In this document: in pieces, positions 1 through 64,000 of the stretch | How the letters are laid out: the number at the start of each line of letters is the position of its first letter | Position numbering within the stretch: position 1 is the stretch's first letter | NCBI GenBank assembly: GCA_015521615.1 | Contig: WANW01000051.1 | Span: forward strand, 7,918 to 71,917 | From: Candidatus Hydrothermarchaeota archaeon | GTDB taxonomy: Archaea; Hydrothermarchaeota; Hydrothermarchaeia; Hydrothermarchaeales; BMS3B | Reading direction: 5' to 3' | DNA length: 64,000 nt | Notes under the pieces: model-generated | What the model was told of the DNA's origin: nothing | Database searches by the model: none | What the model saw: only the letters and a program-made list of their open reading frames with translations | Translations under genes and position numbers: made by a program

Positions 1-3000
1 TGCCCTTAAGATTCTCCTTAAACAGCTCTGGCAACAGGGTGTAGAAGCTGCCGTCAAGGTACACATTGCCCAGCCTCTGGATGTAAATCTGAGCTATTTT
101 ATCTGTGCTCTCCCAGGTGTTGCTTGCCTCTGCTGCGGCTGCCACCCTTACGCCGTAGTCGCCGGGAGGCTCTGAGAAAATTCTTGCCATTGCAAGGCGC
201 TCTGCATCGCTGGTATTGTAACCCCTCGCAAGGAGCCAGCCTTTCATGGCAAGGTAGTTCTCCCTGACGTAGTTGGGGTAGCTTGAGTTTGAGGCGTTGG
301 CAGCCAGCATAACCGCCCTATCAAGAAGCTGGAGCTGGTAGGTGAAGGTATCCCTGTAGAGCCCCGAGGTGACTATCACCACATCTATCCTGGGTCTCCC
401 GAGCTGGCTCTCATTTATGAGCTGCACATCGTAGACCCTGCCCCTCTTCCACTTCGGCTCAACGCCCAGCAGATAGAGTATCTGTGCCTCGGCAACGCCT
501 CTGTGACGCATGGTTTCAGTTGCCCAGAGCAGGTAGGCGACCTTTCTCGGGTAGGTGCCGTGCCTCGCTACGTAGTCGCTGAGGAAGGCGTCTGTGAGAG
601 CCTTGCCAACCTTCCAGGCGGCAGTGGTTGGAATTCCGCGTGGGTCAAAGGAATAGAAGTTTCTGCCTGTTGGCAGCGCCTCGGGAGCGCGAAGCGGGTC
701 TCCGCCCACGTTGGGCTTTATGTATATGCCCTCAAGGGCGTCTAAGAGGGAGTCAACCTCCCGCGAGGTGCCATTCACCAGAAGGTCCGCATAGCTCAGA
801 GCAAGCTCAAGCTGCTCAGTTACATTTGCGCTCACATTACCCAAAAAGTCAATCTGTGTTTGATTTACATCAGAGCCTTTAAGCACAGCTTTCAGAAGCT
901 CAAAGCTGCAGCGCTCCTCGCAGGAGCTGTTCGCCTGTTTCGTTGCGCTGGTATAGTCCTTGCCCAGGATATTCATCACAAAAGTCACAAGAGCATCGCC
1001 CTCTGGAGGTATGCCAAAGGTGTGGAGCCCATAGGGTATGTTCTCATACTTTAGCTCGGTGAGGTAGTCTTTGAGCTCACCCAGGAAGGCTTCAAACTCG
1101 GCGTCGCTCATCCCATCCAGGGTGACATTCAGGTCCCTATCAAGGTGCTCAGCCTTTGCAAGCTGGAGTATCTCCTCCCTGTACTGCTGCATCAGCAGCG
1201 TCTTGTTGTTTGCCTTTGCATCCCTGTAGAGGTCTATCCTCTCGTAGATCTCGGAGAGGTTGCCGTAGAGCTCGCCGGGTATGAGCGCCGGTGTGAGATG
1301 GTCAATAATCGTTGCATACCCCCTGCGCTTCGCCTGCGTGCCCTCGCCCACGTTGTCCATCACGTAGATGTACGGGTGGGGTATGTCTGAGAGAAGCACA
1401 TCCGGCCAGGAGGTGTTGTCAAGCCCTACCTGCTTGCCTGGGGTCCACTCCACCGTGGCGTGGGTACCAACATGCACTATTGCACTGGGGTTAAACTCCT
1501 TCTTCAGCCAGAGGTAGAAGGCAATGTACTGATGATTCGGCGGCAGAGAGGTGTTGTGGTAGGTTTTGTCCTCGCTGTTCAGAAAGCCCCTGTAGGGCTC
1601 CGGTGCAAGCAGTATGTTGCCGAAGCGCACGCAGGGTATGACTATGTACCTGCCTGAGGAGTTCTCAAATACCATCTGCTCCCCTGGAGGAGAGCCCCAC
1701 TCCTCTATCACCTGCTGCTGGAGCCTCTCCGGCAGTGTGGAGAACCAGCTCCTGTACTTCTCCTCGCTTATCAGAACAACTGCACCACTCTCTGCAAGTG
1801 CATCCACATCCTCCTGTCTCCACACGCCTATGTTTCTTCCACTCTCCAGCAGAAGGTGCAGAAGGCTGCTGTTATCTGAGTAGCTGGCGTTTATGCTGAC
1901 ATTGAATCCAGAGAAGTTGCCCAGGTCGTAGCCCCTCGCTTTCATAGCATTGAGAATCATTTCAAGGCTTGCGGGGACGTTGAGGTACGATGCTCTTATG
2001 TTGTCTCTGCCGGGGGGATTGTTGTAGTAGATGAAGGCAATCCTCTTCTCGCTGTTGTTGAGCCTCCTGAGCTGTGCCCAGTTCAGTGCCCTGTTCACTA
2101 TCTTCTCAAGCCTGTCCTGAATCACAACCCTTCTGCCATCGCTGCCTCTTGCGGAAAGCACCGTGGGCTCTATTATTCCGTCCAGCTCTGGCATTGCCAC
2201 CTGCCATGCGATCTCGCTGGTGGTTATCCCCTGGGTTGAGTTCAGCCACTCACCCTCACTCTGATAGTACAGGGAGATTGCCTTGATCCAGGGCACAGAG
2301 ATGTTGCTCAGGTCCTCCAGCCCCTGCTCCGGATTGAAGTAGTTGTACCTGAAGGAGTGCTGGGTTATCACCGCATCCACAGTGCTCCTGCTACCGTTCA
2401 GGAAGAACTTCTTTACCGCACCGCTCGACTTTGTGACCGCTATTACATTTGCCCCTCTGCTCTCAATCTCCCCTATAAGGGCTATTACGTCATCGATATT
2501 GCTGCTGGTGTAGTAGGATTTGTAGAAGACTATGCCTATAGTTGGGGCACTTGCGTTGTACCTGCCCGTGCTCCTGTACCACTCCATGTAGCCGCTGAGG
2601 TTTGTGAAGATGCAGCTCGGGCACGGGTGCTCACCCTGCCTGTAGTCGGGATGAAAGGCGCCGTAGGGCACGGGGATTACAGGCAGTGCTGTTTCGTTTG
2701 CGCTGAGAACTTCAACCGCCAGGTATGTGAGCAGCCTTTTTATGTTCTCCTCGCCACCGTTATCTGCGTAGCTCTGGGCAGTCTTGAGCACAGTGCTGTT
2801 CACGGTTATTAAATCGTTGTAGTAGCTCGTGCTCAGGGCGATGAAGGCGGTGGTATTTGTGACATTCTCAATTTTTGCATAGAGGTTTTCTCTGTAGCCC
2901 ACCATGTACATCAGAATGAGGTCATAGCCTTCCAGGGTCTCATTGCCTGTGTCCAGCTCATCAGGGTCCATAAGCCCCAGCTCAAGAAGGGTGTTGTTCC

Positions 3001-3790
3001 ACTCCAGCGAGTCTTTTGCACCCTCCACAAGGCGCCAGAAGGTGCCCTGCTTTGAGGCTATGACCGCATATCTGAGAAGGGGAACCACCTTCAGAGAGAC
3101 GCTCCTGCTAAGCGTTGCCGAGGCTGAGGTGAGGGTTGCGTTTACCAGCGCTACCTCGCCGGTGAAGGCGTTTGTGCGGATGCTCAGATTTAGGCTAAAT
3201 CTCCCCGGGGTGAGGTTGAAGGAGGTGTTCTCAGCGATTAAGCCGCTCAGATTCAGGCTGAGCTCAGAGCTTTCGTTGGTGTAGCCTGTGAGGGTTATGT
3301 TAAAACTCTGGTTTTCATGCACCAGCGCGGGAGAGGTTATCTCCAGCATGGCTGGCTCAACAGCTACGGTGGCGCTCTGGTTCTGAAGCGTGTATACGGT
3401 GCCGTTCAGAGTGTAGTTCAGGTACACCCGGTTTGGAGGGATGCTCTCCCCAAAGGTGAAGTTGCCATCAGCGAAGGTGAAGTTTACCACCGTGGTGATG
3501 TTCACACTGCCGGCGGTGTCATTTAAAGCGCAGGTGAGGTTGCCCGAGGTGAGGTTGCAGGGCAGGGAGGAGTTAATGAATATGAGCCCATCTGACAGAA
3601 CATCCAGGAGCAAAAGATTGCCAGCATTTGCCTCAACCTCATAGGTTATTGTGTAGCCGAGCTCTTCTCCTGCATATGTGCTGTTAGTCCAGGGAGTTTT
3701 GACCAGCACCGCAGCGCCTGCATGAGAAACAGCCAGCAGGATTACTAACAGGGGCGCGACATAAGTTTTAACGCCTCTCACGGGTATCAC
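1..3790 (-). CDS. CobN/Mg-chelatase-H family large chelatase subunit, partial. The 3' end lies beyond the window start. It has a signal peptide and a roughly 330-aa N-terminal extension rich in N-x-S/T sequons.
   Basis: Reverse-strand translation is open from about 3790 to position 1. CobN motifs are present (HVGTHATVEWTPGK, RIDVVIVTSGLYRDTF). The N-terminus reads MRGVKTYVAPLLVILLAVSHAGA from a GTG at 3781 or 3790. No ATG is in frame near the start. Confidence 0.8.
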   Translation of the reverse strand, partial: MIPVRGVKTYVAPLLVILLAVSHAGAAVLVKTPWTNSTYAGEELGYTITYEVEANAGNLLLLDVLSDGLIFINSSLPCNLTSGNLTCALNDTAGSVNITTVVNFTFADGNFTFGESIPPNRVYLNYTLNGTVYTLQNQSATVAVEPAMLEITSPALVHENQSFNITLTGYTNESSELSLNLSGLIAENTSFNLTPGRFSLNLSIRTNAFTGEVALVNATLTSASATLSRSVSLKVVPLLRYAVIASKQGTFWRLVEGAKDSLEWNNTLLELGLMDPDELDTGNETLEGYDLILMYMVGYRENLYAKIENVTNTTAFIALSTSYYNDLITVNSTVLKTAQSYADNGGEENIKRLLTYLAVEVLSANETALPVIPVPYGAFHPDYRQGEHPCPSCIFTNLSGYMEWYRSTGRYNASAPTIGIVFYKSYYTSSNIDDVIALIGEIESRGANVIAVTKSSGAVKKFFLNGSRSTVDAVITQHSFRYNYFNPEQGLEDLSNISVPWIKAISLYYQSEGEWLNSTQGITTSEIAWQVAMPELDGIIEPTVLSARGSDGRRVVIQDRLEKIVNRALNWAQLRRLNNSEKRIAFIYYNNPPGRDNIRASYLNVPASLEMILNAMKARGYDLGNFSGFNVSINASYSDNSSLLHLLLESGRNIGVWRQEDVDALAESGAVVLISEEKYRSWFSTLPERLQQQVIEEWGSPPGEQMVFENSSGRYIVIPCVRFGNILLAPEPYRGFLNSEDKTYHNTSLPPNHQYIAFYLWLKKEFNPSAIVHVGTHATVEWTPGKQVGLDNTSWPDVLLSDIPHPYIYVMDNVGEGTQAKRRGYATIIDHLTPALIPGELYGNLSEIYERIDLYRDAKANNKTLLMQQYREEILQLAKAEHLDRDLNVTLDGMSDAEFEAFLGELKDYLTELKYENIPYGLHTFGIPPEGDALVTFVMNILGKDYTSATKQANSSCEERCSFELLKAVLKGSDVNQTQIDFLGNVSANVTEQLELALSYADLLVNGTSREVDSLLDALEGIYIKPNVGGDPLRAPEALPTGRNFYSFDPRGIPTTAAWKVGKALTDAFLSDYVARHGTYPRKVAYLLWATETMRHRGVAEAQILYLLGVEPKWKRGRVYDVQLINESQLGRPRIDVVIVTSGLYRDTFTYQLQLLDRAVMLAANASNSSYPNYVRENYLAMKGWLLARGYNTSDAERLAMARIFSEPPGDYGVRVAAAAEASNTWESTDKIAQIYIQRLGNVYLDGSFYTLLPELFKENLKG

Positions 3791-3953
3791 CGGGCAAGTG
3801 GTTGGCAACCTGACTTATATATGTTCCTTTTTGGTTAAGAAATGTTAACCAAAGTGGAAACTATGCTAAAAAAGAGTTGGAAAGAATGGCTCAGAAATGG
3901 GCATTCTATATAAATTTGACTCTAATTGAGATAAAAGCAAAAATCAGGAGAAG

Positions 3954-4088
3954 TTATTCTTTTTCAAAAGCCTCTTTGGGCGCATTGCACACCGGGCAGT
4001 GCCAGTCATCTGGAAGCTCGTCGAAGGGTTTTCCCTCTGCCTCCTCATCGTAGATGTAGCCACAGACAGTGCATCTGTACTTTGCCAA
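3954..4088 (-). CDS. rd: Rubredoxin, 44 aa, TTG start. It is not in the ORF track.
   Basis: Translation is [44 protein letters not shown], with CxxCG and CPxC motifs. A GGAGGTGA RBS lies 4 nt upstream and overlaps the FprA stop. A T-rich tract follows. Confidence 0.7.
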
Positions 4089-4099
4089 TTTCTCACCTC

Positions 4100-5305
4100 C
4101 TATTTAAACCTGCTGTGGTACTCCCTAACTTTCTGGGCAAACATCCTGCCAAAGTCGTAGCCCTGCTCATAGTCTTTCTTGTCAGGGCGGTAGTTCACCT
4201 CATAACCCGGCTCGACCACCTCCAGCTTCATGGACTTGAGCACCTGCAGCGCTTCTCTCACGCCTCCGCCACCCCAGCCATAGCTACCAAAAGCGCCGGC
4301 TATGCGGTTCGACGGACGAAGTCCACGGAGATGCTGGAGGAACTCCGCAACAGTGGGGAACATAACATTATTCAATGTCGGGGTACCCACAAGTAAGCCG
4401 CGATACTTCCAGAATTGCTTTATTGCCACACTCATTGGTGTCTCTCTGAGCTTTATGACCTCTGCATACATGCCCTCATCGAGTATGCCATCTAGAACAG
4501 CCCTGCTCATCTTCTCTGTAGAGTGCCACATTGTATCATAGACTATAACAATGCCCTCCTCTGCTTTGCCATTTGCCATGTCCAGGTACATGTTGATAAC
4601 CTTTTCCGGATTCTTTCTCCAGATAACGCCATGATCGGGGGCGATCATGTCTATCTCCAGTCCAAGCTTCTGAAGCTCGGCAATTTTCGCTTTAATCAGC
4701 CTCCCAAAGGGCATCAGAATGTTGGCATAGTAATCTATGACTGCATCTTCCAGGGTCTCCTGGGGCACAAGGTCGTCAAAAAGAACCGCCTGCGCAAAGT
4801 GCTGGCCGAAGGCATCCTGAGAAATTAAAAGCCTGTCCTCCTTTACGTAGGTCATCATGCTATCCGGCCAGTGGAGCATGGGCGTCTCTATGAACATCAG
4901 TGTCTTCTCGCCGAGCTTCAGGGTGTCACCAGTTTTAACAGTCTGAATATCCCAGCCAGTGGTGTCGAAGTGTCTCTCCAGCCCCTGTTTCCCGCGTTCT
5001 GTAGCATAGAGAGTTATATTTTCACACCTTTCCACCACCAGATCCCAGGAGCCTGCATGGTCCAGCTCAATATGATTTATTATTCCCACCTCAATCTTCT
5101 CAGGCTCTGTCAAACAACGGATGCGGTCAAACATAACGTCGGCGAATTCCCGCTTTACCGTGTCCACCAGGGCTATTTTCCTGTCCATGATGAGAAAGTT
5201 GTTGTAGGTTGTGCCCCTGGGCGTGACGTAGCCATGGAAGTCTCTAACATTCCAGTCTATGGCGCCAACCCAGTATATTCCCGGCTTTATCTGCTTCGCC
5301 TTCAT
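4100..5305 (-). CDS. fprA: Flavodiiron protein: type A flavoprotein / rubredoxin:oxygen oxidoreductase (FprA)
   Basis: 401 aa. A metallo-beta-lactamase-like diiron domain (HIELDHAGS) is followed by a C-terminal flavodoxin-like domain. Confidence 0.9.
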
Positions 5306-5314
5306 GCGCCCACC

Positions 5315-5677
5315 TTAGAACCTAACCTCCTTCTTACCCTGCCAGAGGCCGTGGAGGTTGCAGAAGGCAAAGGCTCTGAGAGTGGTAGGCTCATCCAGGG
5401 TTATGGTGAACCTCACCTTCGGATGGCTCACCACAGGAGCAAGGGTCGCCATTCCCAGGAAGGTGTACTGTTCGTCGTAGAGGGCCACCCAGTTTATGTA
5501 ATGGCCCAGCTCATTTGGATGTTTTAAAAGCTCTCCAACCACAATCTTCACGCTGAAAGGCTCTCCCGCCCTGATATCATCCGGAACGTGAATCACAGGG
5601 GTGTGCTTTTTCTCCAGGTCGGTAAGATTTTCAGGGTCTTTGGGTTTGTTCACACCTTTAAGGGAAAATTCCGCCAT
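5315..5677 (-). CDS. sor: Superoxide reductase, 1Fe neelaredoxin type
   Basis: 120 aa. There is no N-terminal CxxC domain. His ligands and a C-terminal CNLHG motif are present. Confidence 0.8.
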   Translation of the reverse strand: MAEFSLKGVNKPKDPENLTDLEKKHTPVIHVPDDIRAGEPFSVKIVVGELLKHPNELGHYINWVALYDEQYTFLGMATLAPVVSHPKVRFTITLDEPTTLRAFAFCNLHGLWQGKKEVRF

Positions 5678-5689
5678 TTCATTGGCCTC

Positions 5690-6232
5690 CTAAAATTCTC
5701 TAAAGGCATTGCCTCCAGCACCACAAACGGGACACCGCTCTGGAGCATCCCCTATAACCGTATGCCCGCACACCGAGCAGATGTTTACCTTCTCTATCTC
5801 CAGGTCCTTCCCTTCCTCTGCCAGCTTTTTCGCCTCAGAGTAGAGCTCCGCGTGGATCTTTTCCGCCTCTATCGCGTAGCGTATACTCCTCTTCGCCTTC
5901 TCCTCCCCCTGAAGCTCTGCCACAGCGTTGTACGCGGGGTACATCTCCTCCACCTCGAAGGTCTCCCCCTCTATGGCAGAGTTCAGATTCTGAGGGCTCT
6001 TGCCAAGCATACCCAGTGCCTTGAAGTGATTTGTGGCATGCACCTGCTCCGCATATGCTATTGCCCTGAAGAGCTTTGCGATGTTGGGAAGCCCATCCCT
6101 CTCTGCCTGCTTTGCGAAGATTAAATACTTCATATGTGCCTGGCTCTCGCCAGCAAAAGCTGCCTTGAGGTTCTCTTCCGTCATCTTCCTCATCTCAACA
6201 CCTCCTGAATTAACTAATTGCTCATCTGCCAA
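5690..6232 (-). CDS. rbr: Rubrerythrin
   Basis: 180 aa. A ferritin-like diiron domain (ExxH repeats) is followed by a C-terminal rubredoxin-like CxxC...CxxC domain. Confidence 0.9.
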   Translation of the reverse strand: MADEQLVNSGGVEMRKMTEENLKAAFAGESQAHMKYLIFAKQAERDGLPNIAKLFRAIAYAEQVHATNHFKALGMLGKSPQNLNSAIEGETFEVEEMYPAYNAVAELQGEEKAKRSIRYAIEAEKIHAELYSEAKKLAEEGKDLEIEKVNICSVCGHTVIGDAPERCPVCGAGGNAFREF

Positions 6233-6275
6233 TTAATAACTTTCTGTTGTTACATCTCGTAACCAGCATTTAGAA

Positions 6276-6446
6276 TCAATTTTCTGCTTCACATTTTGGG
6301 GTGTGCATGTGGTAGTACGGGTTGCCAATCTCTGCGCCACAGCTTTCACAGTTTATTGCAGCTTCGTCGCTGAAAGCTTCATTCTCGGCGCCACAATGTG
6401 TGCAAATTAAAATGTGGAGAGTGGGACCCCTGCCGGGGTCACACAC
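6276..6446 (-). CDS. Small Zn-ribbon / rubredoxin-like protein, 56 aa. It is not in the ORF track.
   Basis: A GTG start follows an AGGAGGT RBS by 7 nt. The start overlaps the stop of the upstream rubrerythrin by 1 nt. Translation is MCDPGRGPTLHILICTHCGAENEAFSDEAAINCESCGAEIGNPYYHMHTPKCEAEN, with two CxxCG knuckles. Confidence 0.45.
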   Translation of the reverse strand: MCDPGRGPTLHILICTHCGAENEAFSDEAAINCESCGAEIGNPYYHMHTPKCEAEN

Positions 6447-6950
6447 CTAGGCTACCTCCTTGAACATCTCTCCCGGAGCACCGCAAACGGGGCACCGCTC
6501 TGGTGCTTCTCCTTCGACAGTGTAGCCACATCCCTGACAAACGAGTAGTGAGCCAAGCTCTGCATCTTTACCTGCCCTCACGGCCTCCATTGCCCTAGTG
6601 TAAAGCTCTGCATGAACCTCCTCTGCTTTAATGGCCCAGGTGAATGTCCTCTCAGCCTCAGTATTGCCCTCTTCTCTGGCCGCGTTTATGAACTCCGGAT
6701 ACATCTCAGTTTTCTCGTAGGTCTCGCCCTCATAGGCAACCTTGAGGTTCTCTGCTGTGGATTTAACGCCGCCCATGACCTTGAGGTGGTTCAGAGCATG
6801 TATGGTCTCACTCTCTGCGGCTGCCCTGAAAAGCCTGGCTACATTTGGGTAGCCATCTTCTTCTGCCTTTTTCGCAAAGGCGAGGTAACGGCGGTTTGCC
6901 TGGCTCTCGCCTGCAAAGGCTTTTGCAAGATTTTCTTCTGAATTTCCCAT
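6447..6950 (-). CDS. rbr: Rubrerythrin, second paralog
   Basis: 167 aa. A diiron four-helix-bundle signature is followed by a C-terminal CQGCG...CPVCG motif. Confidence 0.9.
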   Translation of the reverse strand: MGNSEENLAKAFAGESQANRRYLAFAKKAEEDGYPNVARLFRAAAESETIHALNHLKVMGGVKSTAENLKVAYEGETYEKTEMYPEFINAAREEGNTEAERTFTWAIKAEEVHAELYTRAMEAVRAGKDAELGSLLVCQGCGYTVEGEAPERCPVCGAPGEMFKEVA

Positions 6951-6962
6951 TTTTTCTACCTC

Positions 6963-7145
6963 CTAGCTTTCAACAGGTGCGTAGTAGCACCTCTTCGGGG
7001 AGTGAACCCTCCCTTCCTTCTTGAGTTCACTGATTACCTTTGAAACCTCCTTGCTTTCAACACCCAGCATTTTGGCTATGTCTCCCGGCCTCACCGGCTT
7101 GCCGGCACTTTTCATCGCCTCAAGCACCTTTTCCTTATCCACCAT
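6963..7145 (-). CDS. Mini winged-helix DNA-binding protein, 60 aa
   Basis: The wHTH pattern is GDIAKMLGVESKEVSKVISELKKEGRV. It sits 13 nt upstream of the first rubrerythrin on the same strand. Confidence 0.5.
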   Translation of the reverse strand: MVDKEKVLEAMKSAGKPVRPGDIAKMLGVESKEVSKVISELKKEGRVHSPKRCYYAPVES

Positions 7146-7334
7146 TCATATCACCTCAATTTTTGTTATGTATTTCGTTATTATAAGTACTGATATATAA
7201 AATTTTGGTATGGAATTCGCAATCATAAAGACAATACCGTGCGAATTTCGAACTTATTTATAAGTGTGCAACAACTTGACTGCTTTTTAAATTCAAATTT
7301 CGTTATAATTATTGTAGATATCGTTACAATTAAT

Positions 7335-7781
7335 ATGAATCATGATATGATACTCGACGAAAAAGACCTGAAAATAATAGAGATTCTGCGCAGGGATGCG
7401 AGGACGCCATTCACAGAGATAGCCAGGAGGCTTCACGTAAGCGAGGCGACGGTAAGAAAGCGTGTCGACGCCCTTGAAAAGATGGGGGTTATAAAGGGTT
7501 ACACTATAGTTGTGGACCCTGCTAAAATGGGCTTTTCTACCGTGGCACTTGTAGGTATAAACACAAACCCTGACATGTTTCTCAGTGTGGCTGAGAAGCT
7601 CACCGAATTTGAGGAGGTGCGCTTTGTTGCAACCTCAACGGGTGACCACATGATTATGGCCGAGGTCTGGACACGGAATGGTAAAGAACTCTCATCTCTT
7701 ATATCCGAGAAGATAGGAAAGCTGGAAGGAATAACCCACATAAGACCTGCAATAATCCTTGAAAAGCTCAAAGAGGTTTAG
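7335..7781 (+). CDS. lrp: Lrp/AsnC-family transcription regulator
   Basis: An N-terminal HTH ([34 protein letters not shown]) is followed by an AsnC/RAM domain. The track ORF starts at GTG 7239. An ATG at 7335 or 7347 is the more plausible start. Confidence 0.85.
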
Positions 7782-7865
7782 TCTCCCAACCCTGAACTTC
7801 TTTTTTCTGGCCTCCTTCCAAAAGTTTTAAATCTCTGCTGAGCAAATGCATGCCGAGGGCGTGCT

Positions 7866-9062
7866 ATGAAGGCGCTTGTTGTTGTTTGTGATGGTCTTGC
7901 AGATAGACCTGTGAAGACGCTCGGAAGAAGAACCCCCCTTGAAGCAGCGGATACACCACACCTGGATGAGCTCGCAGAGAGAGGAATAACAGGCATTGTG
8001 GATCCAGTTGCACCGGGGATCAGGGCTGGGAGTGATACCTCCCATCTGGCAATACTTGGCTACGACCCCTGCAAGGTTTACACGGGGCGTGGACCCTTTG
8101 AGGCCGCTGGTATGGGAATTGAGCTGCGTGAGGGTGACATAGCCTGGAGATGCAACTTCGCCACCGTAGATAAGAACCTGGTGGTAGAGGACAGGCGTGC
8201 CGGCAGGATAGAGGACACCTCTGAGCTCATAGACGCCCTGCGCAGCATACGCTTGGAGGGTGTAGAAGTAAAGCTCGCCTCGCTGGCGTACCGCTGCGCC
8301 CTGGTTTTTAGAGGCAAAGGACTCAGCCACATGGTGAGTGACACTGATCCGCATGCTACGGGGGTAAAGGTACACCCCGCACAGCCTCTTGACAACAGCG
8401 CCGAGGCAAGGCGCACCGCCCAGCTTCTTGAGGAGTTCTCGAAGCGCGCGCATGAAATTTTGGAGAAGCATGAGGTCAACACAAGGCGCAGGAAGCACGG
8501 ACTGCCTCCGGCGAACTACCTTCTTGCCAGAGGCGCTGGCGTGGTACCTACGCTGGAGGATTTCCACAGGCGTTACCGCATGAGAGGCGCCTGTATAGCA
8601 ACCACAGCGATTATTAAAGGCATCGCCCGCTTGGCTGGAATGAAGGTAATAGAAGCTGAAAAGGACTACATCGCCAGGGCAAAGCAGGCGCTTCTTGCAC
8701 TTGAAGATGTAGACTTTCTGCTGATGAATATCAAAGAAGCTGACGAAGCCGGGCACGATCACTCACCTGAAAGGAAGGTGGAGGTTATCGAGGCAATTGA
8801 CGCGATGGTGGGTGAGTTTTTAGACTTTGCAGAGGAGAACTATGTGGTGGTGATGTCAGACCATACAACGCCCTGCAGCGTGGGTGACCACACGGGTGAT
8901 GTGGTGCCAGTGCTCATCGCAGGCCCCGAGGTGAGAACCGATGAGGTCACACAGTTCAATGAAAGAGCATGCGCAAAGGGCGGGTTAAATCGCATTAGGG
9001 GCATGGATATAATGCCGATACTGCTCGATCTCCTGAATAAGAGCGAGAAGTTTGGTGCTTAG
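7866..9062 (+). CDS. apgM: Archaeal 2,3-bisphosphoglycerate-independent phosphoglycerate mutase
   Basis: 398 aa. The N-terminus reads MKALVVVCDGLADRP and metalloenzyme motifs are present. Confidence 0.85.
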   Translation: MKALVVVCDGLADRPVKTLGRRTPLEAADTPHLDELAERGITGIVDPVAPGIRAGSDTSHLAILGYDPCKVYTGRGPFEAAGMGIELREGDIAWRCNFATVDKNLVVEDRRAGRIEDTSELIDALRSIRLEGVEVKLASLAYRCALVFRGKGLSHMVSDTDPHATGVKVHPAQPLDNSAEARRTAQLLEEFSKRAHEILEKHEVNTRRRKHGLPPANYLLARGAGVVPTLEDFHRRYRMRGACIATTAIIKGIARLAGMKVIEAEKDYIARAKQALLALEDVDFLLMNIKEADEAGHDHSPERKVEVIEAIDAMVGEFLDFAEENYVVVMSDHTTPCSVGDHTGDVVPVLIAGPEVRTDEVTQFNERACAKGGLNRIRGMDIMPILLDLLNKSEKFGA

Positions 9063-9063
9063 A

Positions 9064-10311
9064 ATGCGCGCCTTAATTCTGGCAGCAGGCAAGGGAACGA
9101 GGCTTGAGCCGCTAACAGAGACACAGCCCAAGGCTATGCTTCCCCTGGTTGGCAAACCCCTGCTGCAGCATGTGGTGGAGGCGGTAAGAGAGGCGGGGAT
9201 TAAGGAGATTACCATAGTAACCGGCTATCTTGGCGAGGCAATACGTAGCTATTTTGGCGACGGCTCTGCACTGGGGATAAGCATTGATTACCTCACGCAG
9301 GAGCAACGCCTGGGCACAGCGCATGCAATAGCACTGGCGCGATTCGATGAGGACTTTCTGGTGCTCAACGGCGACACCCTGGTGGACAGCGAAGATATAG
9401 CCAGAATTATTGCTGCGCACCGCGGCGTTGCCACTATAGCATGCCACCGTGTTAGCGACGCTCGGGGCTACGGAGTGGTGACACTTGACAAAGACGGCAG
9501 GGTTGAGAGGATAGAGGAGAAGCCGGCTGAGCCTGAGAGTAACCTGATTAATGCAGGCATCTATGTATTCTCACCCGAAGTCTTTGAGGCTATTGAAAGG
9601 ACCCCTTTATCGCCACGAGGGGAGTATGAGATAACCACAACACTGGAGCTGCTTCTGCGCAGGGGCGAAGTGAGAGGAGTTGAAATAGCCGGAAGGTGGC
9701 TGGACATAGGCACCCCCTGGAATTACCTTGAAGCGAGCAGGGTTCTGCTTGAGGAAATGCACCACCACATTGCCGGAGAAGTTGAGGGAAGGGTGAGCAT
9801 AAGAGGAAAGGTCTACCTTGCCGAAGGCGCAGTGATAAGGTCAGGAAGCTACATAGAAGGTCCGGTCTACATAGGTGAAGGGAGTATCATCGGCCCAAAC
9901 ACCTACCTTCGTAGCTTCACCGCAATAGGCGATGGATGCAGGCTGGGCAATGCGGTGGAAGTTAAGAACTCAATAATTATGGACGGTACACACATAGCAC
10001 ACCTGAGCTATGTGGGCGATTCCATAATCGGAAGGAACTGCAATTTTGGAGCCGGAGCCAAGGTGGGCAACCTCCGCCTGGACAACGCAAATGTGAAGAT
10101 GCGCATAAAGGGGGAGCTTGTGGATACCGGCAGGCGAAAGATGGGCGCTGTCATCGGGGACAATGTAAAGTTGGGTCTGAACGTTATGATAAACGCAGGA
10201 CGAAAAATAGGCTCTGGTTCAATGATAGGCCCTGGCGTAATAGTCTACCGCGACGTGCCCAGAAACAGTTTCCTCCTGCTGAGGCAGGACCTTGAGTTGA
10301 GGGAGATGTAA
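9064..10311 (+). CDS. Sugar-1-phosphate nucleotidylyltransferase fused to a left-handed beta-helix acyltransferase (GlmU-like)
   Basis: A LILAAGKGTRL NTP-transferase motif is followed by C-terminal hexapeptide repeats. A start at 9064 avoids overlap with apgM. The track start is 9052. Confidence 0.8.
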   Translation: MRALILAAGKGTRLEPLTETQPKAMLPLVGKPLLQHVVEAVREAGIKEITIVTGYLGEAIRSYFGDGSALGISIDYLTQEQRLGTAHAIALARFDEDFLVLNGDTLVDSEDIARIIAAHRGVATIACHRVSDARGYGVVTLDKDGRVERIEEKPAEPESNLINAGIYVFSPEVFEAIERTPLSPRGEYEITTTLELLLRRGEVRGVEIAGRWLDIGTPWNYLEASRVLLEEMHHHIAGEVEGRVSIRGKVYLAEGAVIRSGSYIEGPVYIGEGSIIGPNTYLRSFTAIGDGCRLGNAVEVKNSIIMDGTHIAHLSYVGDSIIGRNCNFGAGAKVGNLRLDNANVKMRIKGELVDTGRRKMGAVIGDNVKLGLNVMINAGRKIGSGSMIGPGVIVYRDVPRNSFLLLRQDLELREM

Positions 10312-10312
10312 C

Positions 10313-10810
10313 TCATGGCGTAATCCTCTCCACCGCATAGTAGGTGACGTCGCCCTCCCCGTCTACGACCGCAAAGATCATCTTTTTCCTGACACCGTGT
10401 GCGAGGCGCACCGCGCGCGCCAACTCTGTAAAGCTTATCTCGCTATCCTCGCTCACCGCATGTACCAGATAGCGTGAGTGCTCCTTTGGAAAGGCACCAC
10501 GCTCATAAACACGAAAATGTGAGCCAAACTTGAAGCCGGTTTTCACAACATAGCCACGCTCTCGTAAGTCGCGGTAAACCGCATACCTGATCAAAAGCTC
10601 CTCCTCGTTCGCTGCCAGAAGCTCCTCATGACTTAAAGAGCGGTTTTTGCTAAACACCTCCAGCTTGCCCTTCTCCACAAGGTACAGCGCCTCAACCAGT
10701 GAGAGGTAGAGCTTGCCCTCCTTCTTCTTCCCATAGCCCTTCTGCACAAGCTGGGAAATCGCCTTCTGGTCAGAGATAATCACATACTTTTCTACAAGGT
10801 AGCCTTTCAT
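10313..10810 (-). CDS. endA: tRNA-splicing endonuclease catalytic subunit (short, homotetramer type)
   Basis: 165 aa. Architecture and composition match the EndA family. Confidence 0.7.
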   Translation of the reverse strand: MKGYLVEKYVIISDQKAISQLVQKGYGKKKEGKLYLSLVEALYLVEKGKLEVFSKNRSLSHEELLAANEEELLIRYAVYRDLRERGYVVKTGFKFGSHFRVYERGAFPKEHSRYLVHAVSEDSEISFTELARAVRLAHGVRKKMIFAVVDGEGDVTYYAVERITP

Positions 10811-10889
10811 ACAGAGATATTCTCGAGGAAAATATTTAAAAATACTCCACAGATAATTAACCCATCAATTTTTAAGGAAGGCTCTGGTT

Positions 10890-11378
10890 ATGGAGTGTGA
10901 AGTGTGCGGGCGCAAAATCTGGGGAAAGCCTGTTTCAGTGGTAATTGAGGGCACAGAAATGAAGACCTGCAAACAATGTGCACGCTTTGGCAGGGAGGCA
11001 AAGACCTGGTCACGGGTGCCGAGAAGAGAGCCCGGAAAGCCGGTTGCAGTTACCAGAAAAAGGTATCCCTATGGCGGTAAGCGCGAACCCATACTTGAGG
11101 TTGTGGAGGACTACAGCAGTATAATACGGCGCGCAAGGGAGGCGAGGAAGCTTACCCAGGAAGAGCTGGGCAGAAAGATAAATGAGAAGGTCTCTGTTAT
11201 AGCGCGCCTGGAAGCGGGTAAAATGAAGCCCAGCGTTGAAATCGCAAAAAAGCTTGAGAGGGCACTGGACATCAAAATCCTCGAGGAGATTACCGAGGAG
11301 GAAGAGTACTCCACCTCAGGCAAAGCTTCCGGAGAGCTGACAATTGGAGATATTATCAAGATAAAGAAAAAGGGGTAG
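10890..11378 (+). CDS. Archaeal MBF1-like transcription factor with an N-terminal Zn ribbon and a C-terminal HTH_XRE
   Basis: A CEVCG...CKQC ribbon is followed by a QEELGRKINEKVSVIARLE helix-turn-helix. Confidence 0.8.
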   Translation: MECEVCGRKIWGKPVSVVIEGTEMKTCKQCARFGREAKTWSRVPRREPGKPVAVTRKRYPYGGKREPILEVVEDYSSIIRRAREARKLTQEELGRKINEKVSVIARLEAGKMKPSVEIAKKLERALDIKILEEITEEEEYSTSGKASGELTIGDIIKIKKKG

Positions 11379-11383
11379 GAGAA

Positions 11384-12520
11384 ATGCTTAAGCGAGAGGA
11401 AATTCAGAAAATCGCCGCAGATTATGGCAAGGATATAACCATAGGAATTTTCGGCTCTCACTCCGCCAAGGAGATAGGCGCTGCCGCAAAGATGGCCGGT
11501 TTTCGCACAGCAATAGTGGTGCAGAAGGGCAGGGACAAGCTTTATACTGTATACAACCGCCACCTCTACGACGAGATAATAACTGTAGAGAAATTCAAGG
11601 ACATGCTCAATGAAGAGGTGCAGGAGCGCCTTCGCGAGCTGAACACCATCTTTATTCCCAACCGCTCTTTTGCAGTTTACGTGGGATACGACGGTATCGA
11701 GCGCGAGTTTCGTGTACCAATATACGGTAACCGCTTTATGCTGCGCGCAGAAGAGCGCGAGTATGAGCGGGGGCAGTACTACCTTCTTAAAAAGGCCGGG
11801 ATAAGAACGCCGAAACATTTTGAGAAGCCGGAGGATATAGACCGCCTATGCATAGTTAAGGTGCAGCAGGCCGCAAACCCCCTCGAGAGAGCCTTCTTCT
11901 ACGCCGACTCCCCGGAGGACTTTTACAAACAGGCAGAGGAACTTCTGAAGCAGGGAATAATAAGCGAGGAGACGCTGAGCAGGGCGAGAATAGAGGAGTA
12001 TGTGCTTGGTGCACGCTTCAACGCCAACTTCCATGGTTATGCGTTAGAGGATATCTTTGGCGATTTTGACCTGGTAGGCTTCTCGGACAGAAGACAGGTC
12101 AATCTGCAGGGATTCCTCAACCTTCCGGCAAAAGACCAGCTGAAGATCCGCGTGCCAGTGACAAATGAAGAGATTGGACACTTCGGTGTAACCATGCGGG
12201 AGAGCAAGCAACACCTTGTTTACGACGCAGCCTACCGCTTCCGCAGGGTGGTCGAGGAGGAGTACCCGCCGAAGATGATAGGCCCCTTTGCGCTTCAGGG
12301 GGCAATAGCATACTCACCCGAGGACAATAAAACACTGGAGTTTGTGGTCTTTGATGTCTCTCCTCGGGTGCCCGGAGACCCAGCAATGGGACCCACATCG
12401 CCGGAGATGCGCAACCTGAGCATAAAGTACGGCAGGCGAATAGAAGACCCGCTTGACCTGGCCATGATGGAAATTGGAGAAGCAATAAAGCTCGATAGAC
12501 TGGAAGAAATCGTGACGTAG
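11384..12520 (+). CDS. purP: 5-formaminoimidazole-4-carboxamide ribonucleotide synthetase (PurP)
   Basis: 378 aa. A GSHSAKEI N-terminal motif is followed by an ATP-grasp fold. Confidence 0.8.
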   Translation: MLKREEIQKIAADYGKDITIGIFGSHSAKEIGAAAKMAGFRTAIVVQKGRDKLYTVYNRHLYDEIITVEKFKDMLNEEVQERLRELNTIFIPNRSFAVYVGYDGIEREFRVPIYGNRFMLRAEEREYERGQYYLLKKAGIRTPKHFEKPEDIDRLCIVKVQQAANPLERAFFYADSPEDFYKQAEELLKQGIISEETLSRARIEEYVLGARFNANFHGYALEDIFGDFDLVGFSDRRQVNLQGFLNLPAKDQLKIRVPVTNEEIGHFGVTMRESKQHLVYDAAYRFRRVVEEEYPPKMIGPFALQGAIAYSPEDNKTLEFVVFDVSPRVPGDPAMGPTSPEMRNLSIKYGRRIEDPLDLAMMEIGEAIKLDRLEEIVT

Positions 12521-12528
12521 GTGAGGGC

Positions 12529-13614
12529 ATGCTTGAAAGAGAGGATATTCTGGAAATCTACAGGGGCTATGACAGGAGCAATATCGCTATAGCCACGCTG
12601 GGCAGCCACTCAGCGCTCCAGATTCTGAAAGGGGCGAAGGAGGAAGGCTTCAGGACAGTTGTGGTCTGCAAGCGAGACAGGGCAGAGCTATATCGCCGCT
12701 TTCGCGTAGCTGATGAAATAATAATCCTAGATAGTTATTCGGAGACGATCGCTGAGAAGACTCTGGAGAAGCTCAGAAAGCTCAACGCCCTCCTTGTGCC
12801 CCACGGTTCACTAATAGCATATGTAGGCGTGAGAAACATAGAGGAAAAGCTTCGCATACCTCTCCTTGGCAATCGCCACATACTGCGATGGGAGGCGGAC
12901 CGCAACCTTGAGAGGCAGTGGCTCACCAGAGCGGGAATAAAGATGCCAAAGGAGACAAAGGACCCCCACGATATAGACCGTCTCAGCCTGGTCAAGTTTC
13001 CTGGTGCTCGTGGCGGGAGAGGCTACTTCATAGTCGCAAGCTACAAGGACTTTAAACGCAAGGCAGAACGCCTGATACGCAAGGGAAGGATTACCCGCGA
13101 AGACCTGGAGAAGGCAACAATTCAGGAGTACATACCAGGGGTAAACATGTACCTCTCGTACTTTTACTCACCTCTCACAGATGAGGTGGAGCTGTTCGGC
13201 ATAGACCGCAGGTACGAGGCTAACATCGATGGTCTGACAAGGATACCGGCGATAGACCAGACAGAGACATATATTGAACCAAGCTATGTCGTTGTAGGCA
13301 ATGCCCCTCTCGTTGCGAGGGAATCTCTCCTGCCCAGGGTGCTTGAGATGGGCGACCGCCTGGTGGAGGTCTCCAGGGAGATAGCCCCGCCCGGAATGCT
13401 CGGCCCCTTCTGCCTTGAGACCATGGTCACTCATAACCTGGAATTCATAGCCTTTGAGATTTCAGCGCGAATCGTCGCTGGAACCAACCCCTTCATATCG
13501 GGCTCGCCCTACAGCTATCTTCTGTACGGAGATAACATGAGCATGGGCCGCAGAATTGCGAGAGAGCTGCGCCTTGCTCTAGAGCAGGAGAGGGAGGAGC
13601 TCCTCATAACATGA
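12529..13614 (+). CDS. purP: PurP paralog (FAICAR synthetase-like ATP-grasp)
   Basis: 361 aa. It carries a GSHSALQI motif and sits in tandem with the preceding gene. Confidence 0.8.
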   Translation: MLEREDILEIYRGYDRSNIAIATLGSHSALQILKGAKEEGFRTVVVCKRDRAELYRRFRVADEIIILDSYSETIAEKTLEKLRKLNALLVPHGSLIAYVGVRNIEEKLRIPLLGNRHILRWEADRNLERQWLTRAGIKMPKETKDPHDIDRLSLVKFPGARGGRGYFIVASYKDFKRKAERLIRKGRITREDLEKATIQEYIPGVNMYLSYFYSPLTDEVELFGIDRRYEANIDGLTRIPAIDQTETYIEPSYVVVGNAPLVARESLLPRVLEMGDRLVEVSREIAPPGMLGPFCLETMVTHNLEFIAFEISARIVAGTNPFISGSPYSYLLYGDNMSMGRRIARELRLALEQEREELLIT

Positions 13615-13625
13615 GGGCTTAGGGT

Positions 13626-14318
13626 ATGGCTGTGTTCAGATACCTCCTGCTGCTGCGCAGGCATGCATGGTTCCTGCTGGGCACGGGGCTTGCTTTTTTT
13701 ATACTCTTCTTCTATCTTTCTGATTTCATCATACAGCACATGAAACAGGACCTCCTCCCGGAGAGTGCAAGACTGATCGCCACCGGGATGCTTGAGACAG
13801 TGATGGTCAAGCTGCAGATAGCGCTTGTGCTCACCGGTGTGGTGATTATTCCCATTATCATCCTCATCATTCTGCGAACACTGCACTTCAGGATCAGGGC
13901 AGGCATCCTGCTATGGCTCATCGCCGCACTTGTCCTCTTCCTCTTTGGCTTTGGCTTTACCTACTTTCTGCTCTTACCAACTGCTGTGAAGGTGCTGACA
14001 GCGCTAACCACCGAGGCGGGGGTGCTCGCATACTACAGCATTAACCAGTTCATATTCTTTGCCTTCCTCACCACAGTCATATTCAGCCTGCTCTTTGAGC
14101 TGCCACTTGTGGTAACCTGGCTGGCGCTTCGCGGCTTCGTGAGCATAGAATCTCTAAAACAGAAGCGGAAATTCGTCTACGTGGGTATAGTAACCCTCGC
14201 CGCGATTATAACCGCTGACCCGACGCCGATGAGCCAGCTTCTCCTATCCTTCCCCTTAATAATACTCTACGAAATGAGTATTCTCGTAGCAAGCTTCCTA
14301 CTAAAAATCAGGGAATAA
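13626..14318 (+). CDS. tatC: Sec-independent translocase subunit TatC
   Basis: 230 aa polytopic membrane protein with a TatC-like helix pattern. Confidence 0.75.
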   Translation: MAVFRYLLLLRRHAWFLLGTGLAFFILFFYLSDFIIQHMKQDLLPESARLIATGMLETVMVKLQIALVLTGVVIIPIIILIILRTLHFRIRAGILLWLIAALVLFLFGFGFTYFLLLPTAVKVLTALTTEAGVLAYYSINQFIFFAFLTTVIFSLLFELPLVVTWLALRGFVSIESLKQKRKFVYVGIVTLAAIITADPTPMSQLLLSFPLIILYEMSILVASFLLKIRE

Positions 14319-14454
14319 GTCTCCAGTTCCCCTCCTGAAGTGACTTCTGGAGCTTCTTGAGCTTGGCCGCATCCAGGTCGTACTTCTTGAGCAACGACTC
14401 TTCTGACTTCACAAGTATGCTAATCAACTCGTCCACGCGCAGTCTCAGTTTCAT
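14308..14454 (-). CDS. Hypothetical small protein, 48 aa
   Basis: An ATG follows AAAGGAGAGAAGG. Translation is MKLRLRVDELISILVKSEESLLKKYDLDAAKLKKLQKSLQEGNWRLIP. It overlaps the tatC stop convergently by 11 nt. Confidence 0.2.
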   Translation of the reverse strand: MKLRLRVDELISILVKSEESLLKKYDLDAAKLKKLQKSLQEGNWRLIP

Positions 14455-14543
14455 CCTTCTCTCCTTTAAAATATTTTTATAATTGTTTAAGATATAACCA
14501 CAGCAAACTTTGCTGTTATATCAGGAAAAAAGGAGAGAAGGGG

Positions 14544-15104
14544 TTACGCCTCGCTTTTTGAGAGCTTGTAGTAGGCTATAGCGAATATCGCCGCCTGCAC
14601 TATGCCAACTGCAATGGGCGGAACCCCACCGAGCAGGTCATTGAGCCAGACCAGGCCATAGTCGTATCCCAGGAAGGTATACCCGGGGTAGAAGAAGGAG
14701 TAGGGGGCAATGTTGAAGAGCCAGGAGCCTGCGATTATCCCCACGAGCATGAATATTACGCTTGCAACATAGTTCCACTGTCCTTCTCCTATCCTGTAGA
14801 AGGTCGACGTAACGCAGCCTCCACCAAGGGCCATACCTATTCCGAAGATTATCCCGCCTACGAAGGTGAACCAGCCAGCAGGCACCAGGGTGGGGTTGAA
14901 TATGCCGTAGGTCAGGAAAAGTGTATAGAAAAAGGTTATTATGGCAAGCACTATCAGTGTCATCTGCAGGTTCCTAGTAATTCCAAACAGGAAGTAGTCA
15001 CGTATTGCACCTGTCATGCAGTAGCGGGAGCGCTGCACCACAAAGCCGAGCAGCAGACCGAAAATTATCGCACCGGCGTAATTTGCAAGCGTATAGTCGC
15101 TCAT
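14544..15104 (-). CDS. YeeE/YedE-family (Sulf_transp) membrane protein, one half of a split pair
   Basis: Motifs RSRYCMTGAIRD and GGGCVTST are present. Confidence 0.65.
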   Translation of the reverse strand: MSDYTLANYAGAIIFGLLLGFVVQRSRYCMTGAIRDYFLFGITRNLQMTLIVLAIITFFYTLFLTYGIFNPTLVPAGWFTFVGGIIFGIGMALGGGCVTSTFYRIGEGQWNYVASVIFMLVGIIAGSWLFNIAPYSFFYPGYTFLGYDYGLVWLNDLLGGVPPIAVGIVQAAIFAIAYYKLSKSEA

Positions 15105-15114
15105 TTACCTCACC

Positions 15115-15606
15115 TCACATTGTGCGCTCGTATATCTTTGCCCCTATGTAGGTACCAATCACCAGTCCTATCGCCGCGATGTAGCCGCCGAGGCTGAGCT
15201 GTGGCATTGAGTTCAGGAAGATGCCTATGTTGCAGGTGGTTATGAGCACTATGCCAACACCCATGAGGAAGCCACCGATTATCTGGTAATGAATGGTGGA
15301 CCTATCCCAGGTGTTTACAAACTCTCCATTTATCTTCGCAGCTATAAAGCTGCCCACCACAAAGGCAACCAGAAATATAAATACAAGCATTGGTGACTTA
15401 ATCAGAGTCCAGAAATTATTGGTGAGCAGCGAATATGCGCCTACGCTCTCAAGTATCTTGTAGTCCATCCAGCGCAGACCACCGGCAAATGCCCATGCTC
15501 TCCCATAACCAAGAGCAGGGATTACTAAAAGCACAAGTATAATCCCCAGAGCAAGACCGCCCTTCTTTTCATCCAATGGTTCATGAATAAGCTCCTTCAC
15601 TCCCAT
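15115..15606 (-). CDS. YeeE/YedE-family (Sulf_transp) membrane protein, other half of the split pair
   Basis: A TTCNIG motif is present. It is adjacent to, and co-oriented with, the partner gene. Confidence 0.65.
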   Translation of the reverse strand: MGVKELIHEPLDEKKGGLALGIILVLLVIPALGYGRAWAFAGGLRWMDYKILESVGAYSLLTNNFWTLIKSPMLVFIFLVAFVVGSFIAAKINGEFVNTWDRSTIHYQIIGGFLMGVGIVLITTCNIGIFLNSMPQLSLGGYIAAIGLVIGTYIGAKIYERTM

Positions 15607-15740
15607 CTTCTGGACCTCCTTAGGCTTGACCCGGTTTAAAACTCAAGCGAGCGCTATTTAAGTTTTTCTAAATTATGCATGGGTTTGGAAATCTCATACA
15701 CACCCGAATATTTATTATAGCGTTTTTCTATAACCAGCCT

Positions 15741-16658
15741 ATGGCGCTCCATTGCATCGCCCACAAGAAGGACCTGGACGGCCTGGGGAGCCATGCAATA
15801 GTGCGCAGGTTTGCCCGTGAGACCGGAGAGCACATAACCCATTACTTCGCCGACTACGATGACCTCGCTGAGATAATTGTAAAACTCAGCAAAGAGATAA
15901 AGGGTGAGAAGATAATTATCGCAGACCTGGGATATAACTCACGGGTGCTTTCTACAAAGGATGCACTGGCCGAGCTCTGCACAGCAAACGAGGTAACCTG
16001 GATAGACCACCATGACTGGCAGGGAGGGGAGGAGATTCTGAAGCTGAAGCTTCGCTTTATTCACAGCACAGAGCTATGTGCGGCAGAGCTGGTGCAGCGG
16101 GAGTTCATGCCCCACGACGAGGTCTCACAGGAGATTGCGCGTCTTGCCCATGCCCACGACTTTCGTGAGGAAAGTGAGCTTGCCTGGAAGCTGTACGATG
16201 TGATCTCCTCAGGCTATAACAAGCTGAGCTTTGTTGAAGCGCTTTCGCGGGGCGAGTTCTGGAATGAGGAGTTTGAGGAGGCTTACAGTAAGTACCAGCG
16301 GGCAAAGGAGAAGGGCTATGCTTATTTAGAGGAGCACATGGAAGTTTTCAATGTCAACGGCTACACCTGTGCAATGGCTCTGTCCAAGAAGTATCTGAGT
16401 TCAACCCTGGCTTCGCTCTACCTCCAGGAGAAAGGTACCGACTTTGTGATTGTGGTTTATCCGGACGGCAAGCTGAGCTTCCGCAGAAACAATCCTAAAA
16501 TAAACCTCCGAAAAATTGCCCAGCTCTTTGGTGGCGGTGGCAGAGAAGTCGCAGCAGGCGCAAAGATCGATGAGGCTGTAACAGAGGAGAACTATCCGCA
16601 GGTGTTCAGGAGCATAATAGACAGGATACTCAGAAGCGGGGTTCTTAACGGGAGCTGA
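15741..16658 (+). CDS. DHH/DHHA1-family phosphoesterase (NrnA-like)
   Basis: An ADLGY DHH region and a GGGGREVAAG DHHA1 motif are present. An ATG at 15741 (MALHCIAHKKDLDGLG) is the likely start. The track start is 15675. Confidence 0.75.
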   Translation: MALHCIAHKKDLDGLGSHAIVRRFARETGEHITHYFADYDDLAEIIVKLSKEIKGEKIIIADLGYNSRVLSTKDALAELCTANEVTWIDHHDWQGGEEILKLKLRFIHSTELCAAELVQREFMPHDEVSQEIARLAHAHDFREESELAWKLYDVISSGYNKLSFVEALSRGEFWNEEFEEAYSKYQRAKEKGYAYLEEHMEVFNVNGYTCAMALSKKYLSSTLASLYLQEKGTDFVIVVYPDGKLSFRRNNPKINLRKIAQLFGGGGREVAAGAKIDEAVTEENYPQVFRSIIDRILRSGVLNGS

Positions 16659-16698
16659 GCCTGCAAAAGGTTTTTTTACAACAACACGGAAAGAAGTA

Positions 16699-16950
16699 TT
16701 GACCATGTACAAGGATGAGGAGCTTTTGGGGAAGGAGGTTATAGATGCTTCCGGCGAACTTCTGGGCGAGGTGCTGGAGATAACCATGGTTGACGACGTT
16801 CCCTGCATGCTGGTTGGTGAGCGAAAATTCCTGGCCTCAAAGGAGCGCGTGGTGCGCTACAATGCAATCAAGGTGCCCTATTATGAGATTGCCTCTGCGG
16901 ATGATGTGATAATACTCAGAAAAAGCAGAAAAGAGATTCGTATCCTCTAG
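16699..16950 (+). CDS. PRC-barrel domain protein
   Basis: 83 aa. The GKEVIDASGELLGEVLEI pattern matches the PRC barrel. Confidence 0.55.
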   Translation: MTMYKDEELLGKEVIDASGELLGEVLEITMVDDVPCMLVGERKFLASKERVVRYNAIKVPYYEIASADDVIILRKSRKEIRIL

Positions 16951-17081
16951 CGCCTTCTCCTCAGCCTGCTTAGCAGTGCACGCTTCCTCAGCAGCCTCCT
17001 TGCATGGTATGCCAGGTTTATCAGAATCAGACCCAGTATTAGTGTCAGGAGGAGGTCAATCAGGTACTCTGTGGCCTTCAT
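16947..17081 (-). CDS. Hypothetical 44-aa membrane protein translationally coupled to the NFACT gene
   Basis: Its ATG overlaps the NFACT TGA stop (ATGA). Translation is MKATEYLIDLLLTLILGLILINLAYHARRLLRKRALLSRLRRRR, a TM helix with an Arg-rich tail. Confidence 0.25.
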   Translation of the reverse strand: MKATEYLIDLLLTLILGLILINLAYHARRLLRKRALLSRLRRRR

Positions 17082-19078
17082 TTTTCATCCTCCACTATAT
17101 CGCTTGTACCGGGTGGTAGAAACGCCTGGATATCCTCTATTGGTATCCCCTCTATTTTCCTGCGCACCTCTTCGCCCAGCTTCTTTATGAACTCTCTTTT
17201 TATGCGCTCGGCAACCTCTTTGCTCTTGCTTCTGCCAGGTGCGAGGAGTACGTACGCATCGGCTCTATCTCTTATAGCAGAGGGGGGCCCGCCTATTACT
17301 CGTGGCACTTCATTCAGCACCACGCCTATTGCCACGCGAACCCTGCCTATACCGTAGTTACGCTTACCACGAATCACAAAGGCGCCCTTCGCTACATATT
17401 CGCCGCTCTCAGCACGCTTGCTGACCTGCTCTGGCTTAACCCAGTAAACCTCTAGGCTCGCGAAACCGTGCTTCCAGGCACGGGAATAGCTTGCTGCAAA
17501 ATCAAAGGCTTCCTGAATTGTAGTCTCCGGCACCTCCCTTCCTTCAGTCCTTATAATCACCGCGGGTGCGCCGTGAATGTCGGCGTGCACAAATATATCG
17601 TCCTTGCCCAAGTGCTTCTTAACAAGCACCTCGTTGCTCACCGCATCCCTGCCGCCAAGCACCAGAAAGCCGTCGCTGGAGACGAACCACCGGAACTTCT
17701 CGTACCATTCCCGCTTCCTCTTCACCCGCTTCTGCGGTGCCTTAAGCTCTGCTTCAGAGGCCTCAACGCCCCTCTCCTTAAGCTCGCGTATCTCCTTAAC
17801 AGTCTTCAGCACAGCCTCCCTTGCGCTGATTGCCTTGCTTCTGAGCTTCTTGCTCCTCTCATAAAAAAACTCAGCATTCTCAGCTGCGCTCTTCCTTATA
17901 TCGAGGGTAACCTCCCTGCCATCGAGGGTAAGCACCACCTCTCCTCGCGATGGGCTGAGCCGCTTTATAAGCTCCGCCTCCTTCACCTTACCTTTGCCCT
18001 GTTTTATCCTCTCCTCTATCTCCTGCCAGGAGTACTTTTCCCGTGCGCTTCTCAGCACGCTGAGGATGCGCTCCACCTCATTAAAGTGAAGATAAATCGC
18101 ATCCCCCTTGCCGCGCAGCTCCTTCTCCTCCTGCAGGTACTTCTTTATCGTCTGAGTCTGGGATTTAAGGCGGAAGAGCAGCCGGTTGAGCTCAGTCTTA
18201 AACTTCTCCTCCCTCTGCTTTGCCAGCCTCTCCACTTCATGCTTTGTAAAGTATTCGTCCAGCGCCTGGTTAAAGCTCGCGAAGCTCTTTCGCTCATGCT
18301 TGGCATAGATTCTCAGGGGCAATGGGGTGATGTCTATCGCAACACCGGAGTCGAAAACAATTTCAGGCTTCTCCACACCCACTTTTGCCCTAAGCTCTTC
18401 AAGCGCTGCCTTAACTCTAGAAGCTTCTTCAGTGTCTATCTCCCTGGCATTCTTATCAACACCTGCGCGGAGGCAGGTTTCCTCTGCGTACAGACCGCCC
18501 AGACCCAAATCCCTCGCGAGAGCGCGCACCAGGTCGCCCTTAGACTCGCTAACCACCCGCGCTATCTCCTCAGCGCTAAGCTCAAAGGGGTTTGCCCTCG
18601 CAGGCGGGAGTTGGTATTTTGCCCTGCCAACAAGCTCACGTGTAGAGTATCGCCTGGGCAGCATAACCGCAAGAATCTCGTAGCTATCGTTTGTCAGTAT
18701 AATATTTCCCTTGCCGAAAAGTTCGGCGATGAGGTTGTACCTCTCGCGATTTCTGCCCGTGAAGCTGAGAATTACTATCCTATCGAAGCCTACCTGCTTA
18801 ATCTCCTCAAGCAGAGCATTGCCAAGATGCTTGCGCAGTGCCATGGCGAACATCGAGGGTTGCTGTGGCGCCGGCCTCGGGTAAGCGGTCAGGTGAATCC
18901 TTCTACCGGCCTCTATCACCAGATCCTCCCTTCCCCTGCCTCTGACGTTTAAGGTTATTCTAAGCTCACTCGGGGTGGGTTGAAAAACTTTATTAACCCT
19001 GGCACCTATTATCTCCTGAAGTTCCCTGACCACCGCGAGAATATCAAAGCTGCTCATACTGGTCTTCATAATCACCAC
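17078..19078 (-). CDS. NFACT-family protein (archaeal Rqc2/NEMF/FbpA homolog)
   Basis: 666 aa. An NFACT-N domain, a coiled coil and an NFACT-R/DUF814 domain (FVHADIHGAPAVIIR) are present. The true start is probably the ATG at 19069 or 19057. Confidence 0.8.
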   Translation of the reverse strand: MVIMKTSMSSFDILAVVRELQEIIGARVNKVFQPTPSELRITLNVRGRGREDLVIEAGRRIHLTAYPRPAPQQPSMFAMALRKHLGNALLEEIKQVGFDRIVILSFTGRNRERYNLIAELFGKGNIILTNDSYEILAVMLPRRYSTRELVGRAKYQLPPARANPFELSAEEIARVVSESKGDLVRALARDLGLGGLYAEETCLRAGVDKNAREIDTEEASRVKAALEELRAKVGVEKPEIVFDSGVAIDITPLPLRIYAKHERKSFASFNQALDEYFTKHEVERLAKQREEKFKTELNRLLFRLKSQTQTIKKYLQEEKELRGKGDAIYLHFNEVERILSVLRSAREKYSWQEIEERIKQGKGKVKEAELIKRLSPSRGEVVLTLDGREVTLDIRKSAAENAEFFYERSKKLRSKAISAREAVLKTVKEIRELKERGVEASEAELKAPQKRVKRKREWYEKFRWFVSSDGFLVLGGRDAVSNEVLVKKHLGKDDIFVHADIHGAPAVIIRTEGREVPETTIQEAFDFAASYSRAWKHGFASLEVYWVKPEQVSKRAESGEYVAKGAFVIRGKRNYGIGRVRVAIGVVLNEVPRVIGGPPSAIRDRADAYVLLAPGRSKSKEVAERIKREFIKKLGEEVRRKIEGIPIEDIQAFLPPGTSDIVEDEK

Positions 19079-19091
19079 CGGAGGAAATACG

Positions 19092-19373
19092 ATGAAACAT
19101 GAGATAGAGCGGAAGGTAAGTCTTATTCATGCTTTAGCGGGTGCAACATTTGGTGTCGTCTCACCCTTCTTATTCACCAGAACATTAACCTTTGTCTCAG
19201 TAATTATCGCCGGCTTCCTGTTCGCCTACCCTCTGTATATTTTAACCCGCAGGATATTCAATCTACCGGAAAAGGAGTTTGACCTGAAAGAGTGGCTTGG
19301 TAAGGGTTTTCTGTACTTCTTTGCAGCCTGGATTCTGGTATGGACTATAGCGTACAATTTTATAAATGCCTAA
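19092..19373 (+). CDS. Small membrane protein
   Basis: 93 aa with 2-3 predicted TM helices. Confidence 0.35.
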   Translation: MKHEIERKVSLIHALAGATFGVVSPFLFTRTLTFVSVIIAGFLFAYPLYILTRRIFNLPEKEFDLKEWLGKGFLYFFAAWILVWTIAYNFINA

Positions 19374-19407
19374 AAATAGGAAAACTGAAAAAGAAAAATA
19401 GAGAGGC

Positions 19408-19728
19408 TCAGCCGAAGAGTGCTCCCAGTCCCTCGAGAGCCTCCTCCTCGCTGGGCTCTTCCTCCTCTTTCTCTTCCTCCTTCTCCTCTGCAGGGGCTTC
19501 CTCTGCAGCTGCTGGAGCGCCAGCTGCCGCAGGGGCTGCTGCTACAGGCGCAACCGCAGCCTGCTTGATAGCCTCATCTATGTCGATGCCCTCAAGGGCA
19601 GCGACAAGAGCTTTCACCCGAGCCTCGTCAACATTTATCTTTGAGGCTTCGAGCACAGCCTTGACGTTCTCCTCATTTATCTCCTGCCCTGCAGCATGGA
19701 GAAGCATGGCAGCGTAAACATATTCCAT
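19408..19728 (-). CDS. rpl12: Ribosomal stalk protein P1 (L12)
   Basis: It starts [26 protein letters not shown] and ends in a poly-Ala/Glu tail, [12 protein letters not shown]. Confidence 0.95.
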
Positions 19729-19741
19729 TTCTTCACCTCCA

Positions 19742-20764
19742 TTATCCGAACAGTGCTCCTAACCCTGCCGCAGCCTCCTCTTCGCTCGGCTCCTCTTCCT
19801 TCTCTTCCTCTGCTTCTGGCTGTGGCTCCTCCTTCGCTGGTTTCTCACTTGGTGGCGCAGCAGTCTGAGTTGCGCTGAGCAATTGCCTCAGCTCATCATC
19901 CAGCGCGTCATCGCTGAGCTTAGACGCCAAGGATAACATCTGCAAGTGAGCCTTCGCAATAAGCTTGTCCACCACGTCCGGCTCCGGTATCGCTGCTTCA
20001 AGCGCAAGGGCAAGCGCCTCGCGGTATGCCTTGGCAATTGCAAGAGGTGCCGTTTCCCTGGTGAGGAAGCCAGAGTTAATGCTGAGATTAACAGCCTGCT
20101 GGTATGCCAGAGCAAGCTTTGCCTTTATCTCCTCTTCATCCACACGAAGCACATCTGGCAGAAAAACTGTACCATCTTCGTAGGCTGCAATCAGGTCCAG
20201 ACCGACCTCCATGGGCTCTATACCGAGACGGCTAAGTATATTCGCCAGCTTCGCATCAATTACATCGCCCGCCTTCGCTACAACAGTATCCTTCTTTACA
20301 GCAATCTTGCCACCCTTTATCTCCGTCTGTATCCCAAGCGCCTGGAGTTCACCAAGCAGCGGACCTGGAGCAAAGGGAGTCTCGCCCTTGGGCACAACAA
20401 TATCGCGTGGGGCAATGCTGTTCGGCTTAGCCGGTGCTGGAACCTTGTTCTCCTCCAGTATCCTGTACAGCTTGAAGGGATTAATCCTGGAAAATATGAA
20501 TGCTGGCTGACCGCGAAGCTTATCCTTCAAACCCTCGAGGCTCTTCTCCTCCCTCGCGGCCTTCTCAATTGCGTGCTGCATTATGGACTTCTTTGACATT
20601 TTGATGAGAACTTCCCCGCGCAGCTTGGCACGCATCTTCTGCAATGTTCTCGCAGGGATGTTCTCCATATTCACTATACCCACGACAGGATAATCCTGTA
20701 TGAGCTTTGCAAGCTCCTCAACCTTCTCCAGCTTCCACTTAGCTACAGCACCAGAGGCACGCAT
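19742..20764 (-). CDS. rpl10: Ribosomal protein P0 (L10)
   Basis: 340 aa. The C-terminus is P0-like ([12 protein letters not shown]). Confidence 0.95.
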
Positions 20765-20766
20765 TT

Positions 20767-21414
20767 TCAGACCTCCACCCGTACGCTCGGCCCCATTGTG
20801 GTTTTTATATACACACTCTTTATGTTACCCATACCCTTATCCAGCTTTCTCTCCAGATGCGAGAGCACAGCCTCAACATTCTGGGCAATATCCTCGTCAC
20901 TCATGTCCTCGCTTCCTACCGCCACATGTATCACCGGCTTATCCTTGGTGCGCAGCCTCACCGTCCTTCGCAAGCGCTCCACTATTGCCGCGATGGGCGC
21001 ATTGGGGGGCACGGGCTTTGGCATCTTGCCTCGAGGACCAAGCACAGGGCCAAGAAATCTGCCTATGAGAGGCATCAGCTCAGCCTGGGCGATAAAGAAG
21101 TCAATATCGTTAGCAATCTTTTTCGCTTTCTTCTTATCCTTGGCAAGCTCTTCAAGCTCCTCCTTGGTTATCACCATATCAGCATGCTCCTTTGCGGCAA
21201 GAGCAAGCTCATCGCCAGCAATAATCGCCACCTTGACATGCTTACCTCTGCCCTTCGGCAGAACAACCTCCTCATTGAGGCGATTCTCAGGCTTGGACAT
21301 GTCTATGTCACGGAGGTTAATCGCCAGGTCAAAGCTCTGGGTAAAGTTGCGCTTTTTCGAGGCTTTTCTGGCCTCTCCTACAGCTTTCACAATTTTTTCT
21401 GTAGTGACCGCCAT
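20767..21414 (-). CDS. rpl1: Ribosomal protein L1
   Basis: 215 aa with conserved L1 sequence. Confidence 0.95.
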
Positions 21415-21418
21415 TTTT

Positions 21419-21898
21419 TCACCCCTCGAACTTATCGTCGTACTTGCCTTCGTCTATCTCCCGCTGAACCTCCTTTGCAGGCTTGCCTTCCACAGTCACC
21501 CCCATGGAAACGCATGTGCCAAGAACCTCTTTGGTCGCTGCCTTGAGGTCTGCGGCAAGCATTCCATCGCGCTTCATCCTTGCTATTTTGATCGCCTGCT
21601 CTATGCTCAGGTTGCCCACTATGCTCGACTTTGCATCGCTTGAACCCTTCTCTATGCCGAGTTCTTTAATTATAAGCGCGCTCGTCGGCGGAGTGCCCAC
21701 CTCTATCTCAAAGGCTTTTGTCTTGGGGTCTACAATGACCTTCACAGGAACCTTCATGCCTGCAAAGTCCTTTGTCTTCTCGTTGATCGCAGCCACCACT
21801 GCGGATATGTTAACCCCAAGCGGACCAAGTGCTGGCCCAAGAGGTGGACCTGGCGATGCCTTGCCGCCTTCAACGAGACTCTCAACCACCTGTTTCAC
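21419..21898 (-). CDS. rpl11: Ribosomal protein L11
   Basis: 159 aa. The N-terminus reads [27 protein letters not shown]. Confidence 0.95.
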
Positions 21899-22361
21899 TT
21901 TCCGACGCCTCCTTTCTAATCACCTTGATGCTCTCGCCCTTCACCGTAACCGGGATAGGCACAGTAGCTTCAAAGAGTTCTACTGTAATTTCCTCCTTCT
22001 TAAGGTCAACCCTGACCACTCTCGCTTTTTCACCCTTGAAGGGGCCGCTTATCAACTCAACTATGTCGCCCTGCTCAACCTTGGTCACCATTGGCTTGGG
22101 CTCAAAGAATCTCTCTATGTCTGCAATGGGGATCTCACCAGGCACAATACCTTTATTGTGAGCAACACCGCGCAGCGCCTTCTCTATCTCCGTCTTGTCC
22201 TTTGCCTCCACGAGAATGTAGCCTCTTATGTCGTGAGGCACGAGTACAGCGTAAACCTCAAAGCCCTCCTTCTCTATTCTGGCACTCATCATATCTGCTA
22301 CGTTTCTCTCCTGCCCTATGGTTGTGCGAACCGCGTAAATTTTAGAATCCATGACCTTCAC
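21882..22361 (-). CDS. spt5: Transcription elongation factor Spt5 (NusG)
   Basis: An NGN domain is followed by KOW ([18 protein letters not shown]). The start may be the internal M at about 22352. Confidence 0.85.
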
Positions 22362-22439
22362 CGGGTTAAAAATTTAAAAACAGGCTTAGGTAGTCTGAGC
22401 CTTTATTCTATATAAACTTTTTGCCTAACGGATTCAAAC

Positions 22440-22643
22440 TTACTTGATAATGGAGCTGGCAAGATGTATTGCCAGGCGTATGAGGAAGGCCACGGCACCG
22501 ATAATAATCATACCAGCGCCGGTAACCTTGGCAACGCCCAGATACTCACTTTTGCGTGGCTTCCGTGAGAGCTTTATTACTCGCTCCCACTCCTTTATCT
22601 TCTCACCCAGCTTTAACTTCTGAGACACTGCAACCTGTACCAT
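22440..22643 (-). CDS. secE: Protein translocase subunit SecE (Sec61 gamma)
   Basis: 67 aa with a C-terminal TM helix. It sits in the conserved secE-nusG position. Confidence 0.8.
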
Positions 22644-22649
22644 GCTGCA

Positions 22650-23771
22650 TCAGTCCAGAAAATCTATTCCAAGCTTTGTTTTCAGGTCTTCCTTTTCCTC
22701 CTCGACAAAACCTTCCTCTGAGCCCAGGATCTGCTTTGAGCGCACGCCTGTTACCACGAGCATAACCCTGAGCACGCCCTTCAGGTCGTCCTCTATCTGC
22801 GCGCCCCAGATGATGTTGGCTCTGGGATCAAGGCGCTCTGACACCACCTGCACCACCTGCTGCGCCTCTGCAAGGGTTAAATCTTCGCCGCCGACGACAT
22901 TTATCAGCGCGCCCTTCGCACCGGTTATATCCACATTGAGCAGTGGGCTGTTAATTGCCTTTTCTATCGCCTCCACGGCTCTGTTTTCGGTGTCGCTTTC
23001 ACCCATGCCTATCATCGCCACACCGCCGCCCTCCATTACAGCGCGCACGTCCGCGAAGTCCAGGTTTATCAGCCCTGGCTTTGTTATCAGCTCGGCAATG
23101 CCCTTGACAGCGCGCACCAGAATCTCGTCCGCCACCTTAAAGGCTGCCGGCAGAGGGAGGTTGGGCGCTATTTCAAGAAGCTTGTCATTGGGGATTACTA
23201 TTACAGTGTCGGTCTCCCTGCGCAGCTTCTCCAGCCCCATCTCGGCATTGCTCCGCCTGCGCATGCCCTCCATGGCGAAGGGGAAGGTGACTATAGCCAC
23301 TGTCAGCGCCCCAAGCTTCTGGGATATGTTGGCAATCACCGGTGCACTTCCCGTACCCGTGCCACCTCCAAGGCCGCAGGTGATGAACACGATGTCTGCG
23401 CCCTCCAGAACCTCCTTGATCTCCTGCTCACTCTCCTTTGCCGCCTCCTCACCAATCTGGGGCACTGACCCGGCGCCCAGGCCACCGGTCAGCTCCTTTC
23501 CTATGAGCAGCTTCCTGTGCGCCATCGTGTTGAGCAGGTCCTGTGCATCAGTATTTATTGCTACAGTCTCTGCCCCCTCTATGCCAACTTCCATCAGGCG
23601 AGTCATGGTATTGTTTCCTGCGCCCCCTGTACCCACAACCACAATCCTCGCCTTGGTCTGTGATAGTATGTTCTGTAACTCCTCGTCTATCCCGGTTCTT
23701 CCTGTGACAGACGTATTTTTATGAGAAACTTCACCAGCCCTCTTTATGGCTTCCTCAATGATGCTGTCCAA
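22650..23771 (-). CDS. ftsZ: Cell division GTPase FtsZ
   Basis: [10 protein letters not shown] and GGGTGTG tubulin signatures are present. Confidence 0.95.
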
Positions 23772-23800
23772 AGCGATTCCTCCTGCTGGTTTATGAATGG

Positions 23801-25069
23801 CTACCGCCGGTATTTAAACGTTTTCCTTAGCACTCCAAGGGTGCGCTGCTCTGCTATGGGTATGCGTATTTTCCTCCTGGAAAGCACCATCTCTGGCGTT
23901 ATTGTCTGTTCACCTACAACCACGCTCTCCCCCCTGCTGAGCTTCGCATACTCCGGACCTGGCCTGAGTCCGAGCTTCGCCGCCTTGGCCGGGTCGAAGG
24001 CTTTGTAGGTGAGCACAAGCTCATTACCATTAAAGGAAAGCTCACCCCTGGAAGAGAGGATATCCACACATGCCTTAACAACCTCCTCGCCTGCGTCACG
24101 CTCTGAAAGCAGCCTCTTTATCCTGCCACTCACATCACGCTCCACCACTATGCCCAGCGAGCTGAACACCTGCTTCACCCGCTTTGAGTTGAGCTTTTCC
24201 GCAGCCCTCACCAGCTCCAGGTCCACCCACAGGGGCGTTAACGCAGAGCTCTGCGCCTGGAGCTCGCGCCTCCGCTTCACAGGCACGCCAAGCTCCTCCG
24301 CCAGAGCGAGAGCCTTCTCCCTTTCCTCCCGCTTCATTCCCTTCCAGTCCAGGTAGACGAAGCCGGCGCCGCTCTTCTCCACCGCCTGTGCAAAGACCTC
24401 TAACGTGAGCTGAGCTATCGCGTAGCTTGGAATTATGTGCCCCACAGCGTACTGCGTCTCCTGGGCAAGCTCAGTGTGCCTCGGAGCGTAGTGCGTACCC
24501 CCTACGCCTACGCATGCCTCGTAGCTCTCCTTGCACAGCGCCGCCTCCAGCGCGGCTTTTGCAACGGCACGCACCGCCTGCAGGTCGCGCCACTCTTTCT
24601 CGGTGGAGCCGACCTCCACGAAGAGCACCGGCTTCAAAAGCTGCGTTGGTCCGTGGTGCGTCGCCTCAAAGGAAACCTCATAGTCCAGGTTGAGCTCCCG
24701 CCTCGCGCGCTCCAGAGCGAGAAGCGCAACCTTCATTGCACTGGGATGAGCATACGCAAGCGTCTCGGGTGAGCCTCCAACCTTAGCCTCCCTGCCAAGG
24801 TTGCCGGTGACGTGCACAGTAAGCGTTCTGCGCTCCGCCTGAGCTTTGTGCCTGGTTGCAAACACGTAGTACTCGGCTTTTGGGAAATGCTCGTCCAGGT
24901 GCTCCGCTTCAGTCTGCCTCCGCTCCGTAGCTATGGCGACAACCTCGCCCCTCTTCAGCAGGGGCATGCCCTCAAACTCTCCAGCTTCCGCGAACCCCAG
25001 CTCCTCTCTGAGCACGCGGAAGATGTTCCTGCCTGCGATGTCCTCCTGTGAGGTGACGATTACTCGCAC
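23801..25069 (-). CDS. dtdA: D-aminoacyl-tRNA deacylase (archaeal DtdA family) with an extended C-terminal region
   Basis: 422 aa. The N-terminus ([16 protein letters not shown]...) is DtdA-like. A C-terminal stretch of about 150 aa has no domain I can name. Confidence 0.6.
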
Positions 25070-25644
25070 AGCCTAGCCACCACCTCTTCCAGCTCTCTCA
25101 GGTCGTGAAGCACAAAGTCAGCCCTGCTCAGGTACTCCTTTGAAAACCTGCCGTCGAGCAGCGCTATTCTAACTCCTGCGCTTCTCGCAGCGAGGTAGTC
25201 GAAAGCGTGGTCGCCAACGGCGAGGGCTTGCTCCGGAGCTGCCCCGAGCAGCTTCAGGGCGAGCTGGAACTGTGCCGGTGAGGGTTTTGGCTCCGCATCT
25301 TCCCGGGTTACCACGACATCAAAGGCGAGGGAAAAGCGCTCCGCCACCACCTCCCAGGCCTGCCTGCAGTTCCTCGTGGCGAGAGCGAGGGCAATTCCGC
25401 GGGAGCGCAGGCTTTGAAGCACCTCCCTGGCGCAGGACTTAAGCTCCGCCCGCCTGGCGGCGCTAACCTCGTGCTCCACCACCCTTGCGAGGGCTTCCTC
25501 CCTCTCCCTGGAGGGCAGCGCCTCTATCATCTCCAGCAGGGGCTGCTCCGCATCGAAGCCGAAGATTTCCATTTTGATTCGTGCAATGTCCAGGTTGAAG
25601 TCCACCAGCGTACCATCGAGGTCGAAGATAACCGCGCGGAGCAT
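25060..25644 (-). CDS. HAD-superfamily hydrolase (phosphoglycolate phosphatase-like)
   Basis: Motif I is VIFDLDGTLVD. Confidence 0.8.
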   Translation of the reverse strand: MLRAVIFDLDGTLVDFNLDIARIKMEIFGFDAEQPLLEMIEALPSREREEALARVVEHEVSAARRAELKSCAREVLQSLRSRGIALALATRNCRQAWEVVAERFSLAFDVVVTREDAEPKPSPAQFQLALKLLGAAPEQALAVGDHAFDYLAARSAGVRIALLDGRFSKEYLSRADFVLHDLRELEEVVARLCE

Positions 25645-25703
25645 GTGCTAAGGGTAAGGGTTAACCTAAGCAAATTCCGCAATCAGAGAAGGACATATTA
25701 AGC

Positions 25704-26933
25704 ATGAGGAAACTACTCTGGCACATGGGTGAGAGGCGAGCGCTGCTTGCAAGCTTTCTCGTGGTATTTATTGCAAGCGTGGCCTTCTACCTGATTAAGC
25801 CCGCGCTGGCGCTCAGACTTAGAGCCGAGCTCGGTGCCACGGCCCTTGAGGTCACCGCCCTTACCTCCGGCTTTATGGTGGCGCGCGCCCTGGCAGCGCC
25901 CCTCACCGGCTTTGCCGGCGACAGGGCGCCTCTGCTCAGGGGCAGGATTGCCAGGCTGTGCCTCCTTCCCGTGGCCCTGCTCAGCGCCGCCTACGCCTTT
26001 GTGCCCGAGGCTCTTCTTGCGGTGCTTCTGAGCGCTGTGCACGGCTTCTTCTCCGGCATGTTCTGGCCCACTCTCCAGGTTATTGTTGGCTTCTCGGCGC
26101 CTGAAGATAAGAGGGGAGCCTACCTGGGCGCCTACTTCACCCTCGGCGCCCTCGGCTCAAGCATCGGCTACGCCCTCTACGGGTTGCTGCCCCTGAGCAG
26201 CACTTTTCTCATACTTGCAGGCGCAGCACTGTATGCGCTCTCCGCAGTGCTCGCCCTGCTTCTGTTTTCCGCCTCCTGCACCCCTGCGATGCCTGCTGAG
26301 CAGAAGAAGGAGGTAAAGCTCCAGCTGAGCAGCCTTCCGCCCCTTGCGATTTGGGTTCTGGTGATTTCCTTCGCCATCGGCGGAGTTATGGGGCTGATGA
26401 ACGAGTACCTCTACCTCTTCCTCTACGAGGTGCACGGCATGACGAGGGCTGAGCTGGGGTATGTGCTCACCGCTGCAGCCCTTCTGAGTGTTTTCAGCGG
26501 CATCTTTTCGGGTTTTCTTTCGGACAGGCTTGGGATTCGCAGAGTCCTAGTTGCAATTCTGCTGCTGTGTTCCTTGGGTCTTCTCTCCCTTACGCTCTCG
26601 CCTGGAAGGCTGATTGTTGCCCTTTCCCTCGCCACAGTGCTACTGGCAGTCAAGGCGACGCTGCCCCTTACGCGAAACATCGCCGTGGCGGGAGGCTCCG
26701 GGCTTGCGGGCACAGTGGTTGGCCTTGCGAACACCTTCTCCAGCGCAGGTGCGGCTGCGCTTCCGCTGGTGGCGGGGTACCTCTACGACGCTCTCGAGGG
26801 AGAGGTGGTGCTCGGAATAGACGGCCGTGCAGTTCCTCTCATTCTGTCTTCGCTCGCGGTGCTTTTCCTTGCTCTTATTTCGCCTCTGGCGGGAGGGAGG
26901 AGACGCGGTGAGAGACCTATTCCTCCGGATTAA
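25704..26933 (+). CDS. MFS transporter
   Basis: 409 aa with 12 TM-like segments and MFS loop motifs. Confidence 0.8.
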   Translation: MRKLLWHMGERRALLASFLVVFIASVAFYLIKPALALRLRAELGATALEVTALTSGFMVARALAAPLTGFAGDRAPLLRGRIARLCLLPVALLSAAYAFVPEALLAVLLSAVHGFFSGMFWPTLQVIVGFSAPEDKRGAYLGAYFTLGALGSSIGYALYGLLPLSSTFLILAGAALYALSAVLALLLFSASCTPAMPAEQKKEVKLQLSSLPPLAIWVLVISFAIGGVMGLMNEYLYLFLYEVHGMTRAELGYVLTAAALLSVFSGIFSGFLSDRLGIRRVLVAILLLCSLGLLSLTLSPGRLIVALSLATVLLAVKATLPLTRNIAVAGGSGLAGTVVGLANTFSSAGAAALPLVAGYLYDALEGEVVLGIDGRAVPLILSSLAVLFLALISPLAGGRRRGERPIPPD

Positions 26934-27046
26934 AGGTATTTAATCCCTCAGCTTTAGCTGCTCTCAGCAGATTTTCGTCATAGCAGATAAATTCATTTAC
27001 CTCAGGCGTCCATGTAAGGGCGGTATAGAGATGTATCCCCCATATC

Positions 27047-27061
27047 GTGTACATTGTACAC
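27047..27061. promoter_or_regulatory. Perfect 7-1-7 palindrome GTGTACAtTGTACAC about 35 nt upstream of the RHH gene, a putative operator
   Basis: Read directly from the sequence. A TATA-like AAATATAAAGG lies between the palindrome and the ATG. Confidence 0.4.
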
Positions 27062-27098
27062 CAACAAATATAAAGGTTTCGCCTAAACACAATAAAAG

Positions 27099-27260
27099 AT
27101 GGCTAAGATTTACATAGCGACCAGAATTGAAAAGAAAGAGTATGATAAGATTGAAAAGCTAGTTAAAGAAACTAAATTGAAGCGAGCGGAGATAGCCAGG
27201 AGGTTGATTCTTATCGGTCTAAAACATGTCAAAAAGCCGGAGGACCTGATTAAAATTTAG
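27099..27260 (+). CDS. Ribbon-helix-helix (CopG/Arc-like) small DNA-binding protein, 53 aa. It is not in the ORF track.
   Basis: Translation is MAKIYIATRIEKKEYDKIEKLVKETKLKRAEIARRLILIGLKHVKKPEDLIKI. The beta-strand plus two-helix pattern fits the RHH fold. It lies in an AT-rich islet of about 35% GC. Confidence 0.45.
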   Translation: MAKIYIATRIEKKEYDKIEKLVKETKLKRAEIARRLILIGLKHVKKPEDLIKI

Positions 27261-27310
27261 CGTAATTTTTCAGATGTTGCTCTATATTTACGATTACCTT
27301 TAATTGTCTT

Positions 27311-28408
27311 CTACAACTCCCACCTCTTAAAAACCCTCAGCTTGAAGCAGGAGAGGCGAGGCTTTCGCATGCCCTTATACTGCACCAGCACTTTGAAAAT
27401 CTCGCCCATGCTTCCCGGCATGAGCAGCCTCTTCAGCGGGAGGAGTGTCCGAAGGTAGGCCTCCTCGCCCTTCTCCTCCCTTATCCTCATCATCTCCTCC
27501 TCCAAGCCCAGGCTGAGCAGGAAGCTCGCCAGGTCGGTGAAGCCGGCGACTTCGAGCCCGAGCTTTCTCCCGAAGTGCGCCAGGGCGGAGAAGTTCACAT
27601 GCGAGGTAATGTCCTGCTCGCCTATGTTCACGTAGGGGCTCTCCACAACGCGGTGGCGGTGGTAGCACAGCAGCGTACCCGCGCTGCGGTAGCTCGCGTA
27701 GAGTTCCTTGCTCGGGTAGCCGTAGTCTATTGTAAGCAGGAAGCCGCGCTTCAGCACCTGCGAAACTTCGCCGAGCCAGCGCAGCGCCTCCAGGTTAACC
27801 TCTGTGCGGAAGCCCTCCTCGAGCTCCACGCCGAGCTCGCGGAAGTATCTCCTGAGCTCCTCCCCCGCCAGGAGAAGCACCTCCCTGAATTCACCTTCCC
27901 TCAGGGTAACGTACACCTCCCTGAGCTCGCCCTCCCGCATCTCCACCACGTGCACCGGGAAGGCGTCCACCAGCTCATTGGAGAAGATGCACCCCTCTAT
28001 CTCGCCCAGCTCTCCTAGCGACTCCACAACCTCCACCCTCCCGCCAAGTGCCGAGCGCTGCCTTCGCCTCATGCTGGGGGAGCGCTCCACTATAACGTAG
28101 CGCACCTCTCCACCAAGTGAGGAGAGCACATCCCCGGCGAGCAGTCCTGTGCCCGCGCCCATCTCCACCAGGGTAAACCTCTCGCTCGCGAGAAGGCGGC
28201 GCATCTCCTCAAACTGCCTCGCAAGCATGGCGCCGAAGAGGGGCGAGACGTTGCTGGCTGTGAAGTAGTCGCCCCGCTTTCCTATCCTCTCCCGCGCAGA
28301 GCAGTAGTAGCCATAGCGCTCGTGGTACAGCGCAAGCTCCATAAAGTCCCTGAAGGGTATCGCTCCCCGCCTCTTAATCTCCTCCACTACAACCTCACGC
28401 GCACTCAT
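27311..28408 (-). CDS. MidA/NDUFAF7-family (DUF185) SAM-dependent methyltransferase
   Basis: MidA motifs FRDFMELALYHERYGYY and GAGTG are present. Confidence 0.65.
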   Translation of the reverse strand: MSAREVVVEEIKRRGAIPFRDFMELALYHERYGYYCSARERIGKRGDYFTASNVSPLFGAMLARQFEEMRRLLASERFTLVEMGAGTGLLAGDVLSSLGGEVRYVIVERSPSMRRRQRSALGGRVEVVESLGELGEIEGCIFSNELVDAFPVHVVEMREGELREVYVTLREGEFREVLLLAGEELRRYFRELGVELEEGFRTEVNLEALRWLGEVSQVLKRGFLLTIDYGYPSKELYASYRSAGTLLCYHRHRVVESPYVNIGEQDITSHVNFSALAHFGRKLGLEVAGFTDLASFLLSLGLEEEMMRIREEKGEEAYLRTLLPLKRLLMPGSMGEIFKVLVQYKGMRKPRLSCFKLRVFKRWEL

Positions 28409-29028
28409 AGCAGCCTCGCCTTGCCCACCAGTGTTGATAAGGTTATTCTCCTGCCTCCCCCTTTAAAGTACTCCATCAGCCTGCTCCACTTCTCCTCGCT
28501 CCACTTCCTCTTAAAGCCTATAAAATAGCTCAAAGCATCCTCGAAGGAGTCAAAGGTGAGCGCCTCCCTCTCCACCACTAGGCGCTCCACCGCAAAGCCG
28601 TTCTCTGTGAGGAGCCTCCTCATCCCGCGCTCAGAGTAGGCGAACCTGGAGCGCCAGCCGATCTCGCGAAGGTTATCCTCCTCTATACATGCGAAGCAAA
28701 CACATTCGCCCCGCTCAAGAGCGTGGGCAGAGTTGACCACGACGCTGTCGTCCATGAAAAAGTGGGCCACCACCATGTCCGGAGCAAAGGCGGAGTAATC
28801 GCACTTCAGGGCGTCACAGGTGCAGAAGACGACGTTGGCCATGCCCATGCGCCTGGCGAGCCTTCTAGCCCTGTCAATCTCCTCTGCGGAGATGTCTATA
28901 CCCACCACAAACTTCGCCAGAGGCGCAAGCTCCAGGGCAAGGGCTCCGCTTCCGCAGCCCACGTCCAGGATGCGCATTTCCGCAAGGGGCTCTTCACTGA
29001 TAAACTCAAGAAGCTTCTGATTTACCAT
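28405..29028 (-). CDS. Class I SAM-dependent methyltransferase
   Basis: Motif I is ILDVGCGSG. Confidence 0.75.
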   Translation of the reverse strand: MVNQKLLEFISEEPLAEMRILDVGCGSGALALELAPLAKFVVGIDISAEEIDRARRLARRMGMANVVFCTCDALKCDYSAFAPDMVVAHFFMDDSVVVNSAHALERGECVCFACIEEDNLREIGWRSRFAYSERGMRRLLTENGFAVERLVVEREALTFDSFEDALSYFIGFKRKWSEEKWSRLMEYFKGGGRRITLSTLVGKARLL

Positions 29029-29091
29029 GGTTAATTAGCACAAAACTACCGAAGTAAGGTTTTGTAAATTTTTAGAAAGAAACCCATCACA

Positions 29092-29110
29092 GTTTCATTA
29101 AAAATGAAAC
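29092..29110. promoter_or_regulatory. Inverted repeat GTTTCATT-aaa-AATGAAAC in the histone gene promoter
   Basis: Read directly from the sequence, 67 nt upstream of the histone ATG. Confidence 0.35.
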
Positions 29111-29176
29111 CACACACAAAAACAGGCGAAAGATTTATCTTTAATGAGGTGAAATCAAATTGTGAGGTGATTATTT

Positions 29177-29377
29177 ATGGGAGAACTGCCAGTATCCGCA
29201 TGCGGTAGGATAATAAGAAACGCAACAAACATGCGTGTTGGAAGAGACGCCGCTGTTGTTTTAGCTGAGATGCTTGAGGAGATAGGCGAGGAGATAGCCT
29301 CAGAGGCAGGAAAACTAGCCAAGCATGCGAAAAGGAAGACAGTGAAAGCCTCTGATATAAAGCTGGCTATTAAGTAA
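29177..29377 (+). CDS. Archaeal histone (HMf-like)
   Basis: 66 aa. The sequence is histone-fold ([16 protein letters not shown]...ASDIKLAIK). Confidence 0.9.
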
Positions 29378-29391
29378 ACCACCTGCCCGGA

Positions 29392-30192
29392 TTATACCCC
29401 GGGTAACCACGCACCCATTACGTCGTCTCTATCTATTATTCCCACCACTTTTTTATTTTCCACAACAGGAAGGCGGCCTATATACTTTTCAACCATAATT
29501 TTTCCGGCCTCGCGTACATCGGTTTCCCTGTAGACTGTAACCGCTGGCGTCGTCATCACCTTCTCAACACTCGGTGGATTCCTCGCTTTACCTTTGTCGT
29601 CTTCGCGGGATATTCTTGCAAATCCTGAATCTATTATATCCTTTCTGGTAATTATCCCGATTATCTCACCATTTTTTACAACCGGGATACCGGAAAAACC
29701 GGTGTCGTCCATTTTTGCCCAGACCTTTGTCACCGGGTCGTCGTAGCTGCAGGTCACCACCTCTGTGGTCATAATGTCCGCAACCCTCTTTTTAATTGGC
29801 TCATGCCCGCTCTCGAGAAGTGCCTTGATGATGTCGTGAGCACTTATTATCCCACAGAGGGTTGAATCAGTAGCCGAGGCGACCACAGGAAGGCGCTCCA
29901 CATCCAGACGAATCATCTTCCTCGCAGCGTCTAAAATACTCTCCTCTGGCAGGGCAGTATCAACACTTGTTGACATAAGCCCGCCCACAAGTATATTTGA
30001 CCTGCTGGAGGTTATCCTCATTATATCCCCACGGGTTATTATCCCTATAAGCCTGCCCTCACTGTCAACCACAGGAAAGCTCCTGTATCCATATTCTCTG
30101 AAAAGGGCCCTTGCCTTAGTGGCTGGTTCATCCTCATGCACAGTTACAACGCTGGTGGTCATTACATCTTTAACCTTCGGAAGCTCGCTCAA
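29392..30192 (-). CDS. CBS-domain protein with four CBS repeats
   Basis: Repeated CBS sequence patterns are present. Confidence 0.8.
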   Translation of the reverse strand: MSELPKVKDVMTTSVVTVHEDEPATKARALFREYGYRSFPVVDSEGRLIGIITRGDIMRITSSRSNILVGGLMSTSVDTALPEESILDAARKMIRLDVERLPVVASATDSTLCGIISAHDIIKALLESGHEPIKKRVADIMTTEVVTCSYDDPVTKVWAKMDDTGFSGIPVVKNGEIIGIITRKDIIDSGFARISREDDKGKARNPPSVEKVMTTPAVTVYRETDVREAGKIMVEKYIGRLPVVENKKVVGIIDRDDVMGAWLPGV

Positions 30193-30204
30193 CCTACCGC
30201 CCCC

Positions 30205-30759
30205 TCACTCACCCATTAAGTCTTCCTTGCAGCTCTCGCACACAAAAATACCATTCACCTCGTAGAGGGTTACGCCGTAGTCACCGCAGTTCTCACAGGT
30301 GCCCTTCTCAGGCACCTCCTTGGGCATGCTCTCACCCTCCTGCTTCATCGCAGCAAGCTCGCGGAGCACCTCTATCTGCTCGGGGGCTATAGCAAGGATA
30401 TCCTTATTTGTGATTATTCCCACAAGCTTCCCGTTCTCTATAACAGGAAGCCGGCGGATGTTATACTTTGCCATTATTCTTGATGCTTCTGTAAGAGTTT
30501 TATCTGGCGAAATGGTGCGAAGATTTTTGCTCATTATATCCTTGACCTTGACCATAGAAGGCTTCAGATCAGTGGCGGCAACGCAGTAGGCAACATCCCG
30601 CTCTGTAATAATTCCTATGGGCTTATCCCCCTGGACCACTACCACGCTTCCTATGTTGTTGTCTGCCATAAGCTTGGCTGCTTCCTGAACTGTGGCATTT
30701 GGATCAGTAGTTACCACAGGCCGGGTCATAGCTTCTCTGACCTTGACCTCTGTATCCAT
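30205..30759 (-). CDS. CBS-pair protein with a C-terminal Zn ribbon
   Basis: Two CBS domains are followed by CENCG...CESC. Confidence 0.8.
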   Translation of the reverse strand: MDTEVKVREAMTRPVVTTDPNATVQEAAKLMADNNIGSVVVVQGDKPIGIITERDVAYCVAATDLKPSMVKVKDIMSKNLRTISPDKTLTEASRIMAKYNIRRLPVIENGKLVGIITNKDILAIAPEQIEVLRELAAMKQEGESMPKEVPEKGTCENCGDYGVTLYEVNGIFVCESCKEDLMGE

Positions 30760-30831
30760 AGCTTTACCTCCTTCTACGATTGTGGATTTATGTATGGGAT
30801 ATAAATATTTTGTTCTCAGAAATATAAAGAC

Positions 30832-31314
30832 ATGCAGTTTGTCGCTGATGCGATGCTGGGCAAGCTTGCAAGGTGGCTTCGCCTGAGTGGCTACGATGTT
30901 TATTACAGCAGAAATGCCAAGGATGAGGAATTGTTAAATGTGGCCCGGCACGAGGGGAGAGTCCTGCTGACAAGGGACATAACCCTCGCAGAGAAAGCGA
31001 GGAGGCTGGGGATTAAGGTAGCACTGGTGGAGAGCAACTCCATTGAAGACCAGCTTATCCAGCTAAAAAGAGAGCTCGGGCTGAGATATGAAAGAACACC
31101 TGAAAAAGCGCTGTGCCCGGGGTGCAACGGCTCCCTAGAGGAGGTGGGCAGGGAGGAGGTCGCAGAACTCCTGCCCCGGGGAGTGCTTGAGGCTCATAAA
31201 GAATTCTACCGATGCACGCAGTGTGGTAAGATTTACTGGCAGGGCAAACACTGGCAGAGCATAGCCAGGAGAGTGGTGAGGATTGAAGACAAAGTATCGT
31301 CTTCCGGGAAGTAA
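30832..31314 (+). CDS. Mut7-C (DUF82) PIN-like RNase-domain protein
   Basis: The N-terminus MQFVADAMLGKLARWLRLSGYDV is followed by a Zn ribbon (CPGCNG...CTQCGKIYW). Confidence 0.7.
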   Translation: MQFVADAMLGKLARWLRLSGYDVYYSRNAKDEELLNVARHEGRVLLTRDITLAEKARRLGIKVALVESNSIEDQLIQLKRELGLRYERTPEKALCPGCNGSLEEVGREEVAELLPRGVLEAHKEFYRCTQCGKIYWQGKHWQSIARRVVRIEDKVSSSGK

Positions 31315-31666
31315 CATTGTTGTTAGAGCAGCGCGGGATGTGCTCAAAAAAAGAGGGGAGGTTAATTCCCTGGCTCAGATGCACTCTCTGGTGCTGGAGA
31401 GATTGAGGAGGGAAAATCCAGAATACAGGCTTTCCAGAGCGAGATTGCTAAAAATTCTTGCCCTATCGCCGAAGGTGAGAATTAAAGTAGAGAAGCGCAA
31501 GGCAAGACGAAGCCCAAGGCTCTGTCCTCTGTGCGGCTCTGAGATGGAAGACCTCTACGGCATGAACCTCTTCGGCAGAAGGGTAAAGCTCGGAAAAAAG
31601 TGTGCAAACTGTGGATACAGTGTTGAGAGGAGACTGGAACCAAGGAGGTATGTATTCTACCTTTGA
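31283..31666 (+). CDS. Hypothetical Zn-ribbon protein overlapping the Mut7-C gene
   Basis: The ribbon is CPLCGSEM...CANCG. An internal ATG at about 31376 is an alternative start. It overlaps the upstream gene by 32 nt in a different frame. Confidence 0.35.
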   Translation: MKTKYRLPGSNIVVRAARDVLKKRGEVNSLAQMHSLVLERLRRENPEYRLSRARLLKILALSPKVRIKVEKRKARRSPRLCPLCGSEMEDLYGMNLFGRRVKLGKKCANCGYSVERRLEPRRYVFYL

Positions 31667-31852
31667 GCCGAAAGCCATATATATGCACCCGGGGCACGGA
31701 TTTTTCGGGGTTTAAATGAAGCTTAAATTCAGACTGATAGACGTGCTAAGGGCAAAATTGGGGGAAACGGAGGATATTGATAGGGAGCTTATTGACAGGT
31801 TTGAGGATATTGAGAAGAGCCTGGAAAGGGGGAGCTGGCGCATCGTTGCACC

Positions 31853-32935
31853 CTAGAGCACCTCTTCCAGCGTCTCCACGAACCTCCTGTTCTGTTCAGG
31901 TGTGCCCACGCTCACCCTGACGTAGCGTGCATCCAGGCCGGGAAATGACTCGCAGCCACGTGTTATAATACCTCGTTTCATTAGCTCCTCTACAAGCCCC
32001 TGCTTATCTGTCCTGAAAAGCACAAAATTGGCATGAGACCTGAATGCCTTTATCCCCAGCTTCCTCAGCTGCTCTATGATGTACCTCCTGCCCTCCCTAA
32101 CAACCTCAACACTCCGCCTTAGGAAATCTCTGTCATCAAGCGCCGCAATAGCAGCAAGCTGGGCGAGAAGGTTCACGCTGAAGGGCTGCCTAACGCGCGC
32201 CAGATAGTCCACAACCTCCTCACTTGCCAGGCAGTAGCCCACACGTAGCCCTGCCAGACCGAAGGCTTTTGAGAAGGTTCTGAGCACCACCAGATTCTCA
32301 TAATGCTCAACGAGGTGGGCGAAGCTCGTGCCGGAGAACTCAGCGTATGCCTCATCGAGCACGACAATCACGTCCCTCTCCAGCATCTCCCGGAGCAATG
32401 CCTCAGGTACAAGATTTCCCGTGGGGTTGTTGGGTGAGCAAATAAAGAGGAGCTTCGCCTGCTCGGCTGCGTCGAGCAGGGCTGCCTCATCAAACGAATA
32501 CTCGATTTCACCCTCTTTAAGCTGGACCTCAATGCACCGTGCACCGTACATGGTTATTAAAATTTTGTAGTAGGAGAAGGTGGGTGGTGTTATTACAGCG
32601 CCCTCGCCCCGGGAGAGGAAAACCTTAACACACTGCTCCATAACGTCGTCGCTGCCATTGCCAACCAGAATGTTCTCTGGAGATAAGCCCACGTAGTGGG
32701 AGAGCGCCTCCCGTAGTTCGTCAGCCATGGCTTCTGGATAAATATTCACCCTTCCGGCATTTGCACGAATCGCCTCTATCGCCTTTGGCGACGCACCCAG
32801 GGGATTCTCATTGGATGCGAGCTTTATTATCTCCTCTGGAGGCAGAGAGTAGGTTCTTGCAATCTCCTCAATGCCTCTCCCCGGGATGTAAGGCGGCACG
32901 CGCTTTATCTCCTCTTTTACCAGCCTCTCTATCAT
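31853..32935 (-). CDS. hisC: Histidinol-phosphate aminotransferase
   Basis: Class II aminotransferase with LASNENPLG. The start is probably MIERL at 32935. The track start is 32974. Confidence 0.8.
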   Translation of the reverse strand: MIERLVKEEIKRVPPYIPGRGIEEIARTYSLPPEEIIKLASNENPLGASPKAIEAIRANAGRVNIYPEAMADELREALSHYVGLSPENILVGNGSDDVMEQCVKVFLSRGEGAVITPPTFSYYKILITMYGARCIEVQLKEGEIEYSFDEAALLDAAEQAKLLFICSPNNPTGNLVPEALLREMLERDVIVVLDEAYAEFSGTSFAHLVEHYENLVVLRTFSKAFGLAGLRVGYCLASEEVVDYLARVRQPFSVNLLAQLAAIAALDDRDFLRRSVEVVREGRRYIIEQLRKLGIKAFRSHANFVLFRTDKQGLVEELMKRGIITRGCESFPGLDARYVRVSVGTPEQNRRFVETLEEVL

Positions 32936-34110
32936 TCTGGCACCCCTTTTAGTATCCCGCCCAGCCTCGAGCACACCTGGTCTATCTGTTCCTTTGTTAT
33001 CACCAGGGGCGGGGCAAACCGCAGCACCCTCTCATGGGTGCAGTTGAGAAGCAAACCGTGCTCAAGACCCTTTTTCACAATCTCAGCGCAGGGTATGCTG
33101 AGTTCAACACCTATCAGCAATCCTCTGCCGCGCACTTCCTTTATGACCTCATGCTCCCTCTGAAGCTGTCCGAGCTTTTCCATAAAGTACTCGCCCAATT
33201 CACGGGCGCGCTGAGCCAGGCGCTCCTCCTCAACTATCTCAAGCACCACCTTCGCCACGGCACACGCGAGCGGGTTGCCCCCAAAGGTTGAAGCATGGTC
33301 ACCCGGTGAGAAGGAATCCATAACCTCAGGCTTTGCAAGCATTGCACCAATGGGAAATCCAGCACCAAGCGCTTTTGCAAGGGTAAAAACATCCGGCTCA
33401 ATACCAAGACCCTGCCAGGCAAAGAGCGTGCCTGTGCGTGCTATACCTGTCTGCACCTCATCAAGCACTAGAAGCACATCTCTTGCATCGCAGAGTTCGC
33501 GAACCTCTTTAAAATAATCTTCCGGCGGAATAATGACACCACCCTCTCCCTGTATCGGCTCGAGAATTACAGCGGCAGTGTCTTTTGTTATTGCCTTTCG
33601 CAGTGCCTCAATGTTGCCATATTCAACGTGCTTAAAACCAGGTACGAGGGGTTTAAAGGCTGTGCGATATTTTTCCTGCCCCGTCGCCGATAGGCTCCCC
33701 AGGGTTCGCCCGTGGAAGGAATTCCTGGCCGCTATTATCTCACGCTTGCGGCTGTGCTTTCTCACCAGCTTTATCGCAGCCTCCACAGCCTCTGTACCCG
33801 AGTTGCAGAAGAAGCTCCTGTAACCCCCGGTTAGCTCACACAGCTTCTCGGCGAGCTCCACCTGGGGCGGGATGTAGTAGAGGTTGGAGACATGCATGAG
33901 TTTTGAGGCCTGCTCCTGAAGCGCGCGGAGCACCCTGGGGTGGGAGTGCCCCACATTTAATACAGCTATGCCCGCGATGCAGTCTATGTACTCCTTCCCG
34001 TGGATGTCCCTCACCAAAGCACCTCTGCCCTCGACCAGCGCAACTGGCAGGCGAGAATACGTCTGAGCAACACAGCGCCTGTCCAGCTCCACAAGCGTTG
34101 AGAAGTCCAT
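32932..34110 (-). CDS. argD: Class III aminotransferase (acetylornithine/LysW-aminoadipate semialdehyde aminotransferase)
   Basis: 392 aa. PLP motifs and an LVxDEVQTGIARTG region are present. Confidence 0.8.
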   Translation of the reverse strand: MDFSTLVELDRRCVAQTYSRLPVALVEGRGALVRDIHGKEYIDCIAGIAVLNVGHSHPRVLRALQEQASKLMHVSNLYYIPPQVELAEKLCELTGGYRSFFCNSGTEAVEAAIKLVRKHSRKREIIAARNSFHGRTLGSLSATGQEKYRTAFKPLVPGFKHVEYGNIEALRKAITKDTAAVILEPIQGEGGVIIPPEDYFKEVRELCDARDVLLVLDEVQTGIARTGTLFAWQGLGIEPDVFTLAKALGAGFPIGAMLAKPEVMDSFSPGDHASTFGGNPLACAVAKVVLEIVEEERLAQRARELGEYFMEKLGQLQREHEVIKEVRGRGLLIGVELSIPCAEIVKKGLEHGLLLNCTHERVLRFAPPLVITKEQIDQVCSRLGGILKGVPE

Positions 34111-34178
34111 GCAGAGAAGTGGTGGCGGAGAAATAAAAAGTTTGCCTCTCTGTAAGCTGCCTTTCGGACTGGTCAGAC

Positions 34179-35048
34179 CTACTCCACGGGAAACTTCTCG
34201 TACAGCACCTTCCTCCTCGCCTCCAGCATTAGCTCCTCTTTGCCCGCAAACTCTGCGGCACTCACCACGCGCTTGCCAAGCTTTGTGGCAACGTCAAAGA
34301 CTTTACTGAGCTTCTGCCGCCATTCCAGGTCACGCAGCAGATGATGGTCGAGTATCAGATTCTCCACCTTTGTGGTCTCAAGAATTTTTACCAGATTCTC
34401 CACCGACTTATTGAGGCTCGCCTGTGCATAGCGGTAACCCAGCATGTAGCTCATGGGACCGTCGATATAAATCGTGTCCGGATTCTGTCTGAGAATAAAC
34501 TCTGCCTGATCGTCTATACTCGGCCCTTCGACGTCGCTGCTGAAAACAAAGCACTCGTCATCGCGGCGCACTGCAATCTCTGTAACATATCCCAGCCTCG
34601 GATTGGTGCCGTGGTACACCGCCTTGGAGAACACCAGCTCAGTATCGCCGAAGGAGAAGCTTCTGCCGTCGCAGTACTCCAAGCGTTCCGGGAGTTCGCC
34701 GAGCTTCTCAATAAAGTACTTGGCCCTCCCCCTTTGACTACGGTTTATATTTTCTGTAGGGTGCTTCAGCAGCACAAGCTTGCCTTCGTAAATCTCCGGC
34801 TCCTCCGGCGAGTGGTGGTCGTAGTGGTAGTGGGTGACCACCATCACGTCGCTGCGCTCCGCATAGCTCTTGATTCGCTTCCAGTCCTCCTCCAGCTTTT
34901 GATACTCAAGCGGGTGCGGAGGAAGCCCGTACCTCCTGGGCCCAAGCGCAACACCGGGGTCTATTAACACCCTAACGTCGTCGGTTTCAACGTAGGTGGC
35001 CATACTCCTCGTGCCCATCGAATCACTCGCCAGAAGTTCTATTTTCAT
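34179..35048 (-). CDS. Metallo-beta-lactamase-fold protein (archaeal UPF0282-like)
   Basis: An HYHYDHH motif is present. Confidence 0.6.
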   Translation of the reverse strand: MKIELLASDSMGTRSMATYVETDDVRVLIDPGVALGPRRYGLPPHPLEYQKLEEDWKRIKSYAERSDVMVVTHYHYDHHSPEEPEIYEGKLVLLKHPTENINRSQRGRAKYFIEKLGELPERLEYCDGRSFSFGDTELVFSKAVYHGTNPRLGYVTEIAVRRDDECFVFSSDVEGPSIDDQAEFILRQNPDTIYIDGPMSYMLGYRYAQASLNKSVENLVKILETTKVENLILDHHLLRDLEWRQKLSKVFDVATKLGKRVVSAAEFAGKEELMLEARRKVLYEKFPVE

Positions 35049-35133
35049 GCCTCTCCCTTCTCCCTGCGTTGCACCTTATTTATATTGCACTGCAGGAATA
35101 TTAAATTATGCAGATACCAAAGAGGCGGAGGGT

Positions 35134-35904
35134 ATGACGTTTAATATACCTTTCAATAAAAACGAGAAGCTCCGTGAGGTGGTTAGAAGGATAGACAGGA
35201 GCGAGAAGATAAGAGCCTACATTGAAGCGGCGAACGTCACGGCGATAGCCAGGCTGGGCTACAATGACCACGGTTATGTGCACTCAAAAATCGTAGCCAA
35301 CCTTGCCCTGAAGATGCTCCGCGTGCTGGTGAAACATGGGCTAAAGCCGGGTATTGTTAAAGACCATCACCTCACTGAGAATGATGCTGAGGTAGTGGTG
35401 GTGCTCGCCTCAGTATTTCATGACATAGGCATGGCGGTGCACAGGGCAAATCATGTCGAATACGGCACTGCTATAGCCTTTCAGCTCCTCAGCGAACTCC
35501 TGGAGGGCATCTATGATGAACGCTCCAAGGCTATAGTGGTGAGTGAGGCTCTGCATGCTATTTCAAGTCACGAGGTGGGCGTAAAGCCACTAACCTTGGA
35601 GGCAGGCATTGTTACAGTAGCCGACGCTCTGGACATAGCCGGTGGAAGGGCAAGGATACCCTTCTCAAAGGGCAAGATTGACATACACAGTGTCTCAGCA
35701 ATGGCAATTGAGGGTGTTGAGGTTAAAGAAGGAGATGAGGTGCCACTGAAAATCAAAATAAAGATGAGCAACTCCGCGGGAATCTTTCAGATTGACGAGC
35801 TTCTAAAGCCCAGAGTGCTGGAGTCGGGTCTCAAAGACTACCTCCACATTGAGGCAGAGATTACAGGAGAGGAGAAGAGGATTCTCAAAAAAATTGAGCT
35901 GTGA
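35134..35904 (+). CDS. HD-domain phosphohydrolase
   Basis: HD motifs H...HDIG are present. A start at 35134 (MTFNIP) follows a GGAGG. The track start is 34996. Confidence 0.7.
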   Translation: MTFNIPFNKNEKLREVVRRIDRSEKIRAYIEAANVTAIARLGYNDHGYVHSKIVANLALKMLRVLVKHGLKPGIVKDHHLTENDAEVVVVLASVFHDIGMAVHRANHVEYGTAIAFQLLSELLEGIYDERSKAIVVSEALHAISSHEVGVKPLTLEAGIVTVADALDIAGGRARIPFSKGKIDIHSVSAMAIEGVEVKEGDEVPLKIKIKMSNSAGIFQIDELLKPRVLESGLKDYLHIEAEITGEEKRILKKIEL

Positions 35905-35949
35905 AAAGGCGTTACCTATATATCACCGGCTTTCCCCAGTAATACTACT

Positions 35950-36789
35950 ATGCAGGACTACACCGGCTTCTTCGGCTCCCTCATATGGTGGCTTTTTATC
36001 TTCTACCTTGTGCTGGGTCCGCAGCTCCAGCACCGAAGTCTCCAAGCTGCACGGCAGAGGCTGCTCAGAAAGCTGGGTGAGAAGCGGGGAAGCAATGTGA
36101 TAACCCTTATTCACAGGCAGGAGAGCATTGGCCTGTTTGGCATACCCTTTTACAGGTTTATCGACATAGACGACTCGGAGCAGGTGCTCAGGGCGATACG
36201 CTCCACCCCCAGTGATAAACCCATAGACTTAATAATAAACACCCCGGGCGGGCTTGTGCTTGCGGCCAGTCAGATAGCAAGGGCGATTAAGGAGCACAGA
36301 GCAAAAACCACGGTGATTGTACCCCACTATGCTATGAGCGGCGGCACACTAATTGCCCTTGCAGCGGACGAGATACTCATGGACCCCAATGCTGTGCTCG
36401 GGCCTATCGACCCGCAGATTAAGGAGTTTCCAGCACCCTCTGTGCTGAAGGCTGTGGAGAAGAAGGGTGCGGACAAAGTGAAAGATGAAACGCTCATTAT
36501 GGCGGATATCGCAGAGAAGGCGATAAGACAGATTCAGGAGTTCGTATATGAGCTTCTGAAGGATAAGTACGGTGAAGATAAGGCAAGGGAGCTTGCGAGG
36601 GTGCTAACAGAAGGCAGGTGGACTCATGACTTTCCGATAACTGTGGACGTGGCCAGGGAACTGGGACTTAGGGTTAGCACTTCAGTGCCAGAGGAAGTTT
36701 ATTCCCTGATGGAACTCTATCCACAGCCCATAACAAAACGCCATCCAAGCGTTGAGTTTATTCCCACGCCCAGCAAGCAGCAGAAGTGA
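35950..36789 (+). CDS. SDH-family ClpP-fold serine protease with an N-terminal membrane anchor
   Basis: A TM helix is followed by a Clp/SppA-like INTPGG...GxSGG-like core. Confidence 0.6.
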   Translation: MQDYTGFFGSLIWWLFIFYLVLGPQLQHRSLQAARQRLLRKLGEKRGSNVITLIHRQESIGLFGIPFYRFIDIDDSEQVLRAIRSTPSDKPIDLIINTPGGLVLAASQIARAIKEHRAKTTVIVPHYAMSGGTLIALAADEILMDPNAVLGPIDPQIKEFPAPSVLKAVEKKGADKVKDETLIMADIAEKAIRQIQEFVYELLKDKYGEDKARELARVLTEGRWTHDFPITVDVARELGLRVSTSVPEEVYSLMELYPQPITKRHPSVEFIPTPSKQQK

Positions 36790-36791
36790 GC

Positions 36792-37445
36792 CTATTTCAG
36801 GATTACTATGTTGCCCCTGCCCTTTTTTATCTTTTTGATTTTGCCTCTGTGCTCCAGGTCAGTCAGCATCAGGCTGAGCTTTGCTTCAGAGCATCCGAGC
36901 CTCTTCCGCAACTCACTCTGCTTTACCCTTCCTCCTTCCTTTCTTATAATCTCCAGCACCTGGACAAGGTCCTCAGGCAGCGGCTCCGGTTCTTCCTCCT
37001 TTCTCCTCCGTTTCAGATAAAGATAGCCTGCAAAAATTGCCAAAATAATGAAAACGACGATGAGCATAAACAGATAACTGTTACTTTGCTTCCCCTCTTC
37101 GAGGATGCTCACATCGATATCATCAAAGAGAAGTTCCTCCTCGAGAGTCGGAAAGAGTATCAGATCTATTCTGTAGCTACCATTCTGGGGAACCTCAAGC
37201 TCTTCCTCAGTCTCAAGCTTCAGAAGATTGTTCTCGTAATACCTTGCCTTCAGCAGATAGCTTCCCCCAGGTACAGAAAATGAGTAGCTTCCATCTCTTG
37301 ATACAAGTACTTGCTCTGGCGTGGTATTTATCTCCACAACCACCCCGCTGAGGGGCTCAAGGGTTTCCCAGTTGTAGAGGTTACCATAAATTTGAGCTGC
37401 ATAAGTTAATGGCATGCTAAGGAGCAGAAGCAGCAATACTCTCAT
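36792..37445 (-). CDS. Membrane-tethered transcription regulator: signal peptide, extracellular beta-sandwich (carboxypeptidase-regulatory-like), TM helix, cytoplasmic winged helix
   Basis: The signal peptide is MRVLLLLLLSMPLTYAA. The TM helix is LFMLIVVFIILAIFAGYLYL. The C-terminal wHTH is LEIIRKEGGRVKQSELRKRLGCSEAKLSLMLTDLEHRGKI. Confidence 0.55.
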   Translation of the reverse strand: MRVLLLLLLSMPLTYAAQIYGNLYNWETLEPLSGVVVEINTTPEQVLVSRDGSYSFSVPGGSYLLKARYYENNLLKLETEEELEVPQNGSYRIDLILFPTLEEELLFDDIDVSILEEGKQSNSYLFMLIVVFIILAIFAGYLYLKRRRKEEEPEPLPEDLVQVLEIIRKEGGRVKQSELRKRLGCSEAKLSLMLTDLEHRGKIKKIKKGRGNIVILK

Positions 37446-37589
37446 ATGGGATTAGTAACTCCTCTCTCAATTAAATAATTTTCTATGAAGTAAAATAAAT
37501 AAAAAATTTGGCTCATAAACCGAAATAAAGTATCATAAAGCTTTAAATTTTCTGAGTCAAAAGTAAGCTTATATCAATCAAGCGCCGAG

Positions 37590-38786
37590 GTGTTGGCGGA
37601 GGTGATGAAAATGAAGGCGGCAAAAGTGCTCTCAATTGCCCTGGCGGCGATGCTTGTGCTCAGCCTGCTCCCGGCGGGCTATGCGCAGCCGCCTATGAAA
37701 AAGGTAGAAGAGAGGTATAAGGTTGCAAAGGCAAACTACCTCAAGGCACTCGAGGTCTACAAGAGCGCCAGACAGGACTACCTGAAAATGAGGGAGATGG
37801 CAAAGCGAGAGCCGGTGCCCTTTGAGAAGGCAAAGAACTTCCTGCTGCGCAGCATTGACGCGATGATAGCGCACCTCGAGATGGTCAAGGCGAGGGTGGA
37901 TATTACCCGCAGCCTTAGCGAAGAGGAGAAGGCAGAAATCACAGAAACTCTGGATAGCTACATATCCTGGCTGGAAGAGAAAAGACAGGAAGCAGAGCAG
38001 GCAGAGAACAGGGAGGAACTCATCGATATAGCAAAAGAGGTCAGGAAGGAGTGGGCAGAAGCCAGAGTAGAGATCAAGAAAATAACTGGGAAAATCATCA
38101 TATCAAAGATAGATTATGTGCTTGAGAAGGGAGAAGAGATAGGGGACAGACTCGAGGCGAGGATTGAGGCTCTTAAGGAGGAGGGCTACAGCACCCAGGA
38201 GCTCGAAGCCCTTCTGGCTGACTACAGAGAACACCTCAGCTTAGCCAAGGAAAAGAGGGACATGGCCAAGGAGAAGTTTGAGGAGATCTCCTCGGTGGAA
38301 GACGCCCGTATACTCTTCAGAGAAGGCAATGCCTTCGTTAGAGAGGCAAACAAGCACATACGCGAGATGTTCAAGGACCTTAGGCAGATTATAAGAGAGG
38401 TAAAGAGAGGAGAAGCAGAGATCAGAGGGATAGGCTTTCTCTATGCGAAGGGCAACGGCAGCGCAGTGATACAGGGCAATGGTAGCATTTTTGTGAAAGG
38501 AGAGGGCAACCTCACCGTAAAGGTGGTCAATGGAACAGTCCGTGTGGCTGGTGAGGGAGAGAAGCAGGAGAACAGCGATGGCAGCATAACATACATCGGC
38601 TTTGGACGGGCGAGAATTTCAGGCAAAGACCTGTATGTGAGCGTCGAGGGTACAAACCTTGAAATCAGGGCTAGGGGTGCTGGAAAAGCGACACTTACCG
38701 GAGAAGGCTTCTACCGCACGGTAAAGGGCGAGGAGGAGTGGAACGCAGAAGAAGTGGCCTACGGAGGTGCTCAGAATGAGAGCTAG
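37590..38786 (+). CDS. Secreted coiled-coil protein with a C-terminal beta-rich Gly-repeat domain
   Basis: A signal peptide (…LLPAGYAQ) is followed by about 250 aa of Glu/Lys/Arg-rich helical sequence. The C-terminus has Gly repeats (GNGSAVIQGNGSIFVKGEGNLTVKV...). Confidence 0.5.
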   Translation: MLAEVMKMKAAKVLSIALAAMLVLSLLPAGYAQPPMKKVEERYKVAKANYLKALEVYKSARQDYLKMREMAKREPVPFEKAKNFLLRSIDAMIAHLEMVKARVDITRSLSEEEKAEITETLDSYISWLEEKRQEAEQAENREELIDIAKEVRKEWAEARVEIKKITGKIIISKIDYVLEKGEEIGDRLEARIEALKEEGYSTQELEALLADYREHLSLAKEKRDMAKEKFEEISSVEDARILFREGNAFVREANKHIREMFKDLRQIIREVKRGEAEIRGIGFLYAKGNGSAVIQGNGSIFVKGEGNLTVKVVNGTVRVAGEGEKQENSDGSITYIGFGRARISGKDLYVSVEGTNLEIRARGAGKATLTGEGFYRTVKGEEEWNAEEVAYGGAQNES

Positions 38787-39024
38787 GCTGGCTCTGCTGG
38801 GCATCCTCCTGCTGGGACTCCTCCTTCCTGGATGTACATCTAAACCAGAGCAGAAGGCGAGCACTGCCGTGGCACCTGCACCGGAGAAGGTAGAAACAGC
38901 AGCACCTGAGCCGGTGATTGGCGACGATGATGCAGAAATCGATGCCCTCATACAGGAGGTACAGGAGCTGGAGGATTTTCTAAGCGACGTGGAGAGCGGT
39001 GAGATGCTGGACACCGGCATCTAA
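38767..39024 (+). CDS. Small acidic lipoprotein
   Basis: The lipobox is LLLPGC. It overlaps the preceding gene by 20 nt. Confidence 0.45.
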   Translation: MLRMRARLALLGILLLGLLLPGCTSKPEQKASTAVAPAPEKVETAAPEPVIGDDDAEIDALIQEVQELEDFLSDVESGEMLDTGI

Positions 39025-39039
39025 TTTCTCTTTTTTATT

Positions 39040-39801
39040 TTACAAAAAGGTTACAGAACACTTTACCTTCGCAGACATACCTAATTTTGCTGCTATTTCT
39101 TCAGCAATCATTACACAGGTATCATTAAGTTCATTTCTCAACAATTCTTCAAAGTTTTTATCCTTTGTACCTATTACACCCTTGGAGTACTTTACAACCG
39201 CAATTACAATAAACTCAAGCACCTGACCATCTATATTTGGAACAACCCTGATGCTCAATCTTTTTACCCTCTGGTTCCGATTAAGCCTGCTTCTAAGCTT
39301 ATCCCTGAACTCCCTGGCTATGTCAGTTGTATTTCTTTCATGAACGAGATATTCTGTAACAATAAAGTTCAGAAGACCGTCGAGTGGTTCTTCTTTATAG
39401 GATGTATCTTCAACTTCTGGAAGAGGTGGCTGGACAGTTTTCTGGTGGTGCTGGAGAGTTATATTTCCAACGATCTTGCGAAGATACATATTAAGAAGGG
39501 GTATGTTGGGCTTCTTGTTGAACTCCATATAGACTATACTGTCTCCAAAGAGCTTAACATAGCTCGCTCCATTTGCCCCCTCAATCAGGATCTCTTCAAG
39601 ATTTCCCAAGTCAAAAAGTATTGATAGCTTGAAGGCAAGTCCCTCCCCGTCCTGAATGCCACACGCAGCAATTTCACCATCTCTGGATAGAAGAGCACAG
39701 CCCTTTATATATTTAAAGCTTTTCTTTAGCTTTTCAAGGTGACCTGCAACATCTGCCTTCTCATCAGCTTTACCTTCAGCTACTTCCAGATGCATCTGCA
39801 C
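39040..39801 (-). CDS. Roadblock/LC7-domain protein with a roughly 140-aa C-terminal extension of unknown function
   Basis: The N-terminal Robl pattern is KGCALLSRDGEIAACG...GASYVKLFGDSIVY. Local GC is about 40%. Confidence 0.55.
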   Translation of the reverse strand: MQMHLEVAEGKADEKADVAGHLEKLKKSFKYIKGCALLSRDGEIAACGIQDGEGLAFKLSILFDLGNLEEILIEGANGASYVKLFGDSIVYMEFNKKPNIPLLNMYLRKIVGNITLQHHQKTVQPPLPEVEDTSYKEEPLDGLLNFIVTEYLVHERNTTDIAREFRDKLRSRLNRNQRVKRLSIRVVPNIDGQVLEFIVIAVVKYSKGVIGTKDKNFEELLRNELNDTCVMIAEEIAAKLGMSAKVKCSVTFL

Positions 39802-39820
39802 ACCCGCCAGTATCTAAAAA

Positions 39821-40147
39821 TCATATTGAAACTCCTGAGATTATATCGGCAACATCGGAAAGCATCACAGCCTCCGGAGTATTTTTGTCGAAGAATACCA
39901 CCAGCTCTGCCTCCTCATGCCTCACCACCACTGCTTTGCAGTCAGAGAACCTCAGTTTTGCTGTCGTGTACTCTTCACATAGCTCGCTGATCAGAGCTAC
40001 AGGTATGACTGCCATCTCCTTCAGGTCCTGCTTTTCCTCTGCACCAATAATCTCCCCATCTTTAATAACATAGCAGGATATCACATTTTCCAGTTCGGCT
40101 ATGTCACTCGCCAGCTTATGTGCTATAATATCCTCCAACTTCATCAC
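39821..40147 (-). CDS. Roadblock/LC7 (MglB-like) domain protein
   Basis: 108 aa. The VISCYVIKDGEIIGAEE...AELVVFFDKN pattern is present. Confidence 0.55.
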   Translation of the reverse strand: MMKLEDIIAHKLASDIAELENVISCYVIKDGEIIGAEEKQDLKEMAVIPVALISELCEEYTTAKLRFSDCKAVVVRHEEAELVVFFDKNTPEAVMLSDVADIISGVSI

Positions 40148-40682
40148 CGAAGGCGTGCTGTATTATCATATCTATCTCCTCTTCCGTCGGCTCCTTAAGC
40201 TTAAGCCTCTTAAGCACCTCCTCCCTGGTCACTGAAGCCTCTTCTCTGAGAACACGGTAGATGTCCAGAATTGCCCTGCTCTCCTTCAGTAGCTGGTTGT
40301 AGTTACCATTGCAGTAAACAAGATTGCCATTCCTGTAAACAATATAGACTCTCTTCAACCTCTTGGAAAAGGCCCCGACCACCACATGCGAATGGCTCTG
40401 AGCTATTTTTTCAAGGTCTTCCTTCACACTGTTGCTAATCCTAGTTTCAATTTTGTTCACAGAGTATTCAATGTTGTCAAGCTTAATCCTCTTCTGAGCG
40501 CTGTAAAGAGCAATCACCATCTCCTTCTTATGTTCGGGCGGATCACCTCTCGTTGCAACAATTTTCCTCCCCTGGACTATAATCATCGACTTTCCATCGG
40601 TGGCCTTTACCAGATATTTCTCAGAAAGATTTAACAGATCTTCTATATCCACCCCCGCTTTATACACTTTTACCGGCTTCAT
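40116..40682 (-). CDS. Hypothetical protein, possibly a divergent Roadblock-like N-terminal domain. First gene of the low-GC operon.
   Basis: 188 aa with no P-loop. ATDGKSMIIVQGRKIVATRGD resembles the Robl beta-hairpin. Confidence 0.35.
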   Translation of the reverse strand: MKPVKVYKAGVDIEDLLNLSEKYLVKATDGKSMIIVQGRKIVATRGDPPEHKKEMVIALYSAQKRIKLDNIEYSVNKIETRISNSVKEDLEKIAQSHSHVVVGAFSKRLKRVYIVYRNGNLVYCNGNYNQLLKESRAILDIYRVLREEASVTREEVLKRLKLKEPTEEEIDMIIQHAFGDEVGGYYST

Positions 40683-40764
40683 AGCCCGCCCCGCTGAATT
40701 TCAATTTGGTTTTTCTAATTATGTCAATTTTTATTATATAAATTTAACGCTCTTGTTTATTTAC

Positions 40765-40784
40765 AATGGACAAAATTGTCCATT
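40765..40784. promoter_or_regulatory. Inverted repeat AATGGACA-aaat-TGTCCATT in the promoter of the Roadblock operon
   Basis: Perfect 8-bp arms, read directly. It lies 83 nt upstream of the first ORF start at 40682, in AT-rich DNA. Confidence 0.4.
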
Positions 40785-40834
40785 ATTATAAAAGTAAAAA
40801 ATTATAAAGTAGAATTTAATAAAATTAAGATTGT

Positions 40835-41311
40835 TCATTTCATTATAACAGTCGCCCAGTTACGGGCAACTGCAAGGATATTGCTGGGAGAATTGTCCAC
40901 AATCTCTCTCACTGTGCTCCCGGTTATTTCAGGATGTCTGGAGTTTATCCCCAGAACAAGAAGGTCCACATCCTCCTCCTTTGCGGTCTTTACTATTTCC
41001 TCAGCTGGCAGGCCAACTCTTATAATCTCCTTTGCATTAACACCACTGTTTTTAAGGCAGAGTTTTGCCGCCTCAATTGCCCTCTTCCCTCTGTCATCCA
41101 GCAGATTTTTTATGTCCTTCCCCTCCTCAAGAAGGGACTCTATAGTACCCTTGAACTGAGCCTCCCCGAGGAGGTCATGGTGAAAGATATCACCAATATT
41201 TGCCACATAAATATACTGAAGCTCTGCATCAAATTTCCTGGCCAGTTTTACCCCAGTAAGTAACGCTTTGATTGATACATTACTCCCATCAAAAGCAACA
41301 AGCACCCTCAT
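40835..41311 (-). CDS. Universal stress protein (UspA family)
   Basis: The sequence pattern VLVAFDGS...DLLVLG...GSTVREIV is present. Confidence 0.8.
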   Translation of the reverse strand: MRVLVAFDGSNVSIKALLTGVKLARKFDAELQYIYVANIGDIFHHDLLGEAQFKGTIESLLEEGKDIKNLLDDRGKRAIEAAKLCLKNSGVNAKEIIRVGLPAEEIVKTAKEEDVDLLVLGINSRHPEITGSTVREIVDNSPSNILAVARNWATVIMK

Positions 41312-41434
41312 AACATTGTTAACTTATAACATTCTATATTTATATCTTTCGAATTACCCCCATAAAACACTTACATTATTAACAAAAACTTTTATATATT
41401 TACTACAAAAAATGGTAGTGGCGGAGGAGACTTT

Positions 41435-42211
41435 ATGGGGGTCTCTATTACGATAGCCTCTGGAAAGGGCGGCGTTGGGAAAACAATGCTTACCAGCAAC
41501 CTTGGCATTGCTCTGGCTCAGTTCGGTAAGAATGTAACAATTCTCGATGCTGATTTACAGATGGCGAATCTGGAACTTCATCTCGGGATGGAGGGGATGG
41601 AAATCACCCTTCAGGATGTACTCGCCGGAAAGGCAGAGATATCTCATGCAATATACCGTGGACCCGGCGGAATAAATGTGGTTCCAGCAGGAATAAGTCT
41701 GGATGGTCTCAGGGAAGTGGATATGAATATACTGGAGAAGGTGCTCGGGAAGCTTCTTGAGGAGACAGAGATACTGCTTATAGATGCCCCAGCAGGTCTC
41801 GGTAAGGCTGCGGTTACTGCTCTCGCATCAGGGGAGCACCTTCTGCTGGTCGCAAATCCCGAAATCTCATCCCTCTGTGACAGCCTCAAGACCGCAATGG
41901 TTGCCCGGAAACTTGGAACTAAGGTACTTGGTGTTGTTCTGAACCGGATGAGTTTTGAGAAAGGTGCAATGAATGTCAGAGATGTGGAGTTTATCCTCGA
42001 AACAAAGGTGGTTGCCACAGTTCCGGAGGATCCGGAGGTGAGGAGAAGCACAACCTATGGTGAGCCGGTGATGATAAGAAGCCCTCACTCACCGGCAGCA
42101 CAGGCAATAAAAAAGCTGGCTGCAGACCTACTGGGGAGAAGATATGTTGAATCCACTAAAAGAGAGGGTTTCTTCAGACGGTTATTGGATGGGATATTCG
42201 GAAGGGTTTAA
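41435..42211 (+). CDS. MinD/ParA-family deviant Walker-A ATPase
   Basis: The deviant Walker A is [13 protein letters not shown] motif is present. Confidence 0.85.
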
Positions 42212-42236
42212 TAGTTTCTAGAAGCATACTCCTATC

Positions 42237-42782
42237 ATGTTCGCCACAATTGTAATAGTACTTATAAATATCATAATCTACATATTCTTCGCCGCAAAAG
42301 CTCCGTCTCCCCTAACAATAAGCGAATTCTCCCCCGCCATGGCACTTACACTTGAAACCCTGAAAGAGGGGGAACTCAGCAGACTTATAACCAATTTCTT
42401 CTTTCACTTCGATTTACCCCACCTCGGGTACAACATGCTATTTTTGCTGATATTCGGAAGCAGGTGTGAGGAGATTTTTGGCACCCGGAGGTTTCTGCTA
42501 ATCTATTTTGTCTCTGGCATCTTCTCCTCACTTTCCATATTCTTTTACCCTCCGGGCAGCTCGCTTGCTGGTGCAAGCGGGGCAATCTTTGGTTTGCTTG
42601 GAAGTGTACTTGTTGCCCAGCGTACCCTCTATGCCCACGGCTTTGCAACCTCGCTGCTCTATGGCATGGTGTTCTTCATCATAGCCGTCACCACAGGCTT
42701 CATGGCCCATCTTCTGGGCCTGATAATGGGTTTTGTGCTGGGCTATGTTTTCACCTATGGTGAGGAGAGCCATGACGAATAA
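42237..42782 (+). CDS. Rhomboid-family intramembrane serine protease
   Basis: GASGAIFGLLG and AHLLGLIMG motifs are present. Confidence 0.75.
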   Translation: MFATIVIVLINIIIYIFFAAKAPSPLTISEFSPAMALTLETLKEGELSRLITNFFFHFDLPHLGYNMLFLLIFGSRCEEIFGTRRFLLIYFVSGIFSSLSIFFYPPGSSLAGASGAIFGLLGSVLVAQRTLYAHGFATSLLYGMVFFIIAVTTGFMAHLLGLIMGFVLGYVFTYGEESHDE

Positions 42783-44760
42783 GCCCCTCCAGCCTTGCTC
42801 TCTCCTCACGGGAGCCGAAGACTATAAGCACATCCCCAGCGTGAAGCCTCTCCCCCGGTGTGGGATTATGGATTATCTCCTCCCCACGCGCTATTGCTAG
42901 AATCGTCGCACCCGTGCGCTCCCTTACCCTGAGCTCAGAGATGCTCTTTCCTGCTGCAAAATCTCCCTCGGCAACATATATCTCATCAATAACCTCCCCC
43001 TCCCTCATTCCCTGGAGTATCCTGACCTTTGCACTGCTCTCCCCTCTGAGCACACCCTCACTGCTGAAAACACTTTCTACCATCTTCTCCACACCATAAT
43101 AGAAATTTCTAACAGTGCGCCATGAAAGGTAGAGCCCTGCAAGGAACAGAAAGAGCACCGCCAGCGAAATCGCCGCGCCGCTGGTTGTGAGGTAGCTGAG
43201 AAGGGGCGGGAGGAAGTATAGGGCAGAGAAGAGAAGCATCAGAAGCACTGCGAGGTTCCTGAAGGTTGCCCTCAGAAGATCGCTGCCGATGGGCAGATAC
43301 CTCCTTCCAAAGATTTTTATCAGGATATCCACCATGTCCAATGCCCGCTGTAACGCTAGGTAGAGGGGCGGAAGTATCAGAATAAAAGCGACCATAAATA
43401 TGAGTTCTCTGCTGAGACTAAGCTCAGCACCCGCATACTTTACAGCCTTTAATATCAAAAACACCAGGGTAAGGTTAATGAAAACCCGCAGAGCCTTTTT
43501 CTTTATTAAAATATACTCCTCACCTTTCCCTGAAAGCCTGTATCTTGCCTGTCCCAGCCAGGTCGCAGAATAACTGAAGAAGTTCTTCACCGTAGATGGG
43601 GCAAGTTTATCAAGCAGCACTGCTATATTTTTGGAGGATTCCAGGGAATATGGTGCTATAAAGGTGGTTACCGCAGCCACCGCCACAACAACAGGATAAA
43701 GAAAGCTGCTCGCAACTCCAAGGTCTATACCCTGCTTCACTATTGCAAAGGAAAACTCGCCTATTGGCACCAGACCCAAGCCAACCGCCAGCGATGTTTC
43801 GCCCTTAACGCCGAGCAGGTAACATGGCAGACTTCTGCTTGCCACTTTGGAGAGTATTACCACTGCAGTCACCACAGCAACAATCGGGAAGTACTGGAGG
43901 AGGTATCTGATATCAATTAGCATTCCCACACTCACAAAGAAGAGCATAACAAACATGTCCCTTATAGGTGAGACGCTCCTGACAATCCTCCCTGCGAGAA
44001 GACTCTCGGAGACTATCGCTCCCATCACGAAGGCGCCCAGCGCCAGAGAAAAGCCAAGCATCTGTGCAAATACAGCAAAGGAGAAGCACAATGCAAGGGC
44101 GGTAATGAGGAGCACCTCACCGGTGCCGCTCCATCTCTCAACCACCTCAAGCAGTGTTGGAACAATCTTCACCCCAAGCACATAGGCTATAAAGAAGAAA
44201 AGGAGAATTTTTGCCACAACCTCCAGCGCCGCCTGAATGGATAGGGGTGTGAGGAGGGATATACCTGAAAAGAGGGTTAGAAGCACAACAGCTGCGACGT
44301 CCTCAACCACCAGTATGCCCAGCATTATAGGCGCATACTCCCTGTGGAGGAGTGCTCTGTCGGTAAGGAGCTTAACAACAATAGCAGTGCTGCTTACTGC
44401 AAGAGCAGCACCCAGAAATGCCGCGTCTATGGCATTAAATCCCAGCGCAATGCCCAGCGTTTGCCCCACGCCTAAAAGAAAAAGCACTCCTGAGACAGAG
44501 GCGATTATGGATACAGCCCCAACCCTGCGGAGCTTTCTTATGTTGAACTCCAGACCCAGGGAGAACATGAGAAGCACCAGCCCCAGATCGGCAAAGGCAT
44601 TGACAATCTCCAGGTTCTTAACCAGCTTCAAAGCGTAGGGCCCGGAGGCGGCGCCTGCCAGGATATAGCCAAGCACAACTGGCTGGCGAAGTCGCGAGAA
44701 GACCGCACCTATTGCAAAGGAAAGAAGGAGAACCACAGCGAGGTCGCGAAGTATAAGCAT
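42751..44760 (-). CDS. CPA2 (Kef-type) cation/H+ antiporter with a C-terminal TrkA-C/RCK_C domain
   Basis: 669 aa. An N-terminal antiporter core is followed by a C-terminal RCK_C domain. Confidence 0.75.
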   Translation of the reverse strand: MLILRDLAVVLLLSFAIGAVFSRLRQPVVLGYILAGAASGPYALKLVKNLEIVNAFADLGLVLLMFSLGLEFNIRKLRRVGAVSIIASVSGVLFLLGVGQTLGIALGFNAIDAAFLGAALAVSSTAIVVKLLTDRALLHREYAPIMLGILVVEDVAAVVLLTLFSGISLLTPLSIQAALEVVAKILLFFFIAYVLGVKIVPTLLEVVERWSGTGEVLLITALALCFSFAVFAQMLGFSLALGAFVMGAIVSESLLAGRIVRSVSPIRDMFVMLFFVSVGMLIDIRYLLQYFPIVAVVTAVVILSKVASRSLPCYLLGVKGETSLAVGLGLVPIGEFSFAIVKQGIDLGVASSFLYPVVVAVAAVTTFIAPYSLESSKNIAVLLDKLAPSTVKNFFSYSATWLGQARYRLSGKGEEYILIKKKALRVFINLTLVFLILKAVKYAGAELSLSRELIFMVAFILILPPLYLALQRALDMVDILIKIFGRRYLPIGSDLLRATFRNLAVLLMLLFSALYFLPPLLSYLTTSGAAISLAVLFLFLAGLYLSWRTVRNFYYGVEKMVESVFSSEGVLRGESSAKVRILQGMREGEVIDEIYVAEGDFAAGKSISELRVRERTGATILAIARGEEIIHNPTPGERLHAGDVLIVFGSREERARLEGLIRHGSPHHR

Positions 44761-44762
44761 CT

Positions 44763-45230
44763 CTAACCCACAAGCTCCTTGAGCTTCTGAATTTCTTCAA
44801 GTTTGCCAGCTGCTATTAACACATCCCCTGCTTCAATTTCTGTGTCTGCGCTAGGGTTGGGAATAGTCTCCCCACCTCTCACTATGGCTATTACACTCGC
44901 CCCAGTGCGTCGCCTTATGTCCAGCTCACCTATGGTTCTTCCAGCACCTTTTCCAGCGCGAATCCACTCTATTTTCACTCTGCCAGCGAGGGCACTGCTC
45001 AGCGCTTCTACGGGTGTAGGCTTAAAGTACGCTCCTGCAAGTATTAATCCCACCTTTCTTGCCTGCTCGTCGCTTAGAGTAATTATTACAGGCTCCCTTC
45101 CCGACGTCTCGTAGTAAATCTCCCTGCGCCCATCCTCATGTACCACTATATCAAGGGTGCTCTCCTCATCCAGTTTCAATGTATACTTCTTCCCCACTCC
45201 GGGCAGTTCAGCCTCAAATATCTCCTCCAT
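44763..45230 (-). CDS. TrkA-C (RCK_C) domain regulatory protein (KhtT-like)
   Basis: 155 aa. It lies immediately upstream of, and co-oriented with, the antiporter gene. Confidence 0.65.
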   Translation of the reverse strand: MEEIFEAELPGVGKKYTLKLDEESTLDIVVHEDGRREIYYETSGREPVIITLSDEQARKVGLILAGAYFKPTPVEALSSALAGRVKIEWIRAGKGAGRTIGELDIRRRTGASVIAIVRGGETIPNPSADTEIEAGDVLIAAGKLEEIQKLKELVG

Positions 45231-45246
45231 AGTGCACCTCCTTTAT

Positions 45247-45750
45247 CTACTCCTCCACCTCATCCTCCTCCATACTCTTGCATATCAGAAAACCTCTCGC
45301 ACGCTCTGCATATTTATACTCATACACCTTCTTCCAGAAGGCCTTGGAGTGATTGGGATATAGCAGGTGCGCCATCTCATGGATGAGCACATAGTCAAGC
45401 ACCCACTCAGGCATGTGCTTCAACCTCTCGCTAAGCCTTATTGTTCGCCGCTTGGGATTGCAGCCACCGAAGCGGGATGTCATCCTCTTAGAGAACTCAA
45501 TCTTTTCCACCTCCAGCCTGCCATCAAAGTAGCGCCTGTTAAAAGCCTCAAACTTCCTGCGCAGATATCTGTCATCCCTTCCCATGCCGAGCTTCTTCTC
45601 AAACTTCCTCACAAAAAGCTTGACCCATTGCTCCTCCTCACCTTTTGTGGCGCTTGCTGGTATATAGACAAAAAGCTCTCTACCTCTGAGCTTTGCCTCA
45701 ACAGTCTTCTTCCTTCTCGGACTTCGTATAACTCTGACCGAAAAGTCCAT
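45247..45750 (-). CDS. DUF45/YgjP-family (SprT-like) Zn-metallopeptidase
   Basis: The HEMAHL motif is present. A start at MDFSVRVIRSPRRKK (45750) is likely. The track ORF extends to 46074 through antisense sequence. Confidence 0.65.
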   Translation of the reverse strand: MDFSVRVIRSPRRKKTVEAKLRGRELFVYIPASATKGEEEQWVKLFVRKFEKKLGMGRDDRYLRRKFEAFNRRYFDGRLEVEKIEFSKRMTSRFGGCNPKRRTIRLSERLKHMPEWVLDYVLIHEMAHLLYPNHSKAFWKKVYEYKYAERARGFLICKSMEEDEVEE

Positions 45751-45821
45751 AAAGATATGTGGCCCCTGGGGGAAATAAGGTTTTCGTGTCGTTTTGCGTT
45801 TGATAACACCTGTAGAATATA

Positions 45822-46334
45822 TTGATGCTCTCCTCGAGGTATATACCCTGGAGGAGAGTAAGAAGCTGGCACTGTGTTGCCTGCGGAGAGTGTTGCAGCA
45901 GGTTTTCTGTACCCCTTGGCGCAGGAGAGTACACCAGGCTGACCTCCCTATACGGAGAGCAGGTGGTGAGGCTAATTCTCGGTAAACCCTATCTGCGCAG
46001 GGTGGGAAGAAGGTGCATTTTTCAAATAGGAAGGCTGTGCTCACTGCAGAATACCGGGTTAAAGCCATACGCATGCAGAATCTTTCCTTTTCTTGTAAGA
46101 ACCTGCGAAAAGAAAAACAGAAAAGAAGCCGAATTCTGGTATAAAGACAGGGATTTCTACGTCTATGTTAATACAGGATGTAGGGAGGTAAAAATTGGCG
46201 AGCCTGACCCATGGCTCATAAATGTAATGATACCCGAGGCGATAGAACTGTATCTGAACAGGAAGAGGAAGGTTATGTGGCTCACCTCAAATATAACAAT
46301 GCAAGGGCCGCACTCCGCGTATGGAATTGTATGA
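45822..46334 (+). CDS. YkgJ-family (CxxCxxCC, UPF0153) Fe-S/Zn-binding protein
   Basis: CVACGECC and GLKPYACRIFPF motifs are present. Confidence 0.65.
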   Translation: MMLSSRYIPWRRVRSWHCVACGECCSRFSVPLGAGEYTRLTSLYGEQVVRLILGKPYLRRVGRRCIFQIGRLCSLQNTGLKPYACRIFPFLVRTCEKKNRKEAEFWYKDRDFYVYVNTGCREVKIGEPDPWLINVMIPEAIELYLNRKRKVMWLTSNITMQGPHSAYGIV

Positions 46335-46339
46335 GCCCT

Positions 46340-47170
46340 CTACTTCCTGAACACTATGCCCGCGTATGCCACAACGCTTCCATAATCACCTGTAACATCG
46401 CCACTGTTTCCATACTTCAGAAGCTCTGCTCTTGTTGCACCCCGCTTCCTGGCGGCTGCTATGGCTGTTGCTATTGCACCGTAGCCACATGCAGAAATGC
46501 GGTGCTCATACACGCGCCTGAGAAACTGCTCCTCATCCAGTGCAAGAATTGCCTCTATTGCAAGAGTATCCTTCTGCTTGGCCAGTGAGGCGCTCTCATA
46601 GTGGGTGAAGTCACTGGAGGCGAGAATTAAAATGTCCTTCTCAACCCTTGCCAGGCAGGAGGCAATCTCCCGCGCCACCTCCAGGTCCTGGAGACCCAGT
46701 GAAATTGCCACAAACTTGAACTCCCCGTAGATGTACTGCAAAAAGGGGAGCTGAACCTCTATGCTGTGCTCGTACGCATGTGCAGTCTCATCACTGTCAA
46801 TAACATCACAGCTCTTCCAGAGGTACTCAGCAAGTTCGCGGTCACACTTCACAGCACCCAGAGGGGTTTCCCAGTCCTGCTGAGAGACAGCAACCAAGCT
46901 GCCCATACCCGTGTGATTCGGACCGAGAATAACCACACTCTCAGGCTTCTCCTGCATCGCCAGAGCATAGTAGACATGCGCCGCCTCATAGCCGGAATAT
47001 ATGTAGCCCGCGTGAGGAACCACCGCAGCCACAATATCCCTGGACACCTCCGCATCGCGCACAGGAAGCTTCCCCGGACCCAGCGCATGGAGAAAACACT
47101 GCTCAATCTGCTCAATTAAAGCCTCTCTGGAGGCAGGATAAAACTGCCCGGCCACTGCAGGGCTGCGCAT
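46340..47170 (-). CDS. MEMO1-family protein (AmmeMemoRadiSam system protein B)
   Basis: 276 aa with Memo-like sequence. Confidence 0.75.
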   Translation of the reverse strand: MRSPAVAGQFYPASREALIEQIEQCFLHALGPGKLPVRDAEVSRDIVAAVVPHAGYIYSGYEAAHVYYALAMQEKPESVVILGPNHTGMGSLVAVSQQDWETPLGAVKCDRELAEYLWKSCDVIDSDETAHAYEHSIEVQLPFLQYIYGEFKFVAISLGLQDLEVAREIASCLARVEKDILILASSDFTHYESASLAKQKDTLAIEAILALDEEQFLRRVYEHRISACGYGAIATAIAAARKRGATRAELLKYGNSGDVTGDYGSVVAYAGIVFRK

Positions 47171-47206
47171 GGATAATAGATTTGCCCTCCTCCCCTAAAT
47201 AGTTTG

Positions 47207-47794
47207 TTATATCTCCCCCTCAAACTCCTCAAGGGGCATAAAATTCTCCACGTCCATACCCTTTGCTCTAAGAATCTCCCTGGCGAGGAGCCAGTAAACA
47301 AGAGCAAGAGCTTTTCTTCCCTTGTTGTTGGTGGGTATCACTATGTCAACACCCGAAGCACTGTTATCAGTGTCGCACAGTGCCACAACTGGTATTCCTA
47401 TCTCACCGGCCTCACGCAGTGCCTGCTCATCACCGCGTGGGTCAGTGACCAGGAGCACATCCGGCTCAACAAAGTGCTTCAGATTTGGATTTGTGAGTGT
47501 GCCAGGGATAAAGCGCCCGGCTATTGCCTTTGCACCCACAAGGCGCGCAAGCTGCTCAATAGGGCGCTGACCGTACTGCCTCCGCGAAACCACCAGGATC
47601 CTGCTGGGTTCAAACTTCGCAAGGAACTTCGCCACTGTAGCGATGCGCTCGTCTGTCTTCTTAACATCAAGCACATACAGCCCGTCAGGACGAACGCGGT
47701 ATATGTAGGGCATCATGTCTGCATTCTTCTGCTGCGTACCTATATGCACCCCGGCTGCGAGATAGTTATCCAGAGAGGTAAGCTTCGTTTCCAT
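47207..47794 (-). CDS. rps2: Ribosomal protein S2
   Basis: The [11 protein letters not shown] motif is present. The start is probably the ATG at 47794. The track start at 47863 would overlap eno. Confidence 0.9.
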
Positions 47795-47807
47795 ACTACG
47801 CCTCCTT

Positions 47808-49058
47808 TCACAATTTTGGAAGTCTTGCAAGCTTTGCTCTGCTCTGGGTGAGCTCCTCTGCAATGCGAATTAGCTCATTGAGCTTTGCTATTCTCTCCCC
47901 GCCGATAACACCTGTCTTAATTATTGGGATATTGAAAGCCACTGCGAGGTGGGCTATGCTCTCATCTGTGGTTTCGCCAGAGCGGTGTGAAATCACCGGC
48001 ACGAGCTTCTCATTCTTTGCCAGATTTATTGCCCTGAAGGTATCTGTAAGCGTGCCGCACTGGTTGGGCTTTATCAGCACCGCATTGGTTGAGCCCTTCT
48101 CTATACCCCGCCTCAACCTCTCAACGTTTGTGACATAGAGGTCATCACCACAGATAAGAGCCTTAACACGAGATGTGAGCTCAGCAAAGGTCTCAAAATC
48201 CTCCTCCTGCACAGGATCCTCAACATAGTAGAGGTTGTAATCCTCTATTAAGCTTGCAATGTAGTCCACCTGCTCCTCGGGTGTGCGCTCCTTACCCTCA
48301 CGGGGATAAACATAGCGCTGCTTCTTTTCATTCCAGAACTGGCTCGCTGCCACATCCAGACCCATGCGGAGCTTAACCCCGGTCTCCTGCGCTACAATGT
48401 CGCACACCTCGCTCAGCACATTGAGGGCTTCCACATCGCTTATCGATGGCGCCCAGGCACCCTCGTCTCCCTTGCCAAGAGTTCCACTGCTGCGCTTGAC
48501 AAGCTCGCCTTTAAGCTTTTTGTGAACCTCTGCGTTTGTGCATATAGCCTCGGCAATATCACGTGCTCCAACAGGAATGACCAGGAACTCCTGAATGTCT
48601 GTGGCATTGTTTGCGTGAGCACCGCCGCCAATAACGTTACCCAGAGGGTAAGGAAGCTCACAGGAGAAGTTGCCTCCCAGAAACTGGAACAGGGGGATGC
48701 CATATGAAGCCGCTGCCGCCTTGGCATTGGCAAGAGAAATTGCCACTGCAGTGTTGCCACCAATATTTGAAAAATTATCTGTGCCGTCAATCTCCCGCAA
48801 AGTGCGATCTATTTCCTCCTGGTTTATAGCATCCATACCGCGAAGCTCGGGCGCTATAGTTTCCTCCACCTCAATTATCGCCTTGTCCACGCCTCCGTCG
48901 GGAAAGGCCTTTGCTTCATACTTGCCAGTGCTCGCCCCACTGGGAGCGGCGCATCTTCCCACGCCATAGTCGGTTATAACATCAACCTCAATGGTCCAGT
49001 TTCCGCGAGAATCAACAATTTTTCTCGCCTTAACATCCTCTATTATCGTCGGGATCAT
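47808..49058 (-). CDS. eno: Enolase
   Basis: 416 aa with conserved enolase sequence. Its ATG overlaps the rpoK TGA stop (ATGA). Confidence 0.95.
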
Positions 49059-49258
49059 CCTTCTTCACCCAGCATCTTCTTCTCAGGCATCCGTCTGCGC
49101 ACACTTATTGGTATAACACCCTTCTCAAGCTCCTTTATAGCTATTATTATCGGATCCTGCATGTCCTCTGAGAGCCTTATCAGGGGCGGAGCACCCATGG
49201 AGAGCTGCAACGCTCTTGCGCCAATAATGCGGGCCTTCTCATACTTCGTGAGCTTCAC
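49055..49258 (-). CDS. rpoK: RNA polymerase subunit K (Rpb6 homolog)
   Basis: The [20 protein letters not shown] motif is present. Confidence 0.85.
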
Positions 49259-49290
49259 GCTTTTTCCTCCTTTTGCTGTGAGGAAGGGTA

Positions 49291-49365
49291 TGGGGCCGCT
49301 GAGATTTGAACTCAGGTCACCAGCACCCCAAGCTGGGAGGATAGTCCAGGCTACCCTACGGCCCC
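49291..49365 (-). tRNA. tRNA-Pro (anticodon GGG or UGG, depending on how the anticodon stem is drawn)
   Basis: Reverse complement is GGGGCCGTAGGGTAGCCTGGACTATCCTCCCAGCTTGGGGTGCTGGTGACCTGAGTTCAAATCTCAGCGGCCCCA. The acceptor stem pairs perfectly. GTTCAAATC T-arm is present. The loop TTGGGGT sits between CCAGC and GCTGG stems. Confidence 0.8.
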
Positions 49366-49558
49366 TTCTCCTCGAGTTTAATTACATCGTCGATGAAATC
49401 ACGGTGGCTCAGCAGCATTCTGCGGCAGCAGTAACGAGTAACCCCAAGCTCATCGAGCACCTGCTTGGGGTCCTCGTTCTCCTCCACTCTGCGCCTGAAC
49501 TCCTCATACTTGTCGGCGATTACTGCGCCGCAGCTGAAGCATCTTACAGGCACTATCA
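49356..49558 (-). CDS. rpoN: RNA polymerase subunit N (Rpb10 homolog)
   Basis: A GTG start follows GGTGA. It begins [11 protein letters not shown] and carries the CCRRM motif. The last three codons and the stop lie inside the tRNA-Pro 5' acceptor stem. Confidence 0.85.
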
Positions 49559-49563
49559 CGGGA

Positions 49564-49962
49564 TCACCTGTACGACTTCTGGAACCTCGCTCTTGCTCCA
49601 CGCCCGCCGTACTTCTTGGGCTCTGCCCTGCGTGCATCGCCCTTTATAATTGTGCGGTCGTAGCTCATGAAGGTTTCCTTGAGTTTCAGGTCACCGGTAT
49701 ACTCCACCAGACCTCGCCCTATTGCGGTGCGCACTGCTTCAGCCTGACCCATGAAACCGCCACCGCGAACGCGCACATCTATGTCCACCTTGTCCCTGAC
49801 ATCGCCGGCGAGCTCAAGTACCTCCATTATCTTTAATCGAGCCATTTCCGGTTCAAGAATCTCCACAGGGACCTTATTTATCCTGACTCTCCCCACTCCT
49901 GGTCTGATGGTAGCCCGCGCAATTGCGGTTTTCCGCTTGCCCACGCTGTGAACTATCTTCAT
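49564..49962 (-). CDS. rps9: Ribosomal protein S9
   Basis: 132 aa. It ends in the S9-typical RKKPQFSKR-like C-terminus (ARFQKSYR). Confidence 0.9.
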
Positions 49963-49971
49963 TCAATCACC

Positions 49972-50403
49972 TCAAAATTTTGCGCCAAGGAAGGTGCTGA
50001 GCTCCTCAAGGGTGACATACTTGGGAATCTTGAGTTTGGTGTAGCTTGCGTCTGGGAAAGTGATCTTCTCTGCATCAGCATACTCCTCGGGCACGCCAAC
50101 ATACACACGAAGGCGCTTGAAGGCGCTCCTGCCACGCTCCTGCTTATACGGGAGCATTCCCCGTACCGCGCGTTTCAAAATTCGCTCAGGCCGGCGCGGG
50201 TAATGCGGCCCATGCCGGCGGGGGTTGACTATACTCTTCCTCTGCCTCCTAGCACTGTACTTGGCAAAGATGCTCGCCCTGTTACCTGAGATTACCGCCT
50301 TCTCGGCATTGACCACCACTACCTCCTCACCTTCCAGCAGGGCTTTCGCCACATAGCTTGCTAGGCGACCCATTATTAAGCCAGAAGCGTCAATCACCTT
50401 CAT
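49972..50403 (-). CDS. rpl13: Ribosomal protein L13
   Basis: 143 aa with conserved L13 sequence. Confidence 0.9.
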
Positions 50404-50407
50404 GCTA

Positions 50408-50770
50408 TCACTCCATGATTTTTATATTCGAGCCCTCCGGGACTTCCTGCATTAGCTCCTTCAGGGTAAGGCAGCGCCCACCTGCGGCGGTTATCTTCTG
50501 CCTTGCCTTCTCCGAAAAGGCAAAGGCCGCAACAGTGACAGGGTGAGCAATCCTACCTGCGCCAAGCACTTTACCGGGCACAGCGACAATATCGCCCTTC
50601 CGGGTATATCTCGCTATCCGGCTTACATTGACCTCTGCACGGCGCGACTTTGAACGAGCCAGCCTCTCCGCAAGGTCGCGCCAGATAGGTGAACCTACCT
50701 CATGAGTCTTCTTTGCCAGGTCAACAATTATATTCCTGAGCACTGGGTTGGTGGTTCTGCTCATCTTCAT
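50408..50770 (-). CDS. rpl18e: Ribosomal protein L18e
   Basis: L18e family. The ATG at 50770 (MKMSRTTNP) is the likely start. The track uses a TTG at 50803. Confidence 0.8.
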
Positions 50771-50951
50771 AGATACTGTGCCTCCTTGCTGCACCGTTTG
50801 CAAGAATTATTATAGGCCAAACTTCAGAAAGTTTGACCGTCAGATTGCGGTATTTTCGCTATCGCTCAATTCCGCTATGTTTCCATATGCATTTTTCTAT
50901 CCCTGTCGGGATGGGTATACTGGAGGGGGAAGGCCACCGGATGAGATTGTA

Positions 50952-51036
50952 TGCGGGGGAAGGGATTTGAACCCTCGCACCCACTTAGGGACAGGACCCT
51001 CAATCCTGCGCCTTTGTCCAACTCGGCCACCCCCGC
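50952..51036 (-). tRNA. tRNA-Leu (anticodon GAG), type II with a long variable arm
   Basis: Reverse complement is GCGGGGGTGGCCGAGTTGGACAAAGGCGCAGGATTGAGGGTCCTGTCCCTAAGTGGGTGCGAGGGTTCAAATCCCTTCCCCCGCA. It has a 7-bp acceptor stem and a 3-bp D stem. The anticodon loop is TTGAGGG. Confidence 0.85.
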
Positions 51037-51054
51037 ATGGTAACCGCAATATCT

Positions 51055-51828
51055 TTATAACAATGATACCATCTTCTCAGCTTTTTTGGAGATTTCCCTG
51101 CACGCTGCACGAAATACTTCCAGCGCTGGTAGTGAGCCGTTGCTCTCAATGGTGAATATGAACCGCGTTGAGTCTCCCTTTACACTTATTGCTTCTTCTT
51201 CGCACGACTGGGCACACGCTCTGCACAGGGTGCATGCCTCTATGTTCTTAACCACCACTCTGTCCTCTTTGATGGTCAGCAGATCCCTGGGGCAGGCTTC
51301 CACACACTCACCGCAGGCGGTGCACTTTTCATTAACCTCAATCACCGGATAATACTTGTAGCCAACCACAGCGGGCTGCCATTTGGCATGCTCCTTGCCC
51401 TTACCCAGCACCGCCTCAGCCTCAAGCCTGAGGCGCTGACCCTTTCCCAGCTTCACAATGGGGATACCCTCCACAGGTGTGAGCTCTGGGTCTGGGGACT
51501 TCAGGTCATGAGAGTACACAACCTTGGGGCCCTCTTCCTCAAGGGTAAGCGTGAGGGTGCAGCTCGGGCAGCCTGCGCCACCACATACACAGGAATCGCG
51601 GAAGTTGAACCTCTCCAGGTCTGTGCGTATGGGCACTAAGCCAAGACGATGGGCAAGTATTTCATCGTAGAGCGAGGATGTGTTCTCATATATTATTACA
51701 TCCTCTATTGCCAGCGTCGGCACCTCACTCAGCATTGCCCTGCGAAGCGCATTGGCATAACTGGGATTTGCATTCTCAAGTAGAATCTTTATTTTATTGC
51801 CCTCGCCCTCAAGAACACGTACTTCCAA
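51055..51828 (-). CDS. rpoD: RNA polymerase subunit D (Rpb3 homolog) with a 4Fe-4S insertion
   Basis: 257 aa. A CTACGECVEACP ferredoxin-like segment is present. Confidence 0.9.
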   Translation of the reverse strand: MEVRVLEGEGNKIKILLENANPSYANALRRAMLSEVPTLAIEDVIIYENTSSLYDEILAHRLGLVPIRTDLERFNFRDSCVCGGAGCPSCTLTLTLEEEGPKVVYSHDLKSPDPELTPVEGIPIVKLGKGQRLRLEAEAVLGKGKEHAKWQPAVVGYKYYPVIEVNEKCTACGECVEACPRDLLTIKEDRVVVKNIEACTLCRACAQSCEEEAISVKGDSTRFIFTIESNGSLPALEVFRAACREISKKAEKMVSLL

Positions 51829-51830
51829 GG

Positions 51831-52229
51831 TTATACTCTCCTCCCGCGCTTACCACCTTTTCTCTTGGTTCCGTCGTGGGGTATGGGTGTTACATCCTCT
51901 ATGCGGCCAATCTTGAGCCCTGCTCTCGCAAGGGCACGTATTGCAGGCTGAGCTCCAGGCCCGGGGGTCTTGGGGCCACTTCCACCAGGCGCACGAACCT
52001 TGATGTGCACCCCGACGATACCCTTCTCCATGGCCTCTTCTGCGGCACGCATCGCAGCCTGCATCGCCGCATATGGCGATGATTCATCACGATGAGCCTT
52101 GACTATCCTGCCACCGGACCACCTGCTTATTGTCTCCGCTCCCGTCAGGTCAGTTATGTGGATAATTGTGTTGTTGAAAGATGAATAAATATGCGCTATT
52201 CCCCAGTGCTCCTCCTGCTTCTTTGCCAT
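51831..52229 (-). CDS. rps11: Ribosomal protein S11
   Basis: 132 aa with conserved S11 sequence. Confidence 0.9.
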
Positions 52230-52760
52230 TTACGCCGCCTCCTGCTTTGCTTCTTCCTTTCTCACTATCTGGATGTTTCGTATTGGAGAGTTTTCAGCAT
52301 AGGCTATGGTGTCCTCCTCATCGGCGCGCACCAGATAGCTCGGTGCGGTTACCTTTCTTCCGGCGACGGTTATATGACCGTGCACAATGAACTGCCTGGC
52401 CTGCTTTATGGTGGAGGCGAGGCCCTTCTTGTACACAAGTGTCTGAAGCCTCCTGTCCAGAATATCACGAACTGTGAGAGCAAGCACGTCATCAAGGCTG
52501 GCATCCTCTTTGAGAAGATTGAGCCTTCGCAGGCGTCCCATAAGTAACTCTTCCTGACGCCTTGCCTGCTCGCCCCGCTTGCCGAGAAGCTCTCTCGCTT
52601 GGCCGCGAATACCGCGCAATATGGCCAGAGCCTTCCAGATTTCGCGCTTATTCTTTAACCCATACTCAGCAAGCAGCTTCTTCTCTTCCTGGATACGGTC
52701 CGCCTGCCATGGATGCGAGGGGGTGTGATACTTCTTCCGGATTCTGCGAGGATCACCCAT
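52230..52760 (-). CDS. rps4: Ribosomal protein S4
   Basis: 176 aa. The N-terminus is MGDPRRIRKKYHTPSHPW. Confidence 0.9.
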   Translation of the reverse strand: MGDPRRIRKKYHTPSHPWQADRIQEEKKLLAEYGLKNKREIWKALAILRGIRGQARELLGKRGEQARRQEELLMGRLRRLNLLKEDASLDDVLALTVRDILDRRLQTLVYKKGLASTIKQARQFIVHGHITVAGRKVTAPSYLVRADEEDTIAYAENSPIRNIQIVRKEEAKQEAA

Positions 52761-52769
52761 GAAATCACC

Positions 52770-53273
52770 CTACTTTTTCTTCTTGGAAACGCCCACAGTT
52801 ATGCCACGCCTGAAGCTCGTGCGTGTGCGCTGGCCACGCACAGGTAAGCCTAGCTCGTGCCTTATTCCACGATAGCTTCTTATCTTCCTCAGGCGGTTGA
52901 GGTCCTCTCTCAGCGCTATCGCAAGGTCTGAGCCAATGACATGCAGGTCCTTGCCGGTCTCATAATCCTTGCGGCGGTTGAACAGCCAGCTCGGCACCTT
53001 CTGATTCTGAAAATCTGTAACCAGCCTGTCCAGCTTCTCCACCTCTTCGTCGGTGAGATAGCCTATCCTCTTCTCAGGGTCAACTCCTGCGAGGTTGCAT
53101 ATCACCTCGCCCGTTCTCACCCCAATCCCTTTTATAAGCGCAAGGCCTACGGGCACCTTCTTATTACCATCTATGTCAGTACCACCTATCCTCACTAGGT
53201 ACTTGAACTCCTCTTTCGCTTCCTCGCTGCCTTTAGCCACTACTATTCCTCCGTTGGTATGAGGTAATATCAC
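52770..53273 (-). CDS. rps13: Ribosomal protein S13
   Basis: S13 family. An internal start is possible. Confidence 0.85.
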   Translation of the reverse strand: MILPHTNGGIVVAKGSEEAKEEFKYLVRIGGTDIDGNKKVPVGLALIKGIGVRTGEVICNLAGVDPEKRIGYLTDEEVEKLDRLVTDFQNQKVPSWLFNRRKDYETGKDLHVIGSDLAIALREDLNRLRKIRSYRGIRHELGLPVRGQRTRTSFRRGITVGVSKKKK

Positions 53274-53343
53274 CTATATATAATACTTTTGGACTTTCAA
53301 AATCAAGCTCCTCTCAATTGGAAAAGTACCATGGTAAAGATTT

Positions 53344-54306
53344 ATGCAAAGCTTGCACGAGGGAAGCTTTTTATCCCAGCCCACGGAAGTCTTTAATGTG
53401 ATAAAGGTAGTTTCCCCTGCAACGAGCGCCAACCTTGGGTCCGGCTTTGATGTATTTGGTCTGGCGCTAAGCTCGCCTGCTGATGAGATGGGCTTCAGGG
53501 AGATTGAGGAGGGTGTGAGGATTAAAGTTAGAGGGTATCCCGTGCCCGAGAGCAGCGAGGAGAACATCGCCGGCTACGTCGCGGCGCGCGTGCTTTCAGC
53601 AAAAGGCTTGGAAACTGGCGTGGAAATCTCTATAAATAAAAAAATACGGCCAAAGAGCGGTCTCGGCTCAAGCGCAGCTTCGGCGGTTGGTGCAGCGTAT
53701 GGTGTAAATGAGCTTTTTAATCTGGGGATGAGCCGGGAGGAGATTCTCCACTTCGCCCTCATGGGTGAGAAATACTTCTCAGGTGCTGAGCATGCAGACA
53801 ACATTGCCGCCTGCCTGTACGGTGGCTTTACCTGCGTCTCCTATGCACCGCTGAAGGTGCTCTCTATCACTCCGCCTGAATTTCTGGAGTACGCCATTCT
53901 CCTGCCAGAGGTTGAGGTGGAAACGCGCTCCGCAAGGGCGATGCTCCCCGGGAAAGTGCCCCTGGCTTCGCATGTGCGCAACCTTGCCAATGCCGCCTTT
54001 CTGGTAGCTGGTATGCTGCGAGGCGATGACAATGCCATACGCACAGGAATGCGCGACGAGATTGTGACACCTCTGCGCAAAAACTACATACCTTACTTTG
54101 AGGAGCTGAGCTCAGCTGCCCTTCAGGCAGGTGCTCTGGGATTTGCGATAAGTGGCTCGGGCCCGGCATGCATAGCGCTGTGCAACTCATCCGTAATAGC
54201 TGGCGAGGAGCTGGCAGGTGTGCTTAGGGAGGTTTACCAGAAGCATGGCTTAAAATGCACCACTTACACAGGGAGGATAGGCAGAGGATGCAGTATAATA
54301 AGATGA
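53344..54306 (+). CDS. thrB: Homoserine kinase (GHMP family)
   Basis: The PATSANLGSGFDVFG motif and a GHMP SGLGSSAASAV motif are present. A GTG start at 53398 (MIKVVSPATSANLG) is plausible. Confidence 0.8.
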   Translation: MQSLHEGSFLSQPTEVFNVIKVVSPATSANLGSGFDVFGLALSSPADEMGFREIEEGVRIKVRGYPVPESSEENIAGYVAARVLSAKGLETGVEISINKKIRPKSGLGSSAASAVGAAYGVNELFNLGMSREEILHFALMGEKYFSGAEHADNIAACLYGGFTCVSYAPLKVLSITPPEFLEYAILLPEVEVETRSARAMLPGKVPLASHVRNLANAAFLVAGMLRGDDNAIRTGMRDEIVTPLRKNYIPYFEELSSAALQAGALGFAISGSGPACIALCNSSVIAGEELAGVLREVYQKHGLKCTTYTGRIGRGCSIIR

Positions 54307-54312
54307 GAAATT

Positions 54313-54828
54313 TCACTCTTTGCGCTGCTCTGGGAATTCACGTGAGCGGCGTCTTTTACCACGCCTTCTGAAAATGTCCCTCAGCTCTGTGTGGATAAAG
54401 CCCTTCTCCTCAACGTCGGCACGCTCTTCTTTTACTGTGAGCTTTATCACAACCACCAGTGCGAGGATAAAGAAGGTTGCCATTGCAAGGGTTAGAGGCT
54501 GTATCTCCAGGGCGCCTGTAAGTATGACCTCTCTGAGCACAGCCACCAGTGCGATCTCTGCCATAAAGCTCACCGCAACCCGGTGCTCCTTGAGGTAGAC
54601 GATGAGCATGCGGTAGGTCTCAACGAGTATCATAATGTACAGAATTTCAGAGACAACACGCTTGAACTCAAAAGCATGGGAAATCTCAAAGATTATCCCC
54701 AAAAGCACCTTTATGCTTACATAGAAAACAATTACAGAAAGAGCTATGATTATCAAATCCTGGATTGTCTCCAGGGTCTTTCTGAACACGTCGTGCACCT
54801 TTCGGTAGAGTATCTGCTCCTCTGTCAT
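54313..54828 (-). CDS. PsiE-like (phosphate-starvation-inducible E family) membrane protein
   Basis: 171 aa with four TM helices and a basic C-terminal tail. Confidence 0.45.
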   Translation of the reverse strand: MTEEQILYRKVHDVFRKTLETIQDLIIIALSVIVFYVSIKVLLGIIFEISHAFEFKRVVSEILYIMILVETYRMLIVYLKEHRVAVSFMAEIALVAVLREVILTGALEIQPLTLAMATFFILALVVVIKLTVKEERADVEEKGFIHTELRDIFRRRGKRRRSREFPEQRKE

Positions 54829-55973
54829 TTCCTCCCACCGAGCTTTGCCCTGGTCTTCATAACCTCGCCGCCGCGTATGAAGGTTATCTCTATCTCCTGG
54901 CCCACCTTCTTCCTGGAGATTATATCAACCAGCTTCTCCATGGAGTCTACCTTTTCCCCATCTATAGCTATGATTATGTCGCCACCTATTGTCAGGACAT
55001 AGCCCCTGTAGATTATCTGCACCTCTCCCGCATGAAGCCCCGCTTTGTCAGCAGGACTCCCGGGCACGACCTCAACAATCATGGCTCCCTCCTTTACGGG
55101 AAGATTGAGCACTCTTGCGAGCTCCTCTGTGACGGTAATCCCACTGATCCCCAGCCAGGGCCTGCGCTCAATCTCACGGTCCTCTTTTATCATCTCCTGC
55201 ATTATAGCCCTTGCCCTGTTTATGGGTATGGCGAAGCCTATTCCAATACTTCCACCGCTGGTGGTGAGTATGGCGGTGTTTATGCCGATGACCTCACCTG
55301 CCAGGTTGACAAGTGGGCCACCGCTGTTCCCGGGATTGATTGAGGCATCCGTCTGTATGAGCCCGTGCATTATGTAGCCCTTCTCGCTCTTTATACTCCT
55401 GTTAAGGGAGCTGATTATCCCAAGCGTCGCGGTACGGTCAAGGCCAAAGGGGTTGCCAATTGCTATTACAAACTCACCCACACGGAGATTTGATGAATCT
55501 CCCAGAGGCGCCACCGGCAGGTCTTCGGGTGGGTTGAGGATTTTTATCACCGCTATGTCATTGGCAGGGTCACTGCCCACAAGCTCCGCCTCGTACTTCT
55601 CACCATTGCTCAGCGTTACTTCAATCTGCTCGGCATTCTCAATAACGTGGTTGTTGGTGAGAACATAACCATCACGGGAGACCACTATGCCAGAGCCTGT
55701 ACCGCGCTGGGGTATAACCTCAAAGAAGAACCCCCTCTTCAGTACAGTGGAGGTTATGTGTACCACGCTCGGCGACACCCTCTGATATGCACGGTTGACC
55801 ACCTCATCGATTGAGCCGGTGACGTTAATAATCTCATGCCTTTCCACCTTGACCTCCTCATGCTTTGGCACAGATACTGCTGCAAAGTAGCCTCCCGCCG
55901 CGCCAGCAACCAGGGCAACAAGAAGGAATGATATAAATTTAATCGCCTTTTTCGAACCCAATTTTCCCACCAC
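54825..55973 (-). CDS. HtrA/DegP-family trypsin-like serine protease with a C-terminal PDZ domain
   Basis: A GNSGGPL catalytic motif and a PDZ domain are present. There is an N-terminal TM anchor. Confidence 0.85.
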   Translation of the reverse strand: MVGKLGSKKAIKFISFLLVALVAGAAGGYFAAVSVPKHEEVKVERHEIINVTGSIDEVVNRAYQRVSPSVVHITSTVLKRGFFFEVIPQRGTGSGIVVSRDGYVLTNNHVIENAEQIEVTLSNGEKYEAELVGSDPANDIAVIKILNPPEDLPVAPLGDSSNLRVGEFVIAIGNPFGLDRTATLGIISSLNRSIKSEKGYIMHGLIQTDASINPGNSGGPLVNLAGEVIGINTAILTTSGGSIGIGFAIPINRARAIMQEMIKEDREIERRPWLGISGITVTEELARVLNLPVKEGAMIVEVVPGSPADKAGLHAGEVQIIYRGYVLTIGGDIIIAIDGEKVDSMEKLVDIISRKKVGQEIEITFIRGGEVMKTRAKLGGRK

Positions 55974-56060
55974 CTGAGCGAGAGCTGGCCTTTACTTGTT
56001 TAACTTTTTGTTCTACTATAAAATCCTATTGGACGTATCATCATAACATGGTTACAATTT

Positions 56061-56083
56061 TTTAGTAACATTATGTTACTAAA
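56061..56083. promoter_or_regulatory. Palindrome TTTAGTAACATTATGTTACTAAA matching the Pyrococcus Phr heat-shock-regulator consensus as I recall it (TTTA..T..C.....G..A..TAAA). It sits upstream of the tandem hsp20 genes.
   Basis: Read directly from the sequence. It has perfect dyad symmetry. A TATA-like CTATAAAAT lies about 35 nt upstream. Confidence 0.55.
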
Positions 56084-56141
56084 ATTTTTGACAGTGTGAG
56101 GGCGCATATATTAGTATAGTAACAAAAGGTGACTAAAGGAG

Positions 56142-56657
56142 GTGATGCGCATGTGGAGGAGAAGGAGGATATTTGATGATTTCTTCAGGGAGCTTGACGA
56201 AATAGACAGGCTCTTTGACAGGATGTTTGAATCAATGCGCTCCTGGCGCGGCATTGAGGGCATAGAAGAGCAGCCCCTCTACTGGGGATTTTCAGTGCGC
56301 CTGGGTCCTGAAGGCGTGCCCGAGATTCAGACCTTTGGCAACGTCGAAGCCGCACCGACGCTGCGCACAGGTGTTCGCGAACCTTATGTGGAGACAATGG
56401 TTGACGAGAAGAACGGCGAGCTTGTGGTAACCGCCGAGCTTCCAGGTGTTACCAAGGAGGACATAAAGATCAACGCTACGGAGAACAGTGTTGAGATCGT
56501 CGCAGAGCGTGATGACAGGAAGTACCGCAAAGTTGTTGCCCTCGACGCTGAGGTAGAGCCCAGCTCTGCAAAGGCGAGGTACAACAACGGTGTGCTCGAG
56601 ATAAAGTTCAAGCTCAAGTCACCGCCCAAGAAGGGCGTTAACATAAAAGTTGAATAA
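56142..56657 (+). CDS. hsp20: Small heat-shock protein (Hsp20/alpha-crystallin family)
   Basis: An alpha-crystallin domain and a C-terminal I-x-I/V-like VNIKVE motif are present. An AGGAGGTGA RBS precedes it. Confidence 0.85.
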   Translation: MMRMWRRRRIFDDFFRELDEIDRLFDRMFESMRSWRGIEGIEEQPLYWGFSVRLGPEGVPEIQTFGNVEAAPTLRTGVREPYVETMVDEKNGELVVTAELPGVTKEDIKINATENSVEIVAERDDRKYRKVVALDAEVEPSSAKARYNNGVLEIKFKLKSPPKKGVNIKVE

Positions 56658-56670
56658 GGAGGTGGTGGGA

Positions 56671-57111
56671 ATGATGCCAGCTATATGGGAGGAGCTTCGC
56701 AGGCTTGAGGATAGAATGAATCAGCTCTTCCGCGAGCTGTGGAGCAGCTTTCCGCGCACAGAGGAGCGTTTCCCCAGCTTTGCAGGGGTGCGCAGCCCCT
56801 TCTGCGACGTGCAGGAGACTGATAAGGAGATAATTATAACAGCAGAGCTTCCAGGGGTTGACAAGGAGGACATAAAGATCAACGCCACTGAGCACGAGGT
56901 GGAGATAGAGGCAGAGGTAAAGAGGGAGGAGGAAGAGAAGAAAGAGGGATACTTCCGAAGTGAGAGGCAGTACTCAAAGTTCTACCGCTGCCTTGCTCTG
57001 CCCGCAGAGGTGGACCCGAGCAAGGCCAAGGCAACCTACAAGAACGGAGTGCTTGAGCTTCGCCTGCCAAAGGTGAAAACAGAGACGAAAACCAGCATAA
57101 AAGTTGAGTAA
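56671..57111 (+). CDS. hsp20: Small heat-shock protein (Hsp20 family), tandem copy
   Basis: The ATG at 56671 follows AGGAGGTGGTGGGA. The track uses a TTG at 56650. The sequence is alpha-crystallin-like. Confidence 0.85.
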   Translation: MMPAIWEELRRLEDRMNQLFRELWSSFPRTEERFPSFAGVRSPFCDVQETDKEIIITAELPGVDKEDIKINATEHEVEIEAEVKREEEEKKEGYFRSERQYSKFYRCLALPAEVDPSKAKATYKNGVLELRLPKVKTETKTSIKVE

Positions 57112-57113
57112 CT

Positions 57114-57890
57114 CTATCTCCTTTTTTCTTTCCACTGTTTGAGCATACTTTCGTGCCGGGGGCAGAGTTCGGGCTGTGAAAACTGTGCTTCTATGAGTTC
57201 TTCCTGCCAGTGAGCATTATAGAGTCTGCACCGCTTATCTTCACAGAAAGCTTCGCCAAAGAGCTGGTAAAAGAGGGCCTGAAGAGCGTAACCTTTAATC
57301 ACATCTCCCATGCGCACGTCCCCATAATCTAAAATTTTCTGCCCGAATTTCTGCTTGAGCTGAGCTTCTGCCAGAGGATCCTCTCCGAGGAGGCGGCGCT
57401 GGAGATAAAACTCCCTCGGCTTTGCCGGTGCTTCCACAATGCCTGAGGTGGAGATTATCGCCGGATAGCCCAGGACAATAGCTCGAAGATGGTAGCGTCT
57501 GTCCCCCTCATCAAAGGTCGCAATCATGCGCGAGGTTATTACCAGGTGGAGCTTCTCAAGGCTGACCTCCTGCCTCGGGAGGAGGCTGCGCATGTAACTC
57601 TGCAGGGCTATCCCATCGTACAGCACGCCCCCGGCCTTTGCTTTGCTGGAGAGCACGCGCTGTTCATACTTAACCTCGCCATACAGGGGCTCTTCCTGCG
57701 CTATTTTCCTGGTAGGGTCGAAGATGCGCATTCCTGCGAGAGATTTCGCCACGTCATCCAGGCTATGAGCAAATCTTGAGAAGAAGCCTCCCCTTACCTC
57801 CACTCTCGCACCCTTCTCCTTCAGGTAGTGGGCCAGCTCCTGGAAGTTGACTGCTTCTCCACCCTGTTCGTCGTAGATAAAAATCTTCAT
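57114..57890 (-). CDS. Conserved hypothetical protein with a C-terminal Cys cluster (CEDKRCRLYNAHW...CPRHE)
   Basis: 258 aa from MKIFIYDEQ. I could not assign a family. The track start at 57986 would overlap thi4. Confidence 0.4.
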   Translation of the reverse strand: MKIFIYDEQGGEAVNFQELAHYLKEKGARVEVRGGFFSRFAHSLDDVAKSLAGMRIFDPTRKIAQEEPLYGEVKYEQRVLSSKAKAGGVLYDGIALQSYMRSLLPRQEVSLEKLHLVITSRMIATFDEGDRRYHLRAIVLGYPAIISTSGIVEAPAKPREFYLQRRLLGEDPLAEAQLKQKFGQKILDYGDVRMGDVIKGYALQALFYQLFGEAFCEDKRCRLYNAHWQEELIEAQFSQPELCPRHESMLKQWKEKRR

Positions 57891-57891
57891 C

Positions 57892-58683
57892 TTACTCTTT
57901 TTCAAGCATCTCCAGCGCAACCTCTGCGGCACGCTTGCCAGAGAGGAGCATAGCCCCGAAGGTCGGGCCCATGCGTGGCAAACCATACACGGTGGAAACC
58001 GCCATACCCGCGACGATTAATCCGGGGTGTGCCTCGCCGGTGTGCTCCACTACTGCGTCTTCACTGCGCTCCACCCACATGGCACCGTAGCCGCGCACCT
58101 TCATAAGCCCCCTTCTCACGAGGGCACTGACCACCTCTGCATCGTGACCCGTGGCGTCTATGACCACCTTAGCCTGAAGCGACACCGGATCAACGCAGGT
58201 TATTTCGCGGGGAAGAGCTGAAATGGGTGTCCAGTTTATGACCACCCCCGAAACGCGATTGCCCTCGCGCAATACCACATCATCAACTTTGGTCATGTTG
58301 AGAATCTTTGCACCTGCATCACAGGCGGCGGCGATAAGCTTTGAGCATGCATGTGGGCCGTCTGTAACATAGAGCCCCTTCACGTACTCCTGGTAGGGCA
58401 CGCCTATCTCATCCAGCACCTTTTCGCCGGGGGCACGCACTGTAACCTTGTTCATCAGATAACCGCCTATCCAGAAACCCCCACCCAGGTAGTTGTTCCT
58501 CTCTATTATGAGCGTTTTTACACCCTTTGAGGCAAGCTCCTTGGCTGCGGTTAAGCCTGCAGGACCACCTCCTACTATTATAACATCACTTTCAGCATAC
58601 TCGCTCAGCATTCTCGAAAACTCACCAACTATCGCCTGAGTAACATCCTTTTCCTCTACCTTCTCGAAGAGCATGGCTATCAA
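57892..58683 (-). CDS. thi4: Thiazole biosynthesis enzyme Thi4 (archaeal type)
   Basis: An FAD-binding [13 protein letters not shown] motif is present and the rest is Thi4-like. Confidence 0.85.
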
Positions 58684-58733
58684 CCTCTGAAGCTTTCCTT
58701 AGCTTAACCTGCACAGCAATATTAAAAGAAGTC

Positions 58734-58751
58734 AGGGGTCTTGCGACCCCT
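58734..58751 (-). terminator. Hairpin AGGGGTC-ttgc-GACCCCT followed by a T-rich tract, 5 nt after the tRNA-iMet 3' end
   Basis: A 7-bp perfect stem is followed on the minus strand by TTCTTTTAAT. Confidence 0.35.
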
Positions 58752-58755
58752 TGTA

Positions 58756-58831
58756 TAGCGGGGGGTCGATTTGAACGACCGCTCTCCGGGTTATGAGCCC
58801 GGCGGGATGGACCTGGCTACCCCACCCCGCT
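58756..58831 (-). tRNA. Initiator tRNA-Met (anticodon CAT)
   Basis: Reverse complement is AGCGGGGTGGGGTAGCCAGGTCCATCCCGCCGGGCTCATAACCCGGAGAGCGGTCGTTCAAATCGACCCCCCGCTA. The A1:U72 pair and three G-C pairs closing the anticodon stem are initiator features. Confidence 0.85.
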
Positions 58832-58911
58832 ATGGTGCCAGTGCTATGATATGGGGTAGAGATTACCATCATTATCCAAATATATAATCTTTTCCCTCGA
58901 ATGTGCCCGCC

Positions 58912-59904
58912 TCAGTGGGATATCATGCTGCGCAGGGGTATGTAGTACGCATACTCCTGGTAGGAAATCCCTGAGTTCCAGTGCCCTGTGAGCTTTGCCA
59001 AGATTACAAAGGCAAAGAATGTGCCTAGCAGCAGGGCAGCGTAGGTGGTCTTCCGCAGGGATAGAAATCCCGCTACCGACATGGAAAGAGCCCCTTTAGG
59101 ACAGGTATCCACGCAGGTGAAGCAGGCATTGCATTCAGGGCTGCGAACCACCTGTTTTTCATGAACCCTTATGCTGCTGTGGCATGCACGCGTGCATAGT
59201 TTGCAGCTGTTGCACTTCTCAACATCCCTCCTGACGCCCGTTAAGCCAATAAAACCCAGCACGCCGAGAAGTGCACCGTAGGGGCACAGATATCTGCACC
59301 AGAAGTTTTTAAACACCAGGGAGAGGGCAATCATCGCCGAAATGAAAGCTACTGTGTTCCTGCCCGGATGTAGCCAGAAATCCAGCAGCTTGGCGTCCAC
59401 CACCTTGTAGTACGGGGACTGGAGAAAAGCTGCCACCGCCTCTGCACTCATGTCCACGATAATAAGCTTAACAAAGAAGAGGAGAATGAGGTACTTTACC
59501 AGCCTGAGTGGTATGTCCACCGCAGGAGGAAGCCTGAAATTTCTTCCCAGTATCCTGGCCCCGGCTTTTCCCAGCGCCTCGGAGAGCGTACCCACAGGGC
59601 AAATCCAGCCACAAAAGCCACGGCGGAAGAATAGGGAAACAGTAAGAATCGCGAGGAAAATCACAAGCGCAGCTGGATGCACAACATCTATGGTGCGGTT
59701 AACCATGAGGTGCTTAAATGCGACGAGCGCTCCCACAGGCATAAAGGCGTCCACGCTTTCAGGTCTGGGGACATAGGGAGTTGCGCCTCCAGTATCAAAA
59801 TGTCTGACGAAGAGGTAGAGGCGGTACCATATGTAGATGGAGAATATGACAAAGAAGGCCTGGACGTAGACTCTCAGCCGTCCTTCATTTAATTTTACTT
59901 GCAT
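58912..59904 (-). CDS. Membrane-bound polyferredoxin-like 4Fe-4S protein (NapH/MauN-like)
   Basis: CGWICPVG, CRYLCPYG, CNSCKLCTRAC and CNACFTCVDTCP motifs are present. The ATG at 59904 (MQVKL) is the likely start. Confidence 0.7.
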   Translation of the reverse strand: MQVKLNEGRLRVYVQAFFVIFSIYIWYRLYLFVRHFDTGGATPYVPRPESVDAFMPVGALVAFKHLMVNRTIDVVHPAALVIFLAILTVSLFFRRGFCGWICPVGTLSEALGKAGARILGRNFRLPPAVDIPLRLVKYLILLFFVKLIIVDMSAEAVAAFLQSPYYKVVDAKLLDFWLHPGRNTVAFISAMIALSLVFKNFWCRYLCPYGALLGVLGFIGLTGVRRDVEKCNSCKLCTRACHSSIRVHEKQVVRSPECNACFTCVDTCPKGALSMSVAGFLSLRKTTYAALLLGTFFAFVILAKLTGHWNSGISYQEYAYYIPLRSMISH

Positions 59905-59995
59905 CGCATATAAGTTATTTTTATTAGTTCTTCTCCCTTTTCTCGAACATGTTCGCACAAAAAAGCTTTACAACGTTCTTTTCACAGCGCTGGGA

Positions 59996-60301
59996 ATGCT
60001 CGAAGTTCTGGTAAACGGAGACACCCATGAATACCTGTACTGGAGCACTGCCGAGGTCATAGCTCGTGCCGTCGTGGTGGAGCGCGAAGAAGAGGCAGAG
60101 ATAAAGCTGATAAACGTTGCCCGTCATCGCAGAGGCGAGGGGATAGGCAGCCTAATATTAGAGAAAATTATCTCAGACTTCGCCCATAAGAACATAACCA
60201 CCTGGACCTTTAACGGAAGAATCTCCTGGTATGAAAGAAATGGATTTGAGGTTGCTGAAGAGCGCGCATCTCTGCTGAAAATGGTCAGAAAAAATCAGTA
60301 G
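59996..60301 (+). CDS. GNAT-family N-acetyltransferase (short)
   Basis: The acetyl-CoA motif is RRGEGIGSLILEKI. Confidence 0.55.
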   Translation: MLEVLVNGDTHEYLYWSTAEVIARAVVVEREEEAEIKLINVARHRRGEGIGSLILEKIISDFAHKNITTWTFNGRISWYERNGFEVAEERASLLKMVRKNQ

Positions 60302-60831
60302 TAGAGAAGCTCCCTGAGTTCCTCAATGGCAACCTCTTTCTTTATCTCCTCGCGAATCTCCCGCTGGAGGTACTCCACGACGCGCTTGGCCTCATTTATC
60401 TTCTCGTGCTCCTTCATAAGCTCATGGTAAAGCTCCCTGAGCCTCTCGACACGCTCCCACCCACGCATACGAGAGGTTTCATCAAGGCGATGCACAACCT
60501 CTGCAAGCTTCGGGAAGGATGTGAGCACCTCCTCGTTAATCTCCGGGAGAAGCGTCTCGATGTAGAAGTGGTGGGGTGATATCTTCACCTCAATAAGGAT
60601 ATCTTCGCTGATGTGGTAGTATTTCCTGGGCCTGCCCTTATCTATCTTCTCCAGTCTGGTCTCCAGTATACCTGCCTGGCGCATAAGCTCAAGATGCTCA
60701 ATAACCGCCTTCTGCCCAATATTCAGCGTCTGAGAGAGCTCACTGACATAGCATGGTCTCTCAGATAGCAGCTGGAGAATCTCTCTCCGGGTTTCATTTC
60801 CCAGCATATTCAGGAGAATCTCCAGATTCAT
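60295..60831 (-). CDS. phr: Phr/HSR1-type archaeal heat-shock transcription regulator (ArsR-like wHTH)
   Basis: The N-terminus is MNLEILLNMLGNETRREILQLLSERPCYVSELSQTL...KGRPRKYY, with a C-terminal coiled coil. The ATG at 60831 is the likely start. The track start is 60903. Confidence 0.75.
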   Translation of the reverse strand: MNLEILLNMLGNETRREILQLLSERPCYVSELSQTLNIGQKAVIEHLELMRQAGILETRLEKIDKGRPRKYYHISEDILIEVKISPHHFYIETLLPEINEEVLTSFPKLAEVVHRLDETSRMRGWERVERLRELYHELMKEHEKINEAKRVVEYLQREIREEIKKEVAIEELRELLYY

Positions 60832-60865
60832 GCCTATTAAAGCGGGCGTTAACAATGTAAAAATT

Positions 60866-60888
60866 TTTATTAACCAAAGGTAAGAAAA
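60866..60888. promoter_or_regulatory. Near-consensus Phr site TTTATTAACCAAAGGTAAGAAAA in the phr/hsp20 divergent intergenic region
   Basis: It fits TTTA.T..C.....G..A. with one mismatch in the final TAAA. Confidence 0.4.
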
Positions 60889-60942
60889 AGTTTCTTTCCG
60901 CAAGATATTTATCTCTAAACTATAAAATGTAGATATAGGGAG

Positions 60943-61380
60943 GTGGTAAGGATGTGGAGAGACCCATTTGAAGAGCTTAGAAACCTAGAGAGGAGAATGA
61001 ATAGACTTTTTGAGGAGCTCCTGGGGGAGTACAGACCGGCGCTACGCGCTCCCGAGGTGCGGCAGCCCTTTGCGGACATCATTGATACGGGAAAGGAGAT
61101 TAAAGTGACAGTTGAGCTTCCAGGAGTAGATAAGGAGAACATTCAGATTAATGCCACAGAAAATATGCTTGAGATTAGAGCTGAGGTAAAGCGCGAAGAA
61201 GAGGAAAAGCGGGGCGACTATCTGCGAAAGGAAAGGAGCTACCGCATGTTTCAGCGAAGCTTCTCACTTCCAGCAGAGGTGGACCCGAGCAGGGCAAAGG
61301 CCACATACAAAAATGGCATCCTTGAAATAACCCTGCCCAAGGTTAAAGAGGAGAAAAAGAGAAGCATAAAGGTGGAGTAA
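60943..61380 (+). CDS. hsp20: Small heat-shock protein (Hsp20 family), third copy
   Basis: 145 aa and alpha-crystallin-like. It is transcribed divergently from phr. Confidence 0.85.
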   Translation: MVRMWRDPFEELRNLERRMNRLFEELLGEYRPALRAPEVRQPFADIIDTGKEIKVTVELPGVDKENIQINATENMLEIRAEVKREEEEKRGDYLRKERSYRMFQRSFSLPAEVDPSRAKATYKNGILEITLPKVKEEKKRSIKVE

Positions 61381-61421
61381 TCTCCACCTTTTAATATTTC
61401 TTACTAAAGGTAAGGAAATTA

Positions 61422-61444
61422 TTTAGTAACAAAAAGTTAGTAAA
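61422..61444. promoter_or_regulatory. Phr-consensus site TTTAGTAACAAAAAGTTAGTAAA upstream of the grx-like/cdc48 genes
   Basis: It fits TTTA.T..C.....G..A.TAAA exactly. An imperfect palindrome TTTCTTACTAAAGGTAAGGAAA lies at 61397-61418. Confidence 0.5.
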
Positions 61445-61457
61445 AAGGAGGTATAGA

Positions 61458-61718
61458 ATGGAGGAAGGCATACTCATCGAACTCTTCACATCACCCACGT
61501 GTCCCTACTGTCCGCGCGCCAAGGAGGTTGCAGAGAGGATAGTCAGAAGGATGCCCGGAGTGCTTCTCATAGAGAGAGACGTTTCCCAGCCAGAGAATGC
61601 AGAGATAGCGCGGAGCTATGGGATTCAGGGCGTACCGGCTATGGTCATCAATGGCAGATATAAGATTCTGGGGGTGCCAAGAGAGGAGCAACTTCTGCAC
61701 TACCTCTCCACCCTTTAA
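61458..61718 (+). CDS. Glutaredoxin/thioredoxin-like small redox protein (CPYC)
   Basis: 86 aa. It carries a CPYC active site and a Grx-like fold pattern. Confidence 0.7.
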   Translation: MEEGILIELFTSPTCPYCPRAKEVAERIVRRMPGVLLIERDVSQPENAEIARSYGIQGVPAMVINGRYKILGVPREEQLLHYLSTL

Positions 61719-61740
61719 AAATTAAAGGAGGTGGTTTTTT

Positions 61741-63939
61741 ATGACAAAGGAGATAGAACTCAAGGTTGCAGAAGCCAGGTCCAACGATGTCGGACGGGGA
61801 ATAGCCAGAATTGACCCCCGTGTTATTGAGGAGTTAGGTCTCACCTCTGGTGATGTCATCCAGATTATAGGTAAAAAGAAGACTGTGGCAATAGTCTGGC
61901 CCGGCTATCCCGAGGATGCTGGCCTGAGGATAATCCGCATTGACGGCTTCACCAGGAAGAATGCCGGTGTGGGGATAGATGATAAGGTAAAAATTCGAAA
62001 GGTTACTGCGCAGCCCGCAAATGTGGTGAAGCTTGCTCCAACTGAGCCTCTGCGCATCGTCGGTGGGGAGGCCTACCTGAGGCAGTACCTGGAGAACCGG
62101 GCAGTCTCGCGGGGAGATATGATAGAGCTCAACATAATGGGCAGGAAAATCGGCCTAGTGGTGACCAGTATACAGCCACCTGCTGATGCGGTCATAATAA
62201 ACTATGCAACACGGGTTGAGATAAGCGAGAAGCCAGCGAAGATTACAGAAACAAAGATTCCACGCGTGACCTACGAGGATATAGGCGGGCTCAAGGAGGA
62301 GATACGAAAAGTTCGCGAGATGATCGAGCTTCCGCTGAAATATCCCGAGATTTTCGAGCGTCTCGGCGTAGAGGCGCCAAAGGGTGTGCTTCTCCATGGG
62401 CCACCTGGTACTGGCAAAACGCTTCTCGCAAAGGCTGTGGCTAATGAGACCAACGCCAACTTCTACAGCATCTCCGGGCCAGAGATTATGAGCAAGTACT
62501 ATGGAGAGAGCGAGGAGAGGCTCAGGGAGATATTCAAGGAAGCTGAGGAAAACGCCCCCAGCATTATATTCATAGACGAGATAGACTCCATAGCGCCCAA
62601 GCGGGAGGAGGTGACGGGCGAGGTGGAGCGGCGCGTCGTTGCGCAGCTGCTCGCGCTGATGGACGGGCTTGAGAGCAGAGGGCAGGTCGTGGTTATAGGT
62701 GCGACGAACCGTCCGAACGCTCTCGACCCGGCGCTGCGCCGACCTGGAAGGTTCGACCGCGAGATAGAGATAGGCATCCCCGACAGAAACGCAAGAAAGG
62801 AGATACTGCTCATCCATACCCGTGGAATGCCACTGCCAGAGGATGAGGAGGAGCGCAGGCGCATAATAGAAGACTTTGCCGACAAAACCCACGGCTTCGT
62901 CGGAGCTGACTTAGAAGCTCTCTGCAAGGAGGCGGCGATGCGCTCCCTGCGCAGAATCCTGCCCGAGATAGACTTCGAGCTGGAGAGCATCCCCGCCGAG
63001 ATTCTGGACAAGATACAGGTGACCTACCAGGACTTCGAGGAGGCGTTCATGGACATCGAGCCGAGCGCAATGCGCGAAGTGCTTGTGGAAGTACCGGACG
63101 TAAAATGGGACGACATAGGCGGACTTGAGGAGGTGAAGCAGGAGCTCCGCGAGGTTGTGGAGTGGCCCCTCAAGTATCCCGAAGTGTTTGCCCACATGCG
63201 AGCTCAGCCGCCTAAGGGCATACTCCTGTACGGACCTCCCGGCACGGGCAAGACGCTGCTCGCCAAGGCGGTGGCAAACGAGAGCGAGGCCAACTTCATA
63301 AGCGTCAAAGGCCCGGAGTTCCTGAGCAAGTGGGTGGGTGAGAGCGAGAAGGCGGTGCGCGAAACCTTCCGCAAGGCACGCCAAGCGGCGCCCTGCATAG
63401 TCTTCATGGACGAGATAGATGCAATAGCACCCACGCGCGGCTCTGGCCTCGACTCCCACGTCACAGAACGCGTTGTGAGCCAGATACTCACAGAGCTCGA
63501 CGGCCTGGAGGAGCTGCGCGGGGTTGTGGTTATTGCTGCGACCAACCGCCCCGACATAATCGACCCCGCTCTGCTCCGCCCTGGCAGGTTCGACCGCCTG
63601 ATATTCATACCTCCGCCAGACAGAAAGGCGAGAGAAGAGATATTCAGGATTCACACCCGCGGCAAGCCCCTCGCTGAGGACGTGGACATAGCAAAGCTGG
63701 CGGAGATGACGGAGAACTACACAGGCGCAGATATAGCTGCGGTGTGCAACGAGGCGGTGATGCTGGCGATACGCGAGTACATAAGCGAGGGCAGGCCTCT
63801 GGACAGAGAGGTCATGAAGAAAGAGCTCAAGCTGAAGATGAAGCATTTCGAACAGGCGATGAAGAAGATAAAGCCCATCTCCAAGGAGGAGCTGGAGCAG
63901 TACCTGCGAATAGCAGAGAAGTTCAAGACGGTGGCATAA
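61741..63939 (+). CDS. cdc48: AAA+ ATPase Cdc48/VCP homolog with two AAA domains
   Basis: 732 aa. An N domain is followed by two Walker A motifs (GPPGTGKT) and SRH regions. Confidence 0.95.
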
Positions 63940-64000
63940 GAAACATGGCCCTCTTTACAACAACAAATTTTAAAGGCACAGGGATGAATATTAATTAGCG

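Follow-up and report, generated by a model that had tools for sequence, protein, structure and literature searches.

The question raised by this locus is what three very small genes, two encoding Cys4 proteins and one a winged helix, contribute to an otherwise ordinary set of oxygen-defence enzymes. The window (the whole stretch of DNA analysed, 64,000 nucleotides) comes from a Hydrothermarchaeota archaeon near Ca. Pyrohabitans. Re-reading of the ORFs gave a seven-ORF cluster on the minus strand, in the order wHTH -> Rbr1 -> Znr56 -> Rbr2 -> SOR -> FprA -> Rd44. All seven were found where an earlier note, which had described a minus-strand O2/ROS-detoxification cluster, had placed them, and the domain matches agree with its enzyme families. 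These and the associated features are:

3933..3943, minus strand: oligo-T tract TTTTTGCTTTT, 10 nt past the Rd44 stop, candidate archaeal terminator
3954..4088, minus strand: Rd44, 44-aa short-loop rubredoxin, TTG start
4100..5305, minus strand: FprA, flavodiiron protein with a metallo-beta-lactamase-like/ODP domain and a flavodoxin domain (PF19583, PF00258) and a HIELDH motif in the translation
5315..5677, minus strand: SOR, 1Fe superoxide reductase of the neelaredoxin type
5690..6193, minus strand: Rbr2, rubrerythrin (PF02915 5.8e-29, PF21349 4.5e-09)
6232..6247, minus strand: candidate internal BRE/TATA element ACAGAAAGTTATTAAT, predicted, some 43 nt ahead of the ATG of Rbr2
6276..6446, minus strand: Znr56, 56-aa acidic Cys4 zinc ribbon (pI 4.65), GTG start
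6447..6950, minus strand: Rbr1, rubrerythrin with a diiron domain and, at the C-terminus, a rubredoxin-like one (PF02915 5.5e-28, PF21349 6.8e-10)
6963..7145, minus strand: wHTH, 60-aa single-domain winged helix of a PscE-like family, with the invariant wing motif SPKRC[YF]YAP and sub-threshold HTH matches only
7172..7250, minus strand: promoter/operator region of the first unit, its elements predicted from sequence conservation
7341..7781, plus strand: divergent Lrp/AsnC-family regulator (PF13404, PF01037)

The enzymes form an ordinary O2/peroxide-defence set, and the cluster is the reductive oxygen/ROS defence of a strictly anaerobic Hydrothermarchaeota archaeon. SOR belongs to the 1Fe type, since PF01880 is its sole domain and TIGR00332 scores 65.1, above the cutoff of 61.9. 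In the domain and family model search FprA had no rubredoxin domain, and the NorV equivalog models stayed under their cutoffs. The start of Rbr2 is the ATG at 6193, backed by a Shine-Dalgarno site and by homologues; the mechanical ORF list has instead a TTG at 6232. The gene order is kept in at least 8 related loci, and all three small genes (wHTH, Znr56 and Rd44) are real and under purifying selection.

The seven genes are probably laid out as two co-directional units, wHTH-Rbr1-Znr56 and then Rbr2-SOR-FprA-Rd44. Ahead of the first unit, the predicted elements are a palindrome CGAAATTCG (7250-7242), a BRE/TATA-like element CCAAAATTTTATATAT (7208-7193) and, directly downstream of the latter, ATAATAACGAAAT (7184-7172). 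The position of the BRE/TATA-like element is kept in the present cluster, L005-L010 and L053. The palindrome (as CGATATTCG in L010 and L053) and the ACGAAAT box are clearest among closer relatives, and L055 has TTCGTAcataTACGAA downstream of TATA. An internal promoter probably lies ahead of Rbr2, as conservation of an AGAAA[GA][GT]TATTAAT-related element suggests; it occurs at the same distance in the present cluster and in L005-L009, is weaker in L010 and, among the loci compared (the present cluster, L005-L010 and L053), is missing in L053. On that basis, the genes may be transcribed as two units. At the distal end, the T-rich tract that had been noticed after the rubredoxin is indeed there, with T5 and T4 runs at 3943-3933, and a similar tract exists in L053. 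A hairpin scan found no bacterial-type hairpin at this tract, which would be a terminator of the archaeal kind. The divergent Lrp/AsnC gene, called also in L053 and L145-L149, is a second candidate regulator of the cluster.

Judged by comparison among relatives, both Znr56 and Rd44 are genuine genes under purifying selection, because they combine synteny, a fixed start with a varying codon, a strong Shine-Dalgarno sequence and dN/dS of about 0.02-0.1. The Znr56 ORF is kept in L005-L010 and L053-L057, with ATG as the start in L010, L053 and L055, and L009 retains it despite a frame shift relative to the upstream gene. Its dN/dS is 0.05-0.09; against the JdFR loci (L005-L007) dN is about 0.09 and dS 1.3-1.8. 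For Rd44, dN/dS is 0.02-0.10, and relatives use TTG, ATG or GTG to start at one fixed position. The conserved synteny that the earlier note had proposed to look for is thus present, the small ORFs being at the same place in relatives while their start codons vary. The translation signals it had pointed out were also recovered: AGGAGGT stands 7 nt ahead of the Znr56 GTG, and the TTG of Rd44 follows GGAGGTGA, which ends 4 nt before it and whose first base is a base of the FprA TAG stop. Two distances had to be corrected. The start of Znr56 does not overlap the Rbr1 stop by 1 nt, as the GTG (6446-6444) directly abuts the TAG (6449-6447), and 12 nt, not 13, separate the ATG of Rbr1 from the wHTH stop.

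That the small genes were unannotated is confirmed by the public records checked for gene calls, GCA_027051235.1 and two ENA assemblies (L145-L147). L145 contains the whole cluster unchanged, L146 and L147 contain exact copies of both small ORFs, and no gene is recorded at Znr56 or Rd44 in any of the three. For Znr56, no gene is on record throughout L145-L149; Rd44 is uncalled in L053 as well, and its exact sequence is called as a gene in L001-L004. Homologues of the small ORFs do have gene calls in other records.

Rd44 is an ordinary short-loop rubredoxin, as had been proposed, with PF00301 at 50 bits (cutoff 23) and PDB rubredoxins matching to E=8e-17. The short rubredoxins 6rxn (46 aa) and 6nw0/6nw1 (45 aa) align through residues 1-43/2-44 with Rd44 residues 1-42, so this near-full-length alignment lacks the gap of 8 residues that 53-aa rubredoxins give. 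Rd44 retains both Cys pairs, and Y4, Y11, Y13, F22, W29 and F41 occupy aromatic-core positions. Unlike the short rubredoxins, which usually have Gly there, Rd44 has Asn after the fourth Cys (second knuckle CPVCNA), and this Asn is kept in all Hydrothermarchaeota copies. Going by the biochemistry of the family, Rd44 would be of the Fe(Cys)4 type and would carry electrons from a reductase encoded elsewhere to the 1Fe-SOR (superoxide to H2O2), to both rubrerythrins (H2O2 to water) and to FprA (O2 to water).

Znr56 is a member of an uncharacterised acidic zinc-ribbon family with additional conserved Cys. The signature of this family is C...CxxCG-E-x-E-x-FSDE...CxxCG, with extra conserved Cys/His near the termini, and no curated family reached its cutoff in the family-model search. 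Invariant residues include C2, C15, C18, C33, C36, E21, E23, F25, D27, E28, N42, P43, H46 and H48. The AF2 model (pLDDT 82.9) is a zinc ribbon of four strands, and the nearest relatives in sequence and fold are the Zn ribbons of eS27, Rpb12/RpoP, TMEM55B and LysW, not rubredoxins. Scores reach 17.4 bits for eS27 (cutoff 70) and 16.4 for Rpb12/RpoP (cutoff 24.5); unlike eS27, Znr56 is acidic and encoded in a stress operon, and no likeness was found past the ribbon core. Knuckles of the CxxCG kind are able to hold either Fe or Zn. In 5.8 billion proteins just 7 clusters were recovered. Distant relatives, recovered by a full HMM scan (hhalign 99% probability, E 6e-18), occur in wHTH-led ROS operons on bacterial-looking contigs; others adjoin FeS_assembly_P, ScdA_N, CbiA-type ATPase or HMA genes, or lie in unrelated contexts. 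One Znr-like subfamily has a C-terminal SC[IV][QED]WC...C motif, and the His pair is restricted to the Hydrothermarchaeota subfamily.

What could such a protein do in the cluster? The earlier note suggested a free-standing rubredoxin-like module of the rubrerythrin type, with the same knuckle spacing. The module is not supported and the spacing does not match: Znr56 has CxxC-x14-CxxC (CxxCG-x13-CxxCG) and both rubrerythrins have CxxC-x11-CxxC. Alignment with the rubrerythrin rubredoxin-like domain requires a 3-residue gap, although hhalign still gives 91% probability, while PF00301 and PF21349 had no match at E<=1 and rubredox_RCKP got no further than E 0.026, and no stretch passed. A rubredoxin-like Fe(Cys)4 electron donor, serving rubrerythrin or another of the operon's enzymes much as Rdl would, would suit the CxxCG form of both knuckles, the translational coupling of the gene to Rbr1 and a regulator-rbr-small Cys4 gene order that parallels perR-rbr-rdl (PMC545781). 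We nevertheless consider this role unlikely. F25 is the sole aromatic between the knuckles, so that no aromatic core of the rubredoxin kind can be made out; moreover Rd44 is already in the operon, both rubrerythrins bring a rubredoxin-like domain of their own, and in L055-L057 the Znr gene lies 13 nt from wHTH with no ROS gene or other redox enzyme within the available flanks. It is similarly doubtful that Znr56 is an Fe/Zn chaperone or a repair/assembly factor serving the iron centres in Rbr, SOR and FprA, in which a labile metal would be held by an extra Cys2/His46/His48 site and an acidic E-x-E...DE patch. The invariance of C2, H46, H48, E21, E23, D27 and E28 outside the Cys4 site argues for it, as do the coupling to a diiron protein, the SC[IV][QED]WC...C subfamily and the distant relatives found between FeS_assembly_P and ScdA_N/DUF1858 or upstream of a CbiA/ParA-type ATPase and an HMA gene. 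These distant contexts are, however, few and heterogeneous, the His pair is not shared beyond Hydrothermarchaeota, no known chaperone family was found to be homologous, and a wHTH-Znr pair away from metalloenzymes would be left unexplained.

We favour, tentatively, the view that Znr56 would not be an electron carrier and may be a thiol/metal-based accessory of the stress unit, serving as a sensor or partner protein together with the small basic wHTH. This pairing is suggested because the two genes stand as a lone adjacent pair in one lineage (L055-L057) and co-occur in ROS operons of unrelated lineages, as in L081, L116 and L120, where the Rbr/Dfx/Rd/FprA operon headed by wHTH includes a Znr-like gene. 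No Znr-like ORF was found in Rbr loci without wHTH (0 of 42), and the charges are complementary (about -7 for Znr56 and +3.6 for wHTH). JdFR-16 (L007) retains Znr56 with no wHTH gene at the locus, and the cis-linkage is therefore not obligatory. Moreover, in most Hydrothermarchaeota loci Znr56 begins immediately after the Rbr1 stop, an arrangement that suits a rubrerythrin partner no less well than a wHTH one.

The wHTH family (57-63 aa) spans archaea and bacteria, with more than 6,900 matches at 70-95% identity, and has one invariant wing cysteine (Cys53). Its gene neighbourhoods indicate that it is associated with oxidative-stress loci: ROS genes occur in 20 of 80 metagenome loci (19 within 200 nt), Fpg in 8 and a convergent C_GCAxxG_C_C gene in 20, and Archaeoglobus has the order wHTH-Prx-ferritin-Dfx-Rbr-Rbr. 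Bilophila copies are preceded at -63/-65 by AGGAATTGTTCCT, which matches the published Desulfovibrio PerR-box core; no operator motif common to the wHTH lineages was found. The earlier proposal of a dedicated regulator needs qualifying, as the family is very large and many homologues have no ROS neighbour, a 35-aa RCKP-type mini-rubredoxin-like ORF takes the place of the gene after this promoter in the sister genome JdFR-16, and the Lrp/AsnC gene is also a candidate.

Most plausibly, wHTH would be a factor of the 1-Cys type that binds DNA or protein in a redox-responsive way. That it is instead a protein-binding adaptor like PscE, a stress-response effector in an operon regulated by Lrp/AsnC or another factor, is possible but on the unlikely side. 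The sole solved homologue is indeed PscE of Chlorobaculum (7ueb_E, E=3.8e-16 over the full length), which has the same SPKRCY wing motif and was modelled bound to PscC/FMO, an assignment based on cryo-EM density fitting and proteomics. The identity of about 70% between archaea and Bilophila/Desulfovibrio is extreme and unusual for a specific regulator, the Bilophila copy is itself behind a PerR-box-like palindrome, and both the swap in L007 and the conserved divergent AsnC gene fit an adaptor. Against this, the protein is basic and has a canonical DNA-binding wHTH fold with repressor DNA-binding domains as closest matches, its gene is the first of the operon, as is typical for autoregulated repressors, and OxsR offers a precedent for a single-domain wHTH thiol switch in archaea (PMC9426492).

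Taken together, a probable two-unit ROS-defence cluster with Znr56 as an accessory and wHTH as a redox-responsive factor is the explanation that we favour with moderate confidence as a whole, the accessory role of Znr56 being its more tentative part.

The same set (SOR, Rd, Rbr, FprA) is clustered in the SOR-rubredoxin-rubrerythrin clusters of P. furiosus and in the fpaA-rlp-rub operon of Methanothermobacter with MsvR. Rubredoxin is the common electron donor in those clusters and a dedicated redox-sensitive regulator adjoins the operon; MsvR is larger than wHTH and has a V4R domain. To our knowledge, neither a Znr56-type gene nor a 60-aa wHTH has been described in the Pyrococcus and Methanothermobacter clusters. 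The present cluster shares with D. vulgaris perR-rbr-rdl the succession of a small regulator, a rubrerythrin and a small Cys4 protein, with FprA/ROO in the same regulon. Both perR-rbr-rdl and perR-rbr-roo of Geobacter are peroxide/oxygen-defence operons of strict anaerobes (PMC545781). Here, in contrast, the host is an archaeon with BRE/TATA promoters, the candidate regulator is a 60-aa wHTH and not a Fur-family PerR, and no rubredoxin model matched Znr56, whereas Rdl is described as rubredoxin-like (PMC545781).

PscE belongs to the same 59-60-aa family as wHTH, with a SPKRCY[WY] wing motif. In the phototroph Chlorobaculum tepidum it is described as an accessory subunit of the reaction-centre-FMO supercomplex that stabilises PscC/FMO2; it was seen in a protein complex, not on DNA, and neither a link to ROS genes nor DNA binding is reported there (PMC9529944). 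OxsR of Haloferax volcanii is a TrmB-family single-wHTH thiol switch of oxidative-stress genes under hypochlorite stress (PMC9426492). Like wHTH it is archaeal and consists of one winged-helix domain in which a single cysteine is conserved, this cysteine being functional in OxsR. The two are nevertheless of different families (the PF01978 match to wHTH is sub-threshold, 17.9 bits against 25.6), and the cysteine lies in the N-terminal helix in OxsR and in the wing in the present wHTH.

On the minus strand of the window, positions 3954-7145 hold seven tightly packed ORFs of an oxygen and ROS-defence cluster, placed exactly where the earlier note had read them. These ORFs and the two flanking genes are as follows.

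7145..6963, minus strand: wHTH60, 60-aa winged-helix protein; its helix-turn-helix family matches are all sub-threshold
6950..6447, minus strand: Rbr1, rubrerythrin (PF02915 and PF21349)
6446..6276, minus strand: Znr56, 56-aa protein with a Cys4 site, above the cutoff of no family
6193..5690, minus strand: Rbr2, rubrerythrin (PF02915 and PF21349)
5677..5315, minus strand: SOR, 1Fe superoxide reductase (PF01880 only)
5305..4100, minus strand: FprA, flavodiiron protein with ODP and flavodoxin domains
4088..3954, minus strand: Rd44, 44-aa rubredoxin (PF00301, 50 bits against a cutoff of 23)
7341-7781, plus strand: Lrp/AsnC-family regulator, divergent from the wHTH gene, an arrangement kept in loci L053 and L145-L149
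1-3781, minus strand: CobN-like gene, cut by the window start, its ORF having at least 1,260 aa (PF02514, CobN/Mg-chelatase, E=1e-280)

A GGAGG-type Shine-Dalgarno site is found 4-8 nt before each gene of the cluster, and the start of Rbr2 was assigned to the ATG at 6193 because homologues and the Shine-Dalgarno site place it there. Two junctions differ from the first description: the GTG of Znr56 abuts the TAG of Rbr1 instead of overlapping the stop codon by 1 nt, and the gap between the wHTH gene and Rbr1 is 12 nt, not 13 nt. In the family profile search SOR consisted of the catalytic domain alone, with PF01880 as its sole match and PF06397 absent, as in the 1Fe type (neelaredoxin), and it scored 65.1 against a cutoff of 61.9 with TIGR00332. 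FprA is a class A flavodiiron protein (PF19583 and PF00258 matched, HxExDH motif present as HIELDH) which falls below the NorV equivalog cutoffs because it lacks a C-terminal rubredoxin domain.

Downstream of Rd44 only oligo-T tracts are present, and a scan for bacterial-type hairpin terminators gave none there. The Rfam scan of window positions 1-9000 returned no RNA family, and no homologues of the cluster's own gene set occur elsewhere in the window. There is probably an internal promoter inside the cluster. For the neighbouring CobN-like ORF a separate BRE/TATA-like element lies at about 3826-3811, and the N-terminal segment of the protein resembles a signal peptide; it is unusual for a CobN-like protein to be secreted or membrane-anchored, as this one appears to be.

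When Rbr1 was searched with one genome per species, its nearest relatives were found in Hydrothermarchaeota MAGs, with 92-93% identity to Ca. Pyrohabitans JdFR-17 and JdFR-16 and 80-84% to other members of the phylum. The conserved synteny expected for both small ORFs was observed, the gene order being retained in the Hydrothermarchaeota loci L005-L010, L053 and L054. Znr56 starts at one fixed position, where six loci have GTG and L010, L053 and L055 have ATG; compared with the JdFR loci L005-L007 it shows a dN/dS of 0.05-0.075 at a dS of 1.3-1.8 (Nei-Gojobori). Rd44 starts with TTG, ATG or GTG, always at the same position, and has a dN/dS of 0.02-0.10 in the comparisons in which dS is unsaturated. 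Constraint on the wHTH gene is stronger still than on these two (dN/dS 0.01-0.1). We also considered whether Znr56 could arise by stop-codon readthrough from Rbr1, with which it is in frame in most loci, but in L009 the ORF is retained despite a 2-nt shift relative to Rbr1, which excludes both readthrough and passive conservation; moreover the stop codon varies between TAG and TAA, and in L010, L053 and L055 the gene has an ATG of its own. Znr56 and Rd44 are genuine genes under selection.

These genes are missing from the public gene calls of the organism. An identical 3,192-bp cluster is found in GCA_027051235.1 and exact copies of both small ORFs in two ENA assemblies; in these three records the AsnC, wHTH, Rbr1, Rbr2, SOR, FprA and CobN-like genes are annotated, and no gene call is on record at Znr56 or Rd44. 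The TTG-start rubredoxin is likewise uncalled in GCA_054014855.1. The description of the two genes as unannotated thus holds for the records of the source organism and not for the families, since other records do have gene calls for Znr56 homologues, under the name 'hypothetical protein [Ca. Pyrohabitans sp.]' and in one case 'ribosomal protein S27E', and four short contigs have a call for the exact Rd44 sequence. The result is an annotation gap comprising two selected genes, one of 56 aa with a GTG start and one of 44 aa with a TTG start; the latter, Rd44, is a rubredoxin with which the operon's electron path would be complete.

The identification of the 44-aa ORF as a rubredoxin was confirmed. 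It scores 50.0 bits with PF00301 (cutoff 23), matches PDB rubredoxins down to E=8e-17, and has both cysteine pairs (C6, C9, C31 and C34) as well as Y4, Y11, Y13, F22, W29 and F41 at the aromatic-core positions, the second knuckle being CPVCN and not CPxCG. Its 54.2 bits with the NCBIfam equivalog NF045768 (cutoff 90) can be explained by a deletion of eight residues in a loop. This loop appears as a gap in alignments with 53-aa rubredoxins, whereas there is no gap with 6rxn and 6nw0, solved rubredoxins of 45-46 aa, which Rd44 matches over residues 1-42, nearly their whole length. Judged from its sequence, Rd44 is a conventional rubredoxin with an eight-residue loop deletion. Asn35 (window 3984-3986), which follows the fourth cysteine in place of the usual Gly, is an Asn in every Hydrothermarchaeota copy, and the same change is seen in the rubredoxin-like domain of the Rbr2 of L008 (CPVCNAGK). 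Rd44 is likely to be the common electron donor of the cluster, given what is known of how SOR, rubrerythrin and the flavodiiron proteins that depend on rubredoxin work.

The first gene of the cluster, wHTH60, shows three helices and then a beta-hairpin wing in its AF2 model (pLDDT 89.6), and Zalpha, BlaI-like, ArsR, MarR and PerR domains are among its further matches; model and domain matches together establish a canonical winged helix as the predicted fold. Against the DtxR, MarR, TrmB and Rrf2 Pfam families all scores were sub-threshold (for instance, PF01325 23.4 against 26 and PF12802 19.7 against 27), and with only 60 aa the protein has no metal-binding or dimerisation domain. Zalpha domains conserve an Asn and a Tyr of the recognition helix and a Pro-Pro-x-Trp wing. 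Profile matches to ZBP1 reach E of about 2e-5, but these key contact residues are absent from wHTH60, which in the ZBP1 alignment has Ser35 and Ser39 at the Asn and Tyr positions and SPKRCYY in the wing, and a role as a Z-DNA binder was rejected. The family counts more than 6,900 matches, its members of 57-63 aa being 70-95% identical, and the wing motif SPKRC[YF]YAP is invariant in 27 of 27 diverse members. It is present in Hydrothermarchaeota, Archaeoglobus, Thermoplasmata, Desulfovibrio (including D. piger), Bilophila and, as PscE, in Chlorobaculum.

PscE (7ueb_E) is the only solved homologue, matched over residues 1-57 with E=3.8e-16, the SPKRCY wing motif included, and it was modelled as a 'helix-turn-helix subunit' in the reaction-centre-FMO supercomplex of Chlorobaculum tepidum (PMC9529944). 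A PscE-like protein adaptor is the rival reading of wHTH60. In Archaeoglobus a wHTH gene heads an operon followed by peroxiredoxin, ferritin-like, desulfoferrodoxin and two rubrerythrin genes. Same-strand genes for rubrerythrin, SOR/desulfoferrodoxin, peroxiredoxin, FprA, rubredoxin or ferritin accompany the gene in 20 of 80 metagenome loci, the nearest lying within 200 nt in 19 of these 20. Fpg repairs oxidised purines. Its gene is near the wHTH gene in 8 of the 80 loci, next to it or at distances of up to about 1.3 kb. In another, recurrent pairing, the wHTH gene has a convergent C_GCAxxG_C_C 'putative redox-active' gene (PF09719) at its 3' end in 20 of the 80 (for example L064, 2600-3070, minus strand); the two genes share 15 nt in many of these loci and are separated by about 20 nt in most of the rest. 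The remaining metagenome loci have unrelated neighbours.

Upstream of the Bilophila homologue WP_009733384.1, at -63/-65, a perfect AGGAATTGTTCCT palindrome was found in human-gut contigs (L112, L121, L122, L129, L134 and L135), four of the six also having a divergent Fpg gene upstream. DVU0772 is presumably a hypothetical gene of the D. vulgaris PerR regulon. AGGAATTGTTCCT corresponds to the core that Rodionov et al. (PMC545781) published for the PerR box of Desulfovibrio, and because of this core the Bilophila member may be a target of peroxide-stress regulation and not itself the regulator; gene 206199 of the D. vulgaris PerR regulon (PMC545781) may belong to the same family. Taken together, the rubrerythrin, SOR, peroxiredoxin, Fpg and C_GCAxxG_C_C neighbours and the PerR-box-like site in Bilophila point to oxidative stress as the setting of the wHTH family.

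In the window, the promoter of the wHTH gene has a BRE/TATA-like element at 7208-7193 followed by ATAATAACGAAAT, and a CGAAATTCG palindrome at 7250-7242. The BRE/TATA-like element is kept across Hydrothermarchaeota, and ATAATAACGAAAT and CGAAATTCG are clearest in the closer relatives. No operator common to wHTH genes across lineages was seen in 77 upstream regions, many copies being operon-internal. The divergent Lrp/AsnC protein is a second candidate binder of the window promoter motifs; a second copy of an ATAAYGAAAT-type motif lies near the start of its gene.

The zinc ribbon Znr56 had been proposed as a free-standing rubredoxin-like module, and this reading was not supported. PF00301 and PF21349 gave no match at E<=1, and NF045720 reached E=0.026 without a passing stretch. 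The spacing said to match the rubrerythrin domain is in fact CxxC-x14-CxxC against CxxC-x11-CxxC in both rubrerythrins, and hhalign needs a 3-residue gap to align them. The AF2 model is confident at residues 11-40 (block pLDDT means 94-97) and predicts a four-stranded zinc ribbon, with two CxxC knuckles on beta-hairpins packed into a small sheet; RBR/IBR domains, LysW and Rpb12/RpoP (E 0.003) are among its nearest neighbours in sequence and fold. The JGI name of one homologue, ribosomal protein S27e, was discarded, as scores are far under the cutoffs (PF01667 16.4 bits against 24.5, NF001629 17.4 against 70) and the protein is acidic (pI 4.65, net charge about -7). Besides the Cys4 site, C2, D3, P4, G7, P8, E21, E23, F25, D27, E28, N42, P43, H46 and H48 are invariant.

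The close family is tiny: 5.8 billion proteins yielded seven clusters at 90%, and 1.84 billion yielded a single 50% representative. An exhaustive HMM scan retrieved small distant homologues (E from 5e-9 to 1e-4), to which Znr56 is related with 99% probability in profile-profile comparison; they share the pattern C-P-G...P-T-L...CPxCG-E-x-E-x-FSDE...V-x-CxxCG, and no curated Pfam or NCBIfam membership was found for them. The larger matches are repetitive Cys-rich or membrane proteins, and domain fusions were thus uninformative as a clue to function. One subfamily (proteins P0131, P0139, P0156, P0168 and P0170) has a C-terminal SC[IV][QED]WC-x4-C-[LIV]-G motif and, in two cases (L058 and L144), is encoded beside FeS_assembly_P and ScdA_N or beside CbiA-type ATPase and HMA genes, which may point to a second site for a metal or a cluster.

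As to its genomic associations, Znr56 is translationally coupled to Rbr1 in most Hydrothermarchaeota loci. In L055-L057 a gap of 13 nt separates a 61-aa wHTH homologue from the Znr gene next to it; a convergent CBS gene follows, and no ROS genes occur in the available flanks. A distant relative directly follows desulfoferrodoxin in three wHTH-led ROS operons of other lineages (L081, L116 and L120), on contigs that look bacterial, with Fpg in all and a multihaem cytochrome also in L116 and L120; the order in L120 is wHTH, rubrerythrin, desulfoferrodoxin, Znr-like, flavin-reductase fragment, rubredoxin, FprA and DUF166. The family-core HMM detected no further copies in 42 rubrerythrin loci without wHTH, or elsewhere in the window. 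In JdFR-16 (L007) Znr56 is retained though the wHTH gene has been replaced. Distant relatives in other contexts lie between FeS_assembly_P and ScdA_N, upstream of a CbiA-type ATPase and HMA, or in unrelated surroundings, and such heterogeneous neighbourhoods were set aside as a clue.

Two further small genes vary among the Hydrothermarchaeota loci. At about 3058-3165 of L007 (Ca. Pyrohabitans jungbluthii JdFR-16, MTMD02000006.1) a 35-aa TTG-start ORF, MAEWKCSECGFTKSSRCKPRKCPECGASGKFVKAE, stands in place of the wHTH gene, directly upstream of Rbr1 and behind the promoter and leader that the other loci also have; its product resembles a rubredoxin-like mini-protein of the RCKP type. Between Znr and Rbr2 in L006 (about 1775-2180), L008 and L009 there is an extra gene of about 133 aa (MALKWNEKFATGIEKIDTQH...), hemerythrin-like as judged by eye, which is absent from the window, L005, L007, L010 and L053.

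An electron carrier like Rdl would have a striking positional parallel in the perR-rbr-rdl layout of D. vulgaris (PMC545781), but the lack of rubredoxin family matches, the knuckle spacing and the genomic associations argue against a simple extra rubredoxin. These observations favour an accessory tied to the stress-response unit, for which a regulatory or sensor partner and a metal-handling factor, such as a metal chaperone, fit alike.

The analysis itself establishes the gene content, the selection, the synteny and the modelled folds. From family biochemistry, Rd44 would feed electrons to SOR, the rubrerythrins and FprA, which would reduce superoxide, peroxide and O2 without O2 release. With low to moderate confidence, we suggest that the first unit, wHTH-Rbr1-Znr56, may be the sensing and early-response part, in which wHTH60 would act through its invariant wing cysteine and Znr56 would be an acidic, Cys/His-rich partner; the cysteine is proposed by analogy to OxsR, a single-domain thiol switch (PMC9426492). 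A bolder idea, which we hold to be rather unlikely, is that wHTH and the CxxCG-ExE-FSDE zinc ribbon form an unrecognised thiol/zinc module for sensing oxidative stress in archaea and bacteria, associated with rubrerythrin/SOR/FprA operons and alone in one lineage, the ribbon being the redox- or metal-sensitive partner that controls wHTH binding.

Two families deserve experiments: the uncharacterised zinc ribbons that turn up repeatedly in ROS operons, and the extraordinarily conserved 60-aa wHTH proteins. Should wHTH60 turn out to be a thiol switch, anaerobes would have in it a candidate for a widespread factor in oxygen tolerance, regulator or effector, that has so far been missing. Compared with known systems, the operon type, a textbook oxygen defence of anaerobes, and the rubredoxin are already known; the Znr family and the link of the PscE-like wHTH family to oxidative stress appear undescribed in the literature searched, and with such a thiol switch the assignment of PscE itself would be worth a second look.

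What the first reader, a model, noticed from the sequence alone, without database searches (positions are those of the whole stretch)
36792..39024. Membrane-tethered winged-helix regulator divergent from a secreted coiled-coil/beta-repeat protein plus a coupled lipoprotein
The 217-aa protein at 36792-37445 has a signal peptide, an extracellular beta-sandwich-like domain of about 110 aa, one TM helix and a cytoplasmic wHTH. That is a one-component transmembrane transcription factor architecture.

Transcribed divergently from it are:
- a 398-aa secreted protein: signal peptide, about 250 aa of Glu/Lys/Arg-rich coiled coil, and a C-terminal Gly-punctuated beta-repeat region (GNGSAVIQGNGSIFVKGEGNLTVKV...);
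- an overlapping 85-aa lipoprotein with an LLPGC lipobox.

The grouping looks like an envelope-sensing or envelope-stress module. I do not recognise it as a described system.
Basis: inference. Interest (0 to 1): 0.5.

Follow-up and report, generated by a model that had tools for sequence, protein, structure and literature searches.

The report
Archaeal membrane-tethered regulator module with operator
Three neighbouring genes (a membrane-anchored DNA-binding protein, a secreted helical protein and a small lipoprotein) form a module conserved across several archaeal phyla, and it carries a conserved DNA repeat between its promoters that looks like the regulator's binding site, so the circuit can be tested directly.

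Summary
The three genes exist as described, with small start-codon corrections.

- P1 (36792-37445, minus strand) has a signal peptide, a transthyretin-like beta-sandwich, one TM helix and a cytoplasmic winged helix (Pfam DUF7343).
- P2 (37611-38786) has a signal peptide, a six-helix bundle and a Gly-punctuated beta domain. It matches no Pfam or NCBIfam family and no solved fold.
- P3 (38776-39024) is an 82-aa lipobox protein with a very acidic C-terminus. Its start overlaps the end of P2 by 11 nt.

The synteny test passes. P2 homologs sit beside 38 of 80 P1 loci, in Hydrothermarchaeota, Archaeoglobi, Methanosarcinales/ANME and Woesearchaeota/Nanoarchaeota. P3-like genes usually follow P2.

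The new result is a cis-element. All 34 divergent P1/P2 intergenic regions carry 2-3 helically phased 10-bp units, AAAGCTTTAY (window 37515-37544), upstream of a canonical BRE/TATA for P2. The element is present in 32 of 40 P2-linked P1 loci and 0 of 41 unlinked loci. It is about 100-fold enriched over other non-coding DNA. The P1 wHTH contact residues are invariant.

Best reading: P1 is a transmembrane one-component regulator that binds this array and controls P2-P3. The signal it senses is unknown.

The regulator class is known, but this module and its operator appear undescribed in the literature I searched. Interest 0.6.

The parts
36792..37445 (-). P1: 217-aa type-I membrane protein, the transmembrane wHTH regulator (DUF7343 family)
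   Evidence: ORF. Pfam PF24034, E 8.7e-18. 217 homologs with E <= 1e-3. AF2 model with pLDDT 87.
37149..37397 (-). P1 extracellular beta-sandwich (aa 17-99), transthyretin-like / CarboxypepD_reg-like
   Evidence: pLDDT 95-98. Foldseek hits to carboxypeptidase D/N/M TTL domains, the teneurin CPR domain and SlaB, E 5e-5 to 1e-3. Weak Pfam CarbopepD_reg_2 hit. Invariant G21, Y24, Q45, Y54, G61, D94.
37008..37082 (-). P1 transmembrane helix (aa 122-146), followed by KRRRK on the cytoplasmic side
   Evidence: Kyte-Doolittle maximum 2.76. Helix 122-148 in the model.
36798..36974 (-). P1 cytoplasmic winged helix-turn-helix (aa 158-216)
   Evidence: DUF7343 hit. H-H-H plus beta hairpin, pLDDT 92-95. 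MarR/ArsR-type structural matches. GGR.TQ, SEAK.SL and K.KKGRGN are invariant in 80 orthologs.
37515..37544 (.). Conserved array of three helically phased 10-bp units. In P2 sense it reads ATAAAC-CGAA / ATAAAG-TATC / ATAAAG-CTTT. In P1 sense it reads AAAGCTTTAT GATACTTTAT TTCGGTTTAT. This is the candidate operator / upstream activating site.
   Evidence: present in all 34 divergent P1/P2 intergenic regions. It is the only exact tandem match in the 64-kb window.
37558..37575 (+). Predicted BRE/TATA of the P2-P3 operon (CAAAAGTAAGCTTATATC)
   Evidence: Invariant between the window and Ca. Pyrohabitans jungbluthii. Equivalent CGAAAG-N4-6-TTATAT/TTTATA boxes lie downstream of the array in other phyla. 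This is a prediction from sequence only.
37490..37506 (-). Predicted TATA region of P1 (minus strand TTTTTTATTTATTTTAC)
   Evidence: Conserved TTTATTTTA block downstream of the array in four Hydrothermarchaeota loci. This is a prediction from sequence only.
37611..38786 (+). P2: 391-aa secreted protein (the mechanical ORF starts at GTG 37590). Signal peptide 37611-37685, helical bundle about 37695-38414, beta domain about 38433-38762.
   Evidence: The family has 3147 cluster representatives at E <= 1e-3 and 280 at E <= 1e-30. No Pfam or NCBIfam model matches.
38776..39024 (+). P3: 82-aa lipobox protein (the mechanical ORF starts at GTG 38767). Lipobox LPGC at 38824-38835, with an acidic C-terminal helix-like segment.
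   Evidence: Equivalent small lipobox proteins with acidic tails lie downstream of P2 in 21 of 37 loci by strict criteria, and in more when GTG/TTG starts are allowed.

Best explanation
This is a conserved archaeal three-gene regulatory module.

P1 is a single-pass transmembrane transcription regulator. Its N-terminal transthyretin-like domain is outside the cell. Its C-terminal winged helix sits about 10 residues below the membrane on the cytoplasmic side.

Several P1 molecules, lined up in the membrane plane, bind one face of the DNA. They bind 2-3 units of AAAGCTTTAY spaced one helical turn apart. The array lies between the divergent core promoters, upstream of the BRE/TATA of P2. From that position P1 most likely activates, and autoregulates, transcription of its own gene and of the P2-P3 operon.

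P2 (secreted helical bundle plus beta domain) and P3 (lipoprotein with a flexible linker and an acidic C-terminal segment) are made in fixed proportion from overlapping genes. They probably form a membrane-tethered surface complex.

The P1 ectodomain reads an extracellular cue, most simply the state or amount of P2/P3. It converts that cue into clustering or stability of P1, closing a feedback loop.

Shown here: the domain architectures, the synteny, the cis-element and its specificity, and the invariance of the wHTH.

Inferred: that P1 binds the array, the sign of regulation, the P2-P3 complex, and the signal.
For: Architecture:
- establish the P1 domains and topology.

Synteny across Hydrothermarchaeota, Archaeoglobi, Methanosarcinales/ANME and Woesearchaeota/Nanoarchaeota:
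- P2 lies beside P1 in 38 of 80 genome loci. In 32 of these the genes are directly divergent, 130-680 nt apart.
- The same arrangement is seen in Archaeoglobus profundus, a Woesearchaeote, a Methanosarcinaceae MAG and a locus with a helix-only P2.
- No other window neighbour is conserved outside Hydrothermarchaeota.

Cis-element:
- The 8-mer AAGCTTTA occurs in 26 of 34 intergenic regions, against 0.6 expected.
- All 34 regions carry phased units.
- The element is present in 32 of 40 P2-linked P1 loci and 0 of 41 unlinked loci.
- The tandem form occurs 26 times in 9.9 kb of P1-P2 intergenic DNA, against once in 40.7 kb of other non-ORF DNA from the same loci.
- A motif-first scan of all metagenome contigs with the exact 20-mer gave 83 places. 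Of the 80 stored, 23 lie next to P1 and/or P2 homologs.
- The array sits upstream of a canonical BRE/TATA for P2.

Regulator:
- The wHTH recognition-helix and wing residues are invariant in 80 orthologs. This matches an equally conserved target.
- P2 genes without an adjacent P1 still carry array-like repeats upstream.

P2-P3 coupling:
- The two genes overlap by 11 nt, and a Shine-Dalgarno sequence for P3 lies inside P2.
Against: - No binding or expression data exist for any member.
- The wHTH resembles MarR/ArsR/Lrs14-type domains. Those usually bind palindromes as dimers, not direct repeats. Each unit does contain the palindrome AAAGCTTT, so the binding geometry is unresolved.
- About half of P1 orthologs have no adjacent P2 and no array nearby.
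- A Methanosarcinaceae P1 lacks the ectodomain entirely. So ectodomain sensing cannot be universal.
- TATA and TSS positions are predictions.
- No complex prediction could be run for P1/P2/P3.
Confidence: 0.5

Rival explanations
1. The repeat array is bound by a different factor, or it is an unusual multi-BRE/TATA promoter element of a highly expressed P2 gene. On this reading the P1 wHTH does something else, for example tethering DNA or a protein partner to the membrane, or regulating distant genes.
For: Each unit (AAAGC+TTTAY) resembles a BRE+TATA (general knowledge of archaeal promoters). The array travels with P2 even where P1 is not adjacent. P1 exists without the array in 41 loci.
Against: A separate canonical BRE/TATA lies 15-40 bp downstream of the array in P2 sense. 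The array is about 100-fold rarer in other non-coding DNA of the same genomes, so it is not a general promoter form. P1 is the only DNA-binding protein in the module, and its contact residues are as conserved as the motif.
Confidence: 0.2
2. Regulated proteolysis model. P1 is an inactive membrane-held precursor. A membrane protease cleaves it and releases the wHTH, which then acts as a soluble factor. Candidates are the convergent SDH-type ClpP-like protease at 35950-36789 and the rhomboid at 42237-42782.
For: P1 is a type-I single-pass protein, the substrate class of rhomboids. The SDH protease gene ends 3 nt from the P1 stop, and in Ca. Pyrohabitans jungbluthii the rhomboid gene directly follows P3. 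The tether between the TM helix and the wHTH is very short.
Against: Neither protease is a neighbour of P1 outside Hydrothermarchaeota: 3 of 80 loci for the SDH protease and 1 of 80 for the rhomboid. Units phased on one DNA face fit a factor that stays in the membrane.
Confidence: 0.1
3. P2-P3 is mainly a structural surface or adhesin complex, possibly a trimeric beta-helix spike on a helical stalk anchored by the P3 lipid. P1 merely sets its expression level, with no stress-sensing role.
For: The P2 C-terminal profile weakly matches the T4 gp5 triple beta-helix (E 4e-4) and DUF2807 adhesin-head models. P2 lineage variants carry His/Gly-rich or poly-acidic extensions. P3 has a long flexible linker.
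Against: All matches are below family thresholds. Many family members, and the Woesearchaeota versions, lack the beta domain altogether. This reading is compatible with the main explanation rather than exclusive of it.
Confidence: 0.15
4. The adjacency is fortuitous and the genes are functionally unrelated.
For: None beyond the absence of experiments.
Against: The gene order, orientation and cis-element are conserved in four distant lineages, while all other neighbours change.
Confidence: 0.02

Closest known systems
Transmembrane transcription regulators (TTRs) as a class (Demey et al. 2023, PMC10269533); bacterial ToxR/ToxS, TcpP/TcpH, CadC
   Same: P1 is a single-pass membrane protein with a cytoplasmic winged helix and an extracytoplasmic domain, accompanied by small exported partner proteins. 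Its presumed sites are A-rich direct repeats one helical turn apart. From my own knowledge, the ToxR box is TNAAA-N5-TNAAA.
   Different: The topology is reversed: N-out with a cleaved signal peptide, and a C-terminal wHTH. The wHTH is DUF7343 (MarR/ArsR/Lrs14-like), not OmpR/PhoB-type. No Trans_reg_C hit was found. The partner proteins are unrelated to ToxS or TcpH.
ArnR / ArnR1 of Sulfolobus acidocaldarius (membrane-bound archaellum regulators; cited in PMC13286277 and PMC10269533)
   Same: They are archaeal transcription factors that act from the membrane.
   Different: ArnR has an N-terminal HTH and C-terminal TM helices, with no exported sensor domain. There is no sequence relationship to P1. 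Its targets are archaellum and pilus promoters.
E. coli Cpx envelope-stress system (cpxP divergent from cpxRA; NlpE lipoprotein). Comparison from my own knowledge.
   Same: Both have a secreted all-helical protein gene transcribed divergently from the regulator gene. The intergenic region holds tandem sites one helical turn apart. In P2 sense the array reads GTAAA-N5-GTAAA in many loci, which is literally the CpxR box consensus. A lipoprotein partner is present in both.
   Different: No homology was detected: there are no CpxP/LTXXQ, histidine kinase or response regulator hits. Here sensor and regulator are one polypeptide. The motif identity is most likely coincidence or convergence.
Lia/Psp envelope stress proteins with DUF4097/DUF2807 beta-helix domains (LiaG, LiaF, YvlB; PMC9239133)
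   Same: Both have an exported Gly-punctuated beta-repeat domain next to a regulatory gene. DUF2807 gives sub-threshold hits in 3-4 family members.
   Different: No DUF4097 hit was found, and there is no PspA/PspC/LiaI partner. The hits are far below gathering thresholds. Many P2 homologs have no beta domain.
Pfam DUF7343 (PF24034)
   Same: The P1 tail is a clear member, at 64.4 bits against a cut-off of 27.6.
   Different: The Pfam entry is a domain of unknown function. No paper in the searched library mentions it. The partner genes and the operator are not part of its description.

Membership tests
Pfam DUF7343 (PF24034) winged-helix domain | Match to the family HMM above the gathering score | tested here: met
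   E 8.7e-18, 64.4 bits against 27.6, aa 158-216 covering profile positions 3-61 of 62. Every listed homolog carries PF24034.
Transmembrane transcription regulator (TTR) class, as defined in PMC10269533 | A predicted DNA-binding domain plus at least one predicted TM region in one polypeptide | tested here: met
   wHTH and a TM helix at aa 122-148.
Transmembrane transcription regulator (TTR) class | Actually binds DNA and regulates transcription from the membrane | not testable with these tools
   Only indirect support: a conserved array next to the gene and invariant wHTH residues.
ToxR/CadC/TcpP-like regulators | N-terminal cytoplasmic OmpR/PhoB-type wHTH (Trans_reg_C), then a TM helix, then a C-terminal periplasmic domain | tested here: not met
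   No Trans_reg_C hit at E <= 0.1. The domain order is reversed.
ArnR/ArnR1 | N-terminal HTH with C-terminal TM helices | tested here: not met
   P1 has an N-terminal signal peptide and ectodomain, and its wHTH is at the C-terminus.
DUF5667 (label that UniRef gives the A. sulfaticallidus P2 homolog) | Match to the Pfam DUF5667 model | tested here: not met
   No such hit for the window P2, P0198 or 52 family members, even at E <= 1-10. The label appears.
DUF4097 / DUF2807 (LiaG/LiaF-type beta-helix) | Match to either HMM above threshold in the P2 C-terminal domain | tested here: not met
   No DUF4097 hit. DUF2807 appears only at E >= 0.011, in 4 of 21 and 3 of 52 members, below the cut-off.
T4 gp5 / VgrG-type triple beta-helix | Octapeptide VxGxxxxx repeats forming an intertwined trimer | tested here: inconclusive
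   The profile of the P2 C-terminus against PDB sequences matches gp5 residues 470-541 at E 4e-4. The AF2 monomer model gives long beta strands. Foldseek finds no significant match. The oligomeric state could not be tested.
Lipobox lipoproteins | Signal peptide ending in [LVI][ASTVI][GAS]C | tested here: met
   The window P3 has L-P-G-C, with an atypical Pro at -2. Orthologs have LAGC, IAAC, ITGC, TLGC and similar. Lipid modification itself cannot be tested here.
Cpx system (CpxP/CpxA/CpxR) | CpxP-family periplasmic protein, histidine kinase and OmpR-type response regulator | tested here: not met
   No corresponding Pfam or NCBIfam hits for P1, P2 or P3. The resemblance lies in layout and motif only.

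The most novel reading that the evidence does not exclude
P1, the array, P2 and P3 together form an ancient, archaea-wide envelope homeostasis circuit that is functionally analogous to bacterial Cpx or ToxR-type systems. It has a regulator-operator pair (invariant SEAK.SL / KKGRGN wHTH with phased AAAGCTTTAY units) kept essentially unchanged from Hydrothermarchaeota and Archaeoglobi to ANME and genome-reduced DPANN archaea. That would make it one of the most widely conserved specific transcription factor/operator pairs in Archaea. It would also be the first transmembrane regulator in the domain with a readable cis-code, and P2 would be the founding member of a large (>1500 clusters) unannotated secreted protein family.
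Probability: 0.3. Interest if true: 0.75.

Novelty: new variant of a known kind. Interest (0 to 1): 0.6.

Why it matters
Very few archaeal signal-transduction routes from the cell surface to a promoter are understood. The only characterised membrane-bound archaeal regulators named in the papers I read (ArnR/ArnR1) are unrelated to this one.

This module offers a compact system that can be tested:
- a regulator with a defined extracellular domain;
- a predicted operator of 20-30 bp;
- two exported target proteins.

It is present in cultivated Archaeoglobus species, in ANME methanotrophs and in DPANN archaea with minimal genomes, which suggests a basic envelope function.

It also gives a first functional handle on three unannotated protein families. 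DUF7343 membrane proteins have 462 relatives among the species-representative genomes scanned. The P2 family has 3147 cluster representatives at E <= 1e-3. The small P3 lipoproteins are the third.

Finally, it gives a sequence rule (phased CTTTAY units) for finding further regulon members.

Tried and rejected
Family and fold searches that gave nothing usable:
- Pfam and NCBIfam scans of P2, P3 and diverse P2 homologs found no family above threshold.
- The afdb50 fold library was unavailable.
- The DUF5667 label from UniRef could not be reproduced.

Neighbour hypotheses:
- The SDH protease, rhomboid, HD and MBL genes were tested as possible module members. They are conserved only within Hydrothermarchaeota, so I rejected them as core parts.

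Searches that could not be run as planned:
- A P2-centred scan of metagenome contigs failed, because the family has no stretch conserved enough to build patterns from. I replaced it with a motif-first DNA scan.
- The Ferroglobus homolog P0031 is not on record for context look-up.

Literature:
- Searches for DUF7343, PF24034, DUF5667 and COG2512 found nothing relevant.
- The Toast-rack/HAAS search was swamped by author names.

Other checks:
- No Rfam family matches in 36000-40000.
- The 57 motif hits without P1 or P2 in metagenomes are heterogeneous: hairpins, coding sequence and AT-rich contigs. They were not pursued, apart from one recurring cluster.
Full report
**1. Observation**

P1 (36792-37445, minus strand, 217 aa):
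- It has a hydrophobic N-terminus ending in LTYA|AQ.
- It has one strong hydrophobic segment at aa ~122-146, followed by KRRRK.
- It has a clear Pfam DUF7343 winged-helix hit at aa 158-216: E 8.7e-18, 64.4 bits against a cut-off of 27.6.
- An AlphaFold2 model built on 54 homologs has mean pLDDT 87. It shows a beta-sandwich at aa 17-99 (pLDDT 95-98), a disordered linker at 104-120, a TM helix at 122-148, and three helices plus a beta hairpin at 158-216.
- Foldseek matches the ectodomain to transthyretin-like / carboxypeptidase regulatory domains (carboxypeptidase D/N/M, teneurin, SlaB). It matches the tail to MarR/ArsR-type regulators.

P2:
- The ORF list starts it at GTG 37590. All 11 homologs begin at the position of ATG 37611, which is preceded by GGAGGTGA. 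The product is therefore probably 391 aa.
- The model (pLDDT 79) has a signal peptide, six long helices packed as a bundle, and an all-beta C-terminus.

P3:
- It most likely starts at ATG 38776 (82 aa), 6 nt after GGAGGTG, and overlaps the end of P2 by 11 nt.
- It has a lipobox-like L-P-G-C, a Pro/Ala-rich linker and an acidic C-terminus.

No Rfam family matches the region.

**2. Source organism and spread of the families**

The closest relatives are Ca. Pyrohabitans (Hydrothermarchaeota) MAGs.

P1 belongs to a widespread archaeal family:
- 217 database clusters at E <= 1e-3.
- 462 relatives among the species-representative genomes scanned.

P2 looked rare in the word-indexed search, with 12 hits. 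An exhaustive profile search found far more: 3147 cluster representatives at E <= 1e-3, 1538 at E <= 1e-10 and 280 at E <= 1e-30. There are two size classes: about 400 aa (helical plus beta domain) and about 280 aa (helical only).

No Pfam or NCBIfam model covers the P2 family. UniRef labels one member DUF5667, and I could not reproduce that label. No solved structure matches the P2 model significantly.

A profile of the P2 C-terminal domain weakly matches the T4 gp5 beta-helix (E 4e-4). A few members give sub-threshold DUF2807 hits. I call this domain a Gly-punctuated beta-repeat of unresolved fold.

**3. Synteny**

In Ca. Pyrohabitans jungbluthii the same arrangement occurs: P1 on one strand, then P2 and an 82-aa gene on the other. 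The same layout appears in much more distant genomes:

| Genome or locus | P1 homolog | P2 homolog | Small downstream gene |
|---|---|---|---|
| Archaeoglobus profundus | 219 aa | 512 aa | 71-aa lipobox gene |
| Woesearchaeote | 237 aa | 509 aa | 72-aa gene |
| Methanosarcinaceae MAG | 139 aa, no ectodomain | 541 aa | 96 aa |
| Locus with a helix-only P2 | 262 aa | 283 aa | 81 aa |

I then scanned the 80 best P1 loci with family HMMs built here.
- 38 loci have a P2-family gene next to P1.
- In 32 of these the two genes are directly divergent, 130-680 nt apart.
- The 38 loci come from Hydrothermarchaeota, Archaeoglobi, Methanosarcinales/ANME and Woesearchaeota/Nanoarchaeota.

No other window neighbour is conserved outside Hydrothermarchaeota. 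This includes the SDH-type protease, the HD and MBL genes and the rhomboid.

A small lipobox protein with an acidic tail follows P2 in 21 of 37 evaluable loci under strict criteria. The mean net charge of the last 30 residues is -8.5. More loci qualify when GTG/TTG starts or larger gaps are allowed.

**4. A conserved cis-element**

The intergenic region is nearly identical between the window and the P. jungbluthii loci, whose P2 is 82% identical.

Across 34 divergent P1/P2 intergenic regions:
- The 8-mer AAGCTTTA occurs in 26, against 0.6 expected from shuffles.
- When the regions are anchored on the motif, all 34 carry two or three 10-bp units in phase. The consensus is AAAGCTTTAY AAAGCTTTAT TyNGGCTTAT, read in P1 sense.

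In the window the units start at 37515, 37525 and 37535. This is the only exact tandem match in the 64 kb. Dinucleotide shuffles gave a mean of 0.81 one-mismatch matches, and 4 were observed, two of them in this array.

The element is specific to the module:
- It is present upstream of P1 in 32 of 40 loci with an adjacent P2, and in 0 of 41 loci without one.
- The tandem form occurs 26 times in 9.9 kb of P1-P2 intergenic DNA, against once in 40.7 kb of other non-ORF DNA from the same loci. The 8-mer counts are 56 against 7.
- A motif-first scan of the whole metagenome collection with the exact 20-mer returned 83 places. Of the 80 stored, 23 lie between or beside P1 and/or P2 homologs.

P2 genes that lack an adjacent P1 still have array-like repeats 80-120 nt upstream. 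These are the A. sulfaticallidus locus and locus L176.

In P2 sense the array is followed, 15-40 bp downstream, by a canonical BRE/TATA:
- window: CAAAAGTAAGCTTATAT
- A. profundus: CGAAAGAATGCTTATCT
- Woesearchaeota: AAAAAAGTTTATTTATAAA

A Shine-Dalgarno sequence follows. On the P1 side, a conserved TTTATTTTA block follows the array. The array therefore sits between the two core promoters and upstream of both.

**5. The regulator is as conserved as the motif**

In 80 orthologs, the wHTH positions GGR.TQ, R, SEAK.SL and K.KKGRGN are invariant. This holds in both the P2-linked group (38) and the unlinked group (42). The ectodomain also keeps invariant polar and aromatic residues: Y24, Q45, Y54 and D94.

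**6. Mechanism (inference)**

P1 is the only DNA-binding protein in the module. Its contact residues and the array are both conserved across phyla. The units lie one helical turn apart, so they all face the same side of the DNA. That arrangement suits a wHTH held within about 10 residues of the membrane.

I conclude that P1 binds the array from the membrane as an oligomer. Because the array lies upstream of both BRE/TATA pairs, activation is more likely than repression. This follows the general rule for archaeal regulators, which is my own knowledge, and my confidence in it is low.

P2 and P3 are translationally coupled and both are exported. The acidic C-terminal segment of P3, on a flexible lipid-anchored linker, is a plausible tether for the P2 helical bundle. 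The P1 ectodomain would then read the P2/P3 state, or another envelope ligand.

With no HAMP-like transducer between the TM helix and the wHTH, the signal most likely acts through clustering or stability of P1, as in ToxR/TcpP.

Three observations argue against parts of this model:
- Half of the P1 orthologs are unlinked to P2.
- A Methanosarcinaceae P1 has no ectodomain.
- MarR-like wHTH domains usually read palindromes. Each unit contains AAAGCTTT, so the binding geometry is open.

**7. Comparison with known systems**

The class is known. Transmembrane transcription regulators are common in archaea, with 1,384 in 367 species (PMC10269533). ArnR/ArnR1 are the characterised archaeal examples (cited in PMC13286277).

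P1 meets the class definition. It fails the defining features of ToxR/CadC (OmpR-type N-terminal wHTH) and of ArnR (N-terminal HTH, C-terminal TM helices).

The layout matches E. coli cpxP-cpxRA with NlpE in several respects: a secreted helical protein gene divergent from the regulator gene, tandem GTAAA-N5-GTAAA-like boxes, and a lipoprotein partner. That comparison rests on my own knowledge. No homology was detected.

No paper in the library mentions DUF7343, PF24034 or DUF5667.

**8. Verdict**

| Claim | Confidence |
|---|---|
| A real, conserved module with a module-specific cis-element | about 0.9 |
| P1 binds the cis-element | about 0.6 |
| The element acts as an envelope feedback circuit | about 0.3 |

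This is a new variant of a known kind. Interest is 0.6.

Noticed in passing
window 39040-42211; L013; L001/L011: A ~3.2-kb block lies between P3 and the rhomboid gene in the window and in MAG JAADFX010000052 (L013). It holds 253-aa, 108-aa and 188-aa genes without family hits (the 188-aa one has a weak DUF2226 match), a Usp gene and a MinD/ParA-like gene. The block is absent from Ca. Pyrohabitans jungbluthii, where the rhomboid directly follows the P3 homolog.
   Followed up: partly
window 35950-36789 (+) and 42237-42782 (+): An SDH-type ClpP-like membrane serine protease gene ends 3 nt from the P1 stop codon, in convergent orientation, and a rhomboid protease gene lies downstream of the module. 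Both are candidate processing enzymes for a type-I membrane regulator. They are neighbours of P1 only within Hydrothermarchaeota.
   Followed up: yes
L093 4254-4273, L095, L100, L142, L164 (metagenome contigs): The exact 20-mer array also lies about 120 nt upstream of a ~150-aa secreted protein with a PKD-like DFGDGT motif, in five related AT-rich contigs that have no P1 or P2 in view. This may be an additional regulon member.
   Followed up: partly
L043, L048, L074, L083 (Nanoarchaeota/Methanosarcinales-labelled MAGs): In these loci the gene after P2 is a larger lipoprotein (starting ...VGACTS..., with a GRVVFAVTDAAADMG..VKVTVDSVKVHS domain) instead of the short P3 with an acidic tail.
   Followed up: no
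L091 3977-4396; L004 1973-2426: There are P1 variants. A Methanosarcinaceae P1 of 139 aa keeps the TM helix and wHTH but has no ectodomain. In the loci of the most distant full-length P2 (P0132), the P1-like gene lies downstream on the same strand and is split into a 61-aa TM ORF and a 99-aa DUF7343 ORF. The split may be a frameshift or an assembly error.
   Followed up: partly
L007 3276-4814; L009 1627-3156; L090 5001-6749: P2 has lineage-specific extensions: a His/Gly-rich repeat after the signal peptide in A. profundus, an extra N-terminal helical region in A. sulfaticallidus, and a ~90-aa poly-Asp/Glu tail in place of the beta domain in Woesearchaeota.
   Followed up: no
window 34996-35904 (+) vs 34179-35048 (-): The mechanically called 302-aa HD-domain ORF overlaps the start of the divergent MBL-fold gene by about 50 nt. 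The ortholog in L001 is 256 aa, so the true HD start is probably further downstream. In L001 a DUF4079 gene and a cupredoxin gene sit between these two genes, and the window lacks both.
   Followed up: no
window 40794-40809 (-): A one-mismatch copy of the tandem pattern (CTTTATAATTTTTTAC) lies about 110-125 nt upstream of the 188-aa/108-aa/253-aa gene string. It is AT-rich and may be chance.
   Followed up: no
L007 (A. profundus) vs window 34179-37445: An HD-domain gene and an MBL-fold gene lie next to P1 both in A. profundus and in the window. This suggests old microsynteny around the module, although these proteins were not detected as homologous neighbours in the 80-locus screen.
   Followed up: partly

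Follow-up and report, generated by a model that had tools for sequence, protein, structure and literature searches.

The locus studied here raises the question of what three small co-oriented genes do beside a MinD ATPase gene in the genome of a hydrothermal archaeon, and whether MinD is their partner. To our knowledge, archaea lack MinC and MinE and hardly any partners of archaeal MinD have been described; the only partners known to us for Roadblock proteins are small GTPases and dynein. In the window (the whole 64,000-nucleotide stretch of DNA that was analysed), three ORFs on the minus strand were found at the positions given by a preliminary description of the same DNA. We named their products, in gene order, A (188 aa; 40116..40682), B (108 aa; 39821..40147, 105-108 aa depending on the choice of start codon) and C (253 aa from the GTG at 39801; 39040..39801). 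For C, the start at ATG 39795 (251 aa) is more likely, being favoured by public gene calls and by a GGCGGG motif. The genes had been described as an overlapping three-gene operon; they are indeed co-oriented, and A and B overlap by 29-32 nt, but B and C do not overlap and are separated by a gap of 19-25 nt. Directly upstream of A-B-C lies the expected universal stress protein (Usp) gene (40835..41311, minus strand; match to Pfam Usp, E 2e-17), and divergent from Usp, on the plus strand, lies the ATPase gene (41435..42211).

This ATPase, described as a MinD/ParA protein with a deviant Walker A, is by its profile score an archaeal MinD: it reaches 332 bits on TIGR01969 minD_arch (cut-off 201.75), has the deviant Walker A motif GKGGVGKT at residues 10-17, and is closest among solved structures to A. 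fulgidus MinD-1 (1HYQ, E 1e-84). It ends in a basic/hydrophobic tail of 14 residues. This tail and that of the MinD from a second lineage (group 2 below; TFLERLLKIFVGR) resemble the bacterial MinD membrane-targeting sequence, with a hydrophobic moment not distinct from that of shuffles. The tail may target the membrane, which MinD probably binds. The reported lack of a Ras-like GTPase was also borne out, as no protein combining Walker A with NKxD is encoded across the 64 kb, where Walker A matches are limited to MinD, a CDC48 homologue and two chance motifs. Likewise, no small GTPase was found near A-B-C in the annotated flanks of relatives from all three lineages described below.

All three proteins had been called Roadblock-like. 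The claim held for the N-terminal domain of C, according to its predicted structure, but not for A, which does not have the Roadblock fold. Residues ~15-115 of C are predicted to form a Roadblock/LC7-fold domain with the order alpha-beta-beta-alpha-beta-beta-beta(-alpha), followed by a disordered linker (residues ~116-154) and an alpha-beta-beta-alpha-beta domain (residues ~155-253) like the C-terminal domain of CDF transporters. On the structural model, C is a Roadblock/LC7-fold protein, and its small ferredoxin-like domain probably serves dimerisation. Scanned against Pfam and NCBIfam, the three proteins gave no Robl_LC7 match and no other family above threshold. Window C does not match Pfam PF03259 at the gathering score, just one of 15 members of the C family reaches E 0.01 against this model, and no solved Roadblock chain matches C at the sequence level. 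A paralogue carries the independent JGI label COG2018 Roadblock/MglB. The C family is modular, combining a constant Roadblock domain with three different C-terminal ends, as would be expected of an adaptor. The tail of paralogue C' showed no convincing match to the FtsZ C-terminal peptide or to the MinD tail.

Of the three proteins, B is the best conserved: its sequences from the most distant pair of lineages are 61% identical. When 1.84 billion representatives were searched exhaustively with an HMM of B, only its own cluster and a spurious repeat protein (P0049) came back, and none of 10 members of the B family matched Robl_LC7; judged from its sequence, B is an orphan family of ~105 aa. Its secondary-structure pattern, read by eye from the sequence (a-bb-a-bbb-a), is compatible with Roadblock, so that B is possibly Roadblock-like as well. 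Comparison of B with the Roadblock domain of C was not significant (hhalign probability <4%, mean Smith-Waterman z-score 0.45), and neither profile-profile nor Smith-Waterman comparison gave significant mutual homology of A, B and the N-terminal domain of C. Profile searches of the three families against PDB sequences returned nothing relevant. A is beta-rich with a C-terminal helical hairpin, a fold for which no solved relative was found. Members of the A family give repeated, co-linear matches to DUF2226 (PF09987), and some to DUF4388/PATAN (PF14332), all below the curated thresholds: the former reaches 21.7 bits against a gathering score of 22 (7 of 10 members match, all sub-threshold) and the latter 18.4 bits against 25 (2 of 10). 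A literature search on DUF2226 found no papers.

Upstream of A, the sequence suggests a control region of the operon's own. A candidate archaeal promoter, a BRE-like GTTAAA followed by the TATA box TTTATATA (40735..40748, minus strand), is located ~56 nt upstream of A's ATG, and 16 nt further upstream is the inverted repeat AATGGACA-AAAT-TGTCCATT (40765..40784), which is a perfect 8-4-8 repeat, as had been noted, and the sole match in the window even with 3 mismatches allowed. Five Hydrothermarchaeota loci retain the block GTTAA-TTTATATA between Usp and A. Of the repeat, only the outer AATG...CATT positions are conserved in relatives; the inner positions vary without compensation, which argues for a DNA site over an RNA hairpin. 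An RNA hairpin or terminator was rejected on this ground and because the conserved BRE/TATA follows just downstream. We infer that the BRE/TATA is the promoter of A-B-C and the repeat a transcription factor operator. A membrane-anchored wHTH protein encoded nearby, at 36792-37445, is one candidate for binding the AATG-N12-CATT site.

The low GC content of the region had been taken as a sign of horizontal acquisition. The dip is real: 39040-41311 has a GC content of 42.0%, the lowest of any 2.3-kb stretch of the window and ~3 SD under the mean, and GC3 falls to 0.39 in C from about 0.6 elsewhere; but the background is 51.7% (SD 3.0), not the 55-58% claimed. These figures are what one would expect if Roadblock genes had arrived by horizontal transfer on a low-GC island of a mobile or defence kind. 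Such an origin is nonetheless extremely improbable. The locus is syntenic in at least five Hydrothermarchaeota assemblies, in a housekeeping setting near ribosomal protein, RNA polymerase and enolase genes, and the module lies 4-10 GC points under its flanks in every lineage, whatever the GC content of the genome (30 vs 37, 35 vs 40, 43 vs 53, 50 vs 56 and 57 vs 61%), so that the genes themselves account for the bias. The hallmarks of an island are absent as well: there is no tRNA, integrase or flanking direct repeat, and no plasmid homologues were found, on which grounds a plasmid or mobile origin was rejected, as was a defence-system reading because PADLOC gave no defence matches. The A-B-C operon is vertically inherited and lineage-restricted.

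We compared the triad among Hydrothermarchaeota including the window (group 1), an unclassified hyperthermophile (group 2) and BMS3B-type Hydrothermarchaeota (group 3). A, B and C have the same order and sizes in these three diverged lineages, and are confined to Hydrothermarchaeota and one other hyperthermophilic archaeal lineage. The adjacency with MinD is conserved in part: an orthologous MinD adjoins A-B-C in two of the three lineages (groups 1 and 2), recurring in a distant second lineage in a different context, but it is absent from group 3, where Usp-A-B-C is surrounded by metabolic genes and the span from -7.6 to +7 kb around it contains no MinD. In group 2, a tight 13-gene operon between S10 and reverse gyrase, a context unrelated to the group 1 setting, consists of MinD as the first gene, a 56-aa protein, a coiled-coil protein, four small polytopic proteins, A, B, C'', an ATPase and two T2SSF genes. 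This ATPase is a double T2SSE (NF058587 FlaI-like and TadA-like; ArlI/TadA-like), and the T2SSF genes are TadC-like; the operon has no pilin genes. The MinD heading it is 60% identical to that of the window. Within group 1, MinD occupies two positions relative to A-B-C, which we rejected as independent evidence of linkage, since a single swap of adjacent blocks explains both and keeps the adjacency trivially. T2SSE and T2SSF/TadC genes share an operon with A-B-C in the group 2 relatives, whereas tblastn found neither T2SSE nor T2SSF genes in the 64-kb window, so that for the window the pilus link rests on homology to another lineage only. This pilus-motor connection, visible only in relatives, was absent from the preliminary description.

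Tentatively, and with slightly less than even confidence, we read A-B-C as a cytoplasmic module, an adaptor or a regulator, acting together with MinD on type-IV-filament or other membrane machinery. A, B and C would assemble into a cytoplasmic adaptor or regulator complex, and this complex would cooperate with the neighbouring, probably membrane-bound MinD ATPase; MinD and A-B-C would then set the place or time of assembly of a membrane machine. For the window genome, the target would most plausibly be a type-IV-filament (pilus/archaellum-superfamily) motor. The scheme would be analogous to the bacterial MglB/PATAN and FlhG/TadZ systems. It retains part of the earlier proposal of a Roadblock module partnered with a ParA/MinD ATPase, as a predicted Roadblock-fold protein is indeed encoded next to a true MinD, in a neighbourhood free of small GTPases, but the link to MinD is not universal. 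A more specific version, which we consider unlikely as it stands, is that Roadblock-fold C (possibly with B) and PATAN-like A are the missing archaeal MinD partners and, instead of acting on a Ras-like GTPase, would tune the ATP/membrane cycle of this SIMIBI-class ATPase, in the manner of MinE or a TadZ adaptor, to place a type-IV-filament motor. If this were true, the role of the Roadblock superfamily as NTPase regulators would reach a different NTPase class.

A-B-C might instead be independent of MinD, forming a stress or signalling module with the co-transcribed or adjacent Usp, a stress protein that binds nucleotides, or with an unlinked small GTPase, in which case the MinD adjacency would be inherited synteny of no functional significance. 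Usp is linked to A-B-C as often as MinD is (two of the three lineages): an orthologous Usp directly precedes the triad in groups 1 and 3 with different flanking genes, and in group 3 the gap is ~40 nt, with no MinD near. The group 1 genomes are also close relatives, and the whole KefB-to-SDH-protease block is common to all of them. Group 2, however, lacks Usp, and its A-B-C shares one tight operon with the orthologous MinD in unrelated surroundings. In group 1, A-B-C is preceded by a conserved BRE/TATA that it does not share with Usp. As for an unlinked GTPase, small GTPases are the classical Roadblock partners and are possibly encoded elsewhere (PMC4316618), but in none of the three lineages is one encoded close to A-B-C. 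We regard independence from MinD as rather unlikely.

The cooperation with MinD could also serve cell division, with MinD and A-B-C positioning or regulating the FtsZ ring and substituting functionally for MinC/MinE, rather than acting on a pilus. The MinD of the window falls in the 'cell division ATPase MinD' family, FtsZ is encoded in the same window (22650-23771), the neighbourhood of the module is of a housekeeping kind, and archaea are not known to have MinC/MinE, so other partners are expected. FtsZ is, however, ~17 kb distant, no relative shows it linked to the module, and the one operon whose content is informative contains a type-IV-filament motor and not division genes. In Haloferax, work on MinD4 reportedly indicates that the characterised archaeal MinD paralogues place motility and chemotaxis machinery and not the division site. 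A division accessory appears quite improbable.

Under the favoured reading, in which A-B-C works with MinD on a membrane machinery, a conserved Roadblock-containing triad that is genetically linked with MinD, as well as with a pilus motor in one lineage, provides candidate partners for archaeal MinD and, if these prove true, a wider range of NTPases would be under Roadblock regulation. The families occur only in uncultured hydrothermal archaea, and the case is built on genomics and structure prediction. Neither is the combination new, although it had been thought not to be a described one: the general co-occurrence of Roadblock and FleN/MinD with archaeal pilus loci was pointed out in 2016 (Makarova et al. 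2016, PMC4858521).

Several known systems can be compared with the module. The Roadblock heterodimers of eukaryotic, lysosomal Ragulator/LAMTOR, which scaffold Rag GTPases, resemble it at the level of fold only. MglB-MglA of Myxococcus xanthus and its prokaryotic relatives shares with it the link to a pilus motor (here in a relative) and an adjoining NTPase that localises machinery; here, however, there is no Ras-like GTPase and the linked NTPase is a SIMIBI-class MinD, while C, unlike MglB, fails the Pfam Robl_LC7 model and has an extra CDF-CTD-like domain. PATAN proteins attach to PilB1/PilC of the pilus motor, and their genes often lie beside those of MglB homologues (10.1101/2021.06.11.447907, PMC4316618). 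Synechocystis PixG/PixE and M. xanthus SgnC, for example, are small PATAN regulators of the cytoplasm whose targets are the ATPase and the platform proteins of the pilus; A similarly adjoins B and C, as PATAN genes often adjoin MglB, and in group 2 is located three genes upstream of the pilus ATPase, but its similarity to DUF4388/DUF2226 is sub-threshold (18-22 bits) and it is without a REC domain.

FleN/FlhG, TadZ/CpaE and archaeal MinD of arCOG00589 are likewise MinD-type deviant Walker A ATPases encoded in or next to a type-IV-filament locus. The arCOG00589 ATPases are predicted to regulate filament assembly or placement (Makarova et al. 2016), and these FleN/MinD proteins, proposed as regulators of pilus loci, are often found beside unrelated cytoplasmic or membrane proteins (PMC4858521). 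A, B and C bear no relationship to the known partners of these ATPases (FliM/FliY, FlhF and Tad components), and TadZ has a receiver-like N-terminal domain, whereas the MinD of the window is a canonical minD_arch member. Roadblock/LC7 proteins of arCOG02603 are encoded within type IV pilus loci of various kinds in archaea (Makarova et al. 2016, PMC4858521). In the present case, the B and C families escape Robl_LC7, the group 2 ATPase is a tandem double T2SSE fusion in an operon without pilins, and the module of the window stands alone; the group 2 operon, with its two TadC-like genes and MinD, resembles the 'clade 1' layout of Makarova, Koonin and Albers 2016.

The open reading frames of the minus-strand operon genes A (40116-40682, 188 aa), B (39821-40147, 108 aa) and C (39040-39801, 253 aa), of the universal stress protein gene Usp upstream of them (40835-41311, minus strand) and of a P-loop ATPase on the plus strand (41435-42211) all lie where the preliminary description placed them, and its identification of the last two was borne out. 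Usp matches its Pfam family (E 2e-17), and the ATPase is a canonical archaeal MinD (TIGR01969, 332 bits versus a cut-off of 202), which contains the motif GKGGVGKT and has A. fulgidus MinD-1 as its closest solved relative (E 1e-84). The operon had been described as overlapping, which is true of A and B (~29 nt) but not of B and C, separated by a gap of 19-25 nt. On the minus strand, GGCGGG is found at 39803-39808 and 40684-40691, 2-9 nt upstream of the ATG of A and C, and the G-rich motif directly before the start codon of A is kept in relatives (GAGGCGGG); GGCGGG may be the ribosome-binding site of the operon. Together with public gene calls, it favours ATG 39795 as the more likely start of C.

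Alignment of the Usp-A spacer from five loci of group 1 (Hydrothermarchaeota, including the window genome) revealed a conserved block, GTTAA-TTTATATA (40735-40748, ~56 nt upstream of the ATG of A), which looks like a BRE/TATA box and may act as the promoter. The 8-4-8 palindrome located 16 nt upstream of this block (40765-40784) is, as first described, perfect, and it is unique in the window. In relatives its outer AATG...CATT is kept and the inner bases vary without compensation, suggesting a putative protein-binding DNA site rather than an RNA hairpin, which we disfavour. A candidate binder comes from a trio of genes conserved beside the module in group 1 (36792-39024): it is a wHTH protein of DUF7343, membrane-anchored and bearing a CarboxypepD_reg-like domain at its N-terminus. 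The other two genes encode a secreted coiled-coil protein of 398 aa and a protein of 85 aa whose signal peptide is lipobox-like.

An HMM search for Robl_LC7, the family to which all three operon proteins had been likened, gave no match for A, B or C in curated libraries, and no solved structure matched any of them at the sequence level. The Roadblock assignment stood for C, whose residues 15-115 are predicted by AlphaFold2 (15-sequence alignment; pLDDT ~80 in folded parts) to form an N-terminal a-bb-a-bbb-a domain of Roadblock fold, but not for A, whose confident model (pLDDT 82) consists mainly of beta structure and a C-terminal helical hairpin. Co-linear matches below the Pfam thresholds connect members of the A family to DUF2226 (7 of 10; 21.7 bits versus a cut-off of 22), CCB2_CCB4 (6 of 10) and DUF4388/PATAN (2 of 10); with sub-threshold matches only, the PATAN likeness of A is putative. 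For B, nothing beyond its own cluster came up when 1.84 billion representatives were searched exhaustively by HMM, so that it counts as an orphan. It does not significantly resemble the Roadblock domain of C; its secondary-structure pattern may, in our own reading, be Roadblock-like. Among 5.8 billion proteins the C, A and B families have 15, 10 and 7 matches, respectively, and a set of 185,579 species-representative genomes yielded only three loci. The three families are new and divergent, none passing any curated model. A solitary C-like gene on a high-GC metagenomic contig (L014:9989-10690) encodes a Roadblock domain and the C-terminal domain of C (35% identity) between a helicase-like gene and one for a cysteine/histidine-rich protein; A, B, Usp and MinD are not nearby.

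The relatives of A-B-C fall into three lineages. Group 1 (Candidatus Pyrohabitans and relatives) shares a single syntenic block, in which KhtT and KefB are followed by MinD (with rhomboid in some genomes), Usp and the A-B-C operon, then by two secreted proteins, a membrane wHTH protein and an SDH-type protease; the block adjoins genes encoding ribosomal protein, RNA polymerase and enolase. In most genomes of the group the operon has five genes, A-B-C'-A'-C (loci L001:7053-8020, L002:7004-8001 and L008:5024-6004), where A' is a paralogue of A (40% identical) and C' a Roadblock paralogue of 140-149 aa with an acidic disordered linker and a conserved tail, W-x-D-V-x-x-I-F-S-[LM]-R, which resembles a motif for binding a partner or the membrane. 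In three independent assemblies the operon of the window genome consists of three genes, C' and A' being cleanly missing between 39801 and 39821. Elsewhere in the window, two tandem paralogous genes (11384-13614, plus strand) encode DUF1246 and DUF1297 domain proteins of 378 and 361 aa.

Group 2, an unclassified low-GC hyperthermophile, has a tight 13-gene operon between the genes for ribosomal protein S10 and reverse gyrase (L004:4302-14187; L019:7154-17047). Its 5' part encodes MinD, a 56-aa TM protein, a coiled-coil protein and four small paralogous polytopic membrane proteins, and its 3' part A, B, C'' (a Roadblock domain with a C-terminal domain unlike that of C), a FlaI/TadA-like double T2SSE ATPase with two units fused in tandem in one 1107-1113-aa protein, and two T2SSF/TadC-like genes; the operon contains no pilin gene. 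Identity to the window proteins is 60% for MinD, 61% for B and 49% for A. Group 3 (BMS3Bbin15-type archaea) has the arrangement PurC-Usp-A-B-C-SdhA-SdhB. The adjacency to MinD that had been expected in other genomes is thus conserved in groups 1 and 2 but not in group 3, where no MinD lies within -7.6/+7 kb of A-B-C.

The low GC of the region had been taken as a sign of horizontal acquisition. The dip in windowed GC is real, 39040-41311 being the lowest stretch in the window (42.0%), but it was overstated, since the window mean is 51.7% (SD 3.0 for 2.3-kb windows) and the background is not 55-58%. The module is 4-10 points under its flanks in every lineage, whatever the genome GC, its position is identical in all group 1 genomes, and no tRNA, integrase, flanking repeat, plasmid homologue or defence-system match was found at it. 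The bias is therefore a property of the genes and not evidence of recent transfer, making an acquired island highly improbable. The opposite outlier, at 23801-28408, reaches ~60% GC over D-aminoacyl-tRNA deacylase-like, MFS transporter and Methyltransf_28 genes, with GC3 up to 0.82 at 27311-28408 versus ~0.6 elsewhere.

A-B-C is a conserved unit with two recurring nucleotide-binding neighbours, MinD (groups 1 and 2) and Usp (groups 1 and 3), and only the operon of group 2, in which MinD and A-B-C stand together with a type-IV-filament motor, points to a cellular process. We tentatively propose that A, B and C assemble into a cytoplasmic adaptor or regulator complex that would cooperate with MinD in acting on a membrane machine, a type-IV-filament motor being the most plausible. 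In C, the Roadblock domain would serve as the unchanging core for interactions, and the C-terminal ends, which vary, as outputs. Against this proposal stand the lack of motor genes in the 64-kb window and of MinD near A-B-C in group 3, and the two positions that MinD takes within group 1 amount to a single trivial block swap. A MinD-independent signalling module linked to Usp or a GTPase would suit group 3, but is rather unlikely: MinD recurs in groups 1 and 2, and the reported absence of a Ras-like GTPase holds for the whole 64 kb. The window also encodes FtsZ (22650-23771, minus strand; Tubulin and FtsZ_C domains, C-terminal peptide LGIDFLD), with which A-B-C and MinD might act at the division site; this seems improbable, as FtsZ lies ~17 kb from MinD and is unlinked to the module in relatives.

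The proposed action of A-B-C with MinD on a filament motor fits the literature. Roadblock proteins occur in various archaeal pilus loci, and FleN/MinD ATPases, whose genes often accompany those of unrelated cytoplasmic or membrane proteins, have been proposed to regulate such loci (Makarova et al. 2016, PMC4858521). In Synechocystis the pilus ATPase and platform are bound by PATAN-domain proteins, whose genes frequently adjoin those of MglB homologues (10.1101/2021.06.11.447907, PMC4316618). The narrow distribution, in uncultured organisms only, limits the proposal, its functional link is inferential, and direct regulation of the SIMIBI-class MinD by Roadblock proteins is doubtful. The combination is not as new as the preliminary description supposed, since co-occurrence of Roadblock and MinD with archaeal pilus loci was noted before; a Roadblock protein whose partner is a MinD-class ATPase rather than a small GTPase would represent a variation on a known regulatory theme.
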